Shown piece after piece: positions 1-64,000 of a stretch of 64,000 nt of DNA. Every line of letters begins with the position of its first letter. The first letter of the stretch is position 1. The notes beneath the pieces were generated by a model that saw nothing but the letters and a program-made list of their open reading frames with translations, made no database searches and was not told the DNA's origin. A program made the translations under genes and the position numbers. This DNA comes from an uncultured Planctomycetaceae bacterium (lineage in GTDB: Bacteria > Planctomycetota > Planctomycetia > Planctomycetales > Planctomycetaceae): positions 32,001 through 96,000 of the forward strand of contig CAWFGE010000008.1 in NCBI GenBank assembly GCA_963815195.1, written 5' to 3'.

Positions 1-696
1 TTGGCGCAAAAGCAAGCCGAAGAAAACCTGGCGGATGCCCGCCGAGAAATTCCCCAACCGATCCGCGTACCAAAGTCCTTGCGAGACGCCTTCGCGGATG
101 TCGGGCGGCAGCTTCCCGAACTCTGGCCCGAGTTGTCTTGGGAGGCGAAGAAGTCGTTGTTGCGGACGATGATTACGGGAGTCAATCTTCACCGGCAATC
201 GGATGGGCTGGTGCAAATTCGCATGGTCTGGGCCGGCGGTTCGGTGACCGAAACGTCGGCTCTCCTACGGCGTTTTTCAATGAAACACACGGACTTGGAA
301 GAGCACATCGTGGAACGCATCCGGCAAGAAACCAGCGAAGGCCGGTCGAGTGAAATGATCGCGGCGGATCTCAATCGCGAAGGCCATCATCCCTGTCGTG
401 GCGAACAATTCACCTCGCAAATCGTGAACAAGTTAAGACATCGCTACCGGATCAAAAGCCCGCGTGCAAAGAACCTGCCCCATGCCTGGACCGCCGCGGA
501 AATGGCTCAGGAAATCGGGCGCAACATATCCTGGATGTATCATAAAATTGAGCAAAGACAGATCGTGGTTTCTGTCGATCCAATTTATCGGTGCTATCTG
601 TTTCCCAAAACTGAGGAGGTTAAAGACGCCATGCTAAAACTCAAAAATCACGAAACCGAGCAAATCACTATCCCAAGGGGGCACAACAATGGCTGA
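1..696 (+). CDS. Large serine recombinase, C-terminal part (5' end outside window)
   Basis: LPELW...KKSLLRTMITGV..VQIRMVWAGG motif followed by HTH-like segments (IAADLNREG; WTAAEMAQEIG), typical of the C-terminus of recombinase-family proteins of IS-like elements. Confidence 0.7.
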   Translation: MAQKQAEENLADARREIPQPIRVPKSLRDAFADVGRQLPELWPELSWEAKKSLLRTMITGVNLHRQSDGLVQIRMVWAGGSVTETSALLRRFSMKHTDLEEHIVERIRQETSEGRSSEMIAADLNREGHHPCRGEQFTSQIVNKLRHRYRIKSPRAKNLPHAWTAAEMAQEIGRNISWMYHKIEQRQIVVSVDPIYRCYLFPKTEEVKDAMLKLKNHETEQITIPRGHNNG

Positions 697-699
697 GTC

Positions 700-1140
700 A
701 AAACTCATATCAGCATTGGATTGGGCCTGGCCGCGTGCCGAGCGGGTTATAAGACCAAGTTCTTCACCGCCGCGGCTTTGGTGAATCGCCTGGAAGAAGC
801 TCAGAAACATTACACCTTGGAGCGGTTGTTGAACCAACTCGACAAGCTCGATTTGTTGATCGTGGATGAACTGGGTTACTTGTCGTTCAACCGGTCGGGA
901 GCAGAGTTGTTGTTCCAGGTCTTCGCGGATCGCTACGAACGCAAGAGCCTGCTGATCACGAGCAACCTGGCCTTTAGCGATTGGGGGCAAATCTTCCAAG
1001 GCGAACGCATGACCGCGGCATTACTGGACCGCATCACGCACCATTGCCACATCTTCGAGATGAACGGCGAAAGCTACCGCTTCAAACAGTCGATGAAAGA
1101 CAAAAAAGCGTCCGAAAACAAGAAGCCGAAAACCCGCTAA
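700..1140 (+). pseudogene. istB: IS21 ATP-binding helper IstB, 5'-truncated at Walker A
   Basis: Reads KTHISIGLGLAAC from 700 (end of GxGKTH); Walker B LLIVDELGY; ITSN..FSDW; ALLDRITHHCHI..MNGESYR. Confidence 0.9.
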
Positions 1141-1206
1141 GTCGGCTCCGACGACGCCCGTCTTTCCTTCCCAACCTGCCCCATTCCACATCATTCCCCA
1201 CCCCAG

Positions 1207-1257
1207 GTGGGTCCCATTTCCGCGCCGAAGTGGGTCCCAATTGCACGCCGATCTCCA
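1207..1257 (+). repeat. IS21 terminal repeat region
   Basis: GTGGGTCCCATTTCCGCGCCGAA / GTGGGTCCCAATTGCACGCCGAT tandem units, then CTCCA. Confidence 0.75.
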
Positions 1258-2563
1258 TCCCCGACCATTGCCGCCCATTCCGAGAACGGGTGTCGGGCCT
1301 CATGATCTAGTGGAGAACCGGCATCCTTCCATCGTGCCACCATCCCCCGCAGTTCTGCGGCAATGTGTTCACGGTTTTGAGGCAGAAACTCCAGCTTGGG
1401 ATTCCCAATCGGCGACGTTCTCTCTGAGACGTGCCCCACAGGATCAAGATGGATGGGTAGGCTGCGGTTGAGGATGTCCTCGCTCACAGAACCGAAGTTG
1501 GTTGAGATTGCCAGAACGATGTCGTTCCGGCGTCGAGTGGCCGGGCCAGTGCCGGTCGAGAACAGGAATGGGTGAGGGTCGGTGGCAAACCGCTCGATGA
1601 AGGCCGAAGCGATGGTATTGTCACGCCGGTCGAGACGTGCGTTCTCGATCACCAGAACCCCGGCGTCAGAGTTGTGATTGAGTGCCCCAACGAAGCTCCG
1701 TTCGAGCGCCCAGTTGGTACCCTGATAGCTGATCGAGCATTGCTCGGTCTCGCCCGAGGCGAATGCGATCACGGTGTCTTTTCCAGCATGGCTCTTCGAT
1801 GCCGTGGCGACGATGACCGGCTTTCCTCCCGGCCAGTGGTTGCGGAACAGGACCGTCAGTGCCGCTGCGAACGTATTGGCTCGGTCTGCCTGTGTCTCGA
1901 AGTCCATTACGTCGAGGAAGGCATTGATTCGATCCATCGAGTCGTAGACCTGCGGAGGATCGCCAACGAACAGGTATCGCTGGTCCGGGCCACCATCGTT
2001 GTAGCCCGGCTCTGTCAGTCGAAAGTCCGGCAGGTAGCGTGCCACCCTGCTGATCTGATCGACGACATCGAACTGCGACAGGAAAGCATCTGTCTTCAGC
2101 ATGGCGTTCATGTGCGCTGCTGAGAGCTTGCTGCCTTTGGGTTTGCCGTCGAGGTAGATGGTCAAAGCGACTCGATCCACAATCACCGGCGCAAGGTCAG
2201 CCGCCGTCGTGATTGACTTGGTTGATCCATCGGGACGCACGTGAAGCAATCCGCCGTCGTGACCCGAACGGCAGAAGAGATCACCGAACTTGCAAAGCGA
2301 TGCTCCAAGCTTGCGATAATTCTTGGCTGCCGGATCACCCTCATCCCAAGACAGTTCAGGGATTTTCGGAGGCTGTTCTCTCTATTGGTAACCCGGCGCA
2401 CCCGGCACAGCAGGCACGACAGATGGCTTTGTTGGCACTGAAAGTCGCTGGAAGGGCATGGAGCATTTGGCCCGCTACGCGGGCCAAATGCGGCCCTCAC
2501 TGCGACCTCCTGCTGCCACTCACAGCCGTCAGATATGCCGCCAACAACGTCATGGTTGCTCAT
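1258..2563 (-). pseudogene. P-loop primase/helicase-associated protein of integrative element; frameshifted, 3' end interrupted by IS21
   Basis: ORF 1191-2249 has a Walker A-like ASKSHAGKD motif and a hydrophobic VLVIEN segment; upstream part begins at ATG 2563 overlapping the previous stop; the C-terminus runs into the IS21 end. Confidence 0.55.
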
Positions 2564-2846
2564 CGGTTTCTTCCTCGCCTGTGATGGCGTCGTCGCCGTC
2601 CTTCACCGAAATGTCGAATGACAGCGAGTCCCGCTTTTCAATGAAGGCGAGGTACTCCGTCAGAAAATCGACGATGTTGTCTGGCTCCACCTCGCATTGA
2701 AGTGCGGAGTAGAACCCATCGCTGTTCCTTACTTTCCCGTTCACTCGAAACTTCGAAGCCGATGCCAGATGCTCGACGTTGGCAACGAAACGAAGCCAGT
2801 CATGGACCGCCTCGGCAGTTCGCAATTTGCATTGAATGTGTTTCAT
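2550..2846 (-). CDS. Hypothetical protein
   Basis: 98-aa ORF translationally coupled to both neighbours. Confidence 0.6.
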   Translation of the reverse strand: MKHIQCKLRTAEAVHDWLRFVANVEHLASASKFRVNGKVRNSDGFYSALQCEVEPDNIVDFLTEYLAFIEKRDSLSFDISVKDGDDAITGEEETDEQP

Positions 2847-3727
2847 GTGAGGCCCCCCAGCGCTTCAATTCTGTCGATCACCTGTTGAGGCACATCCTGC
2901 GTCTCTCCGTCAATGTCGGTCAGCGTCATTACGGCTGTGCCGAAAACGTGAAGTCCAACCATCGCCGATGCTCGCCGATTCAGTGGAAGTCCCTCAATTC
3001 GTCCGCTGTCGTGAACGTAGAATCCAAGTCCCTGCCCCTTTCTGAGAGAGATGCGTTCGATGAGGCCGCCGACCGCCTTCTGGTAGTCATCCAGCCCAGA
3101 CATCAATCGCACTTCTGCGCCACCATTCGTGTCAAAGACGATTGTTTTCACTGCCCTTTCTTTCCTCACCATTCGTTCTGGGCAATGCGGATTCGTCCCA
3201 AACTCTGAGAGCGGAGTTCCGCCCGGTACGGACTGGAAGATGAACATTTCCGCTGGGGTCTCTTTCCAGACGAGGAACTGTCCCTTCCGCTGGCCGCATT
3301 CAGGGCATGTGAGAGTTCGAGCGGAATGGTCCTCCGGCCTATGAGTGCAAACGACGAAGTGCAGGGAGCATCTCATGCACTTCGCCTTCACCTTCACGAA
3401 CGTGGACTGGTCTTCGTCGATCTCGTGCCACTCCTTGACGACCACTCGAAGATCGTCACGCTCCTTTTCCAGCTTCGCTTTGCCCTTCTCCAGTTCAGCG
3501 ATCTGGTCATGAAGCCGAGTCAGCGGCTTGAGACTCTCGATCTGCCCATCTTTGGAAGCGACTGTTCGCTCCAACTCGTCGATGCGTCTGGACAGGCTTG
3601 CCTTCTCACGTCGAAGCTCGCCCGAAAACCGCTCGACCTGCGACAGGAGCAAAAGTTCGTCCTTTCCCCCTTGGCAAGCTTCACGAAGGTCTGCCATTGC
3701 CTGCTTGAATTGCGTCTTGTCTGCCAT
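2843..3727 (-). CDS. Coiled-coil / Zn-ribbon protein with C-terminal DUF3846-like domain
   Basis: ATG 3727 with GGGAGA RBS; coiled coil; CMRC...CPEC; C-terminal YQKAVGGLIE...GRIEGLPLNRRAS. Confidence 0.6.
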   Translation of the reverse strand: MADKTQFKQAMADLREACQGGKDELLLLSQVERFSGELRREKASLSRRIDELERTVASKDGQIESLKPLTRLHDQIAELEKGKAKLEKERDDLRVVVKEWHEIDEDQSTFVKVKAKCMRCSLHFVVCTHRPEDHSARTLTCPECGQRKGQFLVWKETPAEMFIFQSVPGGTPLSEFGTNPHCPERMVRKERAVKTIVFDTNGGAEVRLMSGLDDYQKAVGGLIERISLRKGQGLGFYVHDSGRIEGLPLNRRASAMVGLHVFGTAVMTLTDIDGETQDVPQQVIDRIEALGGLT

Positions 3728-3932
3728 TGTGTTTCTCCCCTTGGCTTGGAATGAGTTGGAGCAGCGACGTGCTTGCTCCTCACGAGTCAAAGGGCGAACT
3801 GGCAATTCGGTTGACGAATTGGGAATTCGTCTGTTTTCGACGGCTGAATTCGGGCGACGAATTCGGCAATTCGCCCTCTTCTAAATGAGGGCCGTTATGA
3901 GTGATTGACCACAGACAGCAGGAGGAAGAACG

Positions 3933-4364
3933 ATGAATCCAGTAATTGATTATTTCGCATGTTTGCTTGACCACTATGCGCAAACCGGAGAATGCCCACC
4001 TAACGACGTGGGAACAATCGGTGCTGCTATTGAGTTTGAGAATTGGGAGTCACCGCATCTTGCTTTTCTTTGCAACTGTATGCGGGATCGCTACTCGGAT
4101 GAAAAACTGCATGAAGCACGGGAATTTGTTCTGCCTCGAACAGCAGACGACACCGTTGATTGGGAAGCCATTGAGAAAGAAGTGGAGGCGGCATCACTGC
4201 CTGACGCCCACATGTCGATGTGCCTCAGCCTAAGAGCCGACAACTTGGGCGACCTGATCGAACGACTTCGTGAACTTCGAGAGGAAACTCGTCTATGTGA
4301 CGAGGCATTGACCCTGCTGATCGAAAAGTATGGACCAGATGCTTTCACAGAGAGAATCGTTTGA
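3933..4364 (+). CDS. Hypothetical protein
   Basis: 143-aa acidic ORF with GGAGG RBS; lower GC than flanks. Confidence 0.6.
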   Translation: MNPVIDYFACLLDHYAQTGECPPNDVGTIGAAIEFENWESPHLAFLCNCMRDRYSDEKLHEAREFVLPRTADDTVDWEAIEKEVEAASLPDAHMSMCLSLRADNLGDLIERLRELREETRLCDEALTLLIEKYGPDAFTERIV

Positions 4365-4395
4365 CATCCAAAACATGCCGACGAGGAGCGAGGCA

Positions 4396-5541
4396 TCACG
4401 CCGCCATCACCAGCCGCACCACATCGCCATCCCACTCGGCGACGGAGGCGAGGAAAAGTTCAACTGGGCTTCTGAACTCTCGACTTTTTTCAGAAACAAG
4501 CCCTTCGGCGAGAACTTCGAATGGCTTTCTCATTGTGGGGACAAGAGTTACGTCGTCGAGCGAGCAGTTCAAAAACACGATTTCGAGGATACGGCGCTTT
4601 GCGGCGTAGTCGGCGGTAAGCCATTGGCTACGAAGGGTTTGCGAAAGTTCAAAAACTTTCGAGGCCAACTCGGCCGTTTCGTCGTGCGAGCGATCCAACA
4701 CATCCAATTGCAGCTTGATTGATGCCAGCCGGTCTCGTAGCTCTGTGTGCTTGCGGGCGAACGTCTCCTGATCAATGTCTTCTGCCAGACGCATGTTGAG
4801 CAGCCGGTCCTGCTGTTGGACGAGCAGCGTTTCCTGACGCTGTAGCTCGCCGCGTTGTGCAAAGGACTCGGCCTGGGCGTCCCGCGTCTGCGAGGCAAGC
4901 ACGAGGCGGAACCAGTCCCGCACGTCCTCGTTTTCGGCCTTCATCTTGTCGAAGATCGCCAGCACCTGCTGTTCGAGGTCGGCTTCACGCACGCGGATGC
5001 GAGGGTGATCCTTGCGGTTGTAATAGGTGCAGCGGTAGTACGTGTAGTACCGCTCCCCGTTCTTGCTCTTCTTCGTGATCGTCTCACCGGTAATCGGGTG
5101 CCCGCAGTGGCCGCACTGGATGAGTTGGCTGGCGTAGGTGTGCGCCTGAGACTGATAGACATGCCCGCCAAGCAGGGCCTGCACCCGGTTCCAGGTCGCC
5201 CGGTCCACCAGCGGCTCATGTTTGCCCGGATACCACTCGCCCTTGTGCGAAATCTCGCCGATATAGGCCCGATCCTTGAGGATGTTATGAACGGAGCTTC
5301 GCGGAAACGTCGGCTGTGACTTCCGCCAGATACGTCCCTCTCCGTTGATCCGCTCGACTACGCCGTCAATCGTCAGGTTTTCGTAGGCGTAGAGTTGAAA
5401 GATGCGTTTGACGTTGGCGGCCTGTTCCGCGTCCGTTTCAATGATGCCCCGGCCGTCCTTACGGATGTTGCGATAGCCGTAGGGAGCCAAGCCAATCAAC
5501 CAACCCTCGCGGACGCGACGGGAAAGTCCTTCGCGAACGTC
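4396..5541 (-). pseudogene. Large serine recombinase (recombinase + Zn-ribbon + coiled coil), catalytic N-terminus missing
   Basis: DVREGLSRRVREGWLIGLAPYGY, YIG...GKHEPLV, CGHCG...YYRC; homology appears to stop near 5541. Confidence 0.85.
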
Positions 5542-8500
5542 ATGACCGGCAGGCGCATGGCCACCCTCCTTGAACTACGTGACCGCGCACGCCGCGTCCT
5601 GCAATCGCAGAACGAGGGCTGGCCCGATGAGAACCGTGACCAGGCCAGACGCGAATTGAACCGGACGTATGACCGCTTCGTCGCCGCCTACGGCCCGATC
5701 AACAAGACTACCTTCGGCGAAACCAAAGATGGCAGCATCATCCGCCGCATGCCCAACCTGGTGAAATTCAGGGAAGACCCGGACGCCATGCTCGTCATGT
5801 CGCTGGAAGACTATGACGAGGTGACCGGCAAGGCGGCCAAAAGCCGCCATCATGGAACGCGACGTGGTGGGCCGGCACGCCCCCATCACCCAGGTCCGCA
5901 GCGCCGAGGAAGGCTTGCTGGTGTCACTCAACCAGCATGGCTGCGTCTATCCCGACTATATCGCCACGCTCTACGGCAAACCGGAAGAGCAGGTCATCGA
6001 GGAACTCGGCGATCTGATCTTCAACGACCCACAAACCGGCAAGTGGGAAACGGCCGATGCCTACCTGTCCGGCAATGTCCGCGACAAACTCGCAGCCGCC
6101 AGGCGGGCCGGGCCGGAATTAGCCCGCAATGTCAGGAGTCTGGAGGCCGTCCAGCCCGAGGACGTGCTGCCGGGCGACATCGACGCCAATCTCGGCGCTC
6201 CGTGGATACCGGCCAGCGACATCCAGGCATTCGCCGCCGAACTGTTCAAGGTCAGCCCATCGTCGGTGCCGGTGTCACACCTCAAGAAAGATGCCGTCTG
6301 GAGTCTGGAGTCTGGTTCCCGATTACGCCGCCAAGGTCTCGGTCGCCGCCACTTCCGACTTCGGCACGCAGCGGGCCAACGGCAACTGGCTGCTCGAACT
6401 GGCGCTGAACATGAAGTCGCCGACCATCTACGACACCATCGACCACGGCGACCGCGAGGAGCGCGTCGTCAACCAGGAAGAGACGATGGCCGCCCGCGAG
6501 AAACAGAAGCTCATCAAGGAGCGGTTCCGCGCCTGGGTCTTTTCCGATCCCGACCGCACCGAGCGGTTGGTTCGCATCTATAACGACACCTACAACAATC
6601 TGCGGCCGCGCCTGTTCGACGGCTCGCATCTCGATTTCCCCGGCATGAACGATGCCCTGACGCTCCGCCCGCATCAGAAGGATGCCGTCTGGCGGGGCAT
6701 GAGTTCGCGGCAACACATTGCTCGCCCATGTCGTCGGGGCCGGCAAGACGTTCACGATGGCCGCCACCGGCATGAAGATGAAGCAGGCCGGCCTCGTCAA
6801 AAAACCGATGTACGTCGTCCCCAATCACCTGCTGGAGCAGTTCGCCCGCGAATTCATGCAGCTCTACCCGAACGCCCGGCTGCTGGTCGCCTCCAAGGAA
6901 GACCTGTCCCGCGACCGCCGCAAGTTCCTGACCGCCAAGATCGCCAGCGGCGACTGGGACGGCATCATCGTGACGCATTCCTCGTTCGAGCGGATCGGCA
7001 TGTCGAACGACTACCAGGAACGCTTCCTGCGCGAGCAGATCGAGGAATATGACCAACTGCTGATCGAACATGCCGCCGAACGCGGTTCAAACCGCAATGT
7101 CATCAAGACCATCGAGAAACAAAAGGCCGCCCGCGAGGAGAAACTCAAAAACCTGCTTGCCAGCGACAAGAAGGACAACGGCCTTGTCTTCGACGAACTC
7201 GGCGTCGATCACGTCTTCATCGACGAAGCCCATTACTTCAAGAACCTGGAGACGCCGACCAAGATGGATCGCGTCGCCGGCATCCAGACCGGCGGATCGG
7301 AACGCGCCTTCGACGTTTACATGAAGGCCCGCTATCTTGAGCGACCTGCATCCCGGCCACGGCGTGACGTTTGCCACCGGCACGCCGATCTCCAACACGA
7401 TGGTCGAGATGTACACGATGCAGCGCTTCCTCGACCCCGAGGGCCTCAAGAGCCGGGGCATCGAACATTTCGACGCCTGGGCCGCCACCTTCGGCGAAGT
7501 CGTGGACACGATGGAGATTTCTCCCGACGGCGCGGGCCTGCGTCCACGTTCCCGCTTCGCGAAATTCACCAACCTGCCGGAACTCCAGCAGATGTTCCGG
7601 GCGTTTTCCGACGTGCAGACCGCCGAGATGCTCAACCTGCCCTGCCCGAAACTCCAGGGCGGCAAGCCGATCATCGTCGCCTCGCCGATGTCGGATGACC
7701 AGGAGGCGCTGCAACAGGAACTGGTGGAACGCTACGAACGCTTGCGCTCCCAGAAGATCGACCCGCGCGTCGATAATGCTCTGGCGATTACCACCGACGG
7801 CCGCAAGCTGGCCACCGATGCCCGCATGCTGGACGCCGCCGCCGCCGACTTCCCCGAATCGAAGGTCAATAAGCTGGTCGATAACGTCCACGCCATCTGG
7901 GAGCGGACAAAACCGACGCGCGGTACGCAGATGATCTTCGCCGACATGGGCGTGCAACCCGACCACGTGGGGCTATTCGCCCTACCAGGAGATCATCCGC
8001 AAGCTCGTCGCCCAGGGCATCCCGCGTGACCAGATCGCCAGTATCGGCGAGGCCGAATCCGACGCCAAGAAACAGGCACTCTTCGAAAAGGTTCGCCAGG
8101 GATCGGTGCGCGTGCTGATCGGCAGCACCCAGAAGATGGGCACCGGCACCAACGTCCAGAAACGCCTGGTCGCCCTGCATCACCTCGATGCACCCTGGAA
8201 ACCGGCTGAAGTCGAGCAACGCGACGGCCGCATCCTGCGCCAGGGCAATCAGAACAAGGAAGTGGCCATTTACCGCTACGTCACCGAAGGTTCCTTCGAT
8301 GCCTATATGTGGCAAGCACTGGAAACCAAGGCCCGGTTCATCGGGCAGGTCATGACCGGCGACAACGCCTCCCGCCGCGCCGAGGACATCGGCGGTCAGG
8401 AACTCTCCTACGCCGAGGTCAAGGCCATCGCCTCCGGCAATCCGGCCGTGCTCACGCTCGCCGAGGCCGACGCTGAATTGCAACGCCTGGCACTCCTCAA

Positions 8501-9353
8501 GAAAAACCATCTCGACGAACAATACGTTGCTCGCCGCAGCGTCCGCGACCTGCCGGGCAAAATCGAAAGCATGAATGAACGGCTGGCGAAGCTCACCGCC
8601 GACGAGGCGACCGCCACGCAGCACGCGGATGACCGGATCGCCATCGGAAAGCATCCGCTGGCCCGCGGAGCCTCGCATGTACGCGAACCGACGCGGATTC
8701 CCATCGGCACCTATCGCGGCCTGACCTTCGGCGTGATCGTCAATCCGAGCTTTCCACCGGACGTGTATCTCGAAGGAGCGATGACCCGCCTGTTGGGCCT
8801 GTCGAAGGAGCACCAGGGGCCAAGGGCCGTGCTCAATGCCCTGGAACGCATCGTCACCGGCTACGCCGCTGAAACCCTCCGCGTCCGCCAAGACCTCGCC
8901 ATCTGCGAATCGCAGCTACGCGATTACCAGGATCGCCTGGGTGCGGCCTTCGCACACGAAGCGTATCAGTGCGAACTGACAGCGCTTCGTGATGCCCTGA
9001 AAGCCGGGCTTTCGGGACGGCAGGACGAGTCAAAACCGGGCGAAGAGCCGACCGCTTCCGAACTGGCTGACCGCATCAAGGCCCTCAACGCCGCAAACAC
9101 TATCGAGACCGCCGCACCGCGCGGCGAACGCAAGCAGTTCGCCGCCGAGGAACCTGTCACGTCCCGTATTCGCCGCCGACAGGAGGCACATCCCGAGACC
9201 GATCACACCGGTGAGCACGTTGCATCGCCGGACGAACCGAATTCACCGCTTGGCTACGCCGAGGCGAGCAGCACGCCGCCGATGACATTCCAGGAACGCA
9301 TCGACCTGGAACGCAAGCGGAAAGCCGAGGGCGAGGGCCAAAGTCCCGTTTGA
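5542..9353 (+). pseudogene. DarB-like SNF2/DEAD helicase (methylase-helicase family), 5'-truncated, several frameshifts
   Basis: Consecutive frames give YLSGNVRDKL, LGAPWIP, LRPHQKDAV, LAHVVGAGKT, FIDEAHYFKNL, ATGTPISN, GSTQKMGTGTNVQ, EQRDGRILRQGN; frame changes near 5850, 6300, 6710, 7335, 7960. Confidence 0.85.
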
Positions 9354-9389
9354 CGAGCGGCTGTGTCAGTGCGGGTGAAATCCTACCTG

Positions 9390-9412
9390 CCCCCGGCCAC
9401 CATCCGGGGGCG
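9390..9412 (+). terminator. GC-rich hairpin after the helicase gene
   Basis: CCCCCGG-CCACCAT-CCGGGGG stem-loop; no clear U-tract. Confidence 0.3.
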
Positions 9413-9621
9413 GGACCAGAAGGCCCAACTTCCGTGAATTCCATCGGCTACGCACGTCCCTCACGCGATAACTCTCGACGCAACTTCAATATGAATTCGA
9501 GTTTATCTTGCCTTCCGCAACTTCTTCTTGCAGCGCGGAAGTCCGATAATGATCATCAGGGAACATCGTTTCGTCAACGACTTGCAGTCTGGGCGATCCA
9601 AAGTGACTGGGTGTCTTGTCA

Positions 9622-10296
9622 ATGCCGCGGATTCTTGTGATCGAAGACCAGCCGAACTTGCTGCGGAGCATCGCCCGGACGCTGCAAGAATCCGGGTTTG
9701 ATGTCCAGATGGCCGGCTCGCTGCAGGCGGCCCGGCCGTTGATTTCGCCGGACGTTGATGTAGTGATTCTCGATTTGATGCTGCCGGACGGGAACGGTCT
9801 GGAGCTGCTGGCCGAGTTGCGGGCGGTCAGCCGCCGGCCCCCTGTGCTCGTGCTGACGGCGCGGGATGCCGTCTCGGACCGCGTGGCCGGATTGGATGCG
9901 GGAGCCGACGATTACCTCGTTAAACCCTTCGCATTCGATGAACTGCTGGCGAGGATTCGCGTGCTCTTGCGGCGAGACGACAGCGAACGGAAGACGGTGC
10001 TCGCGCTGGGCGACCTGCACGTTGATCTTTTGTCGCGCACGGCCCGCCGGGGAAGTCACGAACTGGATCTTCAAAATCGACAATTCGAACTCTTGGTGTT
10101 TTTGATGCGGCACGCGAACCAGGTCGTCACGCGGGAAACGCTCGCCGAGGCGGTCTGGAAGGAAGAGACGGCCACTTGGACCAATGTGATCGCGGTCCAC
10201 ATCAATCAACTGCGGAAAAAACTCGAAATTTCCGGACAACCCCCGATCCTACACACAATTCGGGGACAGGGGTATTTATTGGGAGACGCTCCATGA
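9622..10296 (+). CDS. OmpR-family response regulator (CusR/CzcR-like)
   Basis: ILVIED, DVVILDLMLP, LTARD, GADDYLVKPF, winged-helix end HTIRGQGY. Confidence 0.93.
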   Translation: MPRILVIEDQPNLLRSIARTLQESGFDVQMAGSLQAARPLISPDVDVVILDLMLPDGNGLELLAELRAVSRRPPVLVLTARDAVSDRVAGLDAGADDYLVKPFAFDELLARIRVLLRRDDSERKTVLALGDLHVDLLSRTARRGSHELDLQNRQFELLVFLMRHANQVVTRETLAEAVWKEETATWTNVIAVHINQLRKKLEISGQPPILHTIRGQGYLLGDAP

Positions 10297-11768
10297 CGAA
10301 ATTGTCGATTCGCTGGCGGTTGACGCTCTGGTATGGAGCGACCTTGGCGTTGGCCTTGGGCGGTTTCTGCGTGTTGGTTTTGCTCTTGGCTCGGCATCAA
10401 TTGCTGGCCCATACGGATGCGGCTTTAAGGGAGGAGCTTCAGGAACTGGTCCTCGAAGTCCAAATGGCTCGCAACATGCCCGAACTGGAATCGGAACTGC
10501 AACGACGATTCTTTCAGCATGACATCTATGATTTCCGGGTGTTGGATGCCGCCGGGCGCGTGGTCTTCGCCAGTACGGGATTGAAGAATGTCTCGGAAAA
10601 AATGCCGCCCCAAAAATCCGCCTCCGCGTCTACTCTGCGTTACGAGACGCATCCCCTCGGACGCCAAGGGGATTACCGCATTGCCAGCACGCCGGCCCAA
10701 AGCCCGCTCGGACCGTTCACCGTTCAGGCGATGACGTCCTTGACCCCCTACTATGCCGAAATCCAAACCTTGGAGACGATCGTGCTGATCCTCTTGCCTT
10801 TGGTTCTCGTCGCGGCTTCCGCGGGAGGCTATCTCTTGGCGGGGCGGGCGTTGGCTCCGGTGAAGCAGATTGCGAACGTCGCCAACTCCATCACGATCGA
10901 CCGCCTGGACCGCCGCATCGAAATCGCCAATCCCGACGATGAGATCGGCCGCCTGGCGGCGACTTTGAATTCGCTGATCGCCCGTCTGCAACGCGCCGTC
11001 AATGAAATCCAGCGGTTCACCGCGGATGCCTCGCACGAACTGCGGACTCCGCTGGCCGCCTTGCTTTCGGAAGCCGAATCGGCGCTGCGTTCGCCGAGAT
11101 CCCACGAAGATTACAAACAGACCCTCGCCGTCGTCGTCGAGGAAGCCACCCGGCTGGGGCGGCTGGCAGACCAACTGTTGAACCTCAGCCGGCAGGATGC
11201 TGGAATCCTTCAGTACGCACAGGGCAGTGTCCGGCTGGATGCGTTGTTGTGGGATGTGGCCGACCAGTTGCGCCCATTGGCCGAAAAGCAGAATCTGCGG
11301 ATGGAATGCGGCGAAATGCAGTCCTGTGAACTGCAAGGGGACGACATCCGGCTCAGTCAGGCGTTTTTTAACGTGCTGGAAAATGCCGTGAAATACACCC
11401 CGGCGGGAGGACACATCGAGGTTCGCTGCCGGATTTCCCAAGGATCGGCCCAGATCGAAATCCAAGACGATGGCATCGGCATCCCGGCCGAGAAGCTGCC
11501 TCACGTTTTTGACCGGTTCTATCGCGTTGATCCCTCGCGTTCGGGAAAAGTGGGCGGCGCGGGATTGGGGCTGTCTATCGCCCGCGCGGCCATCATGGCT
11601 CACAGCGGCGACATCCAGGTTCAAAGTCAATCCGGAGCCGGAACGACGGTGACGATTCAGTTGCCGGGTGCCGAGCCCGCTTGCGATGACTTCGATTCGG
11701 GACCCTCACTCGCTGCGGTTGGTCTCGACCACCGGAAGACCATAAAGGGAAAGGGCAACGGCGTTTAG
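10293..11768 (+). CDS. Sensor histidine kinase (heavy-metal sensor CusS/CzcS-like)
   Basis: Two TM helices, HAMP, ADASHELRTPL H-box, NVLENAVKYT, DDGIGI, FDRFYR, GLGLSI; start overlaps regulator stop. Confidence 0.93.
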   Translation: MTKLSIRWRLTLWYGATLALALGGFCVLVLLLARHQLLAHTDAALREELQELVLEVQMARNMPELESELQRRFFQHDIYDFRVLDAAGRVVFASTGLKNVSEKMPPQKSASASTLRYETHPLGRQGDYRIASTPAQSPLGPFTVQAMTSLTPYYAEIQTLETIVLILLPLVLVAASAGGYLLAGRALAPVKQIANVANSITIDRLDRRIEIANPDDEIGRLAATLNSLIARLQRAVNEIQRFTADASHELRTPLAALLSEAESALRSPRSHEDYKQTLAVVVEEATRLGRLADQLLNLSRQDAGILQYAQGSVRLDALLWDVADQLRPLAEKQNLRMECGEMQSCELQGDDIRLSQAFFNVLENAVKYTPAGGHIEVRCRISQGSAQIEIQDDGIGIPAEKLPHVFDRFYRVDPSRSGKVGGAGLGLSIARAAIMAHSGDIQVQSQSGAGTTVTIQLPGAEPACDDFDSGPSLAAVGLDHRKTIKGKGNGV

Positions 11769-11984
11769 GCCCTTAACTCAAATGTTCACACCGCAATCCT
11801 GCCTCCATCGCTTGGTGAATTCGGGTTTATGTTGGTGGTGCGGTTATTGTGGGATGCGACGATTATCCGAACAATGAGATAGGAATCGTTGTGGACCGCT
11901 CCAAACGACGGACTGAGCCATCAAGGTTTGTGAAATATACGCAAAATGCCAAATAGAGTTTTTGACAATTTCGAGTTGGTTCGC

Positions 11985-12584
11985 TCAAGGCCGTGGTTCA
12001 GGCGTTTGGGGGAGCTGTGTTTCGGGCGTTTTGGTGAAGTCAATGACCAGATCGGCACCCGGTTCAAAGACGACCGTCCGCATCGCGTGAACGGGAATAC
12101 CGTTCACCATCCACGACGCTTGGAATCGGTAGCGATAGGTTCCCCGTTCCAATGTAGGCGTCGCAAATACCCGATTTTGCCCTTTCTGTTTCGTGATTTG
12201 GTCGTTGACCCGAAGTTGGGCGTCCGCTGTGGGAAGCTTTACCTTGATGGATGCTTCGGGCACCTGCCCGCGAGATCGTTTTGGGAAAGCCTGGCTTCGG
12301 CTTTGCAAACGAAGTTGCTGCAGCCGGGTTTGGGTGCTCGGATTCAGAATGTCACGGTTCAGAGCGTTCGAAGGCAAGGCGGGCGCAGTGGGGCGGAACG
12401 ACTGGCTTGGATTCGAGAACGGGGCACTCCGCAGTCCGCTGGGACTAAATGGGGTCGAAGCCCCGGCTCCTGCCGGCGTGTTGTACGTCCCCCCCTGCTG
12501 GTGGCCGGGCGGCGTCTGGCCCCGCGTAGGAACGACCGTCATCGTTGTGACTATCCAGCAAACCGCGATTGGGAATTGTTTCAT
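11985..12584 (-). CDS. Secreted TIGR03000 (planctomycete) domain protein
   Basis: Signal-like N-terminus from ATG 12584; C-terminal IKVKLPTADAQLRVND...RVFATPTL...YRYRFQASW...VIDF. Confidence 0.75.
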   Translation of the reverse strand: MKQFPIAVCWIVTTMTVVPTRGQTPPGHQQGGTYNTPAGAGASTPFSPSGLRSAPFSNPSQSFRPTAPALPSNALNRDILNPSTQTRLQQLRLQSRSQAFPKRSRGQVPEASIKVKLPTADAQLRVNDQITKQKGQNRVFATPTLERGTYRYRFQASWMVNGIPVHAMRTVVFEPGADLVIDFTKTPETQLPQTPEPRP

Positions 12585-12787
12585 CGCTGGCAGTCCGTCC
12601 TTATTGGGGGCGCCGCTATCTCTGCCGGACGAAACCGGCAACTCATAGGATTTATTATACGAGCGCGGGAAACTCCGCGTAAAGATCAACATTCGCCTTC
12701 CCGTTTGCAAGGAGCGTGGCCGGCGAAACAATCCTATCGGTCGGCATTTTCGCCAAGCGGTCGAACTCATCTCGACAGGGGAGTCTT

Positions 12788-14482
12788 ATGATGAATGAAC
12801 GAATACAAGGACGTGCTAGCTTTTCCGCTCGGAATAGGTCAGCGGGCCGCTTCGTTTGGGGGTTCGGGCTGAGTGCGGTGCTGCTCCTGACAGGCTGCGA
12901 CCACGCGGACGTGCGGCGAGAGATGCCGCGCATTGCCTCGCTGCCCATTGTGCCGAAAACCGCAGCCGCGTCGCGAACCACCGGCGGAGCTCCTGCCATA
13001 GTCCAGCCGGCGAGCCAGGAATCCCAGGCGGAAAGCGGGATGTCCCGTCTCCGAGCCTGTCGCAGGGTCACGGTGCCAATTCGGTCCGCATCGGCCGCAC
13101 CGCGCGACGTCATCACGGCGTCTACGGAGGATTCGCCGCCCGCCGGTTCGGCTCAGGAACCGGAGGTGCTTCCCCCGCCCGAACGGTTGTCGGCCCCTGA
13201 GTTGCCCTCGCCAAACGAGCCGGCGGCGGGTGCGCTGGATCTGACGTTGCCCTCGGCCCTGGCCCAGGGGTTGGCGGAGAATCCGGATTTGGTGACCCTC
13301 CGCGGACAGTTGCCGGTGAACGAAGCGATGGTGGGCGTCGCGGAAACCCCGATCTGGAATCCGTTTGTTCAAGCCCAGTTGTTGCCGCGCGGAAAGCCGT
13401 TTGACTCAGGAACGGGGCCCGGCACTGGCGTTGGCAAAACCAACTATTATGTGTGGGCGATGCAGCGATTCGAGATCGCCCATCAGCGCCGTTATCGCAC
13501 GGAAAGTGCTCTGGCGGCCTTGAATCAGGTTCAGTGGAACATTATGCAGGCCGAGTTGCTTTACGTCGCCCAGACGGCGCGGCTGTATTTCACCGCGCTG
13601 TACCAGAAGGAACTTTATGATCTGGCAATGACGGGCGCGGAACTGAGCGAGCATCTTCTGGAGGTGCAGCGGCGACGTTTTGAAGCGAACCTCGCCTTGG
13701 CCCGCGATGTGACAACGGCCGAAATCGCTGCTCGGCAGGCCCGCCGACAGGCCGAGGTGGCGAAAATCGCCTACGATGCGGCGCTCATACCGCTACGGCA
13801 GCAATTGAATCTTCCGACCTCGACGCCTTTGGTTCTCACGGAGCGACTGGCCGACCTCCGCTGGCTTCCTCTTTACGCCTCGGGGGATCCCCAAGACGAA
13901 ACCGCGCTCGCCGCCGAACTCGCAGAAGGCCGCCCGGATGTGATGGCCGCCCAAGTCGGCATTCGCGTGGCCCAGGCCAATTGGAGTCTGGCCCGCGCTG
14001 CGATGATTCCCGACATCCAGGCCGGACCGATCATTGACACCAGCGACGCCGGCACCAAATTCCTGGGGCTGCGGTTGCAAATGGACATCCCCGTTTGGAA
14101 CACGGGGGCCCCGCTGGCCCATCAGCGGCACATGGAAACCTGTCAGCAGGCACTGACCTACGAGCAATTGAAGATCAAGGCGGGCCTCGAAGCCCAGACC
14201 GCCATCCAGCAATTCGAACTCGTGCGGGAAATGGCCGCGAAATTCGAACCCGTCCGGGTCGATGCCGAAGCGCCGGAACTCACGGAAATCCTGCGTCTGT
14301 TCGAGGCGGGGCAGGCCGACATCCTGGCGGTGCTCGCCACGCAGAACGACTTGCTGCAGGAGCAGCGGACGAATCTGGACGTGCTCAATCAACTGGCCCA
14401 ATCCGCCGCGGGCGTCATTCAGGCCACTGCCTTGCCCGTGGAACGCGTTGTCGCCCGGCGCGACGAACTTAGCCGCCCTTAA
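12788..14482 (+). CDS. TolC-family outer membrane efflux lipoprotein
   Basis: Lipobox-like LLTGC; ALAENPDL, GRPDVMAAQ, DIPVWN, FEAGQADILAVL repeats; first gene of an RND operon. Confidence 0.85.
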   Translation: MMNERIQGRASFSARNRSAGRFVWGFGLSAVLLLTGCDHADVRREMPRIASLPIVPKTAAASRTTGGAPAIVQPASQESQAESGMSRLRACRRVTVPIRSASAAPRDVITASTEDSPPAGSAQEPEVLPPPERLSAPELPSPNEPAAGALDLTLPSALAQGLAENPDLVTLRGQLPVNEAMVGVAETPIWNPFVQAQLLPRGKPFDSGTGPGTGVGKTNYYVWAMQRFEIAHQRRYRTESALAALNQVQWNIMQAELLYVAQTARLYFTALYQKELYDLAMTGAELSEHLLEVQRRRFEANLALARDVTTAEIAARQARRQAEVAKIAYDAALIPLRQQLNLPTSTPLVLTERLADLRWLPLYASGDPQDETALAAELAEGRPDVMAAQVGIRVAQANWSLARAAMIPDIQAGPIIDTSDAGTKFLGLRLQMDIPVWNTGAPLAHQRHMETCQQALTYEQLKIKAGLEAQTAIQQFELVREMAAKFEPVRVDAEAPELTEILRLFEAGQADILAVLATQNDLLQEQRTNLDVLNQLAQSAAGVIQATALPVERVVARRDELSRP

Positions 14483-14497
14483 AGAACGAACGAAAGC

Positions 14498-17400
14498 ATG
14501 TTGAAATTGGAACCCGACCCCAAAAATCCCTCGGATAAGGCCGGCCTCGTGCTGCGGTTCGGCAAGGCGATCCTGTTTATTGTGATCGCGCTGTGCTTCG
14601 CCGGAGTTTATGCCGGCGTGACGATGCCCTCGTCCGTCTTTCCGCAAACCGATTTTCCCCGCGTCGTGATTCTGATCGACAACGGCGTCATGCCCGGCGA
14701 CGAGATGATGGCCACCATCACCCGGCCCGTCGAAGAGGCGATGAAGAACATTCCCGGCACGACGAACATCCGTTCCACGACCGGGCGCGGCTCCGCGGCG
14801 GTCAACGTGTTTTTCGATTGGAAGACCGACATGACCGAAGCCGAGCAATACGTGCTCGGGCGGTTGTCGCAGATCCGCAACACCCTGCCCGCCACAGCCG
14901 ACATTCAGGTGCACCGGCTGACGTTTTCCGCCTTTCCGATTCTGGGCATCAGCCTGACCAGCGAAACCCGCCCCCGCACCGACCTTTGGGAACTGGCCCG
15001 CTACGACATCTACCCGCGGTTCCTGAGAATCAACGGAGTCGCCCGGATCAATCTGGTCGGCGGCCGCGTCCCGGAATTTCATGTCATCGTCAATCCGGCC
15101 AAGCTGGATGCCCACCATCTGACGCTCGGCCAGGTTACAAAGGCCTTGGCCGAAACCAATCACTTCACTCCGGCGGGGATGCACGAGGAGAATTACCAGC
15201 TCTACCTGTCCGTCGTGGACAACCGCCTGCACGATCCGAAGGAAATCGAAGACGTTGTCATCAGTTGGGTGAACCAGTCCCCGATTCGCGTCCGCGATGT
15301 CGGCGTGGTCCGCCGCGGCGAAGCGCCCCAGTTCAACCGTGTCTCGGCGGATGGCAAAGATGCCGTGCTTTTAAACATCTATGGTCAGCCCGACTGCAAC
15401 ACCGTTCAAATCGCCGATGATCTGGAGGGAGAACTCCAACGTCTGAAACGCGAATTGCCGCCGGACATGAAGTTGGCGTTCTTTTACGATCAATCGCAAT
15501 TTGTCCGGGAAGGTGTGGCGAGCGTTTGGGAAGCGATCATTCTGGGATTGATCCTCTCGGTCGTCGTGCTGTTTCTGTTTCTAAGGAGCCTGTCCTCCAC
15601 GATCGTTGCAGCTCTCGTGATTCCGGTGACGATCATTCTGACCTTGATCGGCTTAAAGCTCTTGGGTATGAGCTTCAACCTGATGACGCTGGGGGGCATT
15701 GCCGCCGTGGTCGGAATCGTGATCGACGATGCCATCGTCGTCGTGGAAGCGATCTATGCCAAGGTGCTCGCCGGCGAATCGTCGGGGTCCGCCGTCCGGC
15801 TGGCGATGCGGGAGGTGGGGCCGGCTTTGGTCGGCAGCACGATGACGCCGGTGGTCGTGTTTATCCCTTTGGCGTTTCTCGACGGAGTCGCCGGCGTTTT
15901 CTTCCGGTCTCTGGCCGTGACGATGGTGATTGCCCTGTTGATTTCGCTGTTGCTCGCGGTGACATGGACTCCGGTGACCGCCGGACTTTTGATCCGCCGC
16001 CGCGAAGGCGTGGCCCAAAACGAACTGGAGCAAGGCGGTCCGATCTTGAGGCGTTTGATTAACGGATACGCCTCGGTGATGCGGGGCATGCTGCGGCTAC
16101 CGGCCGTCGCCACACTGGGCATGGCGCTGATCGCCGCGGGCGGGTTCTGGCTGTATGGGCAGTTGGAGTCGGACTTTCTTCCGGCCCAGGATGAAGGGGC
16201 ATTCGTCATCGACTACTATTCGCGGCCCGGCACGAGTTTGACGGAAACGGACCGCATGCTGCAGCATGTCGAGCAAATCCTTAACGGAACACCGGAAGTG
16301 GAAAGCTTCTCACGCCGGACCGGGGCGCGGTTGGCGTTGGCCATTGCCGAACCCAACACGGGCGATTTTCTGGTCAAACTCAAGCACGATCGTTCTCGAA
16401 ACACCGAAGCGGTCATTGAGGAACTGCGGGCCAAGTGTAATGCGGCGGAACCTGCTTTGAGTTTTGAATTTCCCGGCGTGCTGGGCGACTTGATCGGCGA
16501 TTTGACGTGGTCGCCTAATCCGGTGGAGATCAAAATCTTCTCCACCGACACGGCCTTGCTCAAAGAGAAAGCCACAGAGATCGCCGGCACCATTGAGGGC
16601 ATTCCCGGCGTGGTGGACGTGGAAGACGGGCTGGTTGTGGCCGGGCCTTCGATGCGGCTCAAGACCGATCTGGCCGTCGCCGCCCGAAGCGGCATGACCC
16701 CGCAGACCCTGGGAACGGAAATTCAAAGCACGATGCTGGGAACGGTGTCCTCGTATGTGCTTCAGGGGGACCGCACTTACAATGTCCGCGTGCTCTCGGC
16801 CCCGGAATCCCATCAGCGGGAGCGTTCCCTCGCCACGCTGCCGATCCATTCGGCAATGGGCGCGAAGCTAACCGTCCGTGACGTGGCCCGCCTGGAGCAC
16901 GAACCGGGCCTCCTGGAAATGCACCGCGAAGACTTGCGGCAGTTGGTGGCAGTGTCCGCGAGATTCGAGGGGATCGACATGGGCCACGGCATGCAGACGA
17001 TCAAGGACAAACTTTCCCAATCCGTCACGCTTCCCCCGGAAGCCTCGATCGAGTTCGGCGGTCTTTACCAACAACAGCAGGAATCGTTTCGGAATTTGAC
17101 GTTCGTCCTGATCGCGGCCCTGGTTCTGGTGTACGCCGTCTTGATGCTGGAGTTTCGCACGTTTCTCGCCCCCTTGGCGATTTGGATGGGGGCACTATTG
17201 GCCTTGGTGGGCGTCGTGGCCGCGCTGTGGCTGACCGGAACCACTCTGAACATCGTCTCGATCCTGGGAGCGATTATCGCGATGGGGATCGTGCACAAAA
17301 ACGGCATCTTGATGTTCGACTATGTGGAGCATCTGCGCAGCGAAGGCCTGCCGCTGAAAGAGGCGATGATCCAGTCGGGCCAGCGCCGGCTTCGCCCGGT

Positions 17401-17638
17401 GCTCATGACCTCGCTGACGACGTTTTTGGGACTATTACCGCTGGCCTACGGAATTGGTGCGGGGGCCGACATGCTCCGGCCGATGGCCATTGCTGTTATC
17501 GGTTCGCTGTGCATGTCGCTGCTGTTGTCCCTGGTGGCGACCCCGGTGTTTTATTACCTCCTCGTGCGGTTGCTGGGGCCCGATGCTTCCGGCAGCAGCC
17601 CAAAGCTCCTCTCAACCAGCCCGGAGCAAACAACATGA
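14498..17638 (+). CDS. RND efflux permease (CusA/AcrB family)
   Basis: 1046 aa; GIVIDDAIVVVE, KNGILM, RLRPVLMT motifs. Confidence 0.95.
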   Translation: MLKLEPDPKNPSDKAGLVLRFGKAILFIVIALCFAGVYAGVTMPSSVFPQTDFPRVVILIDNGVMPGDEMMATITRPVEEAMKNIPGTTNIRSTTGRGSAAVNVFFDWKTDMTEAEQYVLGRLSQIRNTLPATADIQVHRLTFSAFPILGISLTSETRPRTDLWELARYDIYPRFLRINGVARINLVGGRVPEFHVIVNPAKLDAHHLTLGQVTKALAETNHFTPAGMHEENYQLYLSVVDNRLHDPKEIEDVVISWVNQSPIRVRDVGVVRRGEAPQFNRVSADGKDAVLLNIYGQPDCNTVQIADDLEGELQRLKRELPPDMKLAFFYDQSQFVREGVASVWEAIILGLILSVVVLFLFLRSLSSTIVAALVIPVTIILTLIGLKLLGMSFNLMTLGGIAAVVGIVIDDAIVVVEAIYAKVLAGESSGSAVRLAMREVGPALVGSTMTPVVVFIPLAFLDGVAGVFFRSLAVTMVIALLISLLLAVTWTPVTAGLLIRRREGVAQNELEQGGPILRRLINGYASVMRGMLRLPAVATLGMALIAAGGFWLYGQLESDFLPAQDEGAFVIDYYSRPGTSLTETDRMLQHVEQILNGTPEVESFSRRTGARLALAIAEPNTGDFLVKLKHDRSRNTEAVIEELRAKCNAAEPALSFEFPGVLGDLIGDLTWSPNPVEIKIFSTDTALLKEKATEIAGTIEGIPGVVDVEDGLVVAGPSMRLKTDLAVAARSGMTPQTLGTEIQSTMLGTVSSYVLQGDRTYNVRVLSAPESHQRERSLATLPIHSAMGAKLTVRDVARLEHEPGLLEMHREDLRQLVAVSARFEGIDMGHGMQTIKDKLSQSVTLPPEASIEFGGLYQQQQESFRNLTFVLIAALVLVYAVLMLEFRTFLAPLAIWMGALLALVGVVAALWLTGTTLNIVSILGAIIAMGIVHKNGILMFDYVEHLRSEGLPLKEAMIQSGQRRLRPVLMTSLTTFLGLLPLAYGIGAGADMLRPMAIAVIGSLCMSLLLSLVATPVFYYLLVRLLGPDASGSSPKLLSTSPEQTT

Positions 17639-18945
17639 AGCCGAACGTTCTATCGAGGATTGCTGTCATCGTCGTGATTTTGGCCTTTATAAGCGGCGGC
17701 GCTTACTGGCTTTTTGCCGGTTCCTCGCAGCCAACGGGCGGCGCGGAACCGGATGCCGCCGCGGAGTCGGCCGCTTCCGTTCCCGTGCAGGCGGCCCGCG
17801 TGGAACGCACGACCCTCCGGCCGACACTCGATCTCGTGGGAACGGTCGCGGCGATTCCCGAGCGGACGGCGATGGTCTCGCCGCAACTGGGAGGCTGGGT
17901 GGAGAAGCTCGACGCGCGGGAAGGGCAGTCGGTCAAAGCGGGAGAGCCGCTCGTGCACCTTGACGCCCGAACGGCGCACACGGACGTTCAACGTGCCCGG
18001 GCCGTCGTCGCCGAAAAGGAAGCGGCGCTCAAGCGTCTCAAACGAGGCTACCTGCCCAACGAAATCAAAGGCGCCCGGGATGATCGCGAGAAAGCCCAGG
18101 CCAGTGTGGACGGCTTGAAAAATGAACTCAAAGCCCTCGATGATTTGCTGAGACGCCGGGAGATCTCGCCGGTGACCTATGAAACGAAAGCCAAAGCCCT
18201 CAACGCCGCGGAAGCCGCCCTCGCCTCTGCCGATTCCCGTTTGAAACTCCTCGAAGAAGGCACGCCCGTCGAGCAGATCGATCAGGCGCAGGCCCTGCTC
18301 GATGCCGCCAAAGCGGATCTCGAGCACGCGGAATTGACGCTCCAGTGGTGTACGATTCCCAGCCCCATCGACGGCGTGGTTGTGCAATTATTGGCGCACC
18401 AGGGGCAGTATTTCGGCCAGGCCGTTTCGTTGGCGACCGTCATGGATCTGTCCCACGTCTTCGTGCAGCTTCGCCTTCCCAGCCGGGATTTCGGAAAAAT
18501 CCGCCTGGGGACGAAGATCGATGTGCACCTCGCGGCGATCCCCGGAGAGACATTTCACGGAACCATCGCCCGCATCAGCGGGGAAGCCGACCCCTTGACG
18601 GGCAACGTCACCGTGTTTGCCCTGGTCGAAAACCAGGCCGGCAAACTGCGTCCCGGTTTGGGGTGTGAGGCCCGGATCTGGTTGCCGGAAATCCCTGAGG
18701 CCCTCACCGTGCCGGTGGCGGCCGTCGGCGACCACTCCGGCACGCCGGTCGTGACCGTGATCCGAGACGGCAAGGCTCACGAAGCGGAAGTGGAAACCGG
18801 AGCCGAAACCGGCGACCGCGTGCAAATCCTGAAAGGCGTGTCGGCAGGCGACCTGGTGGCGACGGCCGGAGGATACGGGCTTCCCGACGAATGCCCGGTG
18901 CATGTCGTCGAAGATCTCGCCGCCGCAAACGCGGCCGGCAAATGA
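17635..18945 (+). CDS. RND periplasmic adaptor (membrane fusion protein)
   Basis: N-terminal TM, lipoyl-like EGQSVKAGEPL, helical hairpin, IPSPIDGVV, LRPG. Confidence 0.93.
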   Translation: MKPNVLSRIAVIVVILAFISGGAYWLFAGSSQPTGGAEPDAAAESAASVPVQAARVERTTLRPTLDLVGTVAAIPERTAMVSPQLGGWVEKLDAREGQSVKAGEPLVHLDARTAHTDVQRARAVVAEKEAALKRLKRGYLPNEIKGARDDREKAQASVDGLKNELKALDDLLRRREISPVTYETKAKALNAAEAALASADSRLKLLEEGTPVEQIDQAQALLDAAKADLEHAELTLQWCTIPSPIDGVVVQLLAHQGQYFGQAVSLATVMDLSHVFVQLRLPSRDFGKIRLGTKIDVHLAAIPGETFHGTIARISGEADPLTGNVTVFALVENQAGKLRPGLGCEARIWLPEIPEALTVPVAAVGDHSGTPVVTVIRDGKAHEAEVETGAETGDRVQILKGVSAGDLVATAGGYGLPDECPVHVVEDLAAANAAGK

Positions 18946-20159
18946 GAAACAGCGGCCGGCCGGAACCAGCCCCAGCCTCCGGCGAGGAACACAACGGGGC
19001 ATCGCGCCGGGCGGCGCTGGCCTTTGTCGTGCTGATGGGCCTCGTCAGCCTGTTTGCCGATATGACCTACGAAGGGGCGCGGAGCATTGCCGGTCCGTTC
19101 CTCGCCATCCTGGGAGCCGGGGGCACGGCGGTGGGACTCGTGGCGGGCACGGGAGAATTGGTGGGATACGGCTTGCGGCTCGCTTCAGGTTACCTGGCAG
19201 ACCGGACGGGCCGGCCTTGGATGATCACGATCGTTGGTTATGCGATCAATCTGGCGGCGGTGCCGCTCTTGGCATTGGCGGGCCGCTGGGAAATCGCGGC
19301 CGGGCTGATGATTGCCGAACGGATGGGGAAGGCGATTCGCACCCCCGCGCGCGACGCCATGCTCTCACACGCGACGCATCAAATCGGCCGGGGCTGGGGG
19401 TTCGGACTCCACGAGGCGATGGACCAGATCGGCGCAGTTCTCGGCCCCTTGGGCATGGCCGCGGTGATTTATTTCCAAAAGGGATATTCGTTCGGTTTCG
19501 CGATTCTGGCCATCCCCGCGGGCTTGGCGTTGTCCACTTTGCTCGTGGCCCGGATTCGCTATCCGCGGCCCAGCGAATTGGAGCCGGCCTCGGCTCCCCT
19601 CACGGGAGCCAAGTTTTCCGAAGGCTTCTGGTGGTACTTGGCGGCCGTCAGTTTCGTCGCCGCAGGCTTTGTCGATTTCCCGCTGATCGCCTATCACCTG
19701 AAGCGAACGGCAGTGACCTCCGACGCGGCGATTCCCCTCTTGTACGCGTTCGCGATGGGCGTGGATGCGGTCGCGGCTTTGGGACTCGGGATTTTGTTTG
19801 ATCGGCGGGGTCTTCGAGTGCTCGTGGGGGTTTCCCTCCTCTCTTCCGTGTTTGCCCCGCTGGTGTTTTTGACGGGCTTCGAGGGCGTGCTCGTCGGGGT
19901 TGCCATCTGGGGCGTGGGAATGGGAGCCCAAGAATCGATTGCCCGCGCGGCCATCGCCGGCATGGTGCCCAAAGACCGCCGCGGCTCGGCCTATGGCCTG
20001 TTCAACTTGTGTTATGGAATCTCCTGGTTTGCGGGGAGCGCGCTGATGGGCGTCCTGTACGATACGGCCCTGACAGGTCTGGTCGCCTTTTCCGTCGCCG
20101 CGCAGCTTGCCGCCGTCCCCTTTTTGCTGAGGGCCATGCGGGGCGAGATCGGCGATTGA
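18942..20159 (+). CDS. MFS transporter
   Basis: About 12 TM; SGYLADRTGR motif A; GKAIRTPARDA. Confidence 0.92.
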   Translation: MRNSGRPEPAPASGEEHNGASRRAALAFVVLMGLVSLFADMTYEGARSIAGPFLAILGAGGTAVGLVAGTGELVGYGLRLASGYLADRTGRPWMITIVGYAINLAAVPLLALAGRWEIAAGLMIAERMGKAIRTPARDAMLSHATHQIGRGWGFGLHEAMDQIGAVLGPLGMAAVIYFQKGYSFGFAILAIPAGLALSTLLVARIRYPRPSELEPASAPLTGAKFSEGFWWYLAAVSFVAAGFVDFPLIAYHLKRTAVTSDAAIPLLYAFAMGVDAVAALGLGILFDRRGLRVLVGVSLLSSVFAPLVFLTGFEGVLVGVAIWGVGMGAQESIARAAIAGMVPKDRRGSAYGLFNLCYGISWFAGSALMGVLYDTALTGLVAFSVAAQLAAVPFLLRAMRGEIGD

Positions 20160-20318
20160 CTCTCGCCTGCAACAACTGCAAAAATTGTTTTTGGACGATA
20201 ACGTGCTGGAAGGGAAAGATGCCATTCAAGATGACACGGACCAACGCAGGCGACTTGTCCCCGGCCAACATGCGGGGCCTGTGAACGGCGATACTCCCGA
20301 GTCGGAGTCGATTCACTC

Positions 20319-20695
20319 ATGTTGACCAAACTCCTGTGGATTTTTCTGGCCGGCCGACTGGGAACCTTGCGCGGTATGGCGTATCGGGACTGGTCCAGCG
20401 TCTTTCGGAAAGCGAACTCCCCTACGGCACCTTTTCGGTCAACGCGCTCGGCTGCCTGTTGTTCGGGCTGGTGTGGGGATTGGCGGACGAGCGGCTGATC
20501 ATCAGCGGCGAAACACGGTTCATCATGCTCACGGGATTCATGGGCGCCTTCACGACCTTTTCCACGTTCGCCTTTGAAACGGGCGGCATGTTGAGAGATT
20601 CTGAATGGTGGTACGCCGCCGGCAATGTGTTGGCACACAATGGCATTGGGATTGCCGCGGCATTGCTCGGCATGGCCGTGGCGAAACTGTTTTAA
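20319..20695 (+). CDS. crcB: Fluoride efflux channel CrcB/FluC (apparent 1-nt frameshift near 20370)
   Basis: MLTKLLWIFLAG..GTL then ARYG...PYGTFSVNALGC...TGFMGAFTTFSTF; restoring one G at TTG(G)CG joins the frames. Confidence 0.92.
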
Positions 20696-20712
20696 CGGGA
20701 TGGGAAGCTGCA

Positions 20713-22421
<1,709 letters not shown>

Positions 22422-22428
22422 GGCAGTG

Positions 22429-23699
22429 ATGGATCACGAGGTTCAGCCCGCCGACCATGAAATCGCCAGCTTACCGGGGGAAGCAAATCGTGATTGGGCC
22501 AACCGCACGGTCGTTGGGGCGGGGTTCACCAGCGCGTTTGGGGATTTTGCCTACGAAACGACGAGTGTGATCTTGCCAGGGTTTCTGGCAGTGCTTGGCA
22601 TCCCGGCAGCGTTTCTCGGTGTGATCGAAGGAATTGCCGATGCGGTGATGAGCTTCACAAAGCTCGCAGCCGGACACATCGCCAACCGGGTTGGCCATCG
22701 AAAGGCTTTGGTAGTCGCAGGATACGCCCTGACTCCGGTTGGTCAGGTTCTGATTGCGCTTTCGCATGGGTGGGCGCTCGTCCTCATCGGCCGGTCCGTC
22801 AGTTGGTTCGGAAAGGGGCTTCGCGGGCCGCTGCGGGACACGATCATGGCTGAAGCCATTACTCCCGCCACACGGGGGCGAGCATTCGGGTTTCACCGAA
22901 TGATGGATACGGTCGGGGCCGTCCTCGGCCCATCGTTGGGCGTCGTCCTGCTGGCCTATTTCCAGTCATGGCAACCGAGCGATGCGGCGTTTCCATTCCG
23001 GCTCGTCTTCTGGATGACCCTGATTCCCGGTCTGCTCTCTGCACTGGTATCCTCCTGGTGCGGGACGATCAGAGCCTGCCCAACCGCACGCTTTCATTCA
23101 TGTCGTCAATTCGCGGGCTGCCCAGCCGATTCCGAAGGTATCTCGTGGCCGCCGGCATCTTCGGATTCGGAGACTTCTCGCATGCCTTGCTAATCCTCGC
23201 TGCAACCCAGGTTCTGACTCCCGCGTATGGCGTTGTCCGTGCCGCTCAAATCGCCGGAGCACTGTACGTTCTTCGCAACGTGGTCCAGGCGTTTTCTTCG
23301 TATCCCATCGGAGCAGCCGCCGACCGGTATGGGCACCACTCCGTCCTATTGGCAGGCTACATGCTCGGTGTAGCGACAGCGATCAGTGCCGCCCTTCTGT
23401 TTGCCACGGGTAGCACGAGCCTGATGCAACTTTCAGTGGTGTTTGTCATCGCCGGCCTGTATGTCGCCGTGCAAGAAGCGATCGAACCCTCGCTCACGGC
23501 TGAGTTCGTGTCAGGCGAATCGCGAAGTGTCAGCTTCGGCCTACTGGGGGCCGTGAACGGATTCGGCAAACTGATCTCAAGCACCGGCGTCGGACTCCTC
23601 TGGACAGCGGTCTCTCCCATTGTCGCTTTCAGCACTGCCGCAGTGCTGATGTTGCTCGGGACCGCCGCCTTGGCGTTTGCAACAATCACAAACCGTTGA
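22429..23699 (+). CDS. MFS transporter (frameshift near 23050)
   Basis: GKGLRGPLRD..RGRAFGFHRMMDTVGA in the first frame; C-terminal half in ORF 22968-23699. Confidence 0.85.
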
Positions 23700-23747
23700 G
23701 CCGTAATCATCATTTTGAACTGGGCTTACCGCCATCCGGCCGTCCCT

Positions 23748-23810
23748 GCAAACCGGCTTCCCAGCCCAGGATGCCGGCCAGAAAAGTTCCATTGCCGTTT
23801 TGTCGTCCCG
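23748..23810 (+). repeat. Direct repeat copy A flanking the AbiE module
   Basis: GCAAACCGGCTTCCCAGCCC (20 nt identical) plus ~43 nt similar to 25762-25825. Confidence 0.85.
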
Positions 23811-23898
23811 GTTACGTTGCAGTCGCATTGCATTCATGTTGCGGTGGTGTTGATCTCTCGATGGATCGATTACCGGAAACGAACTGTCGCAAGGATGG

Positions 23899-24942
23899 TT
23901 ATCCGATGGCTTCGTTGATTTCGGCCTCGATCCGGCGCAGCACTTCAATCAACCGCTCGAATTCCGGTGGTTCGCCGAAGATCATTTCCTGCATCTTGCG
24001 GTAATCCTGCTCCAGTTCCGGCAGGCGAGCATCGGGTGGCACGAGCCGCAGCGTTCCCGGCTTGGCATCCGCGTACCGTGCCCATGCCGCCGGGAAGAAC
24101 ACTTCCTTGTGCCGGGCGACCTTCAGCAGCAGTTCGATATCCTTGATCGCGGCCTTACCCAGGTCGTGCTCATACAGGCGAACCACGTCGTAGTAGTGCC
24201 GCGACTGCCGATCCCGGAACTACTTGTTCACAGGGGCATGATGCCACATATGAAGCGCCGTGGCCTTCTCCCAAAAGGTTCGTTCGGCAGCCAGCACGCG
24301 GACTTTGCACCCGGCCTCCTTGAAGACTTTGGGAAAATCCACCGCCGCGTAGGACGTGACCATTGCTTCAATCGCGGGCCAGTGGTCTGAACGTGCTCCA
24401 ATCTCCATCCGCACGGTTGACCGGATGTAGGCCGGTTCGTTGGCGGCGCGGTCGCGTTCTTCGGTCGGGTAGCTGAACAGCAGGGTTTGACTGTCCGGGT
24501 CGTCGTTGGCCAATTCCAGCCCCCAAGACGCCGAAGGTGGTTCACCCAAGGCATTGCCGAAGGACTCGGTGAGTTGCGGCAACAACTTCTCCTGGATCAC
24601 CCGCTGGCATGTTTCCGTCAGCGCTTCCAAGCCATGCTTCCGTTTCTTGCCCGAGGTGGCGTTGAGCGGATCGCTGTCGCCGCCGAAGCCCAACCCGACC
24701 CCGTCGAAGGAAAGATCCACATCCTCCGAGAAACGCTCGATGATGCCGAACACTTTCGACAGCGATGTGCCGCCCTTAAACAGCAACCCGGCGGGCGGAT
24801 CAGGCAGCGTGAACAGACGCTTGAGCGCCCAGCAGACCCAGAAATCCTTTTCGATGATCGCTGGTGTCAGCCCTCGCTGTCGAGCGACTTCAGCAAACAG
24901 GTCAGCCCGGTCGGTGAGAGGGAGCCGTGCAATGTCATCCAT
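23899..24942 (-). pseudogene. AbiEii/AbiGii nucleotidyltransferase toxin with in-frame TAG at 24220-24222
   Basis: IEKDFWV, FKGGTSLSK, RFSEDVDL, ERTFWEK, then K*FRDRQSRHYYD continuing in the same frame. Confidence 0.88.
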
Positions 24943-25564
24943 GTCCGGCTGCCTCCATTTCCTCCTGGGCGATTTGGCGGACGGCAGACGCGATCCAGTC
25001 CGTCGTATAGCGGGCATCCTGGAGCAGACTCCGCCGCTGATCCGGCGACAGGGCACGACGAATCTGGCCGATTACCTTGTCGTTCACGGCAGCCTGCCCA
25101 AGATGCCGCAGGGCCTGGAAGACCATTGCGCTGGTCCGGCTCCCCACCGGCAGTTCTTTTGGGGCCGCATGGCGAATCTGAATCGTCGTGTTGCCGATTT
25201 TGACCTGACGGGTCCGCCCATCACTCAGGTAGACGGGCTTGGCAGGGACCTGCGTGGACAACCCCAGCCGGTTGGCGGCGACTGCACCCGAAGGGACAAC
25301 CCGGCTGCCTGTTTGCCGAGCAAGTGCGTCGGCGATCTCATCCAGATCGGGGCCGAGTGGGATACCCAGCCGCTGGTTCATCTGCGGATAATGGTAGAGG
25401 CCGCGCCCAAGCCGCAGAATGTCGCCGTTCCTGACCAGCCGGGAAAGCGACTGATCGGTAGCATCGCGGCTGCCCAGATCGAGGAAATCCTTCGGAATGA
25501 AGACCTTTCCCCGCCCCTGCTGGCGAATCCGGTCCAGAATTGTGTCTTGTACGGTCGTGGTCAT
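24935..25564 (-). CDS. AbiEi-type antitoxin (DUF6088-like)
   Basis: DFLDLGSRDATDQSLSRL..RLGRGLY, AANRLGLSTQVP; overlaps toxin start. Confidence 0.88.
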   Translation of the reverse strand: MTTTVQDTILDRIRQQGRGKVFIPKDFLDLGSRDATDQSLSRLVRNGDILRLGRGLYHYPQMNQRLGIPLGPDLDEIADALARQTGSRVVPSGAVAANRLGLSTQVPAKPVYLSDGRTRQVKIGNTTIQIRHAAPKELPVGSRTSAMVFQALRHLGQAAVNDKVIGQIRRALSPDQRRSLLQDARYTTDWIASAVRQIAQEEMEAAGHG

Positions 25565-25761
25565 GGGCTTGGCTCCTGTCAGAAAAGTGTACTCGAATTT
25601 CTGACAGAAGACAAGAGACTTCAGGGGGTGATTTCCGAATAGACTGCGGGCGATCGGCCCCAAGCCGTGTGCCTGTTCGGAAAATGCCGGAAAAACAATG
25701 GCCTACGCCGCGACCCGCAACCCTCACTCTGGCTTCGGCTTACTGCCCTTAAATTGCCGCC

Positions 25762-25825
25762 GCAAACCGGCTTCCCAGCCCCGGACGCCGACGAAAAAAA
25801 GTTCAATAGCCGTCTTGTCGCCCCG
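25762..25825 (+). repeat. Direct repeat copy B flanking the AbiE module
   Basis: Matches 23748-23810. Confidence 0.85.
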
Positions 25826-25943
25826 ACTATCCGTAAGACGGGCCAAACCAACGACTTGTGTACCTGCCGGCGGTCGGCAGCGTGGCCTGAAAACCGAAGA
25901 GAAATCCGGTACATACCGGATTTGGTTTCCAGGAGCTGCGCCA

Positions 25944-26295
25944 ATGCCAAAACCCGCCCGTCGCGTGCCCACGTACCGCAAGCACAAGCCCAGCGGTCAA
26001 GCCGTCGTCACCCTTTGCGGGACCGACTTCTATCTCGGCCCTCACAATTCCCAGACCTCCATCAACGAATATGACCGCCTCATCGCCGAATGGCTCTCCA
26101 ATGGCCGCGGAATGGCGAGCGGAGAACTGCTGGAATCCCAACCAACTCCGGCACAACGCCGCGACGAAGGCCCGCAAGGAATCGGGCTTGGAGACGGCCC
26201 AAATCATTTGCGGGCATTCCCAAGCCGACGTGACGCAGATCTACGCCGAAGTCGATCGGCAGAAGGCCATCCGTTATATGGCCCTGCACGGTTAA
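25944..26295 (+). pseudogene. Tyrosine integrase, internally deleted
   Basis: N-terminus VPTYRKHKPSGQAVVTL..FYLG..YDRLIAEW joined out of frame to C-terminal WNPNQLRHNAAT...GH...TQIYAE; only 352 bp in total. Confidence 0.88.
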
Positions 26296-26416
26296 TCCCC
26301 GTATCATTTTAACCGCCGGGTAGTGGTTGATCCCCACGTGGTCGGTGGCGTTCGATGGCTTTCCTTTCTTGGCCCGAACGCCCCGGCCGCCCGGCCCAAA
26401 AAGAAAGGAACAAGCG

Positions 26417-28016
26417 ATGAATTCTCGCACCATTAAATGCAACTCGCGGACTGTACCGATTAGATTGCCTTATAAAAATGGTGATGAGCTCCTAAATGTT
26501 TGGGCGATCGAAGCGGATTTTGGAATCAAACCCGGAACATTCGATACTCGGCAGGCGAATGGCTGGCCCCATCTTGGTAGTCGCCGCGCAATGGCTCACC
26601 AGCGGGAAATTTCACCTGCGAACGGACGATCGGGACCGCAGAATTTCCATTCGCGTCGAGAAATTGAATGTCTCACCAATGACTCGGGAGCGGCACGACA
26701 GACAATCCATTCCGACGCGCCCTTGGTTGTTCCGATCGGATGTAAGAATCCCCGCGAGGCGGCAAGAGCCAGAATCATTACTCTTCCAAATGGGAACGAC
26801 GGTTTGAATGCCGCTGCCATCTGCGCAGTACGGCATCTCCTATCACGTTTTCCGTTATCACCAGCGTAAAGCCGGTTGGCCGGCGAATGACGGTTTGCCG
26901 ATCGATGGGTACGAATATGAGGTTTCAACACTCACGGGAAAGCCTACTCAGGAATTCTTTGACCGTGCCGACATAGAACGCTTCGTTGTTCCTTATATAA
27001 AAGCACGACAGTTGCCAAAAAATGGGACCAAAAGACAAAGTCCCAGGATTCATACAGAAGCTGATGGAACCAGAACTTTCAATTACACAGCGGCCCTCGA
27101 CGCGTTCAATCGAAACCACACGCTGTTTAACAAATTGATCGAGGCGGGAAAACTAACGCCGATGGAGCGAAAATCCCCGCTGACAGGGCTTCCCGAAATC
27201 GCCTTCCCGGAAAGCCAGATTAAAACGTGCCAAGAGGAAGTCGGCTACAACAAACGGTCCAGACGGCAAGTTGATCGAACGTGGTACATCGACTTCAAGC
27301 GAGCCGTGAACGAGCTACCGGGCATCACCGCGAATATGCTTAGAACGCTCGGCGAGCGTAACCGGTTCCTTAATGAAGCCGGCATTCCGCATCTCACCAT
27401 TTCCGGAAAAACTTGGTGGTGTGAAGATGCCATAAAGCGCACTCGCGATGCAATTATCTCCATACAAAATGAGGCCCCACCCGAAAAATGGAAAGTCGCT
27501 CGCGAATTGGCGAAGTGTGAGATTGACGAATCGCATCGGCAGACTCTTCCGAATGCCATTCGGAACGGCGGTTCGCAGTTGGATGCGATTCGCCATTTAC
27601 TGACGAATGCGCAACATGAGGGGACCCTTATTGAGGGAAGGGATTTTTGGATTCCGAAATTGCCCGTGGTGATGCCCAACGGGCAACGCCAATATCCCAT
27701 TTACTATGATCCCGAAACCGTCATCCCTTGGCTTCGGAGCGAGCCGCTGGCGGACACGGAAACGCCGGCGACGCAGAATAAACCGGCGGACGAATTTGTC
27801 CCGTCAGACACGCAGCGGGAAATCCTGGAATCGCTCGATGGCGTGGCAAAGACCGCTGATGAATTGATGGACGCTCTTGATGTTTCGCGGCACAAACTTT
27901 TCGGGCGGCGAGACGGCAAAGGCGGACTGAAAGAACTGATGTCCTGGGGCATGATCGAAAATGTTTCCGGGATTCGCGGGTATTATCGCCCCGACCGACC
28001 ACCCAGCGCGCACTAA
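26417..28016 (+). CDS. Putative DNA-binding/regulatory protein with repeated HTH-like units and C-terminal winged helix (probably one frameshifted gene; main ORF 26808-28016)
   Basis: Similar motif GI....F...Q..GWP in both ORF pieces; C-terminal TQREILESL..KTADEL..L..SR..L...GLKEL...GYYRP. Confidence 0.5.
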
Positions 28017-28062
28017 ATCGCGAATCGCGCGCACTAAAAAAGCGCACCAAAGTGGCACTGAA
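28008..28062 (+). promoter_or_regulatory. Cluster of GCACTAAA-like direct repeats upstream of DUF1580 gene
   Basis: GCGCACTAAA (28008, 28029), GCGCACCAAA (28042), GGCACTGAA (28054). Confidence 0.55.
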
Positions 28063-28134
28063 TTCTCAGCTTTCCGCCCCCACAATCCTTGCAGTTCATG
28101 GCACTTTTGCCCCTGAAGCTGTGAGGATTTTTTT

Positions 28135-28419
28135 ATGACGATTGATCTGGAACGAGACCGACTGACGTTGACCGAAGCCGCTCAACTGCTGGCCAAGGAC
28201 CTCTCCACGATCTGGCGATGGTGCCTGCGTGGGGTCCGCGGCCGCAAGCTGGCGAGCTTCGTCATTGGCGGCCGCCGGTACGTGTACCGCGATGATCTGG
28301 ACGATTTTCTCGCCGCGCAAAATGCCGACGATCCGCGGCCGGCCCAGCCGACGCAAAAATCGAAACGCCGCAACGCAGCGGCCGCGAAGAAACTTGATGC
28401 GCTCGGGATTGGCACGTAA
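28135..28419 (+). CDS. DUF1580-like HTH protein (excisionase/AlpA-like)
   Basis: LTLTEAAQLL..STIWRWCLRGVRGRKL...IGGRRY....LDDF. Confidence 0.8.
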   Translation: MTIDLERDRLTLTEAAQLLAKDLSTIWRWCLRGVRGRKLASFVIGGRRYVYRDDLDDFLAAQNADDPRPAQPTQKSKRRNAAAAKKLDALGIGT

Positions 28420-28563
28420 AAAAGGCCCGCCGGCGTTGTGCCCACCGACGGGCCGGAGCTGCGCCCACCTGCCACGGTGGGGAACACTGCCATCCTATGC
28501 CCCGTCGCGCCCCCAAACAATCCCAACGCCGCCGCGGGTCTCCATTGGAATGGAGGCTTTATT

Positions 28564-29530
28564 GTGAACGAACCCCAAGCGGAGCCAAGAGGTTATCCGC
28601 AACGCGATTCCCATTTCGCTCACCGGTTTACGCGGCTGTTGACCAAGACGGCCGCGGCCCAAGAAATCGGGCCGGAAGGCACATGGATGTTGACAGTCAT
28701 CGTGCATCAGGAAGACGCCAAGCGATACAAAGGCGCTGTCACATTCTACAACACCCAACTGATGCCTCTGTGCGGCATCGGGAGCGATCGGCGGCTTTTT
28801 CAGGTGCGCGACCGGTTAGTCGAAGCCGGTTGGCTTCACTACGAAGCCGGGGCGAAACGCCGGCCGGGGAAATACTGGGTATTGGTTCCTGACGATTTGA
28901 GCGATGCGTCGGATGCGCCGGTCGATGAACGGCACGAATTTTTCTCCTGCGAATCGCAGGAGAAAGCGAAGAGAAACCGTAGGGAAAGCGAAGAGAAAGC
29001 GAAGACTAACCGAAGAGAAGGTGCGCGCCCTTCTACCCTAGATCCTAACCCTGCCCCTAATCCCGAAGAGAGGGGTTCCCCCGCCCTCGATGGCGCTCAT
29101 TCCGGAATTGATGAAAAAGTTCAATTCGGTTTCGGGAGTCACAAAATGCACCGCTTTCTCGGGGAAGCGCCGCACGGCTCTGAGTGCGAGGCTACGGGAT
29201 GCGATTTTTCGCGACCGATGGCCCGAGGCAATCGAGCGAATGGCCGAGTCCCACTTCTGCCGCGGGGAGAATGATCGGGGCTGGAAAGCCGATATGGATT
29301 GGTTTTTGAAACCGGATTCCGTGCTGAAGCTGCTTGAAGGCAAATACGCCCCATCACCAATCGCAACGAACAGAATCGACGAAAAATTCAGGGATGGCCC
29401 GGCGGGGAGTACCGCCGGCAATGCGGAAAGTGTGCCCTTTTCGAGTTTTAGGAGAAAGACAAGTGATAGCCACCAACGAAACTCCAGCGACTGGAGAGCG
29501 CGCGAACTTGAGCAGGCCTGCGAGGGCTAA
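28564..29530 (+). CDS. Phage-type replication initiator (frameshift near 29080)
   Basis: GTG with GGAGG RBS; N-terminal wHTH; internal iterons; C-terminal FCRGENDRGWKADMDWFLKPDSVLKLLEGKY typical of phage replisome organisers. Confidence 0.78.
28960..29020 (+). repeat. 11-bp tandem iterons inside rep gene (putative origin)
   Basis: GAGAAAGCGAA/GAGAAACCGTA/GGGAAAGCGAA/GAGAAAGCGAA/GACTAACCGAA/GAGAAG. Confidence 0.75.
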
Positions 29531-30107
29531 ATCTCTATTGGCTCAAATCGTCAAAGCCCTCGAACCGCTGCAGCTCAATTGCCAGCCGCCGAAGGATTCC
29601 GCCGCACTTCGGAGTTATGCCGAAGTGCTGCTTTTCGACGATCCGGAATTGTCACCCGATTTGATTCGCAAGGCCGCGATGCGCTATCTGCGGCAATCGG
29701 AAGAGAACTGGTTTCCCCCGGCCGGTTTGTTATTGAAGATTGCAAAAGAACTTGCAGACGGGGAACTTCCCGAATGGCAACAGACTTGGCATCGGGTCAT
29801 GGACGCCTGCCGAATGTGGGACCAATACGATACAAAAAAGGCGATCGCCGCCCGCCAGCATATCGGCGAAACCCTGTATGAATTTGTGCGAATGCTTGGG
29901 GGGTTCATCGCTCTGACCTCAGTAGATTCCGATACGCTTTCGGTGTTGCAATCGAATTTCCGGAACGCATTTACCGCGGAGCGAAAGCGTGCGGAACGCA
30001 ATCGAGCGCTCCCGGATTCGTTGCGGCCCGTCCCGGCCAAATTGGAAACTCCGCAATCCTCGATTCAAAATATCGAAGTTTTGGAACGGGGAGATTCCGA
30101 TGCCTAA
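29463..30107 (+). CDS. Helicase loader/inhibitor-like protein (G39P-like)
   Basis: Directly after rep; AAMRYLRQSEENWFPPAG..L..IA, W..V..A, V..LGGF..L, FRNAF pattern. Confidence 0.6.
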   Translation: MIATNETPATGERANLSRPARAKSLLAQIVKALEPLQLNCQPPKDSAALRSYAEVLLFDDPELSPDLIRKAAMRYLRQSEENWFPPAGLLLKIAKELADGELPEWQQTWHRVMDACRMWDQYDTKKAIAARQHIGETLYEFVRMLGGFIALTSVDSDTLSVLQSNFRNAFTAERKRAERNRALPDSLRPVPAKLETPQSSIQNIEVLERGDSDA

Positions 30108-30465
30108 ACAACTCGAACTATTCGCGGAACCCGCTGCAAAGAAACCGGTAGGCCAATCCCTGCCGCACAACGGAACCGACACAAGCCGGGATGCGGCCGA
30201 ATCCATCGCGCCCGTTGTCAACGAATTGGCACGCGGCGTTTATGATTTCATCAAAAGCCGCGGGCCGTTCGGGGCCACCGATGAAGAACAGCAAATGAAC
30301 TTGGGGATTCCCGGAAACACGCAGCGCCCGCGCCGCAATCGGTTGGAAGCCGCCGGGCTGATTCGTCGGTCGGGCGACAAACGGGCAACGGCATCGGGCC
30401 GGATGGCCCACGTTTGGGTTGCGAGCGATTTAATAAGCGCATCTTCCGCCAAGGATTCGTTTTAG
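30100..30465 (+). CDS. Phage winged-helix DNA-binding protein
   Basis: TSRDAAES, GATDEE, RPRRNRL...GLI..SG..R.T.SGR.A.VW. Confidence 0.72.
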   Translation: MPKQLELFAEPAAKKPVGQSLPHNGTDTSRDAAESIAPVVNELARGVYDFIKSRGPFGATDEEQQMNLGIPGNTQRPRRNRLEAAGLIRRSGDKRATASGRMAHVWVASDLISASSAKDSF

Positions 30466-30609
30466 GGCGAATTTGGAAAAAAACCGATCGAAACAAACTC
30501 TGTATTCTATTTGAGGTACTTCTCGCCCAGTCTCGATCCTTGGCGTGGCGGGGAAGAACCTATGAGGATCCCGACCTTTCCCGCATCATGGAAGCATGGC
30601 CCACGGAAT

Positions 30610-30816
30610 ATGAATCTGGAATATCTCATCGACATGGCCGGCCAGATGTGGCGCGGCCCGATCAATCCCGGGGGCAATTTGCATTGGGAACGCTTCGAAG
30701 GCCGGAACCCGGACGGCTCGGAGATCTGGCGTCTCTGCCGGGAACGGCCGCCGCTGAGCGGCAGCCGCATTCCCGCGACTGATGCCCGGCGGTTGATTGC
30801 CGGGACCGCGAAATAA
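30610..30816 (+). CDS. Hypothetical protein
   Basis: Short ORF co-oriented in the phage-like operon. Confidence 0.4.
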   Translation: MNLEYLIDMAGQMWRGPINPGGNLHWERFEGRNPDGSEIWRLCRERPPLSGSRIPATDARRLIAGTAK

Positions 30817-30905
30817 TAGTAGTGATTCACCCGTCGGCGGGGTTGTACAATCTGCAAACGAAAGCCGCGGGCCATGAAAGGCCAACATCAAACGAGGATG
30901 CACGG

Positions 30906-31139
30906 ATGCACGACAATCAATTTGAGCAATTCGGCCATCTGCTCACCGAAGCAATGTCGATCGCGAAGCTCGCCGGATACTTCAAGGTGAATCGGGCGAC
31001 GATGGCTTCCGTCCTTCAACACATGGAGGGCGTCGAGCGCTTCGGCTCGAAGTTTCAAATCCCCGTCCGCCGAATGCCCCTGCGATATTTCATCGATGCC
31101 CATCTGCTAAAACCGAACGAAATTGACCGTTTCGGTTGA
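30906..31139 (+). CDS. Small HTH-like protein
   Basis: MSIAKLAGYFKVNRATM helix-turn-helix pattern. Confidence 0.55.
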   Translation: MHDNQFEQFGHLLTEAMSIAKLAGYFKVNRATMASVLQHMEGVERFGSKFQIPVRRMPLRYFIDAHLLKPNEIDRFG

Positions 31140-31192
31140 GGATTGCAAAACCAGGCTTCGCGATTCGCTTCCCCATCTATAGGGTTTCAATC

Positions 31193-31399
31193 ATGTCGAG
31201 TCTCATCGATCAACAATTCGCCGCAGACCTTCTCGCGATTTCCGTTCGTCGTCTCGCGAAGATGGTCCGCGACGGCGAGCTCCCCTTCATTGAACTGCCG
31301 GGGGGCGAGATCAGATTCAGCCGAGAGGATTTGCAAGATTGGATCGGAACCCGAAAGCGTGGAATTGAGGATGGAAACAACCTACTCGCAAGGGTTTAG
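31193..31399 (+). CDS. HTH_17 excisionase-like DNA-binding protein
   Basis: AADLLAISVRRLAKMVRDGELP...GGEIRFSREDLQDWI. Confidence 0.8.
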   Translation: MSSLIDQQFAADLLAISVRRLAKMVRDGELPFIELPGGEIRFSREDLQDWIGTRKRGIEDGNNLLARV

Positions 31400-31429
31400 G
31401 ATGAACGGGCCGGTCGGCCCGGTCGGGGA

Positions 31430-31490
31430 CGCCCGCGGGTCCTTCCCAGGCCCCCGCCGGGGCGCGCGGGTCCACACCGGCGCGTTTTTT
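31430..31490 (+). other. Putative cos packaging site (lambda cosQ-like GGGTCCT)
   Basis: Intergenic CGCGGGTCCTTCC (GGGTCCT at 31437-31443), downstream CGCGGGT, located just before the capsid gene. Confidence 0.5.
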
Positions 31491-31544
31491 GTCAATAACA
31501 GAGCGTTTTTCCGGGGTTCTTCTTCTTAACATACGGATTTACAG

Positions 31545-31592
31545 TGGGGGGCTTCGGGGGTTCGTCCCACATCAGCCTTCCGAAGCCCCCCA
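31545..31592. repeat. Perfect 13-bp inverted repeat upstream of capsid gene
   Basis: TGGGGGGCTTCGG ... CCGAAGCCCCCCA. Confidence 0.8.
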
Positions 31593-31632
31593 ATTTTGAT
31601 TCGGCGGATTCCGCCTGAAAGGATTCTGGAAC

Positions 31633-32940
31633 ATGCCCGCAACCACGCCGATCCGCGTCTCCGAAAGCGAACGCGAAAAGTTTTACGCCGCCGCTCGCGA
31701 TGCGTTCCTGATGCGTTCGCTGCGAACGGCGGGTCTCGATCCGAACAGAGGGCTGCAAGCTGCCCAAGCCGGCGGCGATTTCGACGCCATTAAACGCTGC
31801 CAGCACTTGGTGACGACCTTCCAAAAGCCCGCGGCCGGTCACGAGGATTTCAGGCATGTTTCCATGATCGACCTGGCCCGGATGTTCCTGGAAAAAGCCG
31901 GCGATCGCATTCCCGCGGGAATGCCGGGCGGGGCAATCGCGCAGCGGGCCATCCAGATGGGCCGCTTTGTGGAGATCAACCAATGGATGCAGCGCGACGC
32001 AGGCGCGTTTAACACCGTTGGAAGCTTTCCGAATCTGATGCTCGACGCCGCGAATAAAACGCTGCTCGCCGGATACGATGAGTCCCCGTTTACGTACACG
32101 CTTTGGGTGAGACAGGCCCCATCCGCCGCGGACTACAAGGAACTGAACCGCGTTCGGTTCGGCGAGATGCCGGACCCCGAGGCGATTCCCGAAAACGCGC
32201 CCTATCCTGAAAAACAAACCTCGGATGCCCGCTAACATTACCGCGTCGAAAAATATGGCGAGATGTTTTCGGTTTCGTTGGAGGCCATCGTCAATGATGA
32301 CCTGAACGCCATCTCGCGGATTCCTGCCATGCAGGGCGTCGCGATGCGGCGGAAAATCAACAAGGTTTGCTATCAGATTTTGACGGCGAACCCAGCGCTC
32401 TCGGATGGGATTTCGCTTTTCCATTTGACATCCCACGGGGCCAACCTGGACGCGAACGCATTAAGCAAGACGGCCCTTGATACCGGGTTCACGGTGATGG
32501 AAACCCAGACCGGCCTGAGTGGGGCCGGCACGGTTCTCGGCATCCGCCCGCGGTATCTCATCGTACCGTCGGCACTCGCGGCCACGGCCTACACGCTGAC
32601 GGCCTCCATGTCCGACCCCAGCCAAGCCAGCGCCAGCAACGAAGATGCCAGCCGGCCGGCATTCAGCGCAGGCGTCCGCAACCCTTACGGCCCCGGCGGG
32701 CCGCGGCCGTTGATGAGCGTACCCGAGCCGCAACTGGACGACACCAGCGCGACCCAATGGTTTCTTGCGGCCGACGCGTCCCAAATCGATACGGTGGAAA
32801 TCACGTTCCTTCGCGGGGAGGAAGCGCCGGTACTTCAGCGCGAGGAAGAATTCGCAACCGACGCCCTGAAATACAAAATCCGTCAGTCCTTCGCGGCCGC
32901 CGCGATCGATTTCCGCGGACTTTATCAAGGCAACGGCTAA
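31633..32940 (+). pseudogene. Major capsid protein (Mu gpT-like family) with in-frame TAA at 32233-32235
   Basis: SFPNLMLDAANKTLLAGY, KYGEMFSVSLEAIVNDDLNAISRIP, ANPALSDG..LFH, IRPRYLIVP, WFLAAD..QIDTVEITFL.GEEAP, AAAIDFRGLY; both ORFs share a frame. Confidence 0.88.
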
Positions 32941-32997
32941 CGGCTAGAGCCTCGAAATTCCTTCAGCCCCGAACCTCTTTCCAACAACGGCTTGAAT

Positions 32998-33699
32998 ATG
33001 ACCACCACATTAGAACGCATCGAGGAAGCCGAGCTGCGAGCCGGCGGGGATCTGGAACAACTCATTCTGGACGAAGCCCAAGGCGTGGAACGCGATCCCG
33101 AGGAAGCCCGGAGAATCCTTTTTTCGGCCGGCTGCTCGATCGAGGAGTTCAAAATTCTCGCGGGACGCAAACGCCAACGCGTGGCCGATGCCGAACTGGT
33201 CGCATCGGCCGATGGCCTCCTAAAAAACGCCATCGAACAAGAGCAACTCCGGGACCGCCTCATTGCCGAGCGGGACGCAAAACTCCAAAAAATTCACCGG
33301 GACTACGCGAAGCAGTTGGCCGACATCGAACACGACACGGCCAACGCCCAGGTTTTGGAGGCGCAACGCCGGCAAGCCGTCCGCCGGCTCGTCGGCACGG
33401 CTCCTGCGCCACTCCAGCGCGAAGAAGAGGCGCTCGCGGCCCGGATTCGCCGGCATCGCGTGACGATGGAAAATGCCCGCGAAGACTCGAATCTCCGGCG
33501 GCACGACATCCATTTGCTCTCCGCCCGTCTGGATCAAACCCCCCGCGGCGGCCCGCAAGCGAAAAACACACAAGCGGAACTCGATGCGGCCCGCGAGAGA
33601 TTGCGAAAGTCCGAATCGAATGTTTCCCGCCTCGACGCCGAACGCGAAAACCTCAACTCCGAAATGGATGAAATCCAACGGCGGAAACTGAACCCCTGA
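32998..33699 (+). CDS. Coiled-coil hypothetical protein
   Basis: Charged helical 233-aa ORF directly after the capsid gene. Confidence 0.65.
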   Translation: MTTTLERIEEAELRAGGDLEQLILDEAQGVERDPEEARRILFSAGCSIEEFKILAGRKRQRVADAELVASADGLLKNAIEQEQLRDRLIAERDAKLQKIHRDYAKQLADIEHDTANAQVLEAQRRQAVRRLVGTAPAPLQREEEALAARIRRHRVTMENAREDSNLRRHDIHLLSARLDQTPRGGPQAKNTQAELDAARERLRKSESNVSRLDAERENLNSEMDEIQRRKLNP

Positions 33700-34019
33700 T
33701 GTTCGCAAATGGCGAGTTGATTATCCGAACGCACATGGGCAACGGGCTGTTGACGCCCGGCATGCCCCCGCGGATCGGGTTTGAAGTCCGCTATCCCGGT
33801 ACGACGATCCGAGGCTATCTCGCCGATTCCCTGCAGCGCGAGGTTTACAAATTCCTCCGGCGGGAAAACCTCACCGGATCCGCGATCTTGCGGAGCGGCG
33901 ATTTGTACCTTGACGCCGGAACTCGCGAGGAACTCGCGGCGCTTCGGACCTTGATTGAATTATCCCTTCGGGAAGGCGATGGCCGCGCGATCGTCTCCGA
34001 AGAATTGATGACGCGTTGA
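33699..34019 (+). CDS. Hypothetical protein
   Basis: TGATG coupling with upstream gene. Confidence 0.6.
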   Translation: MFANGELIIRTHMGNGLLTPGMPPRIGFEVRYPGTTIRGYLADSLQREVYKFLRRENLTGSAILRSGDLYLDAGTREELAALRTLIELSLREGDGRAIVSEELMTR

Positions 34020-34088
34020 AGCGGCGGCCGCCGCGCGTTCCCGGCGGCGTAGCCGGGGAACGGGCCGGCGGTCTGAAAGGCGATCGCG

Positions 34089-34364
34089 ATGAGTTTTGAA
34101 TCCAACTACAGCGACGAAGTTGCGGCGAGCATCGAGCAACTGGGGGCCCAGCTTGCCCGGCTGAAAGCCGAAGAACGGCTGGCCCGGCAAATCGAACGCC
34201 CGGCAAACATCGGCGTTTTGGCCGACGCCCTCCGCCGGGACATGGCCCGGCTCGGCTGCGCGACGCTGGAAGAATACATCGAAGCGCGGATGGGGATTGC
34301 CGAAGTTTCGTTGCGGCCGGCCCTCCCGCCCATATCGGGGCCGTTCATCGCGATTTTGCTTTGA
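34089..34364 (+). CDS. Hypothetical protein
   Basis: ATG preceded by GAAAGG; helical 91-aa ORF. Confidence 0.55.
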   Translation: MSFESNYSDEVAASIEQLGAQLARLKAEERLARQIERPANIGVLADALRRDMARLGCATLEEYIEARMGIAEVSLRPALPPISGPFIAILL

Positions 34365-34389
34365 TTCTCACCGGCGGAACGGATTCCGA

Positions 34390-35076
34390 ATGCACTTCCT
34401 GATTTTCATTCCCGCCGCCGACACGCCCGCGGAGACGCCGACGCAGGCCCTCGAGCGCGTCGGGCTGGCCGACTTCATCCCAGGTCACGAAGGCATGGCC
34501 CACGCCGGCCCGAAGTCGCCCGATGACGTGGCACGCCCCGGAACCCTCATCGCCTGGCGGCGGCCGGGCAAAAACGACCGGATGCACGTGCAACCGAAAG
34601 AGCAAACTTGGATTCCCGCCTTGCCGAACGGTCCCGACGGCGAAGGCCGCGGCCGGTATCTTGTCGGGTTTTGGAACGATTCGCCGCCGACGCCCGATGA
34701 CCTCTTGCTGCCCCATGCCGATTGGGGCGAAAGCGTTGAACTCAACGATGGGAACCGGTGGGCGTTTCCCCAGGTGCAAAAATTCACCCGCGAACTTATC
34801 CGCGGGGAGAATGGCCAATGGCAGGCGCACGTCATGGAACGCCATCAGCGCTGCTTCTTTCAAGCCAACATCTGGCTGGAGATGATCCAAGACGATAAAC
34901 CGTTCGCGATGGCGGAACTGGCGGATTTCGTCGAGGAAACTTTGAAGCTCAACTACAGGCTGACGCCGGAAATCGCGAGTCATTTGCGGCTGTTCGACAC
35001 GAACAACATCCTAGAGGCACTCGCGGCGATTCTTAACTGTTCGATCGGTTTGAAAGGGGAATCGCGTGACGAATAA
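34390..35076 (+). CDS. Hypothetical phage protein, possibly tail assembly chaperone-like
   Basis: Precedes a tape-measure-like stub; LKLNYRLTPEIASHLRLF C-terminus; function inferred from position only. Confidence 0.45.
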   Translation: MHFLIFIPAADTPAETPTQALERVGLADFIPGHEGMAHAGPKSPDDVARPGTLIAWRRPGKNDRMHVQPKEQTWIPALPNGPDGEGRGRYLVGFWNDSPPTPDDLLLPHADWGESVELNDGNRWAFPQVQKFTRELIRGENGQWQAHVMERHQRCFFQANIWLEMIQDDKPFAMAELADFVEETLKLNYRLTPEIASHLRLFDTNNILEALAAILNCSIGLKGESRDE

Positions 35077-35170
35077 CATCTCCATAGAACTCGCGGCCGA
35101 TGACAAGTCGGTTCAGTCGGCGCTCGATAGAATGGGCAGCAACATCGACAAGGCCGCCAACCGCCGTTGA
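35066..35170 (+). pseudogene. Tape-measure-protein-like N-terminal stub
   Basis: GTG start overlapping upstream stop; MTNNISIELAADDKSVQSALDRMGSNIDKAANRR*. Confidence 0.4.
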
Positions 35171-35448
35171 CACGGGACCGGCGGCTTATTGTTAAGGTCA
35201 CTCCATGAAGAGGCCGTCTGCTTGCTTTCCTTCGCGAGGCCCAATGATTCGGAGCAAATCGTCCGCTTTTGCTGTCGTACTCACGTGCTTTGTGTAGCGT
35301 TTCAGATCGACAAGCTCTTCTTGCGTTTGTTCCTCGCCCCAGTCGGTGCAGCGATGCTTCCGACTGGCGGGAGGTCAAACTCAAAGTTATTCTGATACAG
35401 CACATTTGCGATTGTTTGGATCAGAGATTTTTGAAAGACCCAACCAAA

Positions 35449-36850
35449 ATGAACCGCTTCTCTCTTTCATGCTTCATCGTTTTCGCATTCGTCCAGGCGG
35501 GACTTGCCAAAGATGTTCGGCCCAATGTCCTGTTCATTGCGGTGGACGATATGCGGCCTGAGTTGGGTTGCTACGGGAAAAGCGAGATCAAGTCGCCGAA
35601 CATTGATCGCCTCGCGAAAAGCGGGATCGTCTTCGAGCGGGCGTACTGCATGGTGCCGACCTGCGGCGCGTCCCGCGCGAGTTTGATGACGGGGATTCGC
35701 CCCGCCCGCAGTCGGTTCATCAATTATCTGGCCTGGGCCGAGAAGGATGCTCCCGGGATCACCACGTTGAATACGCAGTTCAAACAGAACGGGTATTATA
35801 CGGTTTCGTTGGGCAAGGTGTTTCACCATCCCACGGACAATGCAAAGGGCTGGTCGGAACCGGCCTGGCGGCCCCAAGGGATTCCGTGGTATCGCCGACC
35901 CGAAAACCAGAAGTTGCATCAGGAGCGGCAACGGCAAGCACAGCGGAAACGGGGACCGGCCTGGGAAGCAGCGGACGTGGCGGACAATGCCTATGCCGAC
36001 GGCGTACTCGCCGACCGAGACCGTCGCCGACCTAGGGCGGCTCTCATCAAAAGAGCAGCCTTTCTTTCTCGCCGTGGGCTTTTTCAAGCCGCATTTGCCG
36101 TTCATCGCGCCTCAGAAATACTGGGATTTGTACGATCACGATAAGATTCATCTGCCCGAGACCTACCATGCTCCCAAGAATGCCCCGAAGGAGTCGCTTC
36201 ACAACTCCGGCGAGTTGCGGGCTTATGCGGGCATTCCTGCGAAAGGTCCGGTCTCGGATGAGACAGCCCGCAATTTGATCCACGCGTATTATGCCTGCGT
36301 CAGCTACACCGACGCCCAAATCGGCAAGCTGCTCGATGAACTCGACCGCTTAGGAATTGCCGAGAATACCCTTGTCGTCTTGTGGGGCGATCACGGCTGG
36401 AACCTCGGCGAGCACATGCTGTGGTGCAAGCACTGCTGCTACGAAACCTCGATGCACGCTCCGTTGATTGTGAAAGCCCCGAGCATCCAGGGCGGCAAAA
36501 CCACCAAAGGACTGACGGAATTCATCGACATCTATCCCTCGCTCTGCGAATTGGCGGGCTTGCCCCTTCCCGAGCATCTGCAGGGCCAGAGTTTTGTGCC
36601 GCTATTGAAGAAACCCGGTCAACGATGGAAAGCCGCCGCCGTGGGGCGATTTCAGAACGGCGACACAATTCGCACCGAACGCTTCCGCTTTACGGAGTAC
36701 ACGAATCCCAAAGGGAACCCTCTGGCGCGAATGCTTTACGACCACATGCTCGATCCCGGCGAAGATGAGAACGTCTCCGAAACCCGCCTTGAAACCGCCA
36801 CGCAATTGACCAAACAACTCCATGAACTGAAGGGCCGGGACGCGAAGTGA
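35449..36850 (+). CDS. Sulfatase (iduronate-2-sulfatase-like), frameshift near 36012
   Basis: Signal peptide, RPNVLFIAVDDMRP, CGASRAS, GKVFH, KPHLPF, WGDHGW. Confidence 0.92.
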
Positions 36851-37035
36851 GCATTCGATCCGAAGGCCGTCTCGGTTAACGCTTTTCCGTCGCCATGCGT
36901 TCTCGTCGGAGTCGCAGGCAGCGAGCCATCTGGTCGCGACGTAGCCTCTGCATCGAATACTCTTTATAGTAGAGGACGGTGGCGTTCTTCGCCTTCTTCG
37001 CGAATGGTCCTTCATTTTGATGGAACGCGCGGCCT

Positions 37036-39228
37036 ATGCATCGCAATTGTGTGCACGGGATCTCCCCGACCAGCGGCGGAAGTCGTTTGCTGCCGTTCTT
37101 GGCGGCGGGACTGGGATGTTGGCTTTTGGCGGCGTCCGCGCAAGCGGACGCGTTGGCTCCCGAGCCGCCCGTCACGGACAGCGACCGCGAGCATTGGGCG
37201 TTTCGACCGATGGTGCGGCCGCCGGTGCCCGGCGTCAAAAACACCGCCTGGCCGCGGAATGCGATCGATCGGTTTGTGCTGGCGAAGCTGGAAGCGGCGG
37301 AACTGGAGCCAATGCCCCCGGCCGACCGGGTGACGCTCATCCGCCGGGTGACGTTCGATCTGACCGGTTTGCCACCCACGCCCGCCCAAGTGCAAAACTT
37401 TTTAGACGACCCGGCTCCCGATGCTTACGAGCGGCTGGTCGATCGGCTGCTCGCTTCGCCGGAGTATGGCGTCCGCTGGGGACAGCATTGGCTCGATCTG
37501 GCCCGCTTTGCGGAGACCGACGGCTTCGAGCACGACAATGTTCGCCCCGAAGCCTGGCGGTATCGCGATTGGGTCGTGGACACCCTCAATGCCGATTTGC
37601 GTTACGACCGGTTCGTGCAAATGCAAATCGCCGGCGACGTGCTTTATGCGAAACAGCCCGACGATCGCGCCGCGGCGATTGCGACGGGCTTTCTGTTGTG
37701 CGGGCCCGACATGCCCGACATCAACCTGCAGGAAGAGCGCCGGCACAACGTGCTCAACGAAATAACGAGCACCGTCGGCTCGGTGTTCCTGGGCATGCAG
37801 ATCGGTTGCGCCCAATGCCACGATCACAAGTTCGATCCGATCAGCCAGCGGGATTTTTATCGACTGCGGGCGTTTTTCGAAAACGCCGACATCTTTCGCG
37901 ACCACCCGATTCCCTCGGCCGCAGACAAGGCCTGGCAAAAGGAACGCCTCGCGAAATTGGAAGCCGATATTTCCCAACTGGAGCAGGCCGCAATCAAGCG
38001 GTCTTCCAAAGAAGGCGAACTCGACCTCACGGCGGATTACGAAGCGATTCTCAAAAAGCATCTTTCCGCCCAGGAGCAGAAGCAGTACAAAACGTTGACC
38101 GCCGATTGGGACCGCCTGCGAAAACAGTCGCCCAAACCGCCTTTGGGCCGGGTGATGCGGGAAAAGGCCGGCCGGCCGAACGAGGCGTATTTGTGGATCC
38201 GCGGCGATTTCCGCCGGCCGGGACCGGAACTCGAACCGGCGTTTTTGCGGGTGGTCAATCCCGAAAACGAAAAGCCGGCCCCCGCGGAAAACCCCCGACT
38301 GGAACTCGCCCGCTGGCTCACCCGGTCCGATCATCCACTCACGACCCGCGTGATGGCGAATCGGCTTTGGCAGCATCATTTCGGCAAAGGGTTGTCCGAG
38401 TCTGCCAGCGATTTCGGAATCATGGGATTTGAGCCCACGCATCCGGAGCTGCTCGATTGGCTGGCGGCGGAACTCGCGGCGGACGGGAGTTTGAAGCGGA
38501 TGCACAGGCTGCTGGTCACATCGGCGGCTTATCGCATGGCCAGCCGACCGCAAAACCCACGTTGGACCGCAGCTCAAAACCAGGAAGCCCAAGCCCGCTG
38601 GCAAAAGGCGATGGAAGCCGATCCCGAAAACGAGCTTTTGACCCACATGCGCCGCAGGCGGCTGGAAGGCGAAACCCTCCGCGATACGCTGCTTTCCGTG
38701 ACGGGGACGTTGTCGGATCGGCGGGGCGGGCCGGGCGTGCGTCCGCCGCTGCCGCCGGAATTGTTATCGACGTTGCTCAAGAATCAATGGCCGGTGACGC
38801 AGGACGAGAAAGACCACCATCGGCGGAGCTTGTATTTGTTCGTGCGGCGGAATCTGCGGTTTCCAATTTTTGAAGTGTTCGATCAGCCCGACACGAACGC
38901 GAGTTGCCCGGTCCGTCCGCGTTCCACGATCGCCCCGCAAGCGTTGACGATGCTCAACTCCAAGCTCACCTTCACCGCAGCCGGGCAACTGGCCGAGCAA
39001 CTGCTCTCAGGCGAGGGATCGACCGATGCCGACCGCGTCCGCCGGGCGTTCCTGAAATTCTTCTCGCGCGAACCGACGCGGAAAGAAACGGCTCGGTCGC
39101 TCGAGTTTCTGAAAGCCCAAACCGATCGGCTGCGAAACGGCCGCGCGGAATCCCAAGCCCGCACCGACGCGTGGCGGGACTTCTGCCTGGCGATGTTCAA
39201 CACGAACGAGTTTCTGTACATCGATTGA
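37036..39228 (+). CDS. DUF1549/DUF1553 planctomycete protein
   Basis: HWAF, IDRFV, RRVTFDLTGLPPT, HWLDLARFAET, CAQCHDHKFDP, NRLWQHHFG, THPELLDWLA, QALTMLN, NEFLYID. Confidence 0.95.
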   Translation: MHRNCVHGISPTSGGSRLLPFLAAGLGCWLLAASAQADALAPEPPVTDSDREHWAFRPMVRPPVPGVKNTAWPRNAIDRFVLAKLEAAELEPMPPADRVTLIRRVTFDLTGLPPTPAQVQNFLDDPAPDAYERLVDRLLASPEYGVRWGQHWLDLARFAETDGFEHDNVRPEAWRYRDWVVDTLNADLRYDRFVQMQIAGDVLYAKQPDDRAAAIATGFLLCGPDMPDINLQEERRHNVLNEITSTVGSVFLGMQIGCAQCHDHKFDPISQRDFYRLRAFFENADIFRDHPIPSAADKAWQKERLAKLEADISQLEQAAIKRSSKEGELDLTADYEAILKKHLSAQEQKQYKTLTADWDRLRKQSPKPPLGRVMREKAGRPNEAYLWIRGDFRRPGPELEPAFLRVVNPENEKPAPAENPRLELARWLTRSDHPLTTRVMANRLWQHHFGKGLSESASDFGIMGFEPTHPELLDWLAAELAADGSLKRMHRLLVTSAAYRMASRPQNPRWTAAQNQEAQARWQKAMEADPENELLTHMRRRRLEGETLRDTLLSVTGTLSDRRGGPGVRPPLPPELLSTLLKNQWPVTQDEKDHHRRSLYLFVRRNLRFPIFEVFDQPDTNASCPVRPRSTIAPQALTMLNSKLTFTAAGQLAEQLLSGEGSTDADRVRRAFLKFFSREPTRKETARSLEFLKAQTDRLRNGRAESQARTDAWRDFCLAMFNTNEFLYID

Positions 39229-39351
39229 ACCGCGGCCAGGCCCGGCAGGATTCGCACAATCCTTGTGTCTGGCCCCGGCTCTGAAAAGCCCCTGGTTTAT
39301 CGCGATTTTCATACGTTGTGAGTCGGCCCGGCGGCCGATTGAGACAACGAT

Positions 39352-40350
39352 ATGGCCAAAAAACGTCCTTCCAAAGTGGAATCGGAATTGGAACTCGCCA
39401 GCGGCGATGAACTGGGGGAAGACTCGGCGGAAACGGCCGGTCCTTCCGCCGTCGCTCAGGTGCGAAGGCGCGTGTTTCGCCCCGCGGGGTTGTTCTTGCT
39501 GGCGATCGTTGCCGCGGTCGCTGTCGTGGGGCCGCGGCTGGCGGATCGCTTGCCCGATCTTTCCGGCCGCGCGGAATACCGTTTGCGGGCGGAGAACATT
39601 CACCTCACACAACGTCCGCATTGGGTCCCGCACGATCTGGTCGCGGAGGTGGCGAAGCTTGAGCAATGGGACGAAAAACCGATTTCGCTATTGGAAGAAT
39701 CCTGCTGCCAAGACATCGCCGCCGCGTTCGCCCGGCATCCGTGGGTGAAAACCGTCGAGCGGGTGCGGCTGCGTCCCGGAGCGCGCGTGGAGATGGAGAT
39801 CGCCTTCCGCCGGCCCGTGGCGATGGTCGAGGCGGGCCAAGGCAAGTATTATCCCGTCGATGCCGACGCCGTCTTGCTGCCGCCGGCGGATTTTTCGCGG
39901 GCCGACATCAAGCGGTATCCGCTCATCGAAAATCCGTCCACGCTGCCCCAGGGACCGGCGGGCAGCTATTGGGGAGACTTAATGGTCTTGGGGGCGGCGC
40001 GCTTGGCCGAACATCTCCTCCAGGCCCACGACGGGAAAACGACGCATTGGGAACATCTGAATCTCGCGAGCATTCAACTCCCCCGACGCACCACGGCCGA
40101 ACTGGACATCAAAGCCATCCAATACCGCCTCGTCACGAAGGACGGCTCGTGGATTCTCTGGGGCCGGGCGCCGGGCACCGATCATCCGGGCGAATTGACG
40201 GCGGAGCAAAAGATCGGCCGGCTGACGCAATACCTCGCGGACTTCGGAACCTTTCGCCCGACGCACGGACCTTTGGAAATCGACATTCGGCACTGGCAGG
40301 AAATCACCCAGCGCCGCCTGAGTTCCCTCGAAACCGCCCCCAAGCAATAG
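39352..40350 (+). CDS. FtsQ/DivIB-like membrane-anchored protein
   Basis: Single N-terminal TM; HPWVKTVERVR...EIAFRRPVAMV...YYPVD POTRA-like pattern; C-terminal EIDIR. Confidence 0.6.
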   Translation: MAKKRPSKVESELELASGDELGEDSAETAGPSAVAQVRRRVFRPAGLFLLAIVAAVAVVGPRLADRLPDLSGRAEYRLRAENIHLTQRPHWVPHDLVAEVAKLEQWDEKPISLLEESCCQDIAAAFARHPWVKTVERVRLRPGARVEMEIAFRRPVAMVEAGQGKYYPVDADAVLLPPADFSRADIKRYPLIENPSTLPQGPAGSYWGDLMVLGAARLAEHLLQAHDGKTTHWEHLNLASIQLPRRTTAELDIKAIQYRLVTKDGSWILWGRAPGTDHPGELTAEQKIGRLTQYLADFGTFRPTHGPLEIDIRHWQEITQRRLSSLETAPKQ

Positions 40351-40484
40351 GGACGCCGGGCAGTGCCCATCGGCCAGCCAATCGCCTTGGCGACTTTTCG
40401 GAAAATCCTGGCTTCGCGCACCATTTGAGGTACGATAAAAATAGAGAAACAACCCGTGGTTTCCAGAAAGGGCCAAATGTGCCG

Positions 40485-40814
40485 ATGACCGATCGATCAC
40501 TCCTGGAACGCCGCCGCCATGCCCGGCATCCCATCGAAGCCCAAATCACCGTCATGCCCGCGGAATTCTGGCAGACGAACCAGATGGAGGAATTGTTGGG
40601 CTGGACCCATAACATTTCCGAAGGCGGCGTGTGTTTTTCGCTCCCATCCGATCTTTCCCAGCGCGAACTCGTGCTGCACATCGACTACGAGGGAATGGGG
40701 GCGGAATACGTCCTGGCCAGCGTGGTCGGAAAACAGCCGGAAGCCGACGGTTGGCGCTATCATTGCCGCATCGACCGCACCCTGTCCGCCATCGACGCTT
40801 TGTCCTCTTTCTAA
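40485..40814 (+). CDS. Stand-alone PilZ domain protein
   Basis: ERRRHAR (RxxxR) and NISEGG (N/DxSxxG). Confidence 0.85.
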   Translation: MTDRSLLERRRHARHPIEAQITVMPAEFWQTNQMEELLGWTHNISEGGVCFSLPSDLSQRELVLHIDYEGMGAEYVLASVVGKQPEADGWRYHCRIDRTLSAIDALSSF

Positions 40815-40861
40815 CACGACCCCAAGCCCTTCGAGGCAAAGGACGTTCGGCAGCCAAAGCA

Positions 40862-40895
40862 AGGCCCCTTCAATTCGGAGCGTCGAAGGGGCTTT
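40862..40895. terminator. Hairpin between convergent genes
   Basis: GCCCCTTC...GAAGGGGC followed by TTT. Confidence 0.5.
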
Positions 40896-40959
40896 AGGAT
40901 TGCCGCGGCCCGCATAACGTGCCCGTTGTGCCACTGGTTCCGCCAGAATCGGGGAATTG

Positions 40960-42668
40960 CTAGAACAGCGTGGGAGCCATCAGGCGATCGATGAGATCCT
41001 GGTTGCCGAAGAGGATATCGAGCACGCTGGCACTGGGCACGCGGCGTTCGCCGGGACTGTAGATTCCGGTCATCAAACTGTGCGGATTGGTCGCGGGATC
41101 GAGATCCTCAAGTCCCAACTGGTGCCCGAACTCATGCAGGACGACGGTGAGAAGGTCGATTCGACCCGCTGCTCGGGGATCGGTCGCGACGCCGTCGGGA
41201 CCGAATTCCTCATCCAGGCCGGGCGTGGGATCGATGAACCAGCCATAGCCGGCGGCATTCTGGTCCAGCAGGACCACGCCGTCGGGCTGGGACCAGCCCA
41301 CCACGCCGCCGTGCAGGTCGGCGACCTGAAACTGCACGGTGGCGAGTTTGTCGAGAACCGCCTGGGAGACGCCGGCGTCGTCCAGCCGCGCGAGCGCGGC
41401 CCCGACGACGGTCTGGACATCCTGGGTGGTGAGGTTCGGCCCGGCATCGGCCGACGTGACCTCGCCGCCCGCCACGCGAAGATCCTCGCCCGGCAGTTTG
41501 CCGCTGGCGGGGAAGATTCCCGTAAACACAATCGGATCGGGCACGCCCTGGCCTTGGTAGATCGGGATGAAGCCCACATTATTGAAGACGCGGAGGTCCG
41601 GGCGCCGCCCGGTCCGCGCGCTACGATCAAATCGGCGAGATTGTCGGCATTGATGTAGGCCGCCGCCACGCGGACGCCGCCGGTGAAGGACGGTTCAAAC
41701 GGAAACTGCGTGGAGTTGAAATTCAAGTCCGCGGTGACGTCGTTGGGACTGACGGTGCCGTTGATAATCCCGACGCTGTTGAAGATCCGCACGTGCGGTC
41801 CGCCGCCGGCCCCGGCTCCCGTCACGATGTCGGCCACGCCGTCGCCGTTAAAATCGCCGGCCGCGACATAAACGCCCCCCAGAAATCCCGGTGAATAGGC
41901 GAAGAAGTTCCCGATCGCGCCGGGGAACTGGACGCCGTTGAATCCGCTGAAGACGCGGACGTTCGGACCGCCGGCCGGTCCCGGGGCCGTGATAATATCC
42001 GGAATCTCGTCCTCGGGATTGATGTTGCCGACCGCCACGCGGACGCCGCCCAAAAACGATTGGTCATACACCAACTGATCCAGCCGCAGCGTGAAACTCC
42101 TTAAATCGAACACCCGCAGATCGGGGATTCCGCCCACGTCGGGAGCCGTCACCACTTCGTAAAACCCGCGGGAGGGACTGAGGATATTGTTCACGTCAAA
42201 ATCCGCGGCCGCCACAAAAATCCCGCCGGTAAAACCCGGATAGGGGTTGTAGCCGGTGAAGTAGGCCCCGGTCGTGCCGCTGAAGATCCGCACGGAATTG
42301 GGGATATTGAGGCCGGCACCGGGGGCGGTGATAATGATGGGAAAGGGGTTCCCGTTGATGTCCGGGATATAGCCGACCGCCGTGCGCACGCCGCCCACGA
42401 ATCCGGGGATGTCCGCATAGGGGTTGAATTGGTAGGCAAAGGCCATATCCGCGGAATTGTAAACCGCGACGCGGGGGGTGACGCCCGCATCCGTGCCCAC
42501 GGCCAAAACACCAGGAGACAGCACGACGCGTTCTTCCAAAATCTCCACTTCCGCCGCCGCACACGTTTTTGGGATCCACGGAGACCGATTTGTCCGCTGC
42601 GTTTTTTTTCGGCGAGTTCTAACGCCCGTTCCAAATGAACAACTGGTCAATCGAGGGAGCCGGAACAT
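40960..42668 (-). CDS. FG-GAP repeat extracellular protein with C-terminal HExGH metalloprotease-like motif (frameshift near 41600)
   Basis: EILEERVVLS motif; repeated F.GGVRVA.GD.NGDG..DI.T.PG.GGGP.VR.F; GYGWFID..DLLTVVLHEFGHQLGL. Confidence 0.85.
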
Positions 42669-42930
42669 GGGGCATTCCTTTACGCAGAATTGGAAACAAA
42701 AAGAACGCTGATCGGCAATTGTTCGCTTGGGGAGGGAACTCGCCAATTTGAGCAACGTTATCTTAGCAAGTCTCGGATCGTGGACAATAAGAAATCCTCT
42801 CTCCGGTTCTGGTAACGTATTCCCGTCACAAAATCAACAAAAAAACGCAACTTGCCAAAGACGAATTCCGGAAGTCCGGAGGGTGGTTGGCGAACCCGCG
42901 AACGGTCCGGAAAGGGGGCCTGCCAACGGG

Positions 42931-44121
42931 TTAGGCCGGTCCGGCATCGAGTTGCGGCTGAGAAATGGCGACGGCATCGTCGCGGGCGCTGGCCCGACTG
43001 GCGGACGTTGGCCGGGCGCGGGATGTCAATCGCACAAATCCATTGACCACGCGCGGGCCAGAGAGCAACAGGCCAATCAGGGCCAAACCGCCGCCGGCAA
43101 GCCAGGGATTGTAGTCCTGGGCGGCATAAATCTCGCCGTCGCCGACGCGGGGAACGGCGGCCGTCATTGGCACGGGCAGGCCGTATTGCATCGCCAGTTC
43201 CTCGGTTTGCGTGAAGTGCAAGACCGGCACGCCGGCTTTCGCAAAGCGGGACATCACCGAGTCCTCCAACTTTTCGCCGAGCGGAGCTTTGAGATTCAGG
43301 CCCGGATCGAATTGCTTCTTGCCTTCGTGCGTGCCCACGGACGTCGCCCCGCCGCCCACGTTGATGTAGGCCTTGATCGGCACGCCGTCCGCGTGCTCGT
43401 GGTAAAGCCGCATTCGCTGATTGATGCTGTCGGTCAAATCTTTCGGCTCGATCAACGGCAATTCGTTGCGGTCGATCGCGGCCTGCAACAGTCCGACCGA
43501 TTTTTCCGACATGCCCACCGCTTGATCGTCCACGCCCCCCAGCGAAGCGGCCAGGGACCGCGTGGCAATCACGCCTCGCTCATAGAGAACGTGTTCCATG
43601 TCGATCCAGAGCAGGTCCGGAAGATTCGCCCCCCACTGCGATGCCGAGGCACTGGAGACCACCAGGGGCTTCGCCTTCAAGGTTTTGAGGGCCGTGTGCA
43701 CGCAGATGTTGAGAGCGGGGAACGATCCGGAAAGCCCCACGGCCACGGTGTCGCCTTCCTTCACGCCGGCTTTTTGGAGCATCTCCACCACGACGGCGGC
43801 GAAGTTGGGATTGATCGTGGCTTGCTTGGCCGGCAGATGGCCGTGATTGCTGGTCACGGGGCTGATCAACAGGCCGACCATCCCCGATTCCGCGGGATCG
43901 ACGACCGGATCGATCGCCACGCCCCGCTCGAGCCGTTCGGCTTTGACGATTTGAAACGCCTGGTTCGCCAGGCCCGCGGCGTGCTCCTTTTCCGCGAGGG
44001 CCGACGCGTCGGGGTGTGAGGGAAACAGTTCCACCGCCGTTATGGTCCCGGCCGCGAAAACGGCGGCCAGCATCATCACCAGCGACGATCTTCCCTGCGG
44101 TTTCCAATACGATGCCTTCAT
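42931..44121 (-). CDS. pgsW: Poly-gamma-glutamate system protein PgsW/CapW
   Basis: AKQATINPNF, SGSFPALN, SASQWGAN, ASLGG, YINVGGG; downstream of pgsC. Confidence 0.82.
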   Translation of the reverse strand: MKASYWKPQGRSSLVMMLAAVFAAGTITAVELFPSHPDASALAEKEHAAGLANQAFQIVKAERLERGVAIDPVVDPAESGMVGLLISPVTSNHGHLPAKQATINPNFAAVVVEMLQKAGVKEGDTVAVGLSGSFPALNICVHTALKTLKAKPLVVSSASASQWGANLPDLLWIDMEHVLYERGVIATRSLAASLGGVDDQAVGMSEKSVGLLQAAIDRNELPLIEPKDLTDSINQRMRLYHEHADGVPIKAYINVGGGATSVGTHEGKKQFDPGLNLKAPLGEKLEDSVMSRFAKAGVPVLHFTQTEELAMQYGLPVPMTAAVPRVGDGEIYAAQDYNPWLAGGGLALIGLLLSGPRVVNGFVRLTSRARPTSASRASARDDAVAISQPQLDAGPA

Positions 44122-44176
44122 CGGTTATTCTCCCTATGATTATTTGCGTTAGTTAATGTTTCAAACGTAAGAAGTT

Positions 44177-44245
44177 TGAGCGGCACCGGCGCTAGCCGCC
44201 GGTTGGTGGAACGCGGCAAACCGGCGGCTAGCGCCGTGCCGCTCA
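44177..44245. repeat. REP-like palindromic element
   Basis: TGAGCGGCACCGGCGCTAGCCGCCGGTT ... AACCGGCGGCTAGCGCCGTGCCGCTCA; related copy at 59977-60070. Confidence 0.8.
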
Positions 44246-44308
44246 CAAGCCAAAAGCCATGAAATAATGTTTGGATTGGCTCTTTGCTCTTGGCTCTCTG
44301 CTCTGATC

Positions 44309-44866
44309 TCAGTCCCCGTCCACGTGGCGGGCGGTTTGGTTTATTCCCTCTGCGGTCGCCGCGGGCACGTTGAGCATTTGCTTCTCGGCCTGGCGTTTGG
44401 TTTCCGCAAGATGCAACTGTTGCGGAACGACCAGCACCAAGGCCAACCGGACGACGACCGCTGCCGTGAGCGTGGTCGTGCAGGTGTCGAGCCAACCTTG
44501 GCGGTCCATCCAGATGGCGATCAGCGCGGGCACGATGTAGCCGATGACCGTCAGTTCCAGGCCTTCGGTTCCGAGCCAGCCGCGGCCGAGAAGCATGCGG
44601 AACGAAGCTCCCGTCGCAAATCCGACAAGCAGCATCAACACCGTCCGGCGTTTGCCGAAGACGATCAAGAACGAGGACAATCCGCGGACGATGGCGAACG
44701 TCAAGAAAGCGGCCGCGAACGTCAAGGCAATGTTCACGGGCTGCGTCAGGTACAAGGCCACATAACCGGGAACCACCAGCCCGCCGCTCCCTTTGCCGAG
44801 GGTCTCCGAAAAGATCAGGCTCACGACAAGCCCGAGGCCGATGGAAAGCGTCAGCAAATCCAACAT
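44309..44866 (-). CDS. pgsC: Poly-gamma-glutamate biosynthesis protein PgsC/CapC
   Basis: IGLGLVVSLIFSE..G..GGLVVPGYVAL, FGKRR, VIGYIVPALIA.WMDRQG. Confidence 0.92.
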   Translation of the reverse strand: MLDLLTLSIGLGLVVSLIFSETLGKGSGGLVVPGYVALYLTQPVNIALTFAAAFLTFAIVRGLSSFLIVFGKRRTVLMLLVGFATGASFRMLLGRGWLGTEGLELTVIGYIVPALIAIWMDRQGWLDTCTTTLTAAVVVRLALVLVVPQQLHLAETKRQAEKQMLNVPAATAEGINQTARHVDGD

Positions 44867-44871
44867 GGCGA

Positions 44872-46197
44872 TTATCTCCCTTGATCCAAAGTGACAAGTT
44901 TCGCTTTTCCATTGCGTGAAGGTTTCGATACAAAACTGCCGGCGGGTTGCAATTCCCGTTCCTCGAACTCGCCGGTTTTCTGGGTGCCGAAATGATGCTG
45001 AGGAACGGCGACGGGGAGGCGGCTGCGGTTGCGGAAGAAGCGGGCGATTTCCAAGCCGTTGTCGCCGATGTTTCCCATGCCCACGATCAAAGCCGACTGG
45101 CCGGCCAGGTCGATCAACGTCTCGAACAGCTCGGCTGGGGATTCGCGTTCCGCCACGACGACTTTTCGCGGATCGAGACCCGCTGCCGCCGCAAAGCGCA
45201 CGAACGCCTGCGTTCCCGTGCCGATCAAAACGTACGAGTCGGCCGGTTCCCAATCCACACAGGCCTGAGCGAGTTGGCGGGATCGATCCAGGCGGTCGGA
45301 TCGGCAATTGAACAAAGCGATCCGCCGCTCCACGCCGGGATGCGACGTGAGCGAAGCCTGCCAGAGCCGCTCGGTCGCGGTGGGGTCGTTGGCGGCAAAG
45401 GCGCTGACGAATTGAATCGTCCGTCCCCAGAATTCCAATTCGTAGGTCGCCGTCGCGCCGGGATCGGGTTGCGCCTGGCACATGCCGGCGAGCGCGGTTT
45501 CCCGATCGATTCCCAACCCCGCACACACGCGAAGGGCCAAAGCGACGTTCTCGCGGTGCTCGGGATAGGAAAACCGTTTGAGGTCCGCCTCGGTGACTTG
45601 GGCCACGTCGCGTTCGCCCACCGCCTCGAGCCGGCTGCCCCGGTCTTTGGCGGCCCGGCGAAGGATCCGCCGGTGTTTGCGCTCGGCGGTGAAGAGCACG
45701 CCGTTCTGGGGCGTCATATTGCACAAAGCCTTTGCCACGTGCGAATCGTCCGGCCCCATCACGTCCAAATGGTCGGCCCAGGCGTTGGTAATCACGCCGT
45801 AAGTCGCCCGGATCAGCTTCGATTCGCAAATCCATTGCAGCCAAGGTTGCAGCGCCATGCACTCGACCACGAGAGCCTCGACATGATGGCGGGCGGCCTC
45901 GCGGACAATCTCGCGCTGCTCGAGCACGTTGGCCCCTGAGTCGCGGTCCACGGGGACTTCGCTGCCGTCGGGCAGTATCATGCGAGGCAGCGTGCCGGTG
46001 GTTTTTGCGAACGTGCGAATGCCGGCTCCGCGAAGTCCGGCGGCGATCAAACGCGTGACGCTGGATTTGCCCCGCGTCCCGTTGACGTGAATCCGAATCG
46101 GAATCCGGTGCAGATTCCTTCGATGCGAGATGGACTCCGCGAGGCCCGCGGCCAGCAAAAATCCAATCAGACCCAAGATGACAAACAGAGCGGTCAT
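44872..46197 (-). CDS. pgsB: Poly-gamma-glutamate synthase PgsB/CapB
   Basis: RIHVNGTRGKSSVTRLIAAGL, AKTTGT, VECMALQP, DHLDVMGP, AFAANDP. Confidence 0.95.
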   Translation of the reverse strand: MTALFVILGLIGFLLAAGLAESISHRRNLHRIPIRIHVNGTRGKSSVTRLIAAGLRGAGIRTFAKTTGTLPRMILPDGSEVPVDRDSGANVLEQREIVREAARHHVEALVVECMALQPWLQWICESKLIRATYGVITNAWADHLDVMGPDDSHVAKALCNMTPQNGVLFTAERKHRRILRRAAKDRGSRLEAVGERDVAQVTEADLKRFSYPEHRENVALALRVCAGLGIDRETALAGMCQAQPDPGATATYELEFWGRTIQFVSAFAANDPTATERLWQASLTSHPGVERRIALFNCRSDRLDRSRQLAQACVDWEPADSYVLIGTGTQAFVRFAAAAGLDPRKVVVAERESPAELFETLIDLAGQSALIVGMGNIGDNGLEIARFFRNRSRLPVAVPQHHFGTQKTGEFEERELQPAGSFVSKPSRNGKAKLVTLDQGR

Positions 46198-46334
46198 TGA
46201 AAATATCCTTAATCCAAGACAGAAACTGCAATACGATCTCACCGGCCCAAACCGCCAGCGAGGGATTTTTCCGAATTTAGTTGGCTTTCCCTCGCTAGCA
46301 ATTCGGGCTAGTGGGGATATTCGCCGAACACGCC

Positions 46335-46784
46335 TCAATCCCCGACGCCGACTTCCAGGTTGATGGCGGTCTGGAGCAACTCGGTCTCCTGGCGGTTGTG
46401 ATCCTCGATTTGTTCGATCCATTCATAAAGCTCCAGCCGGGTTCGCGGCGAAAGCTCGTCTTGCGTTCCGAACGCGGCCACTTGAGTTCGCAGCTCCGCC
46501 AATCGGGAATGAATCGCGTGATGCTGGCTTTGCAGACACTGAACCTGGCGATCCCAATTGGGATATTCGTCCAAGACTTCTTGCAGGTAGCCGCCGTCTT
46601 CTTCCCGATGAAACTCGCGCGGAAGCAGCCTTAAAAGTCCATCCAAAATCATCAGCACCCACCGGCAGGTTTCCGGCCCGTCGGGATCGTCCAGAAGATC
46701 TACGAGGTCTCCGAGCAAGAGGTATTCCAACGCGGCATCCCGCTCCAAGGAACTTTGGGAAACGGGGGTTTTGACTGTTTGCAT
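46335..46784 (-). CDS. Hemerythrin-like domain protein
   Basis: FHREEDGGYL, LQSQHH, HNRQETELL pattern; some canonical His ligands appear substituted. Confidence 0.65.
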   Translation of the reverse strand: MQTVKTPVSQSSLERDAALEYLLLGDLVDLLDDPDGPETCRWVLMILDGLLRLLPREFHREEDGGYLQEVLDEYPNWDRQVQCLQSQHHAIHSRLAELRTQVAAFGTQDELSPRTRLELYEWIEQIEDHNRQETELLQTAINLEVGVGD

Positions 46785-46840
46785 AAATCACCTTTACGTG
46801 AAACTTCAAACGGGAACCAAAGAGGCAAACCAGGCGACAT

Positions 46841-47518
46841 CTATTCCGGGCGGACAACCACCGCTCGGGCGATGTAATCGTCGTCGGCTTGTTCGGCCAC
46901 CACGGTGGCAATCTGGCCCGGCTTCGATGTTGTCTTGTCCAGAATCATCACGCTCGCCTCATCGGGGATCTGCACAAACCGCCGTTCGTCGCCCACTCGC
47001 AGCAGAAACCCGTCATCGTCGATCGACACAATTTCCCCTTCGAACGTCGCAAGGCCGGCGGGTTCTTGCGTTAGCCCGCCGGCATGGTCACGCGGACTTG
47101 CTCGCTCTTCCGCCGCCCCAGGCCCTTCGGCGCCCGGGGGGTCAATGGATCCTCGCGGAATCGTGGTGGCGGGGATAATCGGCTTGGCCGCGGCGTGGCG
47201 AACGGACGTGGCGACGGCGGCGACTTCGGTTGCCATGCCGCCGGCTCCTTTGTGTTTGATGCGGACATTCACCGACGGATAACGATTGAGGTCCTTCCAA
47301 GTCGCGCGATGGCCGTTGAGCGTGATCTGGGTCCGGGGCGTCAGCGGGAAGGCGCGGATTCCACCACCGCCCGGATGACTGACGACCAATTTGCTTTTCT
47401 GAGCGCTGACCAGTACGCCGCTTGAGACCGCGGCGGTTTGATGTTGGCAGCCGGCGAGCGCCATCAGGCCGGCCAGAACGGACAAGGTCAGCATTGGGTT
47501 TTTGATGAACGGAATCAT
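46841..47518 (-). CDS. Lipoprotein with two small beta-barrel-like repeats
   Basis: Lipobox LAGC; T.ITLNG..A...DL repeat pattern. Confidence 0.65.
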   Translation of the reverse strand: MIPFIKNPMLTLSVLAGLMALAGCQHQTAAVSSGVLVSAQKSKLVVSHPGGGGIRAFPLTPRTQITLNGHRATWKDLNRYPSVNVRIKHKGAGGMATEVAAVATSVRHAAAKPIIPATTIPRGSIDPPGAEGPGAAEERASPRDHAGGLTQEPAGLATFEGEIVSIDDDGFLLRVGDERRFVQIPDEASVMILDKTTSKPGQIATVVAEQADDDYIARAVVVRPE

Positions 47519-47593
47519 GTCGCGGCCTTTCAAATCCCTGGTTGTTTGGAGTATGCCATTGGCTCCGCCAGTGTTTTTTGCGTTCCTCGGCGA

Positions 47594-48053
47594 TTACGAC
47601 GGCAGCCAGGAGTCCTGCGCGTGCTGGGCCAATTCGACGGTGATCGTCAAAGGCGGAACGTATTCCTCCACGCGATGCGGCGCCGTGATCGATTCGCCCC
47701 GCCGCCACTCTGGCTGATGCTCCCTGCGCCGTTTGGGCTTTTCGCTCGGCGAGGTCCCGGAGCCCTTTCCAAACGATGCACCGTCCGGAACTCGCGATCT
47801 CTTTCGTCAACTCGTACGCCGCCGGCTCCGAATAGCCGAAGACTTGCTCTAAGATCTCGACATAGTCTCGGAAACTATGGACCTCGTCATCGTGCACGAC
47901 GACGGCATAGACGGTCGCTTGAGATTCTGCCGCCGGCGTCGGGCGTTTCGGGGCGTTGTTCTGGGTGAACCATTCGGGAAGCCACTGAGGGATCTCCTCG
48001 GCACGGGTCCTGGGAGAATTCTCGGAGGGCGAATTGAGATTGGGACTGCTCAT
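47594..48053 (-). CDS. clpS: ClpS-like adaptor protein (frameshift near 47720)
   Basis: YAVVVHDDEVHSF..VEILEQVFGYS...A.EL..EI..SGRCIVW..AE.K; alternate frame ends PLTITVE...*; GGAG RBS. Confidence 0.7.
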
Positions 48054-48110
48054 CTTGAACTCCTTGCAAAATCGGGTTCTGTTCAATTTCCTTTTCTGCG
48101 ATGTTTCAAC

Positions 48111-48150
48111 GAAAAAACCCCTGCCGCGCAGAGGCGCTGCAGGGGTTTTC
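48111..48150 (-). terminator. Intrinsic terminator in the clpS-pgs leader
   Basis: On - strand AAAACCCCTGC...GCAGGGG followed by TTTTTT. Confidence 0.75.
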
Positions 48151-48244
48151 GGGTATGAAAAAAGCCCCACCACGTCTCGCGCAGAGGGACTGTCATAGTC
48201 TCTAAACTGGTTATGACCCGGCGAATCGTCGGCAGGTCAAAAGA

Positions 48245-48273
48245 ATGTTATTGCTGTCCAATAACCCGGTCAA
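48245..48273 (-). promoter_or_regulatory. Sigma70-like promoter
   Basis: TTGACC-17 nt-TAACAT on - strand, overlapped by GTTATTG direct and inverted repeats. Confidence 0.5.
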
Positions 48274-48281
48274 TAACTTTT

Positions 48282-49202
48282 TTAGGAACTTGCGGAATTT
48301 TTCTGCTGCATCTCGGCGGCGAGGGCGCGGGTGAGCAGCGCCTTGGTCGCGCGGATGCCTTCGAATTCATCGAGCTTTGTTCCCTGATAGTTGATGCTCA
48401 CATAGCCCCGGTAGCCGGCGTCCAGGACGAGTTTGATCATCCGCGAATAATCGACCGACGTTTCGTTGCCGGCCTCGTCGAAATCCTTCGCCGTGGCGCG
48501 GACGCCTTTGGCCAAAGGCATCAGTTGCTGCATCGCGGCGTAGGGGTTGTCCGCGTCGAACCCGGTAAAGCTCGGATAGACGCCGACGTTTCGGGAATCG
48601 GCCGCTTTCAACAGTTCCAACAGCGATTCCGGCTTCCAACTCTTATCGCCGTTGGCGCAGACCAAGACGTGCAAATGCCGGCTCTTGGCGTAGTCGGCGA
48701 GTTCCTTGAGGCTTTCCGCTCCGCGTTCCTGGCGGTCTTTCAGTGAACCCTCGCCGGCCACCTTGACGCACACGGAATGACAACCGAGCGACTTCGCCAG
48801 ATCGATCCAGGGCAGATGGTCGCGGGCGGCGGCTTTGCGTTTCTTGGCATCGGCGTCGGCGAGCGAGCCCGCATCGTTGACCAGAATCAAAACCTGGCGG
48901 ACCCCGTGCTCGGCGGTGCGCTGGTTCATGTGTTTGATGTAGCCCTCATCCTTCTGATGCTCGCTGAAATAGCTGGTCACGTATTCGATGGCGTCGATGC
49001 CGAAATCCTGCTTTGCCACCCTGGCGAAATCGAGGTGGTCGATTTTATTTTCTTTGAGGCTCCGGCTCAGGGAGCATTCATTGAGTGCGAGCTTGAAATC
49101 CCGCCGGTCCGGAACGGCGAGCAGCGGCCGGGCCGCGGTACCTAAAGCCAGGCTGGCGGCGGAGATCGAAAGAAAATCGCGTCGGGTGAATGGTCTGTTC
49201 AT
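48282..49202 (-). CDS. Sugar-phosphate isomerase/epimerase family TIM barrel with Tat signal
   Basis: TRRDFL twin-arginine motif; FGIDAIEYV; AKDFDEAGNETSVDY...GYRGYVSI. Confidence 0.85.
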   Translation of the reverse strand: MNRPFTRRDFLSISAASLALGTAARPLLAVPDRRDFKLALNECSLSRSLKENKIDHLDFARVAKQDFGIDAIEYVTSYFSEHQKDEGYIKHMNQRTAEHGVRQVLILVNDAGSLADADAKKRKAAARDHLPWIDLAKSLGCHSVCVKVAGEGSLKDRQERGAESLKELADYAKSRHLHVLVCANGDKSWKPESLLELLKAADSRNVGVYPSFTGFDADNPYAAMQQLMPLAKGVRATAKDFDEAGNETSVDYSRMIKLVLDAGYRGYVSINYQGTKLDEFEGIRATKALLTRALAAEMQQKNSASS

Positions 49203-49228
49203 TCTGTCTTGGTTCCCACGTGTCGAAG

Positions 49229-49822
49229 TTAGGCTTCATCGAGAATTGTCTCCTCCGCGGCGATGATTGTCTTGGCGACTTCCACGAGTTTGATCCGCCG
49301 ATTGTTGGCGTGTTTTTGCAGCCGCCGAAACGCATCAGGCTCCTCAAGTCCGGCCCGTTTCATCAAAATGCCCTTGGCCCGCTCGATCAGTTTGCGGTCT
49401 TCGAGCGCTTGTTTGGAATCCGCCGCCTCCCGCCGGAGGGTTTCAAATTCCCGGAACCTCGCCGTCGCGAGGGCAATCGCCGGGATCAAATCCGAATCTT
49501 TGATCGGCTTGATGAGATAGGCCATGATATGGTTCTGCCGGGCCCGCTCGATGAACTCCGGATCGTGAAAGGCCGAGACGAGAATCACCGGGACGGGAGA
49601 GTCGGCGTAGATTTCCGCCGCCGCGTCGATGCCGTCCATCCCGGTCATTTTGATGTCGGTGATGATGAGGTCGGGATGCATTTCGCCGCAGCACTCGACC
49701 AGTTCCCGGCCGGTCGCCGCCATCCCGACCACCTGGTGACCCAAGAGGTCGATGGCCTTGCTGAAGAACTCCCGCATGCGGGGTTCATCATCGGCAATCA
49801 CGACGCGCAACGTTGGATTCAT
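49229..49822 (-). CDS. ANTAR-domain response regulator (NasT/PdtaR/EutV type)
   Basis: REC (VIADDE, DLIITDIKM, YLIKP) plus LEDRKLIERAKGILM...AFRRLQK.A. Confidence 0.93.
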   Translation of the reverse strand: MNPTLRVVIADDEPRMREFFSKAIDLLGHQVVGMAATGRELVECCGEMHPDLIITDIKMTGMDGIDAAAEIYADSPVPVILVSAFHDPEFIERARQNHIMAYLIKPIKDSDLIPAIALATARFREFETLRREAADSKQALEDRKLIERAKGILMKRAGLEEPDAFRRLQKHANNRRIKLVEVAKTIIAAEETILDEA

Positions 49823-52134
49823 CGATCGTCCCCCGGTTCCGTCGGCAAGAGAATCTGAAACTGGGCGCCCTGCTCGCCGTCGTGACTCAGTTCGACCCGG
49901 CCGTGATGGGCTTCCACAATCCTTCGCACGATCGCTGTGCCCAAGCCGGTGCCTTGGGTCTTGGTGGTAAAGAACGGCTCGAAGATGCGGGCCTTGGCTT
50001 CGGGCGAAAGACCGGGGCCGTTGTCGCGAATGGTGATCCCCAAAGCGGCTCGGCCGTTGTTTTGCGCCTGGGCATATTCCACGGTCACACGGGCGTCTGT
50101 CTGGCAAGCCGCGAGCGAGTTTTCAAACAGGTTGCGGAAGACTTGCTCGAGTTGGAAGGGGTCGGCGTAGGTGCCTAGGTTTTGGATTTTCTTTTGCTCC
50201 GTCAGCGTGGCCGATCGGCCGCCCGTCAGCGAGGTCACATTCTCCCAGGCTTTGCGAACGACTTCGGAGGCATTGCACCGCCGGCATTCCAATCGCAATG
50301 GCGACGCGAAGCCTCTTAAATCCTCGAACAACCGCAGCAAGCGGTTCTCGGCTTGCTGAATGTCGCTGATCAATTCGCCGGCTTCGCCGTCCGCCGACCC
50401 GTTCAGCCGCCAGCGCAGAAGTTGTGTGCAGCATTCGATTTTTTGGAGAGCGTTTCGGCTTTCGTGCGCGACGCCCGCGACCATTTGACCGATCGCGGCG
50501 AGCCGTTCGGATTGTAAAATCTTCCGCTGCATGTCCTCGCGTTCCTCTTGAGCGCGAACGCGGGCCGTCACATCCCAGAAAATGCACTGAAGCCCGATCG
50601 CTCCGCCCTCCGAATCGTGAACGACCGATTTCCGCACCTCCATGAACAAGGTTTGACCATCCTGGAAGCGGTGCTCTTCGACATCCTCGAACACGCCGCC
50701 TTCGCTCATGACGCGATCGTCGTCTGTTTGATATTTCTCGGCCAGCGCCTTTGGATAGAAGTCGAAATCGGTCCGGCCGACAACGCCCTCCGGATTTTGC
50801 TTCAAGAGTTCGCAGAACCGCGAATTGGCGAAGACGAAGCGCCCTTTCTGGTCTTTGCGAAACACGCACATCGGCAGGTTCTCCACCAGGGAATGATACA
50901 AGGCTTCGGAGTCCCGCAATTCGCGTTCCGCGTGCTTGCGTTCCGTAAAATCCCGCCAGACCGCGACGCCGCCGTGGACGCCGCCGTCGTCATCGACCAC
51001 CGGACGCGCGGTCACGCTGAGCCACAACTCCCGAGGCTCGGCGTCCCGCTCTAAAAACAATTCCGCCCGCGTCACGGTGTCTCCCCGCATGGCCCGGATC
51101 AATGGCAGTTCTTCGTGCGGGTAGGGCGTGGTTTGATCCGGCCGGAATATGCGGACGCCGAACTCGTTCGTCCAATCCTCCGACCGCACGTCGGGTTGGA
51201 AATCAGCCCCGACGTTGAGCAATTGCCGTGCCGCGCGATTCATCAATTGGAAGTCGCTTTCGCTGTCGGCGACCATCACCCCGTCGCCCATGCTTTCCAG
51301 AATGGACCACAAAATTCGGGTCTGGCTCCTTAACGCCTGTTCGGAATCCTCCAACTCTTGGGCGCGCCGCTCGGCGAGGGCCGTGCGTTCCGAAACCCGC
51401 TGTTCGAGAGTTTCATTCAGGTCCTCCATCGCGCCCATTTCCTGATGGACCCGCCTCGCCATCGGGCGAAATACGAACCAGCCTGTGAACGCCAAAACAA
51501 CATAGGTGCCCACGAAGGAGGAATAGGCCACCTGCCGGAGCTGGGTCGTTTTCGCTTCGCTTTGGGTCTGATACGCCGCGACCACGGCATCCAAGCCTCC
51601 CGTCACCCGATCCGACAAGGCGACTTCGCGAACGTAACCGAGGTGCGGATTGTCGGCGGCCAAATCCTCGGCTTCGCTTTCCGCCAAAGCAAGAATCTGG
51701 GCGATGTAATTTCGCACCTCCGTATCGAGCAGCCAGGGCGCATCGAAATAGATGTGCTCGACCTGGGAGAGCGCTTCGCCGGCCGCGGTATCGGCTTTTT
51801 CTTTTTCAAGTTGAGTATCGCGGGGCGAATCGAAGCGGATCATGCGGTAGTGGACGGCTTCCAGTTCCGCCACAAGCTGCCGCAAGCGGTGCCTTAACCG
51901 CTCGCGTTTTTGGGAATCCGTTGTGCGGGCGAACTCTTCCGCCAGTACGACGCAATGCTGAAACAAAAGCCGCTGCCGGCTGCTGAGGTTTTGAATGGCA
52001 GCCGTCGCTTCGCTTTCCTGAATCTCCGCCCGGAACATCTCGTAATTCACCACCGCCAACACGCCTAACAGCCCGAGGGCGAACAGATAGCGAATCGTCA
52101 GTTGACGGGTCGTTTTGCGCCGGGCGGGGGACAT
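49819..52134 (-). CDS. Membrane PAS/PAS histidine kinase with NarX/PilJ-like periplasmic domain
   Basis: AAIQNLSSRQRLLFQ after TM1; two PAS/PAC; GVAHESRNAL; NLFENS, DNGPG, FFTTK..GTGLG. Confidence 0.9.
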   Translation of the reverse strand: MSPARRKTTRQLTIRYLFALGLLGVLAVVNYEMFRAEIQESEATAAIQNLSSRQRLLFQHCVVLAEEFARTTDSQKRERLRHRLRQLVAELEAVHYRMIRFDSPRDTQLEKEKADTAAGEALSQVEHIYFDAPWLLDTEVRNYIAQILALAESEAEDLAADNPHLGYVREVALSDRVTGGLDAVVAAYQTQSEAKTTQLRQVAYSSFVGTYVVLAFTGWFVFRPMARRVHQEMGAMEDLNETLEQRVSERTALAERRAQELEDSEQALRSQTRILWSILESMGDGVMVADSESDFQLMNRAARQLLNVGADFQPDVRSEDWTNEFGVRIFRPDQTTPYPHEELPLIRAMRGDTVTRAELFLERDAEPRELWLSVTARPVVDDDGGVHGGVAVWRDFTERKHAERELRDSEALYHSLVENLPMCVFRKDQKGRFVFANSRFCELLKQNPEGVVGRTDFDFYPKALAEKYQTDDDRVMSEGGVFEDVEEHRFQDGQTLFMEVRKSVVHDSEGGAIGLQCIFWDVTARVRAQEEREDMQRKILQSERLAAIGQMVAGVAHESRNALQKIECCTQLLRWRLNGSADGEAGELISDIQQAENRLLRLFEDLRGFASPLRLECRRCNASEVVRKAWENVTSLTGGRSATLTEQKKIQNLGTYADPFQLEQVFRNLFENSLAACQTDARVTVEYAQAQNNGRAALGITIRDNGPGLSPEAKARIFEPFFTTKTQGTGLGTAIVRRIVEAHHGRVELSHDGEQGAQFQILLPTEPGDDR

Positions 52135-52221
52135 GAGATCGCTCCAGAGACGAACGTTCGATTGTGTCTCAACTTGCGAAAAAACCAGGCCCACGCTCTG
52201 TCAACTATACGAATCAGCCGG

Positions 52222-52440
52222 GGCACAAAAAAGCCGGGAAATCCCGAGGCCAAAACTCATCCTTCCCACGGAGGCCCCTCTTCGGAAAAAACCCGAGGGG
52301 CAGCTTAGGAAGGATGCCTTGTCTGGAAAGGCCGGTTGTCGCGCAATACCGTCCGCACGCCGCGTGGATTCAAAAAGCGCGACCCGGTCTTCGCGCGGTC
52401 GACTTTCATCGACAAGTCGGTTTTCCCGCTCCCATAACTC
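52222..52440 (-). ncRNA. Candidate structured cis-regulatory RNA with terminator upstream of the kinase
   Basis: Several long stems, a GAAA-capped hairpin and a hairpin + U6; see findings. Confidence 0.4.
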
Positions 52441-52470
52441 GGAACGTGCGTTCAGAGCCCCGTGACGATC

Positions 52471-54984
52471 TTACAATCCGAAGCGGCCGCGCAGGACCTC
52501 GCCTGTGGGGGAGGGGTTCTTGGCGATGTTTGCCGGCGGGCCTGCGGCGATGATTTCGCCGCCTTTTGCTCCGCCTTCCGGGCCCAGGTCGATGATCCAA
52601 TCGGCGGCGGCCATCACGTCTTCCTGATGCTCCACCACGAGGACCGTGTGCCCTTCGCCGACCAGCCGCCGGAGTAAATACAGCAAGCGTTCCACGTCGG
52701 CCGGGTGCAAACCCAACGTCGGTTCATCGAGCACAAAGAGCGCGGGTTCGAGTCGGCCTTTGCATAACTCGGTCGCGAGTTTGACCCGCTGCGCTTCGCC
52801 GCCGGACAGCGTGACCGCGGACTGCCCCAATTGCAAATAGCCCAAGCCGACTTCGGCGAAGGTGGCGAGCATCTGGCGGAGCTTCTCGAAGTTCTGAAAG
52901 AAGTCCGCGGCTTCGGAAATTGACATCGCCAACACGTCGGCGACCGTCTTGCCGCGAAAGCGGACCGAGAGCGTTTGCCGATTGAATCTTGCACCCCGAC
53001 AGATCGGACATTCGATGTCCACGTCGGGCAGAAAGTGCATTTCCACCCGCCTCACGCCTCGGCCTTTGCATTCGGGACAGCGGCCTTCACGGGAATTAAA
53101 ACTGAACCGCCGGGCTTTGAAACCCCGTACCCGGCTCTCGCGGGTCTTGGCAAATAACTTGCGAACTTCGTCCCACATCCCCGAATAGGTCGCTGGCGTG
53201 GACATCGCCGATCGGCCCAAAGGGGACTGATTGATTTCCACAATCCCGGAGAGCGATTCCCAACCGGCGAGATCATCAAACTCCGCGGAAGCGACCTTCC
53301 CGTCCGAAATCACTTGCCGAACGGCGGGGACCAGGGTTTGCGAGATGAGCGAACTCTTCCCCGAGCCGCTCACGCCGGTCACACAGGTCAACACGCCGAT
53401 TGGAACTCGCAACGTTACGTCTTTCAAGTTGTGTCGTCTTGCTCCCGTCAGTGTGAGGAATTGTTTCGGCGTTTCGGCAATGGATTCAGGTGGAACGGAA
53501 CCGGGTTGATTTCTTCTCAGATACTTTGCGGTGATGGAATCCGGATTCTCCGCCACATCTCCAGGCGTTCCGGAAGCGATCACCCGGCCGCCGGCTTTGC
53601 CCGCACCGGGGCCTAAATCGACGAGCCAATCCGCCTGCCGCATGCACTGGACATCGTGCTCCACAACGAACACGGTGTTGCCCTGATCGCGAAGTTCGAG
53701 GAGCGTGCCGATCAACCGGGCCGTGTCGCGGGGATGCAGTCCCGCGGTCGGCTCGTCGAGCACATAACATGCCCCCCGCAATCCGGTCCCCAAACACGCG
53801 GCCAACCGCGATCGCTGAAACTCGCCGCCCGAAAGCGTCGTCGTCGGCCGATCGAGCGTCAGATACTCCAGGCCGACTTTCAGCAAAAACCGCAGCCGGT
53901 TCGCGATCTCGGGCAGCGTGCGGCTCATGATCTTCTGCCGAACTTCGTCCGCGGGTTGTTCCGAGAGGCTGTTGACAAAGTCCAAAGCATCGGCGGTCGT
54001 CTTTTGCGTGAACTCCCAAATCGAGCAATCCGCCAGCGTGACGGCCAACGCAAAATCGTTCAACCGCCCGCCCCGGCACGCGGGACAAATCCGCGGTTCG
54101 GACGCGTCGTCTTTCTGGGTATCCTCGACCACGCCCAGGCCGTGGCATTCGGGACAGGCTCCGTAGGGGCTGTTAAAACTGAAAGACCGCGGCTCCAAGG
54201 GCGAGAAGCTCCGCTCGCAATCGGGGCAAGCGAAGCGTTCGCTAAACAGGCGGTCCTGCCAATCGGAGCCTTCCTGCCAACTGATGAGGCAACTGCCGCC
54301 GCCGTGCTTGAGGGCCAGATCGACCGATTCCTGCAATCGCCCGCGGATGCCCTGTTTGAGGACGATGCGGTCGACGACGGCTTCGATGTCGTGCCGTTTG
54401 GTCTTGGCCAGCTTTGGCGGGTTGGCGGCATCGATGACTTCGGCGTCTACGCGGGCCCGCACGAACCCCGCCTGGCTGATGTCTTCAAAGACTTGCCGAT
54501 GTTCCCCGGTCTCGCCGCGGATCCAGGGGGCGAGGACCATGACTTTTTTCCGGTCTTCGAGGCGGAGGATCTGATCGACGATTGCCCGCGAACTCTGGCG
54601 TGAGACGACGCGGCCGCAGCCGGGGCAATGGGCAACGCCCGCGCGGGCAAAAAGCAGCCGGAGAAAATCCGCCATCCCCGTGAGCGTGGCGAGCGTGCTT
54701 CGCCGATCCGCGGGGCGCTGTCTTTGATCGATGCACACCGTCGGCGGCAAGCCGTGGATGGCCTCGACGTCGGGGCGGGGGAGTTGGCTTTGGGCCTGGC
54801 GCTCGCCGGCGGGCAGACTTTCCAGAAAGCGGCGCTCGCCCTCGGCGAAGAGGGTGTCGATCGCCAGCGAGCTTTTCCCGCTGCCGCTGACGCCGGTGAG
54901 CACGACGAGCGCCTGCCGCGGGAAGTCGACATCGACGTTCCGCAGGTTGTGCACCCGCGCCCGCGCACCCGGAATCCCATCCAA
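52471..54984 (-). CDS. uvrA: Excinuclease ABC subunit A (compact UvrA)
   Basis: Two ABC modules (GVSGSGKSSL twice, LSGGE, LDEPT), Zn fingers, FSFNS. Confidence 0.95.
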   Translation of the reverse strand: MDGIPGARARVHNLRNVDVDFPRQALVVLTGVSGSGKSSLAIDTLFAEGERRFLESLPAGERQAQSQLPRPDVEAIHGLPPTVCIDQRQRPADRRSTLATLTGMADFLRLLFARAGVAHCPGCGRVVSRQSSRAIVDQILRLEDRKKVMVLAPWIRGETGEHRQVFEDISQAGFVRARVDAEVIDAANPPKLAKTKRHDIEAVVDRIVLKQGIRGRLQESVDLALKHGGGSCLISWQEGSDWQDRLFSERFACPDCERSFSPLEPRSFSFNSPYGACPECHGLGVVEDTQKDDASEPRICPACRGGRLNDFALAVTLADCSIWEFTQKTTADALDFVNSLSEQPADEVRQKIMSRTLPEIANRLRFLLKVGLEYLTLDRPTTTLSGGEFQRSRLAACLGTGLRGACYVLDEPTAGLHPRDTARLIGTLLELRDQGNTVFVVEHDVQCMRQADWLVDLGPGAGKAGGRVIASGTPGDVAENPDSITAKYLRRNQPGSVPPESIAETPKQFLTLTGARRHNLKDVTLRVPIGVLTCVTGVSGSGKSSLISQTLVPAVRQVISDGKVASAEFDDLAGWESLSGIVEINQSPLGRSAMSTPATYSGMWDEVRKLFAKTRESRVRGFKARRFSFNSREGRCPECKGRGVRRVEMHFLPDVDIECPICRGARFNRQTLSVRFRGKTVADVLAMSISEAADFFQNFEKLRQMLATFAEVGLGYLQLGQSAVTLSGGEAQRVKLATELCKGRLEPALFVLDEPTLGLHPADVERLLYLLRRLVGEGHTVLVVEHQEDVMAAADWIIDLGPEGGAKGGEIIAAGPPANIAKNPSPTGEVLRGRFGL

Positions 54985-55033
54985 AACCGTCTCCCGTCAA
55001 TTCCAAGCCGACATCCGGGTCCGCCGAAAAATG

Positions 55034-55231
55034 CTATTTTTGCACGGCTTCGCGGACGATTTGCCGGGCGGCTTTGTAAGCGTAGCGGATAGTGAAGAGA
55101 CGGGCTTCGATTTGCTCCTCGGTAAAATAGCGGCCGTGATCGCTCGTCGGCAAACCGGCGAGAGTGATCGTCAAGGGCAGCAAATCGAGGAATTCTTTAT
55201 AGCGTCGTTGCACTTCATTGGGGTCGGTCAC
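55034..55231 (-). CDS. Small hypothetical protein
   Basis: GTG with AAGGAG RBS; EFLDLLPLTITLAGLP. Confidence 0.65.
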   Translation of the reverse strand: MTDPNEVQRRYKEFLDLLPLTITLAGLPTSDHGRYFTEEQIEARLFTIRYAYKAARQIVREAVQK

Positions 55232-55367
55232 GCAGGGACTCCTTGACTGCAAAAGGACGGAGGAAACCGAAACGATCTCCTCCGAGTTTGCCCGGAGGGG
55301 GCGTCTGGTTCAAGAGAAATCCGCGGTTCGTTAAAGACCGGCCCGAAAACTTCGCCGTGACGAAGCG

Positions 55368-56381
55368 CTATTCATCGGTCTGGCGCCGCTTGCGGGACTT
55401 AATGAGATCGGCCGCTTTTTGGGACGGCGTCGGGGCACTGGGGGCGCTGCCCTCCGCGGCCGGGGCCGGATCGGCGGGCCGGGGGGGCTGCTCTTTGACG
55501 CCCGTGTCTTCGGGATTGGGCAGGCGGATGTCGGGGAACCCCATGTCTTGATCGGACCCTTGATCGTGTCCTTGATCCTGCGGCGCGTTCTGCGGATAGC
55601 CCCCCGGATATTGGCCCGGCTGCTGCGGATAACCGTAACCCATCGGCGGATACTGCGGCGGCGGGTAGCCCATCGGATAACCCTGCGGCGGGTACTGCGG
55701 ATATTGCTGGAACTGGGGATACTGGGGATAAGGCCAAGGGCCTCCCGGATATTGCCCCGCCGCCTGCGGATTCCATCCGGGCGGGGGCGTGGCCTGATCG
55801 ATCGCGCCCGGCTGGCTGGGCGGAATGGGGACTTCCTCCGGCGTCGGCGGGCCGGGATCGATGATCGAATCGGCGTCCGAGACAATTCTCGTGTCCCCCT
55901 CGGGTTCTTCGGAGCCGGTCTGGTCCAACTCGAACACCGTGTCGCTGGACGGCGAGGCGGAAATCATCTCCGAATCTTCCAGCGTCTGCGGCACGGGCAT
56001 GTCGAAAGACGTTTCCAATGTGGACGCGTTGGTCGTCGTGTCCTGATGTGCGGTGGGCAAGGCGGAACCCTGGTGGGCTTCCAGCGGACCGATAACCACT
56101 TCCAGATTCAGCTTGCCGATGCGGACGACGTCGCCGGGGGTCAGCACCGTCTCGCCGCGGATCCGCCGCCCGTTGACCAGGGTGCCGTTGGTGCTGCCCA
56201 AGTCGCGCAAGCGGAGGGCGTAGTCGTCCACGGTGAAGACGCAATGGTGCCGGCTGACCAGATCGCTGTTGGGGCGGAGGTGGCAGTCCTGCTCACGACC
56301 TACCAGGAACTTTCGACTTTTGAATTCAATGAGTTTGCCGTCATTCTTACCGCCAATGACCTTCAAACTGGCCTGCAGCAT
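55368..56381 (-). CDS. FHA domain protein with Pro/Gln/Tyr-rich tail
   Basis: VGREQDC, VSRHHC, DLGSTNGTLVNG. Confidence 0.92.
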   Translation of the reverse strand: MLQASLKVIGGKNDGKLIEFKSRKFLVGREQDCHLRPNSDLVSRHHCVFTVDDYALRLRDLGSTNGTLVNGRRIRGETVLTPGDVVRIGKLNLEVVIGPLEAHQGSALPTAHQDTTTNASTLETSFDMPVPQTLEDSEMISASPSSDTVFELDQTGSEEPEGDTRIVSDADSIIDPGPPTPEEVPIPPSQPGAIDQATPPPGWNPQAAGQYPGGPWPYPQYPQFQQYPQYPPQGYPMGYPPPQYPPMGYGYPQQPGQYPGGYPQNAPQDQGHDQGSDQDMGFPDIRLPNPEDTGVKEQPPRPADPAPAAEGSAPSAPTPSQKAADLIKSRKRRQTDE

Positions 56382-56754
56382 GGATATATCACTCCGCACA
56401 AAAGTTTTGACAGATGAAGAAGGTTGCTCAACCCGTCGACCCTCATATCGTCAAGGTGGACATTGAAGTCGCATTTCGGAGTTAAGAATGAAGAAAAGAA
56501 AAAGCAAGAAGAAAAAAGCCAATTTCAGCAAGAGATTGCCGAATGGCGGTGGGGTTAAGAAAAGTTAATAAGTATGTACCCCAACACATTCAACGTAACA
56601 GTGTTGTTTCGATTTGTCAATGTGCGCCTTTGCGTTTCCGGGGCTTTTCCCGAACCGCCCGGGCTTTGGCGCAAGGGCGGGTGAACGTTCGATTCACATC
56701 GCCCGCTGGAGTCCTCAACCCTTAAGAAAGCAAGATTTCCGGGGAGGACGGACG

Positions 56755-59700
56755 TTACGGAGCCGTGGCGCAGAGGGCCGGCTTTTCGGAGGGGGCGTTT
56801 TCGGCGGGGTTCGCGTCGTCCTCATCGGAGCCGCGGTTACGGCGGCCGATGAAGGACGCATACAGCACCGGCAGGACGAATAGCGTCATGAGCATGCTCG
56901 TCATCACGCCGCCGATGACGACGGTGGCGAGCGGACGCTGCACTTCCGCACCGACGCCTGTGCTGGTGGCCATCGGGACAAAACCCACGCTGGCGACCAG
57001 GGCGGTCATGACGATGGTCCGCAGCGTCTCGCCCGTGGCCGTGCCGATGGCTTTGAACAACGGCAGGCCTTCGCCCAATCGGCTGCGAATCGCCGAGACG
57101 AGCACCATGCTGCTCAACACCGACACGCCGGACAAGGTGATGAAGCCCACGGCCGCGGAGATCGACAGCGGCATGCCGCGGACCCAGATTGCCGCGACGC
57201 CGCCGATGCAGGCGAACGGGACGCTCAGGAACACAAACAGCGTATCCGCCACGTTGCGGAAGGTGAGGTATAGCAGTCCGACGATCAAGCCGAGCGCGAG
57301 CGGCACGACGATCAGCAACCGCTGCTGCGCCCGCTGCATGTTCTCGAACTGGCCGCCCCATTCGACGTGGTAGCCTCGGGGCAGGTCGATCTGGGCGTCG
57401 ATCCGTTTTTGGGCGTCGGCGACGAAGCTGCCCATGTCCCGGCCGCGGATGTTGCACTGGATGCTGATGTAGCGGTCGCTCCAGTCGCGGGTGATGTATT
57501 TCGGTCCGCGGACTTCGTGAAAACCCGCCACCCGCGAGAGCGGAATCTGCTCGCCGCTGGGCGCGGTCAGCATGATGCGGGACAGATCGGCCGGCGTGGA
57601 CCGGCTCTGTTCGGGCAGGCGGACCGAGAGCGGGAACCGCAACTGCCCTTCGATCACATGTCCCACGGGCTTCCCGGAAACCGATTCGACCACGTCCAAC
57701 ACCGACTCGGCGGGAATCCCGTAGCGGGCGAGTTCATTGCGGTCGAGTTTGATCTGCAAGATCGGCTGGCCGCAGACATCGTCGACCGCGAGGTCCGCAC
57801 AGCCGGGAATGTTGTGGAGCACGCGTTCGAGTTCCGCGGCCTTTTCGGTCAAAACGTCCAGATCGTCGCCGTAAAGTTTGATCGCCACGTCGGAGCGGAT
57901 GCCGGTGAGCATTTCGTTCAGCCGCATTTCGATCGGCTGCGTGAACCAGATCGTCCGGCCTTTGAAGTCGGCCAGTTCCTCTTCCATCCGTTCCACAAGC
58001 TCGGTCTGCGTTTCGGCCCGCTTCCAATCGTGGCGGGGCTTCAGGCTGACGAACATGTCGGTCGTTTCCGGAGCGCCGGCGTCGGTGGTGACGTCGGGTT
58101 CGCCGGCCCGGCTCCAAATGTGGTCGATCTCGTCGGGAAATGCGGAGATCAGGGCTTTTTCCATGAACATGTTGCTGCGGGCGGATTCGTCGTAGCTCGT
58201 GCCCGGCGGATAGCGGACGCCGACGACCAGCGCCCCTTCGCTGAGCTTGGGCACGAACTCGGTGCCCAGGTTGACCGCGATCAAAGCCGTTGCCCCCAAT
58301 AACGCCGCCGAAAGGGCGAGCACCGCGAACTTGGCCGAGAACGCCAGCCGCAACAGCGGCGCGTAGAGCCGTTTGAGCAGCCGCACGAAAAACACGTCGT
58401 GGTCCCGCATGTCGCGGGGCAAGAGGGCGCTCGCGAGCACCGGCGTGAGCGTCAAGGACATAATCAGCGAGCCGATGAGCACCAGAATCACCGTGAGGGC
58501 CATCGGCAAAAACATCTTGCCTTCCACGCCTTCGAGCGTGAGGATCGGCAAATAGACGATCATGATAATCAACTGCCCGAACACCGCGGGCTTTCTGACT
58601 TCGATCGCGGCTTCGCGGATAATCTCCCGCCGAGCCTCGGCAGAGAGCGGGCCGCCGGCTTTTTCCTGGGCGATCCCCAACCGGCGGACGATGTTCTCGA
58701 TCATCACCACCGAGCTGTCGACGACGATCCCGAAGTCGATCGCCCCCAGGCTTAACAGCGTCCCCGCGATGCCGATCTGCTGCATGCCGGTGAAGGCAAA
58801 CAGCATGCACAGCGGAATGCCGGCCGCGGCGATCAGCCCGGCCCGCAGGTTTCCCAGGAACAAAAACAACAGCGCCACGACGAGAAGCGCCCCTTCGCAG
58901 AGGTTGCTGCGGACGGTGGCGATCACATCGCCGACGAGATCCGTGCGGTCGTAAACGACTTCGGATTCGACGCCTTCGGGCAGGTCCTTGCGGAGCTTTT
59001 CAAACTTCTCGCGAATGTTTCCGGTGACGGCGTAGCTGTTTTCGCCGGTCCGCATGAAACCCAAGCCCAGCAGCACCTCGTGCTCGCCGTCCGCGGTGAC
59101 GATCCCCCGCCGCATTTCGTGGTTAACGATTACTTCGGCGACGTCTTTGACATAGACGGGCACGCCGTCTTGGGCGACGATCTGCACGTTCTTGAGCTCT
59201 TCGACGCCGGAGGCGCGGCCGATGCCGTGCACCAGCAGCATGTCGCCTTTGCGGTCGATGTATCCGCCGCCCACGTTGAGGTTGTTCCGGCGAAGAGAGT
59301 CGATGACATCTTGAAACGCGATGTCGTATTTATAAAGTAGCGCCGGGTCGATGCGGACCTGGTATTGTTTCTTCAAACCGCCCCACGTGTTGATTTCGGC
59401 CGTGCCGGGGACGGCCCGGAGTTCGGGGCGGACGGTCCAATCCTGCAGCGTGCGGACTTCCGTCCGGCTTTTCGCTTCGGGGTCGTCGCTCGGATAAAGC
59501 AAGTAGTGGAACACTTCGCCCAAGCCCGTCGCCACCGGACCGAGTTCAGGGCTGGGCGTGCCCGGCGGGAGTTCCAACTTCGCCAGCCGCTGCGAAATCA
59601 ACTGCCGGACGAGATACAAATCGGTGCCGTCTTCAAACGTGACCGTCACCTGGGCGACGCCGAACTGCGAGATCGAGCGAACCTCGACAAGGCCGGGCAG

Positions 59701-59922
59701 CCCGCCCATCAAGAGTTCGATCGGATAGGTGACGAGCCGTTCGACTTCGGTGGCGACCACGCCGGGGACGTCGGCGTTGATCTGGACCTGCACCGGCGTC
59801 GTGTCGGGAAAGGCGTCGATATTCAAACGCCGGAGCGAAACGAATCCGCCCACGGCCACGGCGACCGCTCCCAAAAAGACCAGCCAACGATGATTCAGCG
59901 ACCAGGTGATAAGCGACTGCAA
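56755..59922 (-). CDS. CusA/CzcA heavy-metal efflux RND permease
   Basis: IDAFPDTTPVQVQIN, TGLGEV, GAIDFGIVVD, GAEVQRPLATVVIGG; likely TTG start at 59922. Confidence 0.95.
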   Translation of the reverse strand: MQSLITWSLNHRWLVFLGAVAVAVGGFVSLRRLNIDAFPDTTPVQVQINADVPGVVATEVERLVTYPIELLMGGLPGLVEVRSISQFGVAQVTVTFEDGTDLYLVRQLISQRLAKLELPPGTPSPELGPVATGLGEVFHYLLYPSDDPEAKSRTEVRTLQDWTVRPELRAVPGTAEINTWGGLKKQYQVRIDPALLYKYDIAFQDVIDSLRRNNLNVGGGYIDRKGDMLLVHGIGRASGVEELKNVQIVAQDGVPVYVKDVAEVIVNHEMRRGIVTADGEHEVLLGLGFMRTGENSYAVTGNIREKFEKLRKDLPEGVESEVVYDRTDLVGDVIATVRSNLCEGALLVVALLFLFLGNLRAGLIAAAGIPLCMLFAFTGMQQIGIAGTLLSLGAIDFGIVVDSSVVMIENIVRRLGIAQEKAGGPLSAEARREIIREAAIEVRKPAVFGQLIIMIVYLPILTLEGVEGKMFLPMALTVILVLIGSLIMSLTLTPVLASALLPRDMRDHDVFFVRLLKRLYAPLLRLAFSAKFAVLALSAALLGATALIAVNLGTEFVPKLSEGALVVGVRYPPGTSYDESARSNMFMEKALISAFPDEIDHIWSRAGEPDVTTDAGAPETTDMFVSLKPRHDWKRAETQTELVERMEEELADFKGRTIWFTQPIEMRLNEMLTGIRSDVAIKLYGDDLDVLTEKAAELERVLHNIPGCADLAVDDVCGQPILQIKLDRNELARYGIPAESVLDVVESVSGKPVGHVIEGQLRFPLSVRLPEQSRSTPADLSRIMLTAPSGEQIPLSRVAGFHEVRGPKYITRDWSDRYISIQCNIRGRDMGSFVADAQKRIDAQIDLPRGYHVEWGGQFENMQRAQQRLLIVVPLALGLIVGLLYLTFRNVADTLFVFLSVPFACIGGVAAIWVRGMPLSISAAVGFITLSGVSVLSSMVLVSAIRSRLGEGLPLFKAIGTATGETLRTIVMTALVASVGFVPMATSTGVGAEVQRPLATVVIGGVMTSMLMTLFVLPVLYASFIGRRNRGSDEDDANPAENAPSEKPALCATAP

Positions 59923-59976
59923 AACAAAGGCTCCCGCTTCGACAGGTGAGAGGTGACCTGCAAACGTCGTCATTTT

Positions 59977-60070
59977 TGAGCGGTACGGCGCTCCCCGCCG
60001 GTTTTCCAGGGTTCCGTCAACCGGTGGCTCGCGCCATTCCGTCAACCGGTGGCTCGCGCCATTCCGCTCA
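59977..60070. repeat. REP-like element with a perfect 25-bp tandem duplication of its right arm
   Basis: TTCCGTCAACCGGTGGCTCGCGCCA twice (60012-60061); left arm GAGCGGTACGGCGCTCCCCGCCGGTT. Confidence 0.8.
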
Positions 60071-60074
60071 GTTT

Positions 60075-61574
60075 TTACTTAACCGTACTGACGGCCAATT
60101 GCTGTTCTTCCAGAGTTTCCGACAGCTCCGCGGTCAGCATGCGGCTGCCGCTGATGACGACGGACTCGCCGGGCTCCAGCCCTTCCAGGATTTCCGTGTA
60201 GCCGTTGCGTTCCAGTCCCGGCTGGACCCGCCGAGCCCGGAAGCTCAAACCGTCGGCACTCGGAACGAAGACGATGTATTGCGATTTCTCCCACTGCCAT
60301 TGGACGGCGAGGCTGGGAGCGACGACGGCTTGGGGATTCTCCCGGCAGCGGATGCGGGCCGTGCCGAAGGCGTTCGCTTTGAGCAGGCGCTGCCCGGCCG
60401 CGTTGCCGGCGGCGGAGACGCGGGGCTTCGCCGGTCCGGGGTAGGCGGTCAGCGTCAAAGGCACCGCGCTCCGCGGCGGGGCGAGCAGCGGATTGGCGAC
60501 TTCCGCGCGGGCTTGGACGGTGCGGGTCTTGGGATCGATCTCGGTGCCGATCCAGGTCAGCGTGCTCGGAATCTCGCCCGGCATGCCGTTGACCGAGAAC
60601 ATCAGCTTCTGCCCGAGATGCAGCTTCCGCGCATCTTCCTGGCGAACGTCGAGTTTGAGCCACATCCGGCTCACGTCGCTGATAACGAACTGAGGCGTCT
60701 CGGACGTGACCATTTCGCCCACGACCACGTTGCTTTCGGTGACGATCGCATCGAAGGGAGCGGTCAGCGGGATCAGGTTCGCCGAGCAGGCACCGGCGTC
60801 GAGCGATTTCACAATCGGTTCCGGCAGGCCGAGGAAGTGCAGCTTCGAGGCGGCTTCTTCTTCGGTCAGGCCAGCGAATGAGTCGAGCTTGATCGGCAGC
60901 CCGAGATTGGCGAGCGTCTGCATGGCATTGAACCGCCGCACGCGGGCCAGTTCGCATTTGCCTTTGGCTTCGTGGATCGCGCGAATCGTGACGACATCCG
61001 GGACTTCGTTCAGCCGAGCCAAGGTCTGCTCGGCCAACCGATGCAGAACCAGCGCTTCCACAAAATCGGACTTCGCGCGGCCGACCTCGGCGGATTCGAC
61101 AATCGCCAACACATCGCCTTTGCGGATCGGATCGCCGATATGTTTTTCAACCCGCCAAACGCGGCCCGGCACGCGGACCGACAACTCCGCCAGCCGCGTG
61201 CGGTCGTAGCTCACGACGCCGTTGGCCACGACGAATTCATCCATCGCCATGTTTTCCGCGGCGGCGAGTTCGATGCCGGTCTTGGCAATCGCCTCGGCGG
61301 ACGCAAACCGCACGGGCGGCAGCTTGTCGTCGGCGGTCGGCTCGGCCGACTTTCGGCCCGCCAGCGGGACGGAAGGAGCAGGATTCGCGGGATTCGGCGG
61401 CAGCACTTCGCGAGCTTTCGCCTCGTCCGCGTCTACAAGTTCGGAAAACTGCGGAATCGTCCAGTGGAACACATAACCCCAATAACCGATTCCACCGAGA
61501 ACTCCAAAAACCAGCACATTGGGAACCCAGCCGAGCAAAAGACGGACAGACGGCGCAATCGTGTTGGTTCTCAT
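60075..61574 (-). CDS. CzcB/CusB-like RND periplasmic adaptor
   Basis: N-terminal TM, GDPIRKGDVLA, LTAPFDA, IDPKTRTVQAR, GLEPGE.VV..G. Confidence 0.92.
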   Translation of the reverse strand: MRTNTIAPSVRLLLGWVPNVLVFGVLGGIGYWGYVFHWTIPQFSELVDADEAKAREVLPPNPANPAPSVPLAGRKSAEPTADDKLPPVRFASAEAIAKTGIELAAAENMAMDEFVVANGVVSYDRTRLAELSVRVPGRVWRVEKHIGDPIRKGDVLAIVESAEVGRAKSDFVEALVLHRLAEQTLARLNEVPDVVTIRAIHEAKGKCELARVRRFNAMQTLANLGLPIKLDSFAGLTEEEAASKLHFLGLPEPIVKSLDAGACSANLIPLTAPFDAIVTESNVVVGEMVTSETPQFVISDVSRMWLKLDVRQEDARKLHLGQKLMFSVNGMPGEIPSTLTWIGTEIDPKTRTVQARAEVANPLLAPPRSAVPLTLTAYPGPAKPRVSAAGNAAGQRLLKANAFGTARIRCRENPQAVVAPSLAVQWQWEKSQYIVFVPSADGLSFRARRVQPGLERNGYTEILEGLEPGESVVISGSRMLTAELSETLEEQQLAVSTVK

Positions 61575-61875
61575 GTTGTCCTCACGGTCTTATCAAGGTG
61601 TCGATTCATCAGCCAGTAGTCATATGAGGGTGTACAACCCTAGCTTTTTTTGAGAGGGGAACCCGAGGAATCTTGAAAAAAGTAGAAAAAATATCGATTG
61701 TTGGGGATCGTCCCGGTTTCGCACCGGGAACAACCTCCGGGCGTTCTCGATTAACTCCCTTTTCGCTAAAGTAGTGATAACGGTTTTCGCGGTTTTCGCC
61801 CCGGGGTTTGTTCTCGATTTCCAAACTTCATCTGACCTTCGCATCATCATGGGGCTGACGCCCACGCTCGCCTTT

Positions 61876-62955
61876 ATGACGTTTTATCCACCCCCCGAAC
61901 CTCGGCCGCCTTTGCGATACGGCACGCTCGAACTGCCGACGCGGTTTTTGTTGTCGCCTTTGGCGGGTTATACGAATCTGCCGTTTCGGCGGATTGTGCG
62001 GGAACTCGGCGGCGTGGGCTTGGGGACGACCGACCTGGTCAACGCCCGCGGCCTCTTGGAAGGCAGCGAGAAAACCTGGCAGCTTGTGGAAACCTGCCCG
62101 GAGGATTCCCCGTTCTCCGTGCAAATTTTCGGCCGCGAAGCCTGGGCGATGCGGGAGGCGGCCCAGCTCTTGGAATCGCGGGGCGTGGATTCGATCGACA
62201 TCAACATGGGCTGCCCCGTCGACCGCATCACCAAAGGCGGTGCCGGCGCCAACATGATGTGCCGGACCGACGAAACCGTCTCGCTGGTCGAGAGCGTCGT
62301 CCAGGCCGTGAAGATTCCCGTCAGCGTTAAAATGCGGCTGGGCTGGGACGATTCGCAACTCACCGCCCCCAAGTTCGCCCGGCTGTTCGAGGAAGTCGGC
62401 GTCGTCGCCATCGCCATCCACGGCCGCACCCGCGCGCAGGGTTTCACCGGACTCGTGAACCTCGCGGGCATTCGCAAAGTCGTCGAAGCGGTCGAACGCA
62501 TCCCCGTCATCGGCAACGGCGACGTGCGGAATATTCCCGATGCAGCCCGCATGCTGAAAGAAACCGGCTGCCAAGGCGTCTCCGTCGGCCGCGGAGCGCT
62601 CGCCAATCCCTGGATCTTCCGCCAACTCGCCGAGTGGGAACGCACCGGGCATTACGAACCCCCAGGCAGCTTCGACGACAGGCTCGATTTGATGCAAAAG
62701 CAGTTCGGATACGTTCAAGAGCGTCTCGGCTTCGAGCGCGGAATTTCCATGTTCCGCAAAATGGGGCATTGGTATTTGAAAGCCATGCGCGTCCGCCCGC
62801 GATTGCGGCACCAATTCCAACTCGTCAAAACCCCCGATGAGTTCAAAGCGACCCTCGCCGCCATCGCCGCCGACGGCCCCGCCCGCGGCCCGCGCACCGG
62901 TGTCCTGGAAGACATGCACATCCCCGTCCCCTCCGGTCCGGTGGCCCATTGGTGA
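61876..62955 (+). CDS. dusB: tRNA-dihydrouridine synthase DusB
   Basis: LSPLAGYT, VQIFG, IDINMGCP, VKMRLGW, IHGRT, IGNGDV, GRGALANPW. Confidence 0.93.
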   Translation: MTFYPPPEPRPPLRYGTLELPTRFLLSPLAGYTNLPFRRIVRELGGVGLGTTDLVNARGLLEGSEKTWQLVETCPEDSPFSVQIFGREAWAMREAAQLLESRGVDSIDINMGCPVDRITKGGAGANMMCRTDETVSLVESVVQAVKIPVSVKMRLGWDDSQLTAPKFARLFEEVGVVAIAIHGRTRAQGFTGLVNLAGIRKVVEAVERIPVIGNGDVRNIPDAARMLKETGCQGVSVGRGALANPWIFRQLAEWERTGHYEPPGSFDDRLDLMQKQFGYVQERLGFERGISMFRKMGHWYLKAMRVRPRLRHQFQLVKTPDEFKATLAAIAADGPARGPRTGVLEDMHIPVPSGPVAHW

Positions 62956-63129
62956 AAGAACCTCACGCCAAGTCGCAGAAGCGCAAAGAAAGGAGCCGCG
63001 CACGAAGTAAGCGGAAACAGGACGAACATGCACCTCAACCGTGCGCCGCTCTTTAGCAGGTTATTTGTTATCCTGTGGTTCGAACCGATTGAAAGAGGCG
63101 AACAGATCTCTTGCCAGGAAAGACACACC

Positions 63130-64000
63130 ATGCAGGTATTCGGGCGGCGGTATGAGAATGGGGAACCCGTTTGCATCACCATCGAGGGCGAACGCATTCG
63201 GGCGGTGGACCCGGCGTTTCCCGCGGGCGATGCGAGCGAATGGCCTTGGGTTGCGCCGGGGCTGTTCGATCTGCAGATCAACGGGCATGCCGGCGTGTGG
63301 TTCAGCAAGGAAGACTTGACCGCCGATGAGGTGCTCGAAACGCTCCGGCCGCATTTTCGCTATGGCATCACGCGAATGTGCCCCACCCTCGTCACCAACT
63401 CCTTCGAAGCCCTCGCCGCGGGTTTCCAAGCGATCGATGAAGCCTGCCGGCGGGAAGCCTGGGCCGGGAAAATGGTCCCGGGCTGTCATCTCGAAGGCCC
63501 GTACATTTCCGCCGAGGACGGCCCGCGCGGAGCGCATCCCTTGCAACACGTGCGGGCCGCGGATTGGGAGGAGTTTTCCAAACTTCAAGAGATCTCCGGC
63601 AACCGCATCCGCCTCGTGACCTTGGCGGCCGAAGCCGAGAATGCGGTGGAGTTCATCCAGAAAGCGACTGCGGCCGGCGTCGTGATCTCCATCGGACACA
63701 CCGCCGCGACGCCCGAGCAAATCACCGCCGCCGTCGAAGCGGGAGCGAGACTCAGCACGCATCTGGGCAACGGAGCACACGGCATGATCCGCCGGCATCC
63801 GAATTACATCTGGGAACAGTTGGGCGACAAACGCCTGTGGGCCAGCCTGATCACCGACGGCTATCATCTCCCGCCCAGCGTGGTCCGCAGCATGATCCGA
63901 GCGAAAGGACTCAATCGAATTATCATCACCTGCGACGCGTCCGGCTTGGCGGGCTGTCCGCCGGGACGTTACAGCGAAGGCAATATCGACGTGGAGATTC
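63130..64000 (+). CDS. nagA: N-acetylglucosamine-6-phosphate deacetylase-like amidohydrolase (runs off window)
   Basis: Read manually: PGLFDLQING, CPTLVT, HLEGPYIS...RGAH, VTLAAE, IGHT, STHLGNG, ITDG.HL. Confidence 0.88.
   Translation, partial: MQVFGRRYENGEPVCITIEGERIRAVDPAFPAGDASEWPWVAPGLFDLQINGHAGVWFSKEDLTADEVLETLRPHFRYGITRMCPTLVTNSFEALAAGFQAIDEACRREAWAGKMVPGCHLEGPYISAEDGPRGAHPLQHVRAADWEEFSKLQEISGNRIRLVTLAAEAENAVEFIQKATAAGVVISIGHTAATPEQITAAVEAGARLSTHLGNGAHGMIRRHPNYIWEQLGDKRLWASLITDGYHLPPSVVRSMIRAKGLNRIIITCDASGLAGCPPGRYSEGNIDVEI

Follow-up and report, generated by a model that had tools for sequence, protein, structure and literature searches.

The window analysed here, a 64,000-nt stretch of planctomycete DNA, carries on its + strand an element that is probably a damaged PICI-like satellite, one that would rely on a lambda-like helper phage for packaging and would add a capsid protein of its own to the helper head. 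It is most likely a phage parasite in damaged form, since the pairing of a capsid-only gene with a coiled-coil gene recurs on an intact circular relative, L076. The sequence-only reading had listed remnants of an integrase and of tail genes, together with regulators, a replicon, a cos-like site and a capsid gene; a profile and ORF scan recovered all of these parts in place and in the same orientation (Table 1), and none of the 19 element ORFs scanned against Pfam and PHROG matched a terminase, portal, protease or lysis gene, as that reading had also held.

Table 1. Features of the satellite-like element, with window positions
Feature	Position	Strand	Evidence or remark
att-like core, tRNA-Pro 3' end; left boundary	25813..25830	+	16 nt identical to C20 tRNA-Pro 3' end
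Tyrosine integrase remnant	25944..26295	+	PF00589 E 1.4e-5, on 26071-26295
402-aa ORF in usual regulator position	26808..28016	+	no Pfam/PHROG match; role suggested by position only
HTH_17/DUF1580 excisionase-like regulator	28135..28419	+	E 5.6e-9 and 5.9e-9
Replication initiator, frameshift-split near 29060-29090	28564..29530	+	phrog_10469, phrog_345 (C-terminal part)
Iterons, 11-mer x5.5, within initiator gene; likely ori	28960..29019	+	
P-like helicase loader	29463..30107	+	phrog_9804 E 1.8e-6; phrog_109 E 0.021
121-aa protein	30100..30465	+	phrog_1123 E 1.9e-12
Two small ORFs, 68 and 77 aa; second weakly HTH-like	30610..31139	+	
HTH_17 small DNA-binding protein	31193..31399	+	E 7.9e-10; terS phrog_57 only E 0.094
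cos-like packaging site (predicted)	31437..31530	+	common to C7:94770, C8:277974 and full phage L083
Capsid-only gene, 434 aa, TAA at 32233	31633..32940	+	PF25209, phrog_4523
233-aa all-helical coiled-coil protein, candidate head-assembly factor	32998..33699	+	
Two ORFs, 106 and 91 aa	33699..34364	+	no family match; no homologue in fetched loci
Tail assembly chaperone (TAC), 228 aa, intact	34390..35076	+	Foldseek E 2.5e-4
Tape measure gene (TMP), first 34 codons; element breaks off here	35066..35170	+	

Extent, replicon and packaging site

The element, ~9 kb in size, begins at a fragment of a tRNA-Pro gene 77 nt before position 25890, where its start had previously been placed, and homology to a tRNA-Pro-linked integrase copy on contig C7 sets in at the same fragment. 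A search of the genome allowing up to 2 mismatches found no right-hand att copy, the 18-nt core occurring elsewhere only in two tRNA-Pro genes, and the loss of the right end looks real. The same can be said of the integrase, in which the N-terminal 55 codons are fused to the C-terminal end; alignment with a sister copy on C12 gives an internal deletion of ~950 nt, which also looks real. Intact elements (L323, L317, L265) have an integrase of this family. The proposal that this copy is decayed is borne out by these two losses, but the stop in the capsid gene and the frameshift in the initiator gene, the latter at a junction of G4/C5 runs, may be assembly errors because ordinary genes of the assembly are also broken (5/22). 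No Rfam match was found between positions 23000 and 36000, and promoter and terminator scans stayed at chance level.

The two DUF1580/HTH genes, at 28135 and 31193, both gave family matches, and the former has homologues in L003, L323, L317 and L280. The C-terminal part of the initiator, whose start codon reads as GTG, matches DnaD-like and O-like PHROGs (E 1.9e-18 and 2e-12), and the iterons lie within its gene, a placement that presumably resembles lambda O. The loader is P-like by a weak match (E 0.021) and has copies 55-66% identical in two other elements of the same genome.

The GGGTCCT site had been read as cosQ-like. By itself, one occurrence of the loose pattern GGGTCCT-N15-40-CGCGGG lacks significance (0.27 expected, and 24 of 100 shuffles reach 1); support comes from related copies: the window site is 75% identical over 92 nt to C7:94770, a third copy lies at C8:277974, and another precedes the packaging genes of the full phage L083. 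Two minimal int-AlpA-DUF3987-cos elements of the same genome have the same motif and no capsid. GGGTCCT occurs within 3.5 kb upstream of terL in only 2/11 full-phage loci. It is absent from L076, which also has no tail genes, and the cos and tail modules are therefore not general. A co-resident prophage with the same cos was sought, and the assembly, 94.6% complete, holds no helper phage with the window capsid type or a shared cos; pieces of terL or portal (C10:468k, C12:1.107M, C8:409k, C14:121k) and of capsid (C16:10k, C12:652k) are present, none of them in a complete prophage.

The tail-related genes at the right end, earlier taken for remnants, are present but do not appear to be mere debris, the TAC and TMP looking like a satellite module. 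A tail assembly chaperone was the sole Foldseek match of the TAC protein at E<=0.001, and its homologues lie just upstream of a TMP-like gene of 333-589 aa in 9/16 other loci. The TMP start scores 14.3 bits against a profile of 9 TMP N-termini, whereas the best of 200 shuffles reached 6.7.

Capsid-only gene, coiled coil and complete relative

The stand-alone capsid gene with its own ribosome-binding site, as first described, is supported by the PF25209 match and by AAAGGA 9 nt before its ATG; a single TAA interrupts it at codon 201. It represents the C-terminal part of a ~730-aa protease-scaffold-capsid fusion that lambda-like phages of planctomycetes encode; its own start lies ~290 residues into fusion P0005, and the nearest phage fusions are 70-74% identical to it. 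Among the 120 best capsid matches, 103 are full fusions, the best and third-best are capsid-only proteins, and five other intact capsid-only proteins begin with a Met at the corresponding position while retaining the conserved residues. In the capsid tree, the window protein forms a clade with P0004 and P0006 (SH-aLRT 100) nested inside the phage fusions, and the capsid-only forms fall in at least two places among these fusions, not in the one clade apart from phages that had been looked for; the protease/scaffold part was apparently trimmed more than once. Differences within the clade affect 4/99 conserved columns against 73-75/280 variable columns, indicating that selection continued after trimming. 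Putative pairs, matched only through contigs of identical length, are P0004/P0002, P0052/P0182 and P0125/P0190, P0004 being capsid-only and P0002 a coiled coil.

Some further candidates were set aside, namely a 490-aa open frame (G394:C501) that is a contig-edge fragment, L071, in which the fusion is split and portal and terL are present, and L053, a distant capsid-only gene whose downstream neighbour, a helical protein of 376 aa, does not belong to the coiled-coil family; L053 was not counted. A tRNA-Lys sister element gave no capsid match in the searches and has capsid-like stretches across frames.

L076 is a compact copy with intact integrase and att site, and the only capsid-only relative of the window capsid family read in its genomic context. 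It is a complete circle of 8,649 bp with a primase-helicase, a capsid-only gene and a coiled coil; no terminase, portal, tail, protease or head-tail connector gene was found in it, and nothing structural beyond capsid and coiled coil. Its ends join in contigs of 3/4 runs, one of which is possibly its source, and the circular or tandem form is seen in contigs only; the low-share runs X3 and X4 were left out as habitat evidence.

The 233-aa coiled coil defines a protein family that has no name yet and belongs to small elements of planctomycetes. The family was found in 46/351 genomes of the class, for the most part on small integrative elements, and in 0/85 full-phage loci; four complete genomes (G452, G503, G534, G554) are among those with members. 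In most of the full-phage loci listed, the capsid gene is followed by a different protein, of ~220 aa. Its gene mostly occurs without a capsid gene, the 19 neighbourhoods holding a named primase or helicase in 13 cases, a lone head protease in 5, a tape measure gene in 4 and a recognised capsid in none. A large terminase gene is its neighbour in L324, L325 and L274, with a capsid as well in L274, and in L273 it occurs together with terS, TAC and a short TMP-like gene; terS is present in the relatives L265, L273 and L280. The intact elements L323, L317, L265 and L280 have integrase, HTH and coiled-coil families in common with the window. A match at E<=0.001 in 129/401 genomes of the phylum was rejected as a count, these matches being mostly generic, and among the 18 fetched coiled-coil loci L266, L268-L270, L277, L279 and L281 had no element context.

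Structure prediction for the coiled coil gave a confident all-helical model, for which searches of PDB and BFVD found no similar fold at E<=0.001. VIA-align returned generic helical hairpins only (best Z 12.5), the profile search of PDB sequences generic coiled coils only, with no consistent PHROG, and the Atlas search nothing above 0.79. Neither Sid nor TcaP came up as a match by sequence or by fold, and their absence from the listed fold matches does not exclude either.

Comparison with known satellites

Set against the SatelliteFinder definition of a PICI (PMC10085698), the window has an integrase remnant (intact in L076) and, for capsid morphogenesis, a PF25209 homologue. Where the definition names an AlpA/MerR/Stl-type regulator, the window gave HTH_17/DUF1580 and phrog_66 matches, the MerR-like phrog_2474 reaching only E 0.0026; in place of a primase-replicase module with ori it has an O/DnaD-like initiator, iterons and loader (prim-pol/helicase in L076). 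A small terminase was not recognised in the window, its best terS match having E 0.094. The same definition excludes tail, portal and holin genes; no portal or holin match was found in the window element, but TAC and TMP start are present, whereas L076 has none of the three.

The cos-type SaPIs such as SaPIbov5, with its capsid homologue Ccm, likewise combine integrase, regulators, replicon, helper-like cos and capsid homologue without a large terminase (PMC5052747, PMC8569155). Ccm has a shortened N-terminal scaffold region and is distant from the helper's capsid (PMC5052747, PMC8569155), whereas the window capsid shares 70-74% identity with phage fusions but lacks the entire protease and scaffold part; moreover, it is followed by an unrelated coiled coil and by TAC/TMP, and the host is a planctomycete. 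The Gram-negative PICIs EcCICFT073 and PmCI172 have the same ~9.5-kb size, with integrase, AlpA-like regulator, replication module and capsid, and no portal or lysis genes (PMC6092414). EcCICFT073 is packaged through cos by a lambda-like helper; its capsid homologue is not needed for interference and its packaged DNA is phage-sized (PMC6092414). The window differs in having no recognisable terS, a lambdoid initiator and loader in place of a primase (L076 has a primase-helicase), tail genes that the PICI model forbids, and a different capsid family, PF25209 (PMC10085698).

A satellite-encoded TAC and TMP are also found in PLE of Vibrio cholerae (PMC10945586, PMC12987554), the window retaining only the first 34 codons of its TMP, and the elongated all-helical Sid of P4 (244 aa) is like the window coiled coil in size and in its placement among morphogenesis genes (PMC7552001). 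Unlike the window, PLE and P4 have no capsid gene (PMC10945586, PMC12987554, PMC7552001), and among the annotated genes of the window element none was recognisable as a PLE or P4 core gene. The capsid-forming PICIs (cf-PICIs) are small integrative elements with their own capsid gene, as here (PMC10085698), but no portal, large terminase, protease or head-tail connectors were found in the window element or in L076. L076 falls in the size class of the portal-less mini HK97-fold genomes, which also encode integrase, replicase, capsid and a possible scaffold; their main group is gut-derived and encapsulin-like, and the main text of that report contains neither 'planctomyc' nor PF25209 (PMC13669383).

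Proposed mode of action and alternatives

In an intact copy, helper infection would trigger excision from the tRNA gene, followed by replication from the iterons. Granted that the element is a satellite, there is a somewhat better than even chance, by analogy with Ccm, that the trimmed capsid co-assembles with the subunits, portal and protease of the helper and shifts head size or specificity. For the coiled coil we suggest, quite tentatively, a part in assembling the head, possibly as a substitute for the scaffold or as an external one. Cleavage by the helper terminase would take place at the cos-like site, and the TAC/TMP pair might yield chimeric tails, as in PLE. The window copy itself is unable to excise by means of its own integrase.

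The trimmed capsid and the coiled coil could instead serve only to sabotage an incoming phage, by dominant-negative head assembly or abortive defence, in a satellite or island that travels via cos in unmodified helper heads. Without its scaffold/protease part the capsid might poison assembly, EcCICFT073 combines a capsid homologue with full-size heads (PMC6092414), and the two minimal elements have the cos motif without a capsid. We regard this as unlikely, given that conserved columns are kept across the whole capsid, presumably beyond what a poison needs, and that the sizes of the window element and L076 (8.6-9.4 kb) fit, by analogy, the small-head packaging of other satellites (PMC5052747, PMC10085698).

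Considerably less probable is an origin by simple deletion, in which a lambda-like prophage would by chance have lost its terminase-portal-protease and head-tail genes and most of its tail genes. The prophage-like gene order, the lambdoid rather than primase-type replicon, the deleted integrase, the cut-off TMP and the closeness of the nearest fusions are all as expected from such a history, which is nevertheless already largely refuted by trimming at the same residue in the five other proteins under selection, by a post-capsid coiled coil missing from all 85 phage loci and by the complete circular relative. The sequence-only reading had named as decisive whether relatives are full prophages only; on the contrary, they include a compact circle, recurrent capsid-only proteins and a different post-capsid gene. 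Its idea of a satellite family is supported for the lineage, by L076, the constrained capsid-only proteins and the non-phage gene after the capsid, but not for the use of cos, the L076 circle being without GGGTCCT. Hardly credible is a helper-independent, portal-less mini virus of the 5-12-kb HK97-fold type, in which capsid and scaffold would suffice for particles. L076 does resemble the ~8.75-kb genomes that encode integrase, replicase, capsid and scaffold but neither terminase nor portal nor tail, yet the source that describes them does not test the idea and gives satellites as the alternative (PMC13669383); furthermore, the cos-like site and TAC/TMP of the window would be of no use without parts from a helper, its capsid falls within the tailed-phage fusions, and the coiled-coil family mostly occurs without any capsid.

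In a satellite survey, more than 99.9% of PICIs came from Proteobacteria or Firmicutes, and planctomycetes are never mentioned in its available text (PMC10085698). Outside subscription journals, a literature search on phage-satellite capsids or phage-inducible chromosomal islands in planctomycetes found nothing relevant. To this the analysis adds a marker protein in 46/351 genomes of the class, missing from the related phages, together with a complete 8.6-kb example. The capsid-only genes suggest how Ccm-like proteins may originate, by recent capture of a helper fusion gene and precise loss of its protease and scaffold parts, and L076 bears on the status, satellite or independent virus, of the portal-less 5-12-kb HK97-fold genomes (PMC13669383). 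A bolder interpretation, which we hold to be doubtful, is that planctomycetes harbour a large undescribed satellite family with mixed hijacking modules, in which the ~235-aa coiled coil would be a third independent head-size scaffold, the helper's protease-scaffold-capsid gene would have been captured more than once and cut at the same residue, and both head and tail of the helper would be rebuilt. The modules meant there are the trimmed capsid, lone protease, terS, terL, TAC and short TMP.

Gene content, ends and damage of the element

The sequence-only reading had listed an integrase remnant, DUF1580/HTH genes, a replication initiator and loader, a cos-like site, a stand-alone capsid gene and tail-related remnants; all were recovered on the + strand by ORF and family scans, and none of the 19 element ORFs scanned matches a terminase, portal, protease or lysis family. 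DUF1580 is a planctomycete-typical domain; together with a capsid homologue named from Thalassoglobus among the protein matches listed, it lends the planctomycete label indirect support. The arm preceding the tRNA-Pro fragment at the left end recurs at window ~23750 and C8:103005, and the element therefore forms part of a tandem array and follows an AbiE module, a 2-kb defence cassette; no right-hand copy of the tRNA-Pro core was found in a search of the genome. The proposed decay holds for the integrase, ~950 nt shorter in alignment than its sister copy on contig C12, and for the tape measure (TMP) gene, after 34 codons of which the element stops, but the TAA in the capsid gene and the frameshift in rep may be assembly errors. 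The assembly is an unreliable basis for calling pseudogenes, since five of 22 ordinary genes alignable to relatives are also broken by a frameshift or stop, and the AbiEii and sulfatase genes flanking the element likewise carry such a lesion.

The cos-like motif, which we take to resemble lambda cosQ, is weak on its own; it is conserved, near-identically, in two minimal elements of the same genome, and also in phage L083, upstream of its packaging genes. GGGTCCT precedes packaging genes in only 2 of 11 phage loci. No matching helper phage is present in the assembly (8.87 Mb, 25 contigs, 94.6% complete).

Positions of features in the window (G000:C8:32001-96000), in the source genome (G000) and in fetched loci (L numbers)
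Feature	Position	Strand	Remark
Left end of element, tRNA-Pro 3' fragment	25813-25830	+	sequence comparison
AbiEi/AbiEii pair	23748-25830		flanked by two copies of same att-arm repeat; AbiEii split
Inverted repeat between cos-like site and capsid start	31534-31603		24-nt arms, 79%; no Rfam match
Minimal element L001, at tRNA-Thr	G000:C7:~89800-94900		integrase, small HTH, DnaB-N/DUF3987 protein, cos-like site
Minimal element	G000:C8:272800-278050		same gene set and cos-like site
Sister element L003, at tRNA-Lys	G000:C12:~519000-528600		late region frameshifted, differs from window's
Element L005	G000:C13:1094000-1109000		several integrases, initiator, loader 66% identical to window's; no capsid; 1,060-aa tape measure gene on opposite strand
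Distant capsid-only PF25209 gene, then 376-aa helical protein outside coiled-coil family	L053:8790-11942		no portal found upstream on contig
Lone prohead protease at or near coiled coil, small element	L311:7857-8651		protease half of fusion family whose capsid half sits in window
Same	L313:8557-9393
Same	L314:8595-9443
Same	L316:8362-9105
Same	L326:10456-11910
Element with large terminase, coiled coil, 900-aa TMP-like gene	L324:10199-11686		no recognised capsid or portal
Same	L325:10995-12473		no recognised capsid or portal

The trimmed capsid and an intact relative

The capsid matches the C-terminal part of phrog_4523 and phrog_133, which are protease-capsid fusions. A search of 401 phylum genomes gave 45 capsid matches outside the source genome, 42 of them in open frames of at least 653 aa. 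The 171 capsid loci (viral, metagenome and genome, partly redundant) comprise 147 fusions, 22 cut by contig ends, one split fusion and one capsid-only locus, L076. A protein search scored 8,000 candidates, of which at least 549 passed; the best 120 of 549 comprise 103 proteins of at least 697 aa, 12 fragments or N-truncated forms and five whole capsid-only proteins. These five (P0004, 78%; P0006, 72%; P0044; P0052; P0067) have their Met start at the residue where the window's capsid begins.

In a quick IQ-TREE phylogeny with SH-aLRT as sole support, built on 74 rows (the window's capsid, P0117 and the 72 best matches that cover 330 residues or more), the window, P0004 and P0006 group at 100. 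This group is nested within a 98 clade holding the fusions P0005, P0007 and P0008. As P0044 with P0052, and P0067, branch elsewhere, trimming probably occurred more than once. At the 99 columns where 90% or more of 59 fusions agree, a capsid-only protein departs from a near fusion in 1-6 cases, compared with 67-146 of 280 variable columns; between capsid-only proteins the counts are 4 and 73-75, respectively. Conserved columns differ far less than variable ones, and capsid-only genes are therefore under selection as such.

L076 (8,813 nt, with a 164-nt end overlap) closes to 8,649 bp; 3 of 4 runs have contigs that contain its end joint, and one of them may be its source; circle and tandem repeat are indistinguishable from contigs. 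Its integrase is intact and has behind it the 3' half of a tRNA-His, identified by eye; the other genes are small regulators, a prim-pol/helicase, the capsid-only P0044, a coiled coil of 254 aa and an ORF of 67 aa. Terminase, portal, tail genes and GGGTCCT are absent from the whole locus as scanned.

The coiled-coil family and the tail module

The 233-aa coiled coil encoded after the window's capsid shares 44% identity with P0002, from a contig equal in size to that of P0004, and is weakly similar to the coiled coil of L076 (E 8e-4). A three-sequence profile retrieved 59 representatives, mostly of 218-260 aa, in near full-length alignments. In fusion-capsid phages the capsid is usually followed by a gene for a ~220-aa protein, and an N-terminal coiled-coil profile matched none of 85 distinct loci that encode a fusion capsid and extend 1 kb or more downstream of it (control: 7 of 8 comparison loci added to the set matched as expected).

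At E<=1e-9, 46 of the 351 class genomes searched carry a family member, the source included. Twenty loci of these, picked for long contigs, were fetched, with gene calls for 19; 91 of 131 same-strand neighbours were scanned, leaving out 40 that were host-gene-like or small-regulator-like, and 23 were rescanned with Pfam. A named primase or helicase was found in 13 of 19 neighbourhoods, a lone head protease in five, a tape measure in four, a large terminase in two and a recognised capsid in none, with a limited sensitivity (PHROGs missed 3 of 4 control genes of L083; Pfam found both portal controls). One of the 20 loci has a portal-like match ~7 kb away. The phylum search added L265, L273 and L280, integrase-replicon-terS-coiled-coil elements, the latter two also with short TMP-like genes, and a counter-example, L274, where terL, HNH and a different capsid adjoin the coiled coil. 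Its AlphaFold model has five helices (pLDDT 97) and no specific match in fold searches; the gene often lies next to capsid, protease or terS genes, which suggests a possible role in head assembly. Two gene copies occur per element in L316, L317, L323 and L276, recalling the sid/psu duplication of P4.

The predicted fold of the 228-aa ORF has a tail assembly chaperone (TAC) as its sole significant match (E 2.5e-4). A homologue of this ORF lies ahead of a TMP-like gene in 9 of 16 other loci, and one close homologue and a coiled-coil family member lie on contigs of equal size (8,495 nt).

A probable satellite and its alternatives

As had been proposed, the element is quite likely a PICI-like satellite, whose trimmed capsid would enter helper heads in the manner of Ccm, which takes part in SaPIbov5 pentamers according to PMC8569155 and PMC5052747. 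Sabotage as the only function of trimmed capsid and coiled coil is unlikely. A deletion derivative, which the cut integrase could recall, is very improbable given L076 and the conserved capsid columns, and so is a helper-independent mini virus.

The mode of working proposed is that of PICIs; relative to the SatelliteFinder PICI model the element has no terS and carries tail genes, and it is therefore not classed among PICIs. Capsid homologues and TAC/TMP genes are each already known from satellites; PLE builds chimeric tails with its own TAC and TMP (PMC12987554). The literature searched has no mention of this host group, of a fusion capsid trimmed repeatedly or of the coiled-coil family; related elements could appear in supplements of PMC13669383 and PMC10085698.

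Within the source genome, L003 is 89% identical to the window's element in the integrase 5' region, 75% in the HTH gene and 55% in the loader; as this left arm matches and the late region does not, the comparison suggests that late modules were exchanged on a shared left arm. The two minimal elements are devoid of structural genes and resemble PICMI-type minimal satellites.
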